A stretch of DNA of 28,893 bases from a virus (Duplodnaviria > Caudoviricetes), in IMG/VR virus record IMGVR_UViG_3300025103_000113, positions 1 through 28,893 of that record. One strand, 5' to 3'. Under the pieces are notes generated by a model. That model did no database searches. It was not told the DNA's origin and was given only the letters and a program-made list of their open reading frames with translations. Position 1 is the first letter of the stretch. Every line of letters begins with the position of its first letter. Positions 1-28,893 of the stretch are shown here, piece by piece. A program made the position numbers and the translations under genes.

Positions 1-164
1 CCACCATCTCCAACCTTAAGGACAATGGACGGCCACAAGATGCTGTATGTTACATGGAGAAGCTTGATGAGCCAGGGCGTGTTGGTGTGGGGCTTATGCT
101 AATGGCCATTAAGAACAAAGGACTTGACACTGTGAAGGCTGAACTTAATAGGGGCATAGAATGA
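1..164 (+). CDS. 3' end of a hypothetical phage protein (partial, runs off the window)
   Basis: Frame from nt 3 reads TISNLKDNGRPQDAVCYMEKLDEPGRVGVGLMLMAIKNKGLDTVKAELNRGIE* and ends in an ATGA overlap with the next gene's start at 161. Confidence 0.7.
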   Translation, partial: TISNLKDNGRPQDAVCYMEKLDEPGRVGVGLMLMAIKNKGLDTVKAELNRGIE

Positions 165-937
165 AACTGTTAGTTATACCAGATACACAAGTACGACAAG
201 GGGTTCCCATAGACCACATCAAGGCAGCTGGCAATTACATTGTTAAGCATAAGCCACATCACATTGTAGTCATGGGGGACTGGTGGGACATGCCCTCCCT
301 TAGTCGCTTCAACACCAACCTAGAGGCTGAAGGACAGAAGCTTAAGGCTGACCTAGATGCTGGTGAAGAGGCTATGATGGCACTTATGCTTCCCATGATT
401 AAGGATAATGGTAAGCGTAGGTTGCACAAGAAGAAAATATACAGACCTAAGCTGACATACATTGTAGGCAACCATGACCCACAAGTGAGGCTACCTAGAC
501 TTATAGAGGAACACCCAATACTTGAGGGCTTCCTTGAAGATAAGACTAATAGGTTTCTTGAGGGACTGGGGTGGGAGGTGGTGGACTTCCTGAAGATAAA
601 GAACATAGAGGGCATACGCTTCTCTCACTACATACAAAATCCACATAGTGTAAAGGGAGCACCACTAGGAGGTCAGATAGATACTATGCTTAAGAATGCA
701 GGACATAGTTTTATCATGGGGCATAGCCAAACGTACAAGATGGGGAAACACTTCCTGTCTGATGGTACACAAAGGCTAGGCATTGTAGCTGGAGCCTTCT
801 ATGACCATGAGGAGCGTTATCAAGGCCCACAGGGGAACAAACATTGGAGAGGCATAGTGCAGCTTAATGATGTGAAGGATGGGAGCGCTGACGTTTGTGA
901 GCTGTCTCTGGACTACTTGAAGAAGAAGTATTTATGA
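161..937 (+). CDS. Calcineurin-like metallophosphoesterase
   Basis: Motifs in order: IPDTQ, GDWWD, GNHD, FSHY, MGHSQ. ATGA overlaps at both ends. Confidence 0.9.
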   Translation: MKLLVIPDTQVRQGVPIDHIKAAGNYIVKHKPHHIVVMGDWWDMPSLSRFNTNLEAEGQKLKADLDAGEEAMMALMLPMIKDNGKRRLHKKKIYRPKLTYIVGNHDPQVRLPRLIEEHPILEGFLEDKTNRFLEGLGWEVVDFLKIKNIEGIRFSHYIQNPHSVKGAPLGGQIDTMLKNAGHSFIMGHSQTYKMGKHFLSDGTQRLGIVAGAFYDHEERYQGPQGNKHWRGIVQLNDVKDGSADVCELSLDYLKKKYL

Positions 938-1233
938 CAACTAAGAATCATGAATCCTACTCCTACTCACTGAATTGGATGGGGCCGATAAATAAAAAGT
1001 GGTGCGAAGAGCATGGCAACCACTGGTGTGTAGGTAGGATAGATATAAGGGGAGTCCCTGATGAGCCTTGGGGACTAGAGTATGGTGTACCATGTATGCA
1101 TAAGGGAGACTGGGCAAACTTTGCTACTTTCCTCAGAGGCTTAAACAACGGTGACGTTCTCTACACTAAGCGAGAGTTGTTTGAGATGTTTGAAACACTA
1201 CACGGAAAAATAAGGTGGAAAGATGACTACTAA
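934..1233 (+). CDS. Hypothetical protein (99 aa, Trp/Cys-rich); first 7 aa identical to those of the downstream PhoH
   Basis: ORF overlaps both neighbours; starts MTTKNHES vs PhoH MTTKNHEL. Confidence 0.8.
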   Translation: MTTKNHESYSYSLNWMGPINKKWCEEHGNHWCVGRIDIRGVPDEPWGLEYGVPCMHKGDWANFATFLRGLNNGDVLYTKRELFEMFETLHGKIRWKDDY

Positions 1234-1858
1234 AAATCATGAACTATACGACTTAGCACTAAGAGACAAAGCACTTATGCCAGTGATAGCCTATGGCTCA
1301 GCTGGTGTAGGGAAAACTTATGGTGCTGTAGGAGCTGCCATTGAATGGCTAGCTAAGGGGAAGGGACAGAAGGTGATGGTGACAAGACCTAACGTATCCT
1401 TTGCTAAGGAGAGTGGCTTCCTGCCCGGTACTGAACGAGAGAAGATTGATCCTTGGGTGAGGCCCATACAGCAGAACTTTGCTGCTCATGGTGTAGATGA
1501 GAAGAAGCAGGAGACGCTTGAGAAGTATAAGAGACTGACATACATGCCTCTTGAATTCATACAAGGCCTCACCTTTGACAACACCTTCATCATTGTAGAT
1601 GAGTGTCAGAACATGAGCTTTCAACAACTGAAAGTATTCCTAACCCGTACAGGTAAGTGGTCTAAGGTGGTGTTGTGTGGAGATGTAGCTCAGATAAGTC
1701 CTAAGTTCAAGGGCAGTGGACTGTCTGAACTACTAGAGATGATTGACTACTGTAGGATGAATGTACACACCGTAGAGTTTGGTAAGGCTGACATACTACG
1801 TAGTGATCAATGTAAAGCTTGGATAGAAGCGTTTGAACAATGGGAGTTAGCAGCATGA
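1223..1858 (+). CDS. phoH: PhoH-like ATPase
   Basis: Walker A GSAGVGKT, TRP, GFLPG..EK..PW, IQGLTFDN, Walker B IIVDECQN, GD..Q and ILRS motifs; SD AAGGTGG. Confidence 0.95.
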   Translation: MTTKNHELYDLALRDKALMPVIAYGSAGVGKTYGAVGAAIEWLAKGKGQKVMVTRPNVSFAKESGFLPGTEREKIDPWVRPIQQNFAAHGVDEKKQETLEKYKRLTYMPLEFIQGLTFDNTFIIVDECQNMSFQQLKVFLTRTGKWSKVVLCGDVAQISPKFKGSGLSELLEMIDYCRMNVHTVEFGKADILRSDQCKAWIEAFEQWELAA

Positions 1859-1893
1859 TAGACTATGCGGAAATGTACTCGGAGGTCAAATGA
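1855..1893 (+). CDS. Possible 12-codon coupling mini-ORF (MIDYAEMYSEVK)
   Basis: ATGA overlap with the phoH stop at its start and with the ClpP-like ATG at its end; GGGAG upstream. Confidence 0.35.
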   Translation: MIDYAEMYSEVK

Positions 1894-2447
1894 GCCTATA
1901 TTATAAAGACTATGTAAGAGCCAACCCTATTGGCATAACCTACCACTTCTTCATTCATGGGGAGGTGGGAGACAGTGAGGACTATGTTGACTTACTAGAC
2001 ACACTCTACAGTGCTACAGCTAACGACATAATCATCCTCCACTTAAACACTCCAGGTGGCTACCTGAACACTGCCATAGAAATCATCCATGCTATAGCAC
2101 AGACAGAAGCTACTGTTGTAGGCAGTGCTGATGGGCTAGTGGCTAGTGCTGGCAGCCTCTTGTTCTTTGCATGTCACAACTTCCTACTAGGGGAATTCTG
2201 TGAGGTGATGTTACATGATGGAAGTGGTGGTGAGTTTGGTAAGATTAATGAGAACTTGAAGTCAGCAGAGTTTACATCTAAGCGACTCTCTCACATCTAC
2301 CACACCATCTATGGACGGTTCTTCTCACAAGAACAAGTGGACAATGTACTAGATGGTAAAGACCTCTACTTAACAGCAGGGGATGTAGAGAAACTTATTG
2401 AGGTAGCTTTAGAAGAAGCTGAAGGGGAAAAAGATGAAGAAGGTTAG
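1890..2447 (+). CDS. ClpP-like (S14) serine protease
   Basis: LHLNTPGG, GLVASAGS (catalytic Ser), VMLHD (His), KDLYLTA (Asp); SD GGAGG. Confidence 0.85.
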   Translation: MSLYYKDYVRANPIGITYHFFIHGEVGDSEDYVDLLDTLYSATANDIIILHLNTPGGYLNTAIEIIHAIAQTEATVVGSADGLVASAGSLLFFACHNFLLGEFCEVMLHDGSGGEFGKINENLKSAEFTSKRLSHIYHTIYGRFFSQEQVDNVLDGKDLYLTAGDVEKLIEVALEEAEGEKDEEG

Positions 2448-2658
2448 TGTATTGTTAGGAGGGGCTAGTTGTGGCCCCTGTAAGCGTGTTAAGAGCTTCT
2501 TAGACGGGAGGGGTGTAGAGTATACATACATTGACATAGGCACCACAGAGGGGAAGGACTTGGCTAAAGACTGGTGTGTTAGATCTATACCTAGTATGTC
2601 TGTAGGAGGGGTTGTCCTCACTGGTGATAGTAAGATTATGGAGATGTTTAGTGAATAG
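2434..2658 (+). CDS. Glutaredoxin/thioredoxin-like reductant
   Basis: CGPC motif, VEYTYIDI and cis-Pro RSIP; 74 aa; directly upstream of the RNR. Confidence 0.9.
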   Translation: MKKVSVLLGGASCGPCKRVKSFLDGRGVEYTYIDIGTTEGKDLAKDWCVRSIPSMSVGGVVLTGDSKIMEMFSE

Positions 2659-3616
2659 AAGTAATAAAATATTAAGTGACGTAACCATCTTCAACAAGTA
2701 TGCTAAGTATGTTGAGGAGAAAGGACGAAGAGAGACATGGGAAGAGTTGGTAACACGTAACAAGGAGATGCACCAACGCTCCTATCCACAGATAGCAGAC
2801 CAGATAGAAGAGGCTTATAAGTATGTCTATGCAAAGAAAGTATTGCCATCTATGCGATCCCTACAATTCGGAGGTAGGCCCATTGAAGTGGCCAACAACC
2901 GAATCTATAACTGTGCCTTCTTGCCAATCGACCACATTGATGGATTCAGTGAGCTTATGTTCCTCCTCCTTGGAGGTACTGGAGGAGGCTACTCTGTGCA
3001 AAAGATATGGGTTGATAAACTTCCAACAGTTAAAGGAACTCTTCCTGAAGCTCGAAGATTTCTCATTGGAGACAGCATTGAGGGGTGGGCAGACGCAATT
3101 AAAGTCTTGGTTGAAGCACACTTCCTTGGAAAGCAGGAGCCTGTATTTGACTATCGAGACATTAGAGAGAAAGGTGCGGCCCTTATTACTACTGGAGGAA
3201 AAGCTCCGGGGCCAGCTCCACTAAAACATTGCATTGAAACATTAAAAGGAAAACTAGATGAAGCTAAAGGAAGACAACTACGCCCTATTGAAGTCCACGA
3301 CATCTGTTGTATTATTGCTGACGCTGTGCTTGCTGGCGGCATACGCAGGGCTGCGCTCATCTCCCTCTTTGACCGAGAGGATGCTGAAATGCTCCGCTGC
3401 AAGTCAGGCAACTGGTGGGAAGATAGCCCCTATCGGGCAAGAGCAAACAACTCAGTGGTTCTGCCAAGGGGTGAGGTTGCAAAGGAAGAATTCTACGAAC
3501 TAATGAAAGTGGTGGAGGCTAGTGGTGCTGGTGAACCGGGCATCTACTGGACTTCCAATGAGGAGTGGGGGACTAACCCTTGCTGTGAAATAGGTCTTAG
3601 ACCGTTCCAGTTCTGT
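2651..3616 (+). CDS. nrdJ: Class II (adenosylcobalamin-dependent) ribonucleotide reductase, exon 1
   Basis: GTG start at 2651 (MNRSNKILSD), KYAKY..RRETWEE, PSMRSLQFGG, NCAF, GGIRRAALI, GEPG, TNPCCEI; ends QFC at the 5' splice site. Confidence 0.92.
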
Positions 3617-3856
3617 TAATAATTAGCAGAAGTAAAACATGGTGAATTGCTGGGAAGCCTAAGTGGAAACATAAGGTAATCAGCAGCCAAGCTTAGAGGG
3701 CAACCTCTTTGAAGGTTCAACGACTAGGGAATACGGACTCTTTGAGTACATGAATCCCGTACAGATCAAGTGATCTGGAAGCGCCATGCCCCCTCTGACA
3801 CAGGGGTGATGATATAGTCTGGTCTATATGGAAACATATAGGATTGATTCTTTTGT

Positions 3857-3899
3857 AAAATAATTACCGGAAAAACTCAATATTTCTAGTATATAGTAG
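3857..3899 (+). promoter_or_regulatory. Putative late promoter inside the intron, driving the endonuclease
   Basis: TTACCG (3864-3869), 17-bp spacer, TAGTAT (3887-3892); 43/43 identical to the reverse complement of 26187-26229. Confidence 0.75.
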
Positions 3900-3943
3900 A
3901 AAGAGTTCTGTAACAGAGCTTTAATACAAAACTAGGAGAGAGT

Positions 3944-4387
3944 ATGAAAACTACAAGAGAAGGTAATAAGTTTAACGAGACACACAGAGAATGTACTAAG
4001 TGTGGAGAGTGGTTCGAGAGGATTGGGAAGGACACCATGAGGATTTGCAAGTCTTGCAACACAGAGCGAGTCAAGTGTAAGTCTCCTGAGTCTAAGATGT
4101 TAGCAAGAGCTAAGGCGAGAGCCAAGTCCAGAGGTATTGAGTTTGACCTTAGCTTGGATGACATCTACATCCCAGAGCTATGCCCCATCATGAACTTAAA
4201 GTTAGAAGTTCACAAAGGCAAGCTACAAAAGAACTCCCCCTCCCTAGATAGAAGAGACCCTGCAAGGGGCTACGTCAAGGGGAATGTGTGGGTGGTTAGC
4301 TCACTAGCCAACTCGATTAAAGGCCAAGCAACTCCAGAAGAGCTGTCCACCTTTATAAACTATTACATATCAATCGGCACAGCCTAA
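3944..4387 (+). CDS. Intron-encoded homing endonuclease (N-terminal zinc finger plus His-Me/HNH-like 'SLDR.D..GY..GNV' domain)
   Basis: CTKC...CKSC, CPI, SPSLDRRDPARGYVKGNVWVVSSLANSIK; SD AGGAG; lies in a loop closed by GATTGAT (3842-3848)/ATCAATC (4369-4375). Confidence 0.88.
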   Translation: MKTTREGNKFNETHRECTKCGEWFERIGKDTMRICKSCNTERVKCKSPESKMLARAKARAKSRGIEFDLSLDDIYIPELCPIMNLKLEVHKGKLQKNSPSLDRRDPARGYVKGNVWVVSSLANSIKGQATPEELSTFINYYISIGTA

Positions 4388-4409
4388 CGAACTGTGTTTA
4401 ACATAAACG

Positions 4410-5294
4410 AATTTATGCGAGTTAAATGCAGATGATGTAGAAGATCAACATGACTTGAATGCTAGAGCTAAGGCTGCAAGCCTCATAGGGACGCTACAAG
4501 CAGGCTATACAGACTTCCACTACCTCCGTCCAATCTGGAAAGAAACTACGTCCAAAGAGGCACTCATTGGTGTAGGGATGACTGGCATCGGCTCTGGTGC
4601 TGTACTTAAACTTAACTTACGGGAGGCTGCTGATGAAGTGGTTGAAGAAAACAAGCGGGTGGCTGCTCTTATTGGTATCAACCCTGCTGCTCGTACCACT
4701 ACTGTTAAGCCAAGCGGTACTAGCAGCCTTGTTGTGGGCAGTAGCTCAGGTGTTCATGCTTGGCATAATAGTTATTACATTAGAAGAATGAGGGTGGGGA
4801 AAGATGAAGCACTATATAGTTACATGGTTAAGGAAATGCCGGAGCTGGTGGAGGATGACGTGTTCAATCCTAAGGGAGCGGTATTGTCTTTTCCTCAGGC
4901 TGCTCCGAGAGGTGCTATACTCCGTACGGAATCCCCAGAATCTCTCCTCGACAGAGTTAGGTTATTTAATCTTGATTGGGTTCGCCATGGGCATGTGTCT
5001 GGGGACAACACTCATAATGTTAGCTGCACTATTAGTCTAAAGGATGATGAATGGGGAGGCTGCATTGACTGGATGTGGAGCAATAGAAATGAATATAACG
5101 GAATTAGTGTCCTTCCTTACGATGGTGGCTCCTATGTCCAAGCACCATTTGAAGACATTACAGAAGCTAGATACTATGAACTGGAAAGTTCCCTCACTGC
5201 AATTGACCTGTCGAAGGTCACAGAAGAGGTTGATAACACAGACCTATCTGGAGAAGCGGCATGTGCTGGAGGAGCTTGTGAGATAAGCTTCTAA
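4410..5294 (+). CDS. nrdJ: Class II ribonucleotide reductase, exon 2 (spliced product 616 aa)
   Basis: Begins NLCELNADD; IGVGMTGI, TTTVKPSGT, HNVSCTI, C-terminal redox pair ACAGGACEI. Confidence 0.92.
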   Translation, partial: NLCELNADDVEDQHDLNARAKAASLIGTLQAGYTDFHYLRPIWKETTSKEALIGVGMTGIGSGAVLKLNLREAADEVVEENKRVAALIGINPAARTTTVKPSGTSSLVVGSSSGVHAWHNSYYIRRMRVGKDEALYSYMVKEMPELVEDDVFNPKGAVLSFPQAAPRGAILRTESPESLLDRVRLFNLDWVRHGHVSGDNTHNVSCTISLKDDEWGGCIDWMWSNRNEYNGISVLPYDGGSYVQAPFEDITEARYYELESSLTAIDLSKVTEEVDNTDLSGEAACAGGACEISF

Positions 5295-5323
5295 TAGACG
5301 AACCTTCACTTTCCTTTGGACGT

Positions 5324-5357
5324 AAAAAAGGGGGAGGAGCCTTTCGACTCTTCCCCC
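5324..5357 (-). terminator. Intrinsic terminator between the convergent halves (clear for the late, - strand operon; possibly bidirectional)
   Basis: - strand reads GGGGGAAGAGTC-GAAA-GGCTCCTCCCCC-TTTTTT. Confidence 0.85.
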
Positions 5358-5361
5358 TGTG

Positions 5362-5661
5362 CTATCTAGCTGTTAACATTCTACTCAACCCATTCACTTC
5401 AGAATATATCCTATCTTGCCCTTCCTTCAGGTAGGACATGCTAACCTGACCTCTAGCAATTGCCTCTGCCATCCTGTGGAGTTCCTCATCCTGCCTCCTC
5501 TGTTCAATAGCCATCACCTCAACTACCTCTATAACATTAGCAAGCCTCTCATCTGCAACATCCATTTTGCTTTGAGTGGTAGTATATACACCTAAGAGCC
5601 CCCCAGACACAGCTATAACAGCTGTCCCCGCAGTTATCCAATCTGGCAGGTCAGATATCAT
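5362..5661 (-). CDS. Putative holin-like membrane protein
   Basis: One N-terminal hydrophobic segment (WITAGTAVIAVSGGLLGVY) plus a coiled-coil-like tail; coupled to the spanin gene; last gene of the late operon. Confidence 0.5.
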   Translation of the reverse strand: MISDLPDWITAGTAVIAVSGGLLGVYTTTQSKMDVADERLANVIEVVEVMAIEQRRQDEELHRMAEAIARGQVSMSYLKEGQDRIYSEVNGLSRMLTAR

Positions 5662-5978
5662 CTCCTACCCCTCTTAAACCAACTCTTAATTTCATTATAC
5701 ATCACCTGTGGAGCTGGTAGTAGCCAGCCCAATACTAACAACAACACTACCCAAGGGGGCATCTCCTCTACGTTAGTGGTGTTCACACCTCCTGTAATGC
5801 TCTCTGACACTACCTCAGACGTATCCCCCACCCTACCTACCACTGACTCTTCCTTGTCGCCTATGGTGGTGTCTACTTCTAAGCTAGGCCCACCCCCACT
5901 ATCAAACAACATCCCTGCTACATCAAGAGCTGAGCAAGACGCTAAGGTCAAGCTCAACAACAACACTAACACTTTCAT
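5658..5978 (-). CDS. Unimolecular spanin-like lipoprotein
   Basis: Signal peptide with lipobox LASC (Cys15, +2 Ser), C-terminal TM segment WVVLLLVLGWLLPAP, basic tail KRGRR; same architecture as T1 gp11. Confidence 0.75.
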   Translation of the reverse strand: MKVLVLLLSLTLASCSALDVAGMLFDSGGGPSLEVDTTIGDKEESVVGRVGDTSEVVSESITGGVNTTNVEEMPPWVVLLLVLGWLLPAPQVMYNEIKSWFKRGRR

Positions 5979-6175
5979 AAGTCCACCACTTGCAAGAAAG
6001 AAGCTAAGAAAGCCATCACTATCTCGTCCTCTTCTTCTATTTGTTTAAGGAGGCGTCTTCTCTTTCCAGACATTCCCCCACCACCAGCATACGGCTTCTC
6101 TACCTCTTCCTCCTCCGCAGGCCTATAGTAGCTTGAACTATAGTAGTTAGAAGAGTGGTAGTTACTGCCGTACAT
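5975..6175 (-). CDS. Small low-complexity protein (Tyr/Ser repeats, poly-Gly, acidic-hydrophobic C-terminus)
   Basis: ORF overlaps both neighbours; MYGSNYHSSNYYSSSYY...GGGG...EEEDEIVMAFL. Confidence 0.7.
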   Translation of the reverse strand: MYGSNYHSSNYYSSSYYRPAEEEEVEKPYAGGGGMSGKRRRLLKQIEEEDEIVMAFLASFLQVVDL

Positions 6176-6864
6176 TAACTCACATCCGTGATGATTGCTG
6201 TCCGTTGTCCGTTACTATCGACTGTAGCAGCTATCCTGTCCGTAGTGTCTGCTGCGTCTCTGAAGGTAACAGTGTTACCACTGACAGCCACCTTACCAGC
6301 AGCCTCTGCCCTAATTAGCTTAAGTTGCTGTTCAAAGGTTTCCCCATTTTCTATCACTTTAGCAAACAAGGCATCTACTATATTAGTTATATCTTGTGCT
6401 GTGAGGGTAGTGGCTCCAGAGCTTTCTATCGTAGCAGCATTAGTAGTTATTGTAAGAGACTCTTCGGCAGCTTCTACGTCAACATCTCTACCTATAGACG
6501 CTTGATTGGTTGTAATGGTCAGAGACTCTGTTGCCGCCTCTACTAGGGCACCTGCTGAAATACTGGCTGGGTATGTAGTTAATACCAGTTCTTCAGTAGT
6601 AGCTTGAGTGACCACGTTGCCTGGCACTGTCACTGCTGCTGGCCAGGTGACCATGTGCAGTGTTTCAGTTTTGGCAGGGACTTCGAGTAGTTCCGTCCCA
6701 TCAATTGTAGCTTGATGAGGGGTTAATGTAAGTAATTCTACCTCTGCTTGTCCTTCTAAGCTATCACTACTTAATACCTCTATAGTCTGACTATATTCTA
6801 ACGTCCTCCCGTCTGCAACAGTAAAATTAATTACTACTTCATGCGAGCCTGTAAGTAGTTTCAT
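6175..6864 (-). CDS. Putative fibre/appendage scaffold with five 22-24-aa repeats
   Basis: Repeats AxxExLxxxxxxAxI/V at aa 40, 64, 88, 110, 132; C-terminal AGKV..TVTFRDAADTTDRIAATVD..GQRT segment; late operon. Confidence 0.7.
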   Translation of the reverse strand: MKLLTGSHEVVINFTVADGRTLEYSQTIEVLSSDSLEGQAEVELLTLTPHQATIDGTELLEVPAKTETLHMVTWPAAVTVPGNVVTQATTEELVLTTYPASISAGALVEAATESLTITTNQASIGRDVDVEAAEESLTITTNAATIESSGATTLTAQDITNIVDALFAKVIENGETFEQQLKLIRAEAAGKVAVSGNTVTFRDAADTTDRIAATVDSNGQRTAIITDVS

Positions 6865-8183
6865 AAGGGCACCAATCCATCAATTTCTTCAAAATCTGCA
6901 TGAGGGTCAAGGTATAACAATCTGTCATGAGCAACCCCATCGCCATAATATGCGTCACCAAAACGTAACTCTCCTTTGGTGCTGTTATCTATCAGCTTCT
7001 GAGTAACTGAGCGAACCTGTTCAATGTTTGTTAATCGTTGGTAGCCTTGTAGCATACAAGCAATCACACCAGAGGTATGTGGGCCAGCAAAACTGGTACC
7101 GCTACCCACTCCATACTGACGTGGGGTTGAAAAGGGAGAGGCGCAAAGAACCTTCTGACCGGGTGCCCATATATCCACATTGGAGCCATACCCTGACATG
7201 AACATCAAGGAGGTACTTAAGAACATAGGGGTGTCGAAACATGATGTTGCGCCAACCACTATAATATCGGGGTGGGATTCGCAAGGGAGTACAAAATCTG
7301 TATCTAAATCCCATTTACTATTTGCAGCAGGTATGACAATAATTAACCCATCATCCATCATTGCTTCATAACCTGCGGCTGCTGCTGCTGAAGGTGTAAG
7401 ATCATTTCTTATCGTACCATAAGAGCAATTCAAAACAGCGGGGCGATTAGTGGCAGAGCGCGACATGTAATGATCGTATGCTACCTCAAACAGTCCGAGC
7501 CATGCCTCTTCTGAATGTGTTACATCGCCCTCAATCCCCGAAAAGAATAAATGGCTATCTCTAGCTATACCATTGTGCTGACCTACTGCACACGAGGTTA
7601 CCAATTGCCCATGTTTAATGTTTGAAAATCTATGGGTGAAAGTGGTATCGCCTACGTCTACATTCGATGCATCATTTGTGCCGCCACACCACTCAACCTC
7701 CCCTGTTTTCCATTCTACATGATCAGAATCAAAACCCGCGTCCAGTATATATACATCAACTCCCTCGCCTGTTCGCTGCGAACGGTAAGGCAATGTTCGG
7801 CGATGTGTCACAGCTACACCTTCTTGCCTAAAGGGGTTCTTCCGTCTCACAATACGATGCGGTGCCCAACTACTAAATGGGTCTGTTTCAGAGTTTTCAA
7901 TAAAACCATTTACGGTAGGGTCGTTACCAATAACTGTCGCATCTATTACATCAACCGCACCTTGTGGTTCCATCTTAAGGGGTGTCGCTACTTCGAGGCT
8001 CTCGATATCTGCATAATCCTCTAGAGTAAAAGTAGCCAAAGTACCATCTACATAAAATATACGTTTGAAGCGTATAACGTATACAAACTCATGCAGGTCT
8101 AGTAAGGCAGCAAAAGCATCATAGTCGGAACCTTTTCTTAGGACTATACCTAGTAGGTCTCTGGTTGCATGAGTGTTACTCAT
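6861..8183 (-). CDS. Subtilisin-family (S8, proteinase K-like) serine protease
   Basis: GEGVDVYILDAG (Asp), HGQLVTS (His), SGTSFAGPH (Ser), IPAAN (oxyanion Asn), VDIWAPG; N-terminal prodomain-sized region; no signal peptide. Confidence 0.92.
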   Translation of the reverse strand: MSNTHATRDLLGIVLRKGSDYDAFAALLDLHEFVYVIRFKRIFYVDGTLATFTLEDYADIESLEVATPLKMEPQGAVDVIDATVIGNDPTVNGFIENSETDPFSSWAPHRIVRRKNPFRQEGVAVTHRRTLPYRSQRTGEGVDVYILDAGFDSDHVEWKTGEVEWCGGTNDASNVDVGDTTFTHRFSNIKHGQLVTSCAVGQHNGIARDSHLFFSGIEGDVTHSEEAWLGLFEVAYDHYMSRSATNRPAVLNCSYGTIRNDLTPSAAAAAGYEAMMDDGLIIVIPAANSKWDLDTDFVLPCESHPDIIVVGATSCFDTPMFLSTSLMFMSGYGSNVDIWAPGQKVLCASPFSTPRQYGVGSGTSFAGPHTSGVIACMLQGYQRLTNIEQVRSVTQKLIDNSTKGELRFGDAYYGDGVAHDRLLYLDPHADFEEIDGLVPL

Positions 8184-8722
8184 ACTGTCTTCTCCAGTGT
8201 TCTTATGCTGAGATGACTTGTTCCGTTTAGGATACTACCGATATCTGAACAATGTATTTGTATTATGTCTCCTGCTACTACATCAAATTCAGGAGAGATA
8301 ATCTGAGAGTGAGTACCGACACAGTCAACCTTAGCTTCTGGGGAAGCTGTATCTGAATTTTTAACCACCATTAGTGTGGGGCCAGCAACTGTTGAGGTTA
8401 TCTGAGCCACTACTTGCACTTTTGTAACGTTCGAAGGTATTGTTAATATCCCAGGTGCTGTATAGAACCCATTATCCCTAACTATTTTATCAAAAGGAAC
8501 TACCCCTCCATCATGAGGCTGAGAAGCAATGTTAATCCTCAGAAGTGCGCCATGTGCTGCATCAGTTTGCCATTGGGGAAAAGTTATTCCATTAACGTGG
8601 GCTGCTAGTTCCAGTAAAGTATACGCTGCCGGGTTCCCATCTGCCTTCTCTACTACGATCAGGTCTGTATCTGCTGGTATAGCTCCTGAGTTATCTGTTT
8701 GTATTTGACTAAAAGTTGACAT
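8180..8722 (-). CDS. Short fibre/adhesin-like protein with a C1q/TNF-like C-terminal domain
   Basis: N-terminal fibre-docking-like motif (FSQI...PADTDLIVVEK...YTLLEL); VVPFDKIVRDNGF...LTIP...VQVVAQI...AGDIIQI pattern. Confidence 0.55.
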   Translation of the reverse strand: MSTFSQIQTDNSGAIPADTDLIVVEKADGNPAAYTLLELAAHVNGITFPQWQTDAAHGALLRINIASQPHDGGVVPFDKIVRDNGFYTAPGILTIPSNVTKVQVVAQITSTVAGPTLMVVKNSDTASPEAKVDCVGTHSQIISPEFDVVAGDIIQIHCSDIGSILNGTSHLSIRTLEKTV

Positions 8723-8723
8723 T

Positions 8724-10004
8724 CTATCTTACCTCTATGAGTGTTGTACCAGCGTACAAGGTCTGGTGGCCATCTAATTCTTCCATGCTATTTATTAACA
8801 GTGGTATTTGTTCTAATGTACCTGTGAAGAGTGTGCCGTCTAAGGCAACTACCATAGGTAACCCATCAACTGTAATAGTCATCTCTTGGATGTTAGGTAA
8901 CCCTTCACCTGTAACCGTGAAATCCTCCCCATTATTATCATATGCAAAGTTAACTATCTGGAGAATTCTGTCCCATACTGTGAGCGGGGTTAAAGTGGTC
9001 GTACTTAAGGCTGTACCTAACTCTATATTGACTTCATTTCTTAGCTCAGAAACGAAAGTTAGAGAGTGATTGTAAATTACAAAGTAAGTTACGCCATTAT
9101 GATCAAGCTCCTTATTAACTGGTTCTACACCAACTGTGTAAGTTTCATTTGGTATAAGTCCTGTTAAATTGTACGTACCGCTAGTTATATTATTGTAGAA
9201 AGTTGTATCTCCACCCTCGTGGACTACCTTGAGGTTATACGCGGTTAAACTTGCGAGGAACGCTTGTATCGATCCGGGGGCAGGTGCAAGGGGTATTAAA
9301 CCTAAATCCACAGTAACTGTTGTAGGTGTATAAGCAACTACTGCATTGTATGTAGGTGTGAGGTTTAAACTACCTAAGTTAATTTGGACAGGCTCGACCA
9401 GCGATACAGCCAATTCATTCAAAATGACGTTAGGTGTGATACTGCCTAAATCAACCCAAGGTAGTGCGTCAGATGCAAATGCAAGGACTGCGGAATACAC
9501 TTGTGGGTATTCAACTGTACCCGATCTATCTGTGGGTCGTACACTTACTTCATAATTGTCGTTTTGGATAAGACCTGTAAGGTTATAGCTATTAGTTACA
9601 ATACCATCTATATATGAAATTGTACCTTCAATGTGATTAACTCTCAGGGTATAGGTAGGCCCAGTAAAAATCACAACGGGGGTAGTAGCTTCCAAAGTAA
9701 GAGTAGGTGTTACAGTACCTAAGAATATTGTAGGTGTATTGCTCAACTCAACAGGGTTCAGCGAGGAACTATGAGTGATCGCAGCTAGGTTTATACTTAC
9801 AGGTTGAGCCGAAGATGTAAACGTTACCTCGTCATAAGAGGAGTAATAAATGACACCACTCTGATCATCTACACTTTGAACCCTTACCTCGTAGTTTGCA
9901 TCAAGTGTTAAACCTGTAAGTGCGGCACTGGTCGAGGCAGTATTTGTTACTGCCCCATGTGCATCACCTACGATATTGTAACTGTAATTATAAGTGATTG
10001 CCAT
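8724..10004 (-). CDS. Fibre-associated protein with three partial FN3 domains, six beta-rich repeats and a C-terminal Ig/IPT-like domain
   Basis: LTGLTLDANYEVRV, LTGLIQNDNYEVSV, LTGLIPNETYTVGV; SD GGAG 7 nt before the ATG. Confidence 0.75.
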   Translation of the reverse strand: MAITYNYSYNIVGDAHGAVTNTASTSAALTGLTLDANYEVRVQSVDDQSGVIYYSSYDEVTFTSSAQPVSINLAAITHSSSLNPVELSNTPTIFLGTVTPTLTLEATTPVVIFTGPTYTLRVNHIEGTISYIDGIVTNSYNLTGLIQNDNYEVSVRPTDRSGTVEYPQVYSAVLAFASDALPWVDLGSITPNVILNELAVSLVEPVQINLGSLNLTPTYNAVVAYTPTTVTVDLGLIPLAPAPGSIQAFLASLTAYNLKVVHEGGDTTFYNNITSGTYNLTGLIPNETYTVGVEPVNKELDHNGVTYFVIYNHSLTFVSELRNEVNIELGTALSTTTLTPLTVWDRILQIVNFAYDNNGEDFTVTGEGLPNIQEMTITVDGLPMVVALDGTLFTGTLEQIPLLINSMEELDGHQTLYAGTTLIEVR

Positions 10005-10007
10005 AGT

Positions 10008-10757
10008 TTAGCTCCAGCTTATAGTTGCCGTAGTTCCAGTTAAATCCGTTGCTTGTACAGTAGGTGTTGAAAGTACTAAAGCTTCGTCAGGCCAAGGCGC
10101 AGGATCACCATCTGTCCCTATTGCTATAAAATTAAAAGCGGAAGCATCGGTGGCTGCGTTCCCAAAAGAAGCAGGCCCAGTAATAGAGTACGGTGTTCCG
10201 GGTGTTACCTGAGTGCTACCTTCTACATTCCAATCACTACTCTCTGACGCTTCTAGGGTATTGCTATACCAAACACGTAATTTATAAGAAGCATCAGTTG
10301 CATTTAACTGTAAACGAAAACCCACGCCTAAAGAACTAAAAATCGGACTAGGGGTTACGTTTTTAGTGGTAGTCACGCCAGCTGTGACCATTTCATAGTT
10401 GTTAGTAGTAGTCCCCTCAGCTAGTATACTTTTGAAGTTACTTTGAAGTGAATTGCCTATATCTGTTGAAGTTTGCGCAAGAAAAATCTTGTGCCCGTGA
10501 GCCTCGATAGTAGCCCCGGAAGTAGCCTTGTAGTTGTTAGCTGCTGACGTTTTACCGATAAGTATTTCGCAGTCTGAGTATGTGGCGTTACCCGACATAA
10601 ATGTACCCATCATTACAGTCAGTGACCTCCAATAAGGGGGATGACTTCCAGTTTGTACAACTTCGTAGTCACTGCCATTGGAATCAGACCACCAACCGAG
10701 ATCACTCATTCGCGTCCCTACTGGGTACTTTCTTGCATCAAAAACATATTGAGCCAT
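10008..10757 (-). CDS. Beta-rich putative receptor-binding/lectin-like protein (249 aa) ending in FN3 strands A-B
   Basis: Likely start MAQYVFD at 10757 (SD AAGGGG); C-terminus LSTPTVQATDLTGTTATISWS*. Confidence 0.65.
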   Translation of the reverse strand: MAQYVFDARKYPVGTRMSDLGWWSDSNGSDYEVVQTGSHPPYWRSLTVMMGTFMSGNATYSDCEILIGKTSAANNYKATSGATIEAHGHKIFLAQTSTDIGNSLQSNFKSILAEGTTTNNYEMVTAGVTTTKNVTPSPIFSSLGVGFRLQLNATDASYKLRVWYSNTLEASESSDWNVEGSTQVTPGTPYSITGPASFGNAATDASAFNFIAIGTDGDPAPWPDEALVLSTPTVQATDLTGTTATISWS

Positions 10758-10767
10758 AACATTCCCC

Positions 10768-11241
10768 TTACTGTGAAGACAGGCCGCCAGCTGCTGGACG
10801 CGCCTCGAGGTTTTCACCGTTTGTGGTGGCTACGAAGTCATACGCATAAATGGGAATAATATTGGTATCATCCCCACCAGTTGTATCGTCATCATAACAA
10901 ACCAGCAACTTAGTAAGAGAGTTATTAGATGCCCCACCTGCTGCTGTCCATATTTGGTCTGGTATATCTATCACTAATGTATCAGCACCATTATCAACCG
11001 TAACGGTCATCCCATCAGAGTCCGTAAGTTCCTTACGTGCGTAGTTTGTGAAAGTAGCTTCAGTGTTTCCTGCCTCTGCTAGTAACAATGATAGGTTTGC
11101 ATAGTCTCGGAGTGTTCCGTCTAATTCTGACGCTTGAAGGATTACGAGAGTAATTGCAGAGTTTGCAGGAGTGTTAGCGTTTACATTTGAAAAGAAGGTT
11201 TTGTCTTGACCTTTCGCTACATTAAAAATTAAGTCAGCCAT
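10768..11241 (-). CDS. Small virion fibre/filament subunit-like protein (157 aa)
   Basis: SD AAGGA; pattern TEATFTNYARKEL...DQIWTAAG...LLVCYD...IYAYDF...NGENL parallels the adjacent 147-aa protein. Confidence 0.65.
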   Translation of the reverse strand: MADLIFNVAKGQDKTFFSNVNANTPANSAITLVILQASELDGTLRDYANLSLLLAEAGNTEATFTNYARKELTDSDGMTVTVDNGADTLVIDIPDQIWTAAGGASNNSLTKLLVCYDDDTTGGDDTNIIPIYAYDFVATTNGENLEARPAAGGLSSQ

Positions 11242-11299
11242 GTGGGGTTTCCTTTATGTATGGTATTAAATTGGGTTTAAATAATTACTTTAAATTAGG

Positions 11300-11743
11300 T
11301 TATGGAGCAGTCAGTGTAGTAATACCTGTAGCATTCCATGTGATAGTCAATGAACCAGCAGACATATCTATCGGGCCTCCTAGCTCTACAAAAGCGATAG
11401 CTGGAGAGCCTGCTTGAGTAGCGTTGTATATGAGTCCCCAATGAGCATCTGTATCGTTGCTTGCATCTTGAGCCCATGTTGGATTGGTTGCTGAGTCCAT
11501 AGTCCCTGTACCAGCATTCTCACTCCAGACTGTTGTCCAATTACCTAGTGATGTTCCCCCTGCTGTGTATGTACCAGCTGCCCCCACTTCTGTAAAATCA
11601 CCAAGAGCTGGGGTGGCTGTTGCTGCTGTTGGGGCTGTCGTGTTATCTAACACTGCCACTTTAATATCATCTGTTGTAGCCCAACCTGCAAAGTAATCTA
11701 ATGCTCGTGCTTCGTTGAACCAAGTGATGTCGCCTGCTGCCAT
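11300..11743 (-). CDS. Small virion fibre/filament subunit-like protein (147 aa)
   Basis: SD AGGA; DDIKVAVL...TEVG..GTYTAGGTSL...PTWAQ...GLIYN...IAFVELG...LTITWNATGI, Ala/Thr/Gly-rich. Confidence 0.7.
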   Translation of the reverse strand: MAAGDITWFNEARALDYFAGWATTDDIKVAVLDNTTAPTAATATPALGDFTEVGAAGTYTAGGTSLGNWTTVWSENAGTGTMDSATNPTWAQDASNDTDAHWGLIYNATQAGSPAIAFVELGGPIDMSAGSLTITWNATGITTLTAP

Positions 11744-11774
11744 GTTATGTCTTCCTATTGTATGTATATGGGTG

Positions 11775-12116
11775 TTAAGTTGTTGGTGTTGCTATGATGC
11801 CTGTTAGGGTTCCACTTCCATTTCTCTCTATCTTAAAGGTGTATGTGGGCTTCACCTCCACTTTGTTAGTTAGTTTAAATATCTTCTCTACAAGACCCTC
11901 TACATCTAAGGGGGGAGGAGGTGTGTGAGACAATCCCTGCACCACCTTCTCTATCTCCCCCTCTCGCTGTATACGAGCCTCTCTAAGCTCTCTTACAAGC
12001 TCCCCTATAGTAGCCTCTATGTCAGTGGTCAAGTTGACGTTAGAGAGGCTGTCAATAGCTTCCTTGATTAGAAGGGCATCACTTGAGTCTGCCAGCTTCT
12101 TGTATTGTGTAGCCAT
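11775..12116 (-). CDS. Hypothetical virion-associated protein (113 aa)
   Basis: Likely start MATQYKK at 12116 (SD AGGAGG); helical region, PPPP linker, C-terminal beta hairpin YTFKIERNGSGTLTGIIATP. Confidence 0.7.
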   Translation of the reverse strand: MATQYKKLADSSDALLIKEAIDSLSNVNLTTDIEATIGELVRELREARIQREGEIEKVVQGLSHTPPPPLDVEGLVEKIFKLTNKVEVKPTYTFKIERNGSGTLTGIIATPTT

Positions 12117-12117
12117 G

Positions 12118-12795
12118 CTATCTCCTCCTACCACCCTTCACTTCAAAACGTTCCCCACTTTCTGGGTCTTCATACACACCATCATCCATTGACTTATATC
12201 TATTGACCTCTGCTTGGCTCTGGAGTGCTTGTTGGAAGTCTTCCACTCTCACTGGAGTTTGCTCATTCCACTTACTGTCAGCAGCTTCTTGTGCGGCCTC
12301 CTCATACTTCCCTTTCTTCATAAGCTTCCAAGTGTTCTTGTGAATCTTGTTCCAATTGGTTCCTAGTTGGAAGTTGACAGAGGTGAGGGCCGTTATTAGT
12401 TCTTCATTGCTCTCCCCTAGCTCCTGTGCTTGCTTCTGAGCGGCTTTATAGGCCTTAGTAGAGTCAGCCTTAAGCCAACCATCAACAACCTCCTGTGGGA
12501 TGTGAGTGCCTTCTGGGTAGAGAGCCTGTTCTTCTCTGGATAGTAAATGCCCTACACCACCAGTCAACTTACCAGGGGTGTCGTTATAAGACTTACTCTC
12601 CACTCCCTCTCTAAGTTTAAGGTGGTCTATAACCTCTTGCCCCACTATCTGCTCTTCTGCAACAGCAGGGGCAAGAGCCCCCACAGGAGCTGCCTCTTTT
12701 AAAGTGAGTTTGCCTACAGGCTTACGCCTCACTTCCTCTGCTCTAGCTTCTACAAGAGTGAGCTTACCTACAGGTCTACATTTCTCAACCTCCAT
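12118..12795 (-). CDS. T4-lysozyme-like (GH24) muramidase, probably virion-associated (225 aa)
   Basis: REGVESKSYNDTPGKLTGGVGHLL aligns with the T4L E11/D20/T26 region; also NFQLG and SKWNEQTPVR. Likely start MEVEK at 12795 (SD GGGGGAG). Confidence 0.9.
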   Translation of the reverse strand: MEVEKCRPVGKLTLVEARAEEVRRKPVGKLTLKEAAPVGALAPAVAEEQIVGQEVIDHLKLREGVESKSYNDTPGKLTGGVGHLLSREEQALYPEGTHIPQEVVDGWLKADSTKAYKAAQKQAQELGESNEELITALTSVNFQLGTNWNKIHKNTWKLMKKGKYEEAAQEAADSKWNEQTPVRVEDFQQALQSQAEVNRYKSMDDGVYEDPESGERFEVKGGRRR

Positions 12796-14602
12796 CACTG
12801 CTCCCCCTAGCTTCAAAATCAGTGCCATTGTAAAGCCATACGTCACCATTTTCGTCGACATACTCCTTCCCCTCTTGGTACTGTTGGGAGTCCTCCACTC
12901 CATCAACAACTGCTTCACCATACTTACTAGGCCAAAGATTGGCTCTCTCTCTTTCAAATGTAGTGGAGAATCCATCTCCAGACACATTCCCCATAGCATT
13001 AAAATAGGTGGTCAGTGCACCACCCACTTCCCTGTTCATCTTAGCAGCTACACTACGAGCCCAATTGTCAGAAGTCTTAGCTCTAAATACCACTTGCCCC
13101 CCACTACTGTCCATCTCTATATCGTCTTCACTTACACCAAACCGCTGCCCTTCAGACTTAAGCTCTGAGTCTACAAGCTCCTGCACCTTTGGGTAGACAT
13201 AGTTAGTAGCATTATTGATAAGGGTGTCTGTCAAGCTTAACCTTGCTGTAGGGGTTAGGCTGTTGAGGTTGTCCTTGACAAAAGTACCCACACGAGGCTG
13301 AGCTAACCACTCCAATATCTTTTGATTCTGGCTTGGTTTGTCTTCAGCATTAATGTAGTGGTTAGCTCCTTTCAACGTATTGTCAACATTAGTAGTAAGC
13401 TCTTGCAAGTCTGCTAATGGCTGACCACCAAAATCTAAACGTGTAAGGTTGTCTATCCCATCAGTAAGGCTACCTAGGTATGTGTCCATGTCCTCGCTAA
13501 CTTCTGTAACATCTACTACCTTATCCCCCTTTGTATCACTGTTTTGCTTTAAGAATTGTAAGGACTTCTGACTCATCTTAGCAGCAATTGCTGGGTTGTT
13601 ATTCCCAGAGAGACTAGAGATAGAGGCCAACTCTACTAACTCTGGGTCAGCAGTTAGTTGGTTACGTTGAGTTGTAGCAATCATCAGCTTGTTGCCGTTC
13701 TCCACCTCTCTTAGCAAGGTAGTGCTGTCTAGGTTAGCAAGAGCTACATCGTATAACCCTAACAGGGGCTTAGCTAGAGATTCAACTTGTGCAGGAGGGA
13801 CGTTACGAGAGAGTTGAGACACAATTGCTCCCACTTCCCCTTTCGCTGCTTGTAGTTGAGCCTCTGCTGCCTTCCTGTCAATGTGCCCAGAAGTGTAAGC
13901 TGCAACTATTTGTCTCACCTTATTCTTAGTGGGGGTTCGGTGGTTGGCTGCTAAGTTAGCTATGGCAGTGTAGTTCTTATCAGCCATCTCCTTATCAGCC
14001 AAATTCCTTTCATCCGTTGTAAGCCCTACTTGAGCCCTCTTCCTTGAGATGGCAGCTGAAGCCTCTGTGTCTAATCTAGCCTGAGTGACAAACTGCCTAT
14101 ACTCGTCTAGTCCTTCCTCTATCTCCTCCGGGGTATCTGTCTCTAGCACAAAACCACTGATGACAGCATCCTCCCTCACTTTCTTAAAGGCCTTCTCCTC
14201 TGGACTAAGCTCAGTAAAAGTCTTGCCTAACACTGTAGCTTGAAATCCCTTCATCATCTTAGTCTTACTATTAAAGTCTAGTGAAGAGTTAGCAAAAGTG
14301 TTAGTCAAGAACGTGTTGAAAGCTATAGACTGTGAGCCATGCTTGTCAGCCAAGCTCTTCGCCTTTAGTAGCTCTCTCTCAAAGTCTTTCTCTTGCCCGA
14401 GGACAGCAGCCTCTTGAGCTGACTGCTGTGTAACCTGTCCCATCCTAGCTATGCTGGCCCCTGCTTGTGTTGCACTGCTAACCCCTTGTGCAAAAGCTGA
14501 GATCTCCATAGCCTTAGAGTTGTCTTGTACAGGAGCTTGGACACTTTCCACATCACTAAGCTGTCTTTCTTCAGCTCCAAACCTACTGGCCTCAAATGTC
14601 AT
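12785..14602 (-). CDS. Internal virion (ejection) protein, 605 aa
   Basis: Long helical Ala/Gln/Glu-rich ORF in the podoviral core-protein position. Confidence 0.65.
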   Translation of the reverse strand: MTFEASRFGAEERQLSDVESVQAPVQDNSKAMEISAFAQGVSSATQAGASIARMGQVTQQSAQEAAVLGQEKDFERELLKAKSLADKHGSQSIAFNTFLTNTFANSSLDFNSKTKMMKGFQATVLGKTFTELSPEEKAFKKVREDAVISGFVLETDTPEEIEEGLDEYRQFVTQARLDTEASAAISRKRAQVGLTTDERNLADKEMADKNYTAIANLAANHRTPTKNKVRQIVAAYTSGHIDRKAAEAQLQAAKGEVGAIVSQLSRNVPPAQVESLAKPLLGLYDVALANLDSTTLLREVENGNKLMIATTQRNQLTADPELVELASISSLSGNNNPAIAAKMSQKSLQFLKQNSDTKGDKVVDVTEVSEDMDTYLGSLTDGIDNLTRLDFGGQPLADLQELTTNVDNTLKGANHYINAEDKPSQNQKILEWLAQPRVGTFVKDNLNSLTPTARLSLTDTLINNATNYVYPKVQELVDSELKSEGQRFGVSEDDIEMDSSGGQVVFRAKTSDNWARSVAAKMNREVGGALTTYFNAMGNVSGDGFSTTFERERANLWPSKYGEAVVDGVEDSQQYQEGKEYVDENGDVWLYNGTDFEARGSSDGG

Positions 14603-17600
14603 TACTCATCTCCCACTTGTTCTATTGATTGTATATATTTTATCACTTCTCCAACCTCATCAAAGACACCAGCACCATGTGCAGCTTCCATAATATCCTC
14701 AGTTCGAGTGTAGTTTAAATTTCTCTGTATAAGGCCTAGAACACCATCATCACCCTGACTAACATCCCTCATAAGAAGTTTCATATACTCCTCTTGCTGA
14801 CCTGTAGTAAAGCTAGTGGCTGCCCAAAATCCCCTAAGCATGTGCTGCTGGAACTCATCCTGATCCACATTAACTCCCTTTCTAGCACCAGCTTGCTTCT
14901 GTGCCAAGTAGAGCTGCTTAACATCATCCCGAGCCTCTTTGGAAGCCTTATAGATGTGTTGTTTAGTCTCTCTTGAGTACGCTTCCTGTAGACTACCAAA
15001 GCCCAAAGACTTAGCCAACATCTCAGGAGTGGTGATAGCCATGTCAGTAATTCCTGCTGAAGAGTTGTAACGTCTATCATACTCTTGCACGAATAGCTCT
15101 CTAAAGCTCTTACTTAGGTTCATATAACCAGAAGAGAAAGAAGCAAAGGTTTTCATCAACTCCATGCTAGTCATCTCATCTTCACTCTCAGGCTCTGTCA
15201 CAAACTTATACGTCTCAGTGATGATATTGGTGGCACGAGGGTTGTAACCTGACCAAAGACTTAGGGCTGGGGCATTACTTAATATCTCCCCCACGTCTGT
15301 AGTTAAGAGGCCATGTATTAGGTCTAGAGGGGCATTAGGGTCTACAGCTGCTAAGCTTGAGAAGTCCACTCTTGTGTCATCCTCAAACATAGACTGTGCT
15401 AACTCGTTGAAGAGGAAGCCCTCTAGTCCATTAGCTATAAAGTCTCTAGTCTGCTCGTCTTCTATCTCCAAGCTAGAGATGATAGAGTAGCCTATGCCCA
15501 CTGGCATTGGCAGCACTACAGCATTGTAAGCAGCTAACTTAGCCCTCTCTGTACGAGACAAAGCCCTGTTAGTTACTTGTAACATAGCCTTGTGCGGAAC
15601 TTGCATAAACTGGAACAGAAGAGCTAGGGCATTCTTATTATAAGGCATGTCACCAGCAGCATTCATGTTGAAGGTGTAGTTACGAGCCTTCGCCATAACC
15701 TCATCTCTTACACGCTTACTAGCTAAGTCCTTACCTCCCTCTAGGGCTCTGTTCCTATGAGCTAACCAAGAAGACATAATATTAATACGCTCTCCTGCGT
15801 CAAAACCAATCTTACGGTTAGTTCCAACAACAGCCTTATGCACCTTCTTTATCCTGCTAAAGTTCTCAGTATCTACGAGATGATCCAGTCCAGCTTCAAC
15901 TAGATTGTTCCTGTCAATAGAAGCGTCAAACCCTGTCTTCCGATACTCTTCAGCTAAGGCCAGAGCTTCGTCAGCAGACATCCCCATGAACTTCTCAACA
16001 CCTTTGACATCTTTAAGTTTGTCTCCAGTGATCATTGCCATGTGTATCGCTGCTGTATCTCTAGCAAGCTTTTGACTTACAACATACTTGGTGAAGTTGG
16101 CTGCTAGTAGAGAGGCTTGGTGTCCCTGTACAACAAACTGACGTAGTGGGTTGAGGGCTAAGTAAGCATCAAATGCCCTTGCCTTAAACCAGGTTGTAGG
16201 GCTCTGCACTTCATCAACTATAGCACGTATAGCTCTTTCACCATGAGCTGTCTTACCACCAATAATGTCAGCCATCCCATTAAGCATTGCCTTCCAACTA
16301 TCATCCAGTCCATTTCTGTAACCATTCTCTAGGTAGTTAATATATTCAAGGTTGGTACGGGCATCTGCTAGTCTCTTACTACTGCTAGCCTCTTCAGCCT
16401 TAAAGTCTTCAGCCTTACTGGGGAACACCTGTCTCCCTGTCGTTACATCAGTTTTAACCAACTCACTATACTCATCCATAAAGCGTTGCTTATAACGTTC
16501 TATGTAATCTCTCATGGCTGTTCGTCTAGAGATGGAGCGTACTGAGTTCAGCAAGGCATCTGCTGGCCCCTCTACGGCCCCTAAGCCATTCCCTTGTATG
16601 TTTGTATCAGTAGATCCTAGACGTTCACCACGGAGCCTCTGAGAGGTTCTCCCAATAGAGCTGTTTATCTCCCACTGATCATCTTCCATCTGACCTACTG
16701 TTCTGTCCTTATTATCCCTGAAACCATACTCAACTGTAAGGTCGTTATTACCTCGGTTCATATTCACTGTAGCAAGTTCAGCCTCTTTCTTTGTAGCTGC
16801 TGTTTTAACTGCCTGTGTCCGGATAACATTCCCTTCACTATCCTTCACCTTCTTAATAATAATGTGAGGATCTTTATAGCGTACTGTGTAGTAGCCTTCT
16901 CTGTAGTTCAACACTCGGTCAGTTTCCTGCAAGTCTTGAAGCATAGATTGGTTCTGCTTATTACGTACTAGGACATGATCAAAGTCCTTTCCATCCACCT
17001 TCTCTGCACTACGTAGTATAGCTAATGTACCACCAGACTCGTACAAGTCCTCTACTTCTTTCTGAGACATCCGTACAGTCTTGCCTAGAGCTGAGTCATA
17101 TACAGTTCCAACTCCCTTTGTATTGACCTTTCCTACACTACGAGCCACTAACTCTGTATTGTTAGACTTATCTACAAAACGTTGATAGCCCCCTGCCTTA
17201 AGGGACTTAACTAAGTCTAGGTTCTCTAGGTGGTATAGCTGATCCCAAGAGTCCTTCCACTTGTCTAACAACCCCATCTCTTCCTCACTATACCCCTTCG
17301 CTTTTAATGTCTTATAAGGAGTTTTAGTGCCAGAGAAGTTATCATTCTTAATCACTTCCATGAGAGCCACTTGACGTTCACTGTCAAGCTTGTTAAAAGG
17401 AGCTACGAATGCTTCTGCATTCTTAATGAGAGCTGTCTCAATGGAAGAGGCTCTCTCCACTGCTACGTTAGCACCAAGAGTGATGCGAGGGTCTAGCATT
17501 GAGTGTATGTCTAAGAGATGTCTCTGTACAGATGACTTACCTTTCTTAGCTTGGTTGAAGAAGGGAATACGGTCGAAGAAGTTTCTCTTCACCTGTAGCC

Positions 17601-19251
17601 TGTCCCACTCAACATCCATTGGGTCAAAGTCATGCTCGAAGTTAACTTGTACTAAGTAATCATCTCTCATGTTAGCTTTCTTGAACTCTTCAGGGAGCTT
17701 CTTCTTCTTCTTAACTAGGCCTGCCCTTATAGCATTACGAGCCTCTACTTCCTCTACAGTTACTGGTAGGTACTCATCCCCCACCTTACGTAGGACAGTT
17801 AGGTCTGCTTCCTCTACCCCGTAATCTCTAAGGGCAAACAATGTATTGTCAATACCTTGCTGTGGAGTTTTATAGGAGCTATCAGCTGGGCCATACACAT
17901 TCTGGTAGACAGCTGTCCCATCTTCATTTAACTGAGGACTCTTATACTGAGCCATATTGGTACGGTTGGTCAGGCCATTAATTCTTTGTACTCGCTCTAC
18001 ACCCTTACGTTGAGCACTTAGCACCTCATCAGGACTTAAGTCTATACGCCCACTGTGTATAAAATCTTCTACATAACGAGCTAAGTCATGTGGCTTACTC
18101 TCTACGCTACCGTCCTCTGTCCGTACTTGAGGTGCTTCTGCGTCTACAACAACTTCCTCTCGTGTAGTCCCATGGGTAGTTTTGGCAACCTCTCCTGACT
18201 CATCTGCTTCAGCCATTGCCTGTAACTTACGTGCCTCGTCTGGGTTTACTTCCGCAGCAACCTTAGAAGGGGAGGAGGGCTGCACTTTAGCTCTAAGCTT
18301 CCTTACTCCCACCTTAGAGAGGGTGGATGCCTTAGCAGCCAGCTTAGTGCCCCTCAGTGCACCACCAAAACCCACTAAGTCCAAGATGCCAATGATGTTA
18401 TCAATACCTTGGTCAATGGGGCCATAGTAGTTGCCATCTACAATGGACATAAACAAGTCTTTCTGAGCTAGGTCATTGTCATTTGTAAACACGATACCTT
18501 CAGAAGCATTCACCACTTCAGCCAGCTTTCTGTCAAACTCCCTCTGTTCTGCATGCCCCAGGTTAGCTCTGTAATCTCTTAGTCCTACCTTAGCATTTCC
18601 AAGAAGAGAGAAGGCCTCTACAGCAGCCCCTACGCTGCCCCCACGCATCTTCCTAACAGTCTCTTCAGTGATGAAGCTCTCAGAGAAAGGAATTACTATC
18701 TCTGCAAAGTCTGCCAATGCGTGTAGCCCACCAGTGCTTGTAGAGAGAAGGTTGCCGTTTAATAAGGCTTGCCTCTCACGGAGGGTAGCATTAATCTCAT
18801 CACTAATAGCTACTGCATCTATCCGAATGTCTTCAGAAACAGGGTCTTCATCCCCATCAGGCTTAACACCCAACTCCTTAGACATTAAGTCCATTGAGTT
18901 TGGCTTCTCTGTCTGAAGACTAGCCATGCCTCTCACTAACCCCTCTACTTCTTTTGTAGATAGGTCTGGGTTAAGAGTCATTTGAGCAGCTAGGTTCTGG
19001 CTCATTCGGACACTATCCTGATGCACTCTATCTGTAATACTGTCCATACCTGCTTGTCTTTCTTGCGCAGGGAGGTTTGAGAGAGAGGAGAAAGTGGCTA
19101 ACAACTCCTTCTCTGTACCTGCCATCAACGCACCTTGGGCAGCCACTGTATTGTCTGAAGCCTCAGAAACCACTGACTTCTCTACAGGAGGGGCCGAGAA
19201 GGAGCTTAAATCATCCCCCTCAACACTCCCAAACTTAGCTAAATCTGTCAT
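14602..19251 (-). CDS. Large internal virion (ejection) protein, 1549 aa
   Basis: Largest ORF, helical, follows the tail tubular genes; SD AGGAG. Confidence 0.7.
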   Translation of the reverse strand: MTDLAKFGSVEGDDLSSFSAPPVEKSVVSEASDNTVAAQGALMAGTEKELLATFSSLSNLPAQERQAGMDSITDRVHQDSVRMSQNLAAQMTLNPDLSTKEVEGLVRGMASLQTEKPNSMDLMSKELGVKPDGDEDPVSEDIRIDAVAISDEINATLRERQALLNGNLLSTSTGGLHALADFAEIVIPFSESFITEETVRKMRGGSVGAAVEAFSLLGNAKVGLRDYRANLGHAEQREFDRKLAEVVNASEGIVFTNDNDLAQKDLFMSIVDGNYYGPIDQGIDNIIGILDLVGFGGALRGTKLAAKASTLSKVGVRKLRAKVQPSSPSKVAAEVNPDEARKLQAMAEADESGEVAKTTHGTTREEVVVDAEAPQVRTEDGSVESKPHDLARYVEDFIHSGRIDLSPDEVLSAQRKGVERVQRINGLTNRTNMAQYKSPQLNEDGTAVYQNVYGPADSSYKTPQQGIDNTLFALRDYGVEEADLTVLRKVGDEYLPVTVEEVEARNAIRAGLVKKKKKLPEEFKKANMRDDYLVQVNFEHDFDPMDVEWDRLQVKRNFFDRIPFFNQAKKGKSSVQRHLLDIHSMLDPRITLGANVAVERASSIETALIKNAEAFVAPFNKLDSERQVALMEVIKNDNFSGTKTPYKTLKAKGYSEEEMGLLDKWKDSWDQLYHLENLDLVKSLKAGGYQRFVDKSNNTELVARSVGKVNTKGVGTVYDSALGKTVRMSQKEVEDLYESGGTLAILRSAEKVDGKDFDHVLVRNKQNQSMLQDLQETDRVLNYREGYYTVRYKDPHIIIKKVKDSEGNVIRTQAVKTAATKKEAELATVNMNRGNNDLTVEYGFRDNKDRTVGQMEDDQWEINSSIGRTSQRLRGERLGSTDTNIQGNGLGAVEGPADALLNSVRSISRRTAMRDYIERYKQRFMDEYSELVKTDVTTGRQVFPSKAEDFKAEEASSSKRLADARTNLEYINYLENGYRNGLDDSWKAMLNGMADIIGGKTAHGERAIRAIVDEVQSPTTWFKARAFDAYLALNPLRQFVVQGHQASLLAANFTKYVVSQKLARDTAAIHMAMITGDKLKDVKGVEKFMGMSADEALALAEEYRKTGFDASIDRNNLVEAGLDHLVDTENFSRIKKVHKAVVGTNRKIGFDAGERINIMSSWLAHRNRALEGGKDLASKRVRDEVMAKARNYTFNMNAAGDMPYNKNALALLFQFMQVPHKAMLQVTNRALSRTERAKLAAYNAVVLPMPVGIGYSIISSLEIEDEQTRDFIANGLEGFLFNELAQSMFEDDTRVDFSSLAAVDPNAPLDLIHGLLTTDVGEILSNAPALSLWSGYNPRATNIITETYKFVTEPESEDEMTSMELMKTFASFSSGYMNLSKSFRELFVQEYDRRYNSSAGITDMAITTPEMLAKSLGFGSLQEAYSRETKQHIYKASKEARDDVKQLYLAQKQAGARKGVNVDQDEFQQHMLRGFWAATSFTTGQQEEYMKLLMRDVSQGDDGVLGLIQRNLNYTRTEDIMEAAHGAGVFDEVGEVIKYIQSIEQVGDE

Positions 19252-19259
19252 ATTAACTC

Positions 19260-19745
19260 CTAGCCTGCACCTGCCGTAACGGCCTTTACACCTAAGTCAA
19301 AAGCTGACTTAAACATCTGCTGTTGTGCCATGGCCCCTGCACCTTCAGCCCTAAAGTCTGCTGCTCCTTGTAAGAGGCTTGTCTGTGTATTAGCAGACAA
19401 CGTAGCACCACTAGCAAAGGCTTGCCCCGCAGCTGCCAAGGTTTGACCACTACCAATGGTGGAGGCTTCTACACTACTGCCACTAACACCAGCAGCTTCA
19501 GCAGCACTCACTACCTGAGCACGTCTAATTCTCTCTTGTCTTACTTGCTGTCTAATAGCAGCTTGTCTCTCATTCTCTTGTTGAGCAGCACTTACTCTTC
19601 GTGCCTCCTTCTCTCTACCAACAGCCCTCTCTTCTGATCTAGCTTGTCGTCTACCACCAGCAAAGAATGTTTCATCTGCCACATTAATAGAACCTAGAGA
19701 GATGGCAGCAAGTCCTGCCTTCCCTAAATCTGTACTGTCTCCCAT
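19260..19745 (-). CDS. Small internal virion protein (T7 gp14-like position)
   Basis: Ala/Gln/Gly-rich with a charged helix (RQQVRQERIRRAQ) and AAGVSGSS. Confidence 0.65.
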   Translation of the reverse strand: MGDSTDLGKAGLAAISLGSINVADETFFAGGRRQARSEERAVGREKEARRVSAAQQENERQAAIRQQVRQERIRRAQVVSAAEAAGVSGSSVEASTIGSGQTLAAAGQAFASGATLSANTQTSLLQGAADFRAEGAGAMAQQQMFKSAFDLGVKAVTAGAG

Positions 19746-20008
19746 ACCATCACCTCATAACCTTCTTTAATTACTCCAAGGGACTTAGCTCCGAAGAGTC
19801 TACAAAACCTTGGGTTGGGGGAATTGCTATACATGTGCCTATAGCCCATCCCCTTTACATGTTCTTTTAACTTGACAAACTCTACATACATTTGCCTTAA
19901 CACAGACTTACTCCACACCTCTACAGTGCAATGAACATGACATTCATTCCCTATTATCTCCCACTCAATGTGGTAGTCAGAGGTGTGTAAGAAGGTTTGT
20001 CTAGGCAT
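19724..20008 (-). CDS. Hypothetical protein, possibly GNAT-like assembly factor (T7 gp13-like position)
   Basis: Sits between nozzle and internal proteins; NPRFCRLFG resembles the GNAT C-terminal motif. Confidence 0.5.
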   Translation of the reverse strand: MPRQTFLHTSDYHIEWEIIGNECHVHCTVEVWSKSVLRQMYVEFVKLKEHVKGMGYRHMYSNSPNPRFCRLFGAKSLGVIKEGYEVMVWETVQI

Positions 20009-22430
20009 TAGTATTACTACTTATATTCATGCTCCAACCCAAAAGTTTCATGTCCTTTTCCGGCTCAGAGTTAATAAGAAGACTAACTACACGTCCTCTC
20101 CCTCTTAACTTATTCTTAGTGACAATAGTAGAAGTACCATAGTCATAAGTATCAGTCTCGTCCTCTGGGGTATAGCGTCTCTTATACCTATAAGCTTGAA
20201 ACTCTTTTCCCCACTTACCGTATGAAGGAGAGTTAGTCCAGTCCCACTGAGCCTGCACTCTACAGGAAGATTCATTATTGACTATGAAGTCATCTCCATT
20301 GTCTGTAAAGCCATCCTCTGTCCGTAGTAGGTGGAAGTAGATGTAAGGCACTTGCTTATACCTAGCATTATCTCCAGTTCCTATGTAGCCTGTAAGCATG
20401 TGAGCAGGAGCATCTTCTGTCCCCCAGTCCTTAAAGCTTACATTGTTATAGTTAGAGAATGTTATAGATGTGTTGTCTACGTCTTCACTATTAACGAGAG
20501 TTAGGTAGGAAGTAGACCTGTAACCACCTGACAGTAGCTCTGCATCTGTCACAACATCATCTGTTCCAACCACTACGTCATTAGTCCCTGCTAATACATT
20601 AAGCCCCACCACTGTTAAGCTATATGGACTTACCTGTACAGGAGCTGTAGGTATTTTAGAGACACCTAAATTGTTCTCTATAATAGCTAGGTAGAAGGCT
20701 CCTAAGACAATATCAAATACTAGCTCTGTAGTACGCTCTCCATTATCTATGTTGTTATACACCCACCTAACTTTCTTAGAGGACGGATCATAGATGCCTT
20801 GGCATAATGCCTTGGCTCTGTCAGATATGCTCTGGTAGAGGGTTCGTATGTTTACGCTAACCTCTTCAGCAACATAGCCTCCCGTTTGGTTAGTCTTTAA
20901 ATGATATATTGCATCCTCTGACCAATACATAAGTGTACCGTCAACAAGGACAATAGAGGCTACTGATATTGTCCCATGCTCTGTTACTTTAGACACACTT
21001 TGGTTGTTAGCATTGAACGTACCATTGTCACTACCGCCAACAAGCCAAATACCGTTCTCTGCAAACACTAAGAGACCAGAGCCTACATTTACCATGGCTT
21101 GTATGTTGTAAGCTCCTGAGAGGCGTATGAATCCACCATCAGTGTCTAGTATGTCTGGAGCCTCTGCGCTGGTAGGGTCTCCCTCTTGGTAGCAGTGTCC
21201 TATCTGAGAGTCATGTTGCACTTGTTGGCTGTAGAATAGGTAGGAAGCTAGGTTGGGAGACTGGTTGTCTCCATCCACCACCTCACTAGAGAAGCCACCA
21301 TACCAAACCCTTCCTGCAAACTCAGCCGCTACGTTGATACCACCCCCTGTCCTGTCTGTAGGCAAGGCTACTGTTGGGGTCTCAAACTCAACGGATGTAG
21401 GAGTCATCCTTGGATTAGCGTTGGTATATAGTCCAGTATCTGGGTTACATCCTCTGCCATACTCAACTTGCCTAGACTGCCCTCTGTCCAGGAGGTCAAT
21501 AATATAATGCCCAAAAGCTGCTCTTGCTTTTGGAGGCTCTTGGTTCCCAGCCGAGTAGTTATCAAACCTCTCAGAAGTCTTGTCTGTCACCGCATGATCT
21601 AAGCTAGTGTTCGGGTAGAGGTAGGAGGCTACTGAGTCTGCGTTAGAGGGTAAGCCCCTGTCGGCATCTGGCAAGCCCGACATAACCTCTGTCCTAAATT
21701 CCTCAATTGGGTCTGTCTTTCTTGAGGGGACACCGAAATCGTCCCACCTAAGTCTAGGAGCAGCCCAACCTTGGTTGCGTAAGTTGTACATGTGGTTAGG
21801 GAGGTCGTCTGTAGTGTCTGGCCTGTAGTTGATGTACTCAGGAGAGAGAAGGTCTCTCACTTCCTCACTAGGGCCACCTTCATCAAAGGTGAAAGGGTCT
21901 GCCACACCAAACAAGTCTCTTATCTTTAACATCTTGTCTTCTGTAGAGAAAGTGTCTAAGTCACTGTCATAACTTACCACCTTAATCGTACTATTACCAT
22001 AAGCTACAATAAGCTTGCCATCAATAGAGGAGAAGGAGGCCTTTCGAGGCACTACGCTAGTGGTGTCTAGTGGCAGGCTGTCCTTTACACCAGAACTTGC
22101 CTTTAGAGCCTCATCTGTTCTGTCTATCAAATATACCTTATCATGCACTTGACAAGCAATGAAGGTTTTTCCTGCTACACCTCCTACGTTGTTCCACTCA
22201 AAGACGCTTACAACCACATCCCCTATAGGAGACTTTACATACGAAATGGGGAAGGGGACTAGCCCTGCCTCATAGTCAAAGCCAGGGCGTCTCTCTCTAC
22301 TGCCATCTCTGTTAAGAATGAAGTTGGCCTCATCAATGGAGGCATTCTCTGGAAACGTAAGAGGGCTGGCCTCTGTTATAAGGCCCCCTACAAACGTGTT
22401 AAACTCACCCGTTTGATTGCTTCTTGGCAT
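20001..22430 (-). CDS. Tail tubular protein B (nozzle)
   Basis: 809-aa beta-rich protein; N-terminal TFVGGLITEASPLTFP, FAGRVWY, C-terminal KLRGRGR..L...SEP.KDM.LLGW; synteny. Confidence 0.8.
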   Translation of the reverse strand: MPRSNQTGEFNTFVGGLITEASPLTFPENASIDEANFILNRDGSRERRPGFDYEAGLVPFPISYVKSPIGDVVVSVFEWNNVGGVAGKTFIACQVHDKVYLIDRTDEALKASSGVKDSLPLDTTSVVPRKASFSSIDGKLIVAYGNSTIKVVSYDSDLDTFSTEDKMLKIRDLFGVADPFTFDEGGPSEEVRDLLSPEYINYRPDTTDDLPNHMYNLRNQGWAAPRLRWDDFGVPSRKTDPIEEFRTEVMSGLPDADRGLPSNADSVASYLYPNTSLDHAVTDKTSERFDNYSAGNQEPPKARAAFGHYIIDLLDRGQSRQVEYGRGCNPDTGLYTNANPRMTPTSVEFETPTVALPTDRTGGGINVAAEFAGRVWYGGFSSEVVDGDNQSPNLASYLFYSQQVQHDSQIGHCYQEGDPTSAEAPDILDTDGGFIRLSGAYNIQAMVNVGSGLLVFAENGIWLVGGSDNGTFNANNQSVSKVTEHGTISVASIVLVDGTLMYWSEDAIYHLKTNQTGGYVAEEVSVNIRTLYQSISDRAKALCQGIYDPSSKKVRWVYNNIDNGERTTELVFDIVLGAFYLAIIENNLGVSKIPTAPVQVSPYSLTVVGLNVLAGTNDVVVGTDDVVTDAELLSGGYRSTSYLTLVNSEDVDNTSITFSNYNNVSFKDWGTEDAPAHMLTGYIGTGDNARYKQVPYIYFHLLRTEDGFTDNGDDFIVNNESSCRVQAQWDWTNSPSYGKWGKEFQAYRYKRRYTPEDETDTYDYGTSTIVTKNKLRGRGRVVSLLINSEPEKDMKLLGWSMNISSNTNA

Positions 22431-22608
22431 TCCTAATCACCTTCTCACTTGACTTCTGGTTGTCAATGGCTTTCATAGCATCTGACTCTGTAGTGTACAG
22501 ACCTGTCAATACCATTGGGATGGACCCCTTACCAATAGACTTAATACGTTTTAGTCTACAGTTGTTACCATCTGCATTAACAATATCATAACCTAAATAC
22601 TCTGCCAT
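22405..22608 (-). CDS. Small hypothetical protein (67 aa)
   Basis: Overlaps both tail genes; IKSIGKGSIP..LTGLYT. Confidence 0.7.
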   Translation of the reverse strand: MAEYLGYDIVNADGNNCRLKRIKSIGKGSIPMVLTGLYTTESDAMKAIDNQKSSEKVIRNAKKQSNG

Positions 22609-23363
22609 TATCTTCTTCCTGTACGTCCGTAGTCTGGGTATTGAATACCACCATTAATTCGTCTAGCTTTTCTTGCTAGCCATCTGTTCTGTCTACCAGC
22701 TTCTTGTTCTGCCTTCTCATCAGCCTTCTGGCCAATACGTAGAGCAGCCTTAGACTTAGCCTCTTCCACTAATGCTGTAAAGGCATTCTCTGGAAGGTCT
22801 GGTATGAAGTCGTCTGCTGATGACCACTCTGGCATGACATAAGCCATGGCCTGTATCTTAGACTCTTGTAGTGTAGCGTCCACTCCTTTGTCAAAGCTGT
22901 CAAACAATACATACTCATCATCAAAGCTGGTGTAGTAGGTTGGTGCTCTGTCACTGCGGACTAACACCTCTATACCACCAGTGTCTACAACTGTCTGTAC
23001 ATCTACACTACTACTATCTTCTTGGTTAGTCTTATGTAAGAAGTGGTCTGGTTGTAGATACTCAACACTGCCATAGTCCTTCTTAGAAGCTCCCACCTTC
23101 TCTTTATTATACTTGAGGAAGCACAACTCCTTCACACCATCTTGTATCTTCATGTGTGTGGGCTTAGTTGTGTCTCCTAAACTACTTATCTGGATGGCTC
23201 GTCTTAAGTGAGGCCAGTCCCTATTACTCATCATTGCATAGTAGGTTGATTTGAGTATTAGTACCACTTGCTCTGATTCAACAGTGTCATCAATAGACTC
23301 CACTTCATCAGAATCGAGGTCACTCAAAATCTCCCCCACCATGTCTAAAAGCGTACGCTTCAT
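22608..23363 (-). CDS. Tail tubular protein A (adaptor)
   Basis: TLLDMVGEILSDLDSDEVESIDDTVES, PTYYTSFDDEY; size and position typical of a podoviral adaptor. Confidence 0.8.
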   Translation of the reverse strand: MKRTLLDMVGEILSDLDSDEVESIDDTVESEQVVLILKSTYYAMMSNRDWPHLRRAIQISSLGDTTKPTHMKIQDGVKELCFLKYNKEKVGASKKDYGSVEYLQPDHFLHKTNQEDSSSVDVQTVVDTGGIEVLVRSDRAPTYYTSFDDEYVLFDSFDKGVDATLQESKIQAMAYVMPEWSSADDFIPDLPENAFTALVEEAKSKAALRIGQKADEKAEQEAGRQNRWLARKARRINGGIQYPDYGRTGRR

Positions 23364-23384
23364 CCCATTCCCCCTAGAAAAACA

Positions 23385-23993
23385 TTACACAAACCTCTCT
23401 ACTCGGAGTGCTGCTGTAGGTGCATCGTTCCAAGCAAGGGTAGTAGCAGAGGCTGCGTATAAGCCCCCTGAATCATGACCAGCACTATCTCGCATAATCT
23501 CATAAGTGATCACTGTGCCAGCTGGAAGGTTTAGCCAAGCCTCATCTGTGAAGCTCTTGTTATCATTTGCGTTTGACAAAAGGTAGAAGACCGACCGCCC
23601 AGCTTGAGTCCCATTTACGAGGGCTCTGAGAAAGATGTGTGAGGTGCCTGACCCACCAGTCCTGCCTATCTCTGCGTTAACCTTTAACCGATAGAGGCCA
23701 GCAGTGTTTATTGTCAAGGCTCCACTAGCAGAGACAGATACATAGTCGTTAGACTGGGCTGCTCCAAACTCAAGTTGTAGTGGACTGTCTAGGGCAGATG
23801 GGAGTTGTGTAGATGCTGTGCTCGATGCATCAAGAAGTCTCTCGACAGCCATAGAAGCTACTTGATCTACTGGAGCTGCCCAGCCAGAGGAACCCCCTGC
23901 CGATGTTAGGACTTGTCCTACTACTGAAGTGGAAGCACCTTTAGGTTCATGTAGTTGTGCCTCTGGTATCTCTCTATGTTGTATATTGGCCAT
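23385..23993 (-). CDS. Virion structural protein (short fibre-like, C-terminal jelly-roll/BclA-C1q-like)
   Basis: N-terminal QH..I...QLHEPKG, GQVLTSAG fibre motif, LTINTAGLYRL; SD GGAGG. Confidence 0.6.
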   Translation of the reverse strand: MANIQHREIPEAQLHEPKGASTSVVGQVLTSAGGSSGWAAPVDQVASMAVERLLDASSTASTQLPSALDSPLQLEFGAAQSNDYVSVSASGALTINTAGLYRLKVNAEIGRTGGSGTSHIFLRALVNGTQAGRSVFYLLSNANDNKSFTDEAWLNLPAGTVITYEIMRDSAGHDSGGLYAASATTLAWNDAPTAALRVERFV

Positions 23994-24011
23994 TCATTTC
24001 CTCCGGACAAT

Positions 24012-24045
24012 AAAAAAGGGAGAGAAGATTACTCTCCTCCTCCCC
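24012..24045 (-). terminator. Intrinsic terminator after the capsid genes
   Basis: - strand reads GGGGAGGAGGAG-AGTAAT-CTTCTCTCCC-TTTTTT. Confidence 0.8.
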
Positions 24046-24061
24046 TAAAGACTCACATAGC

Positions 24062-24412
24062 TTACACTACGTATAAGTATTTAACCACTGCTGTACCAGC
24101 TGTTGGGCCAGTGACAGTCAAGTCAGCTGCTGTAGTAACTGTTACATAATTAGCCACTGCACCGTTAGCAGCTGAGATGTCTTGTGCACCTACTGTAGCT
24201 GCTGAGATGGAGCCTGTGAAGAAATCTACAATCTCTGTCACAATAGCGCCAGCTGGAACTTCAACTTTAACACCAGTAGAACTGCCATCAAAGTTGACAC
24301 TAATCTCTTTCTCTGCACCAGCTGAAGGAGCTTCACCGCCCTTAAAGCCACCCACTTGACGTTCACCGTAGTGGTTGTTTACGCCTAGGCCTGTATTTGA
24401 TTCAAAACCCAT
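24062..24412 (-). CDS. Capsid decoration/cement-like protein
   Basis: 116-aa beta-rich protein directly after the MCP and before the terminator; SD AAGGAG. Confidence 0.65.
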   Translation of the reverse strand: MGFESNTGLGVNNHYGERQVGGFKGGEAPSAGAEKEISVNFDGSSTGVKVEVPAGAIVTEIVDFFTGSISAATVGAQDISAANGAVANYVTVTTAADLTVTGPTAGTAVVKYLYVV

Positions 24413-24423
24413 TGTTCTTCTCC

Positions 24424-25365
24424 TTATGCAATCGCTGTAGCTGATGTAATGATTACGCCTAACGTGTCAACACGCTGAGCACCTAAACCAAAACGAGAGC
24501 TTACAACAAACTCATCTCGGCGTAGGTCTTTATTACGCTCACCTTCAACTCGTGGCTGACGTCTCCATGCACCCATAATAGGCTTAGTCTGATCATCTAG
24601 TACACACATACAGATGTTAGCTACAGCACCTGTAACAGCGTTAGTACCATCACTGAAGTTACCAGTTGGTAGGCGGTTAGACAAGATGATGTCGAAGCCG
24701 TATAGATTCCCTACGAAACGCATACCAGAAGCTATGCCACCACGCAAGATAGACTCTGCGAAAGGTGTTACATCATTGGTAATTGTAATTAGGTTGTTAA
24801 GAGTTGCTTCAACTACTGGGTCAGCAATGAATACACGACCTTGCATTGGTACGTTAGCCTTGTCGAAAGCTAAACGCATAGATACTAAGTGTGCTGTAGA
24901 GAAGATGTCGTTAGTCTCAGCTGAACCGATACGGTGAGCAAAGCCATTAATGGTGTTAGCGTTAGCATTAGTCTGTGCTGCGTTAGCTGTAGCTAAGAAG
25001 CGAGTCTCAAAGTTCTCTTGTAGAGCACGAGTAGATTCAGCTGAACGAGCTGCCATAAGAGCATCTACGTTATAACCATCTTCACGCATGTCATCAGTAA
25101 CGAACCATGCATCACCAACATAATCAGTGATAGTAAGAGTTATACGACCAGTGTCGATTGGGTTGTATGTGAAGGCTTCGTTCTCAGTACCTTCTTGAAT
25201 TGTTACAGAACCAATGGTAGGGATGTTAATTGTATCACCAGAACCAAAGTCTGCTACGTTACGGTAGTATTGCTCACCTAGCAAACCATCATGTAGGTTC
25301 ATCAGGATGAAGTCTGAATAGATCTCCTGTTCGATGAACGCTGTAGTATTAGTTGTTAACTGCAT
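24424..25365 (-). CDS. Major capsid protein
   Basis: FIEQEIYS, DFGSGDTINIPTIG, FDKANVPMQGRVFI, RFGLG..R motifs; follows the scaffold; SD GAGG. Confidence 0.9.
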   Translation of the reverse strand: MQLTTNTTAFIEQEIYSDFILMNLHDGLLGEQYYRNVADFGSGDTINIPTIGSVTIQEGTENEAFTYNPIDTGRITLTITDYVGDAWFVTDDMREDGYNVDALMAARSAESTRALQENFETRFLATANAAQTNANANTINGFAHRIGSAETNDIFSTAHLVSMRLAFDKANVPMQGRVFIADPVVEATLNNLITITNDVTPFAESILRGGIASGMRFVGNLYGFDIILSNRLPTGNFSDGTNAVTGAVANICMCVLDDQTKPIMGAWRRQPRVEGERNKDLRRDEFVVSSRFGLGAQRVDTLGVIITSATAIA

Positions 25366-25375
25366 TTCTAATTCC

Positions 25376-26122
25376 TCAAATTTCTACGTTGTGTTTTTGA
25401 TAAACCTTGTCACGAATCTTGTGCAAGTAGTCTATCTGATCTTTTGTGGAGGCTCCTCGTAAGAGAGATTTCTCTGGAGGGGCTAAGCCCTCTTCTTTCT
25501 GAAAGCCAGTTGGAATGTTCACGCTACCTGAAGTCATCTTAGGAGCAGGTGAACCACCAGCTTGATTGAAGAGTTGAAGTGCTGCTTGAGGACTTGCCTG
25601 TGACAAGCTCTTAAGAGCATCGACAGTCATGCCTAGTTCAGTAGCTTTAGCAGAGACCACCTCTTGTGTTTTGTCTCCAAACTGGCTGAATAGTGCATCA
25701 CTAACTTGCTTCTCATTGCCCATAGCCTGCGTCTGCGCTGACTGCTGTGCTGAGAAGTTTTGAACGAGGTTTAGTACGTCCTGCTCGTTCAGTCCACTAA
25801 CTTGAGGGGTAGACTCAGGTTGGGCCTGCTGTGCAGTGAGCTTATCTACAACGTCTTCCACTGCTGCTCTCTTGCTTAACTCTTCTGTTAGTCTTGCTAT
25901 TTCAGCCTCCTTAGAGGCAACTTCATCCTTCAATTGAGGAATGAACTGCTGAGAGTGAGCTAATGCATCAAGTGCTTTAGGGACATCGTTATATTTCTGC
26001 TCTCCATTCTCATTCTTAATCATACTTAACTGGTTAGTAAAAGCTGATTCTTGAGAAGGTTGTTGTGCAGGGGTTTCCTGCGGTTGATTATTACCAAATG
26101 CTGTTTGAGGCTGGTCTGCCAT
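25376..26122 (-). CDS. Capsid scaffolding protein
   Basis: Gln/Glu-rich coiled coil; GEQKY..V..AL..L.HSQ.FI..L motif; lies between portal and MCP. Confidence 0.8.
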   Translation of the reverse strand: MADQPQTAFGNNQPQETPAQQPSQESAFTNQLSMIKNENGEQKYNDVPKALDALAHSQQFIPQLKDEVASKEAEIARLTEELSKRAAVEDVVDKLTAQQAQPESTPQVSGLNEQDVLNLVQNFSAQQSAQTQAMGNEKQVSDALFSQFGDKTQEVVSAKATELGMTVDALKSLSQASPQAALQLFNQAGGSPAPKMTSGSVNIPTGFQKEEGLAPPEKSLLRGASTKDQIDYLHKIRDKVYQKHNVEI

Positions 26123-26186
26123 ATAGAACCTTTATGTTATGTTATTAATATAAATAATAATGTATATGCTGTATATTCTTAGTATA

Positions 26187-26229
26187 CTACTATATACTAG
26201 AAATATTGAGTTTTTCCGGTAATTATTTT
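26187..26229 (-). promoter_or_regulatory. Putative late promoter for the scaffold/capsid genes
   Basis: AT-rich intergenic region; TTACCG-N17-TAGTAT on the - strand about 65 nt upstream of the scaffold ATG; exact copy at 3857-3899. Confidence 0.75.
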
Positions 26230-26462
26230 TCTAGAAGACTTACTATTTCTTCTAGTGCTCTCCTATAGCCAATGATGTCAGCTTGTTGGTAGCACCAGTT
26301 GGGATTGTCATACTGTGTCTTGTTTGTAGTGAGAGCAGACTCTATCTTCTCTGAGCATATCTCAGTAAGTCTAGCCCTCACCACTGTAGCAGACTTGAAA
26401 GCAGACTTAATGTCTGCCTCCAATTGACTATCTACACCTTTAGTCCAAGTTGTCTTCATCAC
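26223..26462 (-). CDS. Small hypothetical protein after the portal
   Basis: Overlaps the portal stop; YDNPNWCYQQADIIGYRRAL. Confidence 0.75.
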   Translation of the reverse strand: MMKTTWTKGVDSQLEADIKSAFKSATVVRARLTEICSEKIESALTTNKTQYDNPNWCYQQADIIGYRRALEEIVSLLEK

Positions 26463-28210
26463 TCACCCATTGTAGGAGCAGTGTCCCTTACTAATGCTTC
26501 TTCTCCTGCCCTGCTAACTAGAGATGCAGTTTCCTGCTGCTCAAATACAGCAACGTTAGGGGTGAAGATGTTATAGCCAGAGAGTCCTGTAATATCCTCT
26601 ACGAAGTCTGTAAGAGCCTTAGCAGAAGTGTGAGGCATAATCATCTGACCAAGAGGAGAGTTGAATACAGTCATGACGTTCTGCAAGTCCTGAGACTGCT
26701 TAGCGAAGTGTCTAGCGCCAATAGGCCTAACTACACCATTAGCTGTAATGTCCTCTCTAGTGACGCTCAGGAAGTCCTGAATGCCTAGTTCACTATCAGT
26801 GATACGAATGATGTCAGTGATGTCTAGGTTACGTCTAGCAGACTCTAGCATATCATTAAGCAAAGGCTCAAGGAGATTGACTTCGAAGTTAGTCACCTTA
26901 GTCTGGAAGATACGACCAGCTGCTGTAGCTAGCTGCATCACTTCTCCAAGGGTTTTCTCTCCGGGAGTACGTATGCCAGCTGCTTCTCTTGGAGCACCTG
27001 CATATAGCTCCATACGGTCTTCTATGGCTGCCATCTCACTAGCTGCTGCCATAATACCATTGAGGTTCTTACCTAACTCCTGTACGTCACCATTCTCATC
27101 AATAGCTATCTCTACACCTGGCCCCCATACAAACTCTTCCACTTCACCAATCACCTTCAATGGTGGGTGAACTGTTAAGTCCATAGCATCAGCCTTTAGG
27201 TTCTCTAGATGATCTAAGCGATATTGAAGCCCTACAAGGTTGTCTAGTGGCCCCATAGCCCATAGGTTGTCTGGCCTGAATCTCCAGCCTACGTGACGTA
27301 TATTGGCTCCTGTGAACCATGTTGGTGTAGCCTCATTCCTCACTGTATAAGATCTGTCTACGACAGTGATGATACGGTCTGTCTGTAGTGTGCCTGTAGC
27401 AGAGTCGTGGTAGTCCCCAAAGAACTCCAGTATCTCCACATAGTCAGACATGTAATATTCATACATATTACCAAAGCCATCAGCTTGGTATTGTACAGCC
27501 TTATCAAAGTCCTCTATGCTGTAGCCACCAGCTACGCTCTGTATGGCCTCTCTACGCTCAATAGCATCTTCCCAGAAGCGTTGATCAGGGTCTTGTGCAG
27601 CTAGCTTCTTAAGCTCCCCTATGGTCTTGATACTTCTAACCACCTTAAAGCTATCATCGAAAGTAGCTGCTAAGGGGTTGAATACAATGTCTAAGGGACT
27701 TATACGTCCAGCCCTCGGGCCTACATAGTCTGGGATGATTGTCCCGTCAGAGGCTTCCTTGTAGCGTGCTTCAAAGTGTGAGGTGACGAAGGCATTACCC
27801 TTGTCGATATAATCATACAAACACTTCTCTATCTCTGTCCTAAACTTAGTCTCTCTCACCTTGTTAGACATGTAGCCTTCAATGGCTTCTGACTTAGCCT
27901 TAAGACTATCCTCTCTGCTATATGCTTCCCACTTCACCCAGTTGTCATTAGGGAAGAGTGCTGAGACATAGTTAGAGAACAGGTTGTCTCTTATCTGACA
28001 CAGCTTAGGGATGGTTGTTGAGTTCTTCCAAGGGAGGGTAGAGTTGGTTGTAGTGGAGGTGTCTGTAGCAAAGACATAAGAGTCCTGCTCCTTCCACTCC
28101 TCAATCTTATCTCTCCTCTGTTGGTTAAACTTGTCCCACAGTTGGCTAACCCATGCAGCTTCTGCATCTTGCCCTGTGGACTGCTGAATTTCTGCTACCT
28201 TGTCACTCAC
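26459..28210 (-). CDS. Portal protein
   Basis: 583 aa between terminase and scaffold; PWKNSTTIPKL, RISPLDIVFNP, WAMGPLDNLVG, GIRTPGEKT; GTG start with SD GAGG. Confidence 0.9.
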   Translation of the reverse strand: MSDKVAEIQQSTGQDAEAAWVSQLWDKFNQQRRDKIEEWKEQDSYVFATDTSTTTNSTLPWKNSTTIPKLCQIRDNLFSNYVSALFPNDNWVKWEAYSREDSLKAKSEAIEGYMSNKVRETKFRTEIEKCLYDYIDKGNAFVTSHFEARYKEASDGTIIPDYVGPRAGRISPLDIVFNPLAATFDDSFKVVRSIKTIGELKKLAAQDPDQRFWEDAIERREAIQSVAGGYSIEDFDKAVQYQADGFGNMYEYYMSDYVEILEFFGDYHDSATGTLQTDRIITVVDRSYTVRNEATPTWFTGANIRHVGWRFRPDNLWAMGPLDNLVGLQYRLDHLENLKADAMDLTVHPPLKVIGEVEEFVWGPGVEIAIDENGDVQELGKNLNGIMAAASEMAAIEDRMELYAGAPREAAGIRTPGEKTLGEVMQLATAAGRIFQTKVTNFEVNLLEPLLNDMLESARRNLDITDIIRITDSELGIQDFLSVTREDITANGVVRPIGARHFAKQSQDLQNVMTVFNSPLGQMIMPHTSAKALTDFVEDITGLSGYNIFTPNVAVFEQQETASLVSRAGEEALVRDTAPTMGE

Positions 28211-28341
28211 TGGTCTTTCCTCGTCTTATATTCTCTTTGGGCCATATCTAGCACCACCCAGCCTTCATAGTATGTAAAGTTTCTATGCCAGACCCCCACT
28301 TGCTTTAAGTAGGCTCTGGCTTGTATGTAGGTTAGTGGAAT
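28207..28341 (-). CDS. Possible 44-aa gene between terminase and portal (start uncertain, possibly ATT)
   Basis: Open frame IPLTYIQARAYLKQVGVWHRNFTYYEGWVVLDMAQREYKTRKDQ* ends in a GTGA overlap with the portal start. Confidence 0.4.
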   Translation of the reverse strand: MPLTYIQARAYLKQVGVWHRNFTYYEGWVVLDMAQREYKTRKDQ

Positions 28342-28892
28342 GCCACACCCCCGAAACGGTTTGAGGTTTGTATACCTCCTGTAAAGAAGTCTTCCATCTT
28401 ATTCCTATTGGACTGCTTTGGAGCCACAGCTATATCTACAGCAGAAGCTAGGGAGTCTTTCAAGTCATCGTGAGGAGGACGTGCTAGGACAAGCTCTTCT
28501 TCAAGCTGCTGAGTCCAACCACCTTCACAATGCCAAACCTCTAGGTTATCATACCTATGCTCTAGAGAAGCCTTAATACGCTCCTCCTTGCTTCCCTCAG
28601 TCTTCCCAGGCCTAAACTCATCAACAGGAAGGGACATGCCCTCCTTCTTCAAGTAGTCCTTGATGCTGTTCACAATGACTGTCTGAGCCACTGTCACTTC
28701 AGCTCTAAGCTTATTAAACCCCCAACGGGAGTGTAAGGCTGCTATGTGCTTAAAGTATACATGAGCCTTGTCAGACTTAAACCTGTCTATGTCTAAGACA
28801 TATATGTTCTTATTACAGTCTATGCCTATTACCACAATGGCTGTGTAATCAGCTTCTTTGGAGAGGCTGAATGCAAAGTCTATGGCTGCATA
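28332..28892 (-). CDS. terL: Terminase large subunit, C-terminal nuclease domain (partial)
   Basis: YAAIDFAFS....DYTAIVVIG, KEERI, PPHDDLKDSLA; frame runs off the window end. Confidence 0.92.
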   Translation of the reverse strand, partial: YAAIDFAFSLSKEADYTAIVVIGIDCNKNIYVLDIDRFKSDKAHVYFKHIAALHSRWGFNKLRAEVTVAQTVIVNSIKDYLKKEGMSLPVDEFRPGKTEGSKEERIKASLEHRYDNLEVWHCEGGWTQQLEEELVLARPPHDDLKDSLASAVDIAVAPKQSNRNKMEDFFTGGIQTSNRFGGVAFH

Positions 28893-28893
28893 T

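Follow-up and report, generated by a model that had tools for sequence, protein, structure and literature searches.

In chaperone-usher pili, an N-terminal strand completes an Ig fold as strand G, and assembly with a chaperone and an usher yields a linear polymer. In the baseplate of the Lactococcus siphophage Tuc2009, a hairpin formed by residues 296-321 of BppU completes a beta-sheet of BppA domain 2, giving a titin-like composite (PMC4742702). This joint, made of a C-terminal hairpin of approximately 25 residues and a 57-residue sandwich, attaches a carbohydrate-binding module (PDB 5E7T; PMC4742702). BppA raises host affinity and is non-essential (PMC9692632). Chain-like fibers are known from podophages: in GP4, gp80 dimers are carried on a rope protein, in A1002, gp40 and gp41 are carried on the nozzle-rope protein gp39, and VP1 is another such phage (PMC13730344). 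Fibers of the GP4/A1002 type assemble by beta-augmentation. In A1002, moreover, the nozzle is split and completed in trans, and the rope includes an Ig-like domain (PMC13730344). The bead-chain neck fiber of Anabaena phage A-1(L) is encoded by several genes (gp82-gp81-gp80), carries a distal carbohydrate-binding module, and, as modeled by the authors, is joined through terminal beta-hairpins (PMC10966104).

Here, we analyzed a 28,893-nucleotide (nt) stretch of viral DNA (IMG/VR record IMGVR_UViG_3300025103_000113), referred to as the window. Gene A (minus strand, 10008..10757; delimited by its ORF and homologues) encodes a 249-aa protein with a head and a C-terminal plug corresponding to FN3 strands A-B. 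Gene B (minus strand, 8724..10004) encodes a 426-aa rope-like scaffold that contains three headless FN3 halves along with spacer repeats, a C-terminal Ig-like domain, and an EELDG motif. As in chaperone-usher pili, an incomplete beta-sandwich would be completed in trans; unlike there, the FN3 fold would be completed by two C-terminal strands (the A-B hairpin), and the 18 window proteins scanned included no member of a chaperone or usher family. As in Tuc2009, a C-terminal two-strand hairpin is located on a separate protein, and a five-strand socket is superposable on BppA domain 2. In contrast to Tuc2009, the polarity is reversed, the lectin-like head bearing the plug and the scaffold the sockets; there are 2 to 4 sockets per chain, at N-terminal and internal positions, whereas BppA has one C-terminal socket; and the setting is a podovirus accessory cassette instead of a siphophage baseplate. 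The A/B joint would work like that of BppU and BppA without sequence relation and is no member of that system. The A-1(L) fiber is likewise a multi-gene fiber with hairpin-based joints, but its trimeric beads polymerize head to tail, and the available part of the report mentions neither a split FN3 fold nor side sockets (PMC10966104).

The sequence-only reading had not recognized a plug-and-socket display system of this kind as described in phages. The joint itself is known: a hairpin completing a titin/FN3-like domain has been solved in Tuc2009 (PMC4742702), and half 2 of gene B superposes on that domain. New here are the 2 to 4 sockets per chain and the plug on the head, and the new element, multivalence, is likely. 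No multi-socket split-FN3 phage fiber was found in the literature searched (titles and abstract openings, few subscription journals, no supplements). In tblastn searches, A and B had no match among 50,697 phage records; P0045 likewise had no match in cultured phages, and P0085 matched solely through its Ig domain.

The FN3 domain was read as split over two genes, and this holds in every homologue found, always at the same point. The fold is divided between strands B and C across the A/B gene boundary, and no single chain holds all seven FN3 strands together with the strand-B Trp, strands A-B being on gene A. The A protein ends with ...TGTTATISWS*, and gene B starts in frame with A in the window, after TAA-ACT (junction TGG AGC TAA ACT ATG; minus strand, 10002..10016). 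Gene B indeed has its own SD, a GGAG (10012-10015) 7 nt 5' of the ATG, which overlaps the Trp-Ser codons of A. All seven A homologues end at the same point with W[S/G]-stop, and all seven B homologues start at the same point with MA[I/T]. With one near-identical strain left aside for each gene, the A and B homologues show 37 to 53% identity (37 to 46% for A and 38 to 51% for B). Because all homologues of A begin with MA[QK]Y, an upstream GTG is not the start of A. Among the homologues, agreement in the length of the longest contig suggests that four A/B pairs are each located on one contig.

The in-frame layout is also what a sequencing error in a single fused gene, or a nonsense mutation that arose in it recently, would produce; nothing else speaks for this explanation. 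The TAA at 10008-10010 is bridged unchanged in contigs, as opposed to raw reads, of three of the four runs (X3 [matching the possible source in year and habitat], X9 [2022], and X11 [2023]; the fourth, X17, has no junction coverage), and it is also kept in the related loci L004 and L005, where the junction is in frame as in the window. Thus, no sense codon was found at this position in the contigs of three runs, and the homologues are split alike. Moreover, the same split is seen at 26 to 48% identity of A, and a weak search among 7,991 longer candidates revealed no fused A+B protein or longer form of A. With the stop codon in three runs and the split conserved, we reject this explanation, the probability of which is close to nil.

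Programmed readthrough or frameshifting that fuses A and B is suggested by the TAA-ACT-ATG arrangement of this lineage, and phage proteins are known to gain Ig-like domains by recoding. In the four lineages in which junction DNA was seen, the arrangement differs. L001 has TAG plus 4 nt and the +1 frame, L006 has TAA plus 4 nt and the +1 frame, and L012, a distant phage, has a TAATG overlap and the -1 frame. These three frame relations, together with two different stop codons, exclude a single conserved readthrough or frameshift: L001 and L006 would need a +1 event and L012 a -1 event after the stop codon. In addition, B has its own SD and a Met-Ala start that is near-invariant in its family, and fusion would leave halves 2 and 3 unexplained. 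We consider recoding highly improbable and reject the readthrough raised earlier as an alternative. The in-frame layout is a peculiarity of this lineage that is not conserved, and the A/B split is old and frame-independent. We also rejected the idea that the strand-B Trp is kept merely as a part of the SD; in L012, the Trp codon is located further upstream and is still kept.

The head of A (aa 1-219; minus strand, 10101..10757) was modeled as a ConA/galectin/LamG-like beta-sandwich with a pLDDT of 54. Its best VIA match was a legume-lectin-like domain (Z 7.3, rmsd 4.3, 159 aligned), the list consisted mostly of lectins and sugar-binding sandwiches, and Foldseek gave no match at E<=0.001. These comparisons weakly suggest a lectin fold, and from this fold the head is a putative sugar-binding domain. 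The plug (aa 228-249; minus strand, 10011..10076), recognized by its model and conservation, corresponds to FN3 strands A-B with the strand-B Trp and was modeled as a hairpin apart from the head (E234-240/E243-248). The strand-B Trp is invariant (9/9), and the mean pairwise identity of the plug is 72% (7 sequences) versus 36% in the middle of the head. Together with the constant split point, this conservation speaks against a chance arrangement. The Pfam fn3 profile did not match gene A. The proteins P0012 and P0013 have identical 24-residue plugs and clearly different heads, reflecting either strong constraint or recent exchange.

Gene B carries three C-G halves, the internal two without an upstream Trp strand, as had been proposed. 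Socket 1 (aa 3-63; 9816..9998) is followed by a first block of spacer repeats (9669..9809; approximately 20 aa each, consensus VxVxLGxIxxSxTLNxV), socket 2 (aa 116-177; 9474..9659), a second repeat block (9261..9458), and socket 3 (aa 254-318; 9051..9245), all on the minus strand. Pfam fn3 (PF00041) matched B with 39.4 bits (cut-off 25) in three stretches (E 7e-10), and the best stretch, in socket 3, covers profile positions 29-72 of 84. The 22 residues that precede strand C contain no Trp in either half 2 or half 3. As a monomer, B gave a poor model (pLDDT 42), and ESM Atlas gave no useful match. Repeats at the DNA level in this region look like chance matches.

We then considered whether the internal halves are divergent complete FN3 domains in which the spacer repeat before each half supplies strands A-B. 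These repeats have a propensity for beta-structure and stand directly before halves 2 and 3 in the window. A profile search gave 332 matches, of which 150 were listed and 23 were fetched. Proteins beginning with a C-G half were assigned by eye to the family, which, including the homologues found before, comprises 26 proteins; the remaining 129 of the list were used as control. With some last halves below the score threshold, a Trp at most 22 residues before strand C was counted in 2 of 41 internal family halves versus 560 of 588 control halves, and one of the two exceptions is the G-strand Trp of the preceding half. The Trp is therefore missing in 39/41 internal halves. In P0149, two halves are joined by few residues, and in P0085, P0037, P0101, P0084, and the L012 protein, half 2 follows approximately 6 residues after a complete Ig domain (PF16403, confirmed at full length, 1-71/71, in P0085, P0037, and P0084). 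Such relatives without a repeat before half 2 show that the repeats are no general source of strands A-B. Furthermore, the repeats were disordered in the low-depth AlphaFold model of B (pLDDT of approximately 20 to 25, with approximately 50 to 66 in the adjoining halves and halves 2 and 3 partly ordered), and similar repeats occur in a 263-aa protein of L012 that has no FN3 halves. Of the 12 family proteins that Pfam fn3 matched, 3 do have a best alignment that extends upstream into the segment before the half, as far as profile positions 11-19. Overall, completion of halves 2 and 3 by their own repeats, the outcome that was to count against the plug model, is very unlikely. By sequence, B and its relatives carry 2 to 4 C-G halves without strands A-B.

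The internal halves resemble the N-terminal ones at their core positions, with a median of 31.6 bits for 44 internal halves and 34.6 bits for 26 N-terminal halves; in both groups, strands C, E, F, and G keep their hydrophobic core positions. P0007 lacks half 2, and P0021 and P0053 have, by eye, four halves. Halves thus appear, from these comparisons, to be gained or lost as units.

Half 2 (model residues 116-182) was superposed on BppA domain 2 (5e7t_B 229-286) with Z 6.7, rmsd 2.7, 58 aligned residues, and 19% identity. This domain was rank 15 among the FN3 matches of half 2; the model is of low confidence, half 2 can be superposed on FN3 domains as well, and comparable scores are obtained with intact FN3 domains. 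5E7T was absent from the best 60 of 165 profile matches.

For co-folding, B 66-325 (halves 2 and 3 with their own repeats, half 1 omitted) was combined with two copies of A 218-249. The ipSAE was 0.46 (0.48, 0.43, and 0.46), whereas the best of three controls gave 0.00, which was rated as weak support. Among solved complexes, 116 of 157 attained the mark, compared with 2 of 215 mismatches; at ipSAE <=0.60, just 18 of the 157 solved complexes and both mismatches did so. The runs agreed in at least 71% of contacts, and the partner pLDDT was at least 57. The co-fold gave no interface and does not distinguish whether one or both halves were filled, and the pass may reflect memory of, or likeness to, intact FN3 domains. 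Of the earlier claim that the plug docks into three sockets, the A-B plug and the headless halves stand, and docking into halves 2 and 3 is weakly supported by the co-fold.

These results bear on a rival with a single joint, in which the plug completes socket 1 and A:B is 1:1. Halves 2 and 3 would then be stable five-strand domains or be completed otherwise, by an unseen plug protein, by an arm of a bead protein, or by half-half pairing in a B oligomer. Counting against several sockets, the mean pairwise identity is higher in half 1 (54%) than in half 2 (41%) and half 3 (37%), as expected if half 1 alone binds the plug. The weakness of the co-fold and the incomplete genome point the same way, as does the solved precedent, which is 1:1 per chain (PMC4742702). 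On the other hand, the core pattern also persists in halves 2 and 3, halves are apparently added and lost as units (P0007, P0021, and P0053), and the plug scored with halves 2 and 3 in the absence of half 1, unrelated peptides giving 0.00. Moreover, a search in all six frames of the window, L001, L006, L007, and L012 revealed no second plug gene; just 28.9 kb of the genome is available, so another plug gene may exist elsewhere. We regard the single joint as possible but rather unlikely. Completion of socket 1 by the plug, after the pattern of the BppU hairpin in BppA domain 2, is very probable, and the case for it is strong. That the plug also fills sockets 2 and 3, with the socket number setting the valency, is moderately supported and somewhat probable, and we infer a 3:1 head:scaffold stoichiometry.

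A wider form of the sequence-only reading, in which the plug serves interchangeable, unrelated heads, was not supported: gene B led to three distinct related loci (L001, L006, and L012), each of which has a homologous head upstream and no second plug gene. No plug on an unrelated head was found in six frames of the window, L001, L006, L007, L010, L011, and L012, nor in 110 further loci, and the suggested phage search for unrelated domains with the same A-B tail, covering the window and the loci scanned, thus found none. The tail profile was insensitive, matching 14 of 129 ordinary FN3 proteins, and its blank result on 26/26 family proteins is weak.

Upstream of A are two genes for candidate fiber beads, one encoding a 157-aa protein (phrog_26662; minus strand, 10768..11241), which adjoins A in L001, L006, and L012, and one encoding a 147-aa protein (phrog_644; minus strand, 11300..11743), which is also found in L001. 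As in the GP4 and A1002 fibers, two proteins of approximately 150 aa are thus encoded next to an extended protein that contains many short repeats; unlike in the window, no FN3 sockets or plug-bearing heads are described for those fibers in the available part of the report (PMC13730344). The number of spacer repeats varies among B homologues. A resemblance of the bead candidates to Gp80 is a lead only: Atlas gave 0.87 with 173 shared features, with Gp80 on 23% of that cluster, and Pfam Gp80 (PF23140) matched 1 of 23 members at E 0.038. Comparison with GP4 gp80 by hhalign was negative, the PHROGs differ, and the spacer repeat profile did not match the 325-aa repeat gene beside GP4 gp80. By analogy, B might act as a rope whose repeats bind the 147- and 157-aa proteins by beta-sheet augmentation, a weaker proposal that we see as evenly balanced.

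The cassette spans approximately 6 kb in the order 147 aa, 157 aa, A, B, 180 aa, S8 protease, 229 aa, and 66 aa. The 180-aa protein (minus strand, 8180..8722) follows B in L001, L006, and L012 and has no Pfam match; by eye, we take its pattern to be C1q-like, with no library match. The end of B (minus strand, 8727..8972) consists of a five-strand Ig-like domain and a conserved EELDG tail. By eye, this tail (8727-8801, minus strand) resembles the N terminus of the 180-aa protein (8640-8722, minus strand), for which it may be a docking site. A subtilase (S8) protease gene (minus strand, 6861..8183; Pfam PF00082, E 5e-19) is located at the same place in L001, L006, and L012, and hence the protease lies inside the fiber cassette in all four lineages, as a displayed enzyme or as a maturation protease. 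The 229-aa protein (minus strand, 6175..6864) is a second repeat-rich protein with counterparts in L001, L006, and L012. Its conserved two-strand start (6775-6864, minus strand), present in the same three loci, was noted alongside the five-strand Ig-like domain of B (8805-8972, minus strand); the Ig body and this N-terminal hairpin are possibly a second split domain, of which no intact homologue was found. The 66-aa gene (5975-6175, minus strand) has a Tyr/Ser-rich start and an acidic-hydrophobic end and is nearly identical in L001. The split cassette is rare: among 110 loci with the 157-aa gene family, it was present in two, both re-finds of L001 and L012, and scans with other subfamilies revealed no locus.

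Genes for portal, capsid, nozzle, and internal-virion proteins are present in the window. PA11, CVT22, CW02, SIO1, and ICP2 are among its closest cultured relatives; identity to the group that includes them is at most 74% for the capsid and at most 43% for the nozzle protein, and the portal-capsid-nozzle-internal protein module is homologous to and syntenic with that of PA11 (recorded as Zobellviridae). By these similarities, the phage would be a Zobellviridae-like marine podovirus. Most runs containing window DNA are labeled marine or seawater, and no RNA run was among those listed. At the place of the cassette, between the endolysin and ribonucleotide reductase genes, PA11 has only three short genes. 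Thus, the whole cassette (5975-11743) is absent at the syntenic place in PA11 and present in L012, a phage of different gene order, which suggests that it may have moved horizontally. Before the cassette, L012 encodes a 541-aa protein (321-1946, plus strand) with a predicted-looking N-terminal hydrophobic stretch and a 934-aa protein (1934-4738, plus strand) with several tandem Ig-like repeats. In the window, a group I intron (Rfam RF00028, 93 bits; 3607-3841, plus strand) interrupts the ribonucleotide reductase gene (2612-3619, 4455-5294) and is followed by an HNH-like ORF recognized by eye (3944-4387); the L001 gene is uninterrupted (626 aa). PhoH-like ATPase and ClpP-like protease ORFs were also recognized by eye (1223-1858 and 1890-2447, plus strand), and the PhoH-like ORF shares its first seven residues with a 99-aa ORF at position 934.

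The explanation that we favor, and hold to be on balance probable as a whole, comprises separate A and B proteins, plug insertion into sockets, and B as rope. A and B would be translated separately as two virion proteins of an accessory fiber cassette. The C-terminal hairpin of A would insert as strands A-B, with its Trp in the core, and complete socket 1; the same plug would fill sockets 2 and 3, so that as many as three lectin-fold heads could be displayed on one B chain. A likely role of the assembly, guessed from the predicted fold, is multivalent binding to glycans of the host or of particles. In its widest form, which may equally prove right or wrong, this is a mobile cassette for a branched multivalent adhesin with 2 to 4 sockets, each holding a separate lectin-fold head via a 22-residue hairpin, with the valency changed by socket duplication or deletion, movement between unrelated phage backbones, and possibly further split-domain joints.

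If the proposal is true, the case is a caution for annotation that "truncated" FN3 matches in phage genes can be functional. Plug and socket would then be a natural tag/catcher pair of 22 and approximately 62 residues that occurs in natural tandem arrays, with possible use in protein display, and the single Tuc2009 joint would be extended to a design with one plug and many sockets. The phage would set the avidity of host binding by adding or dropping a 60-residue socket, apart from specificity, which would change with the head, a part that diverges about twice as fast as the plug.
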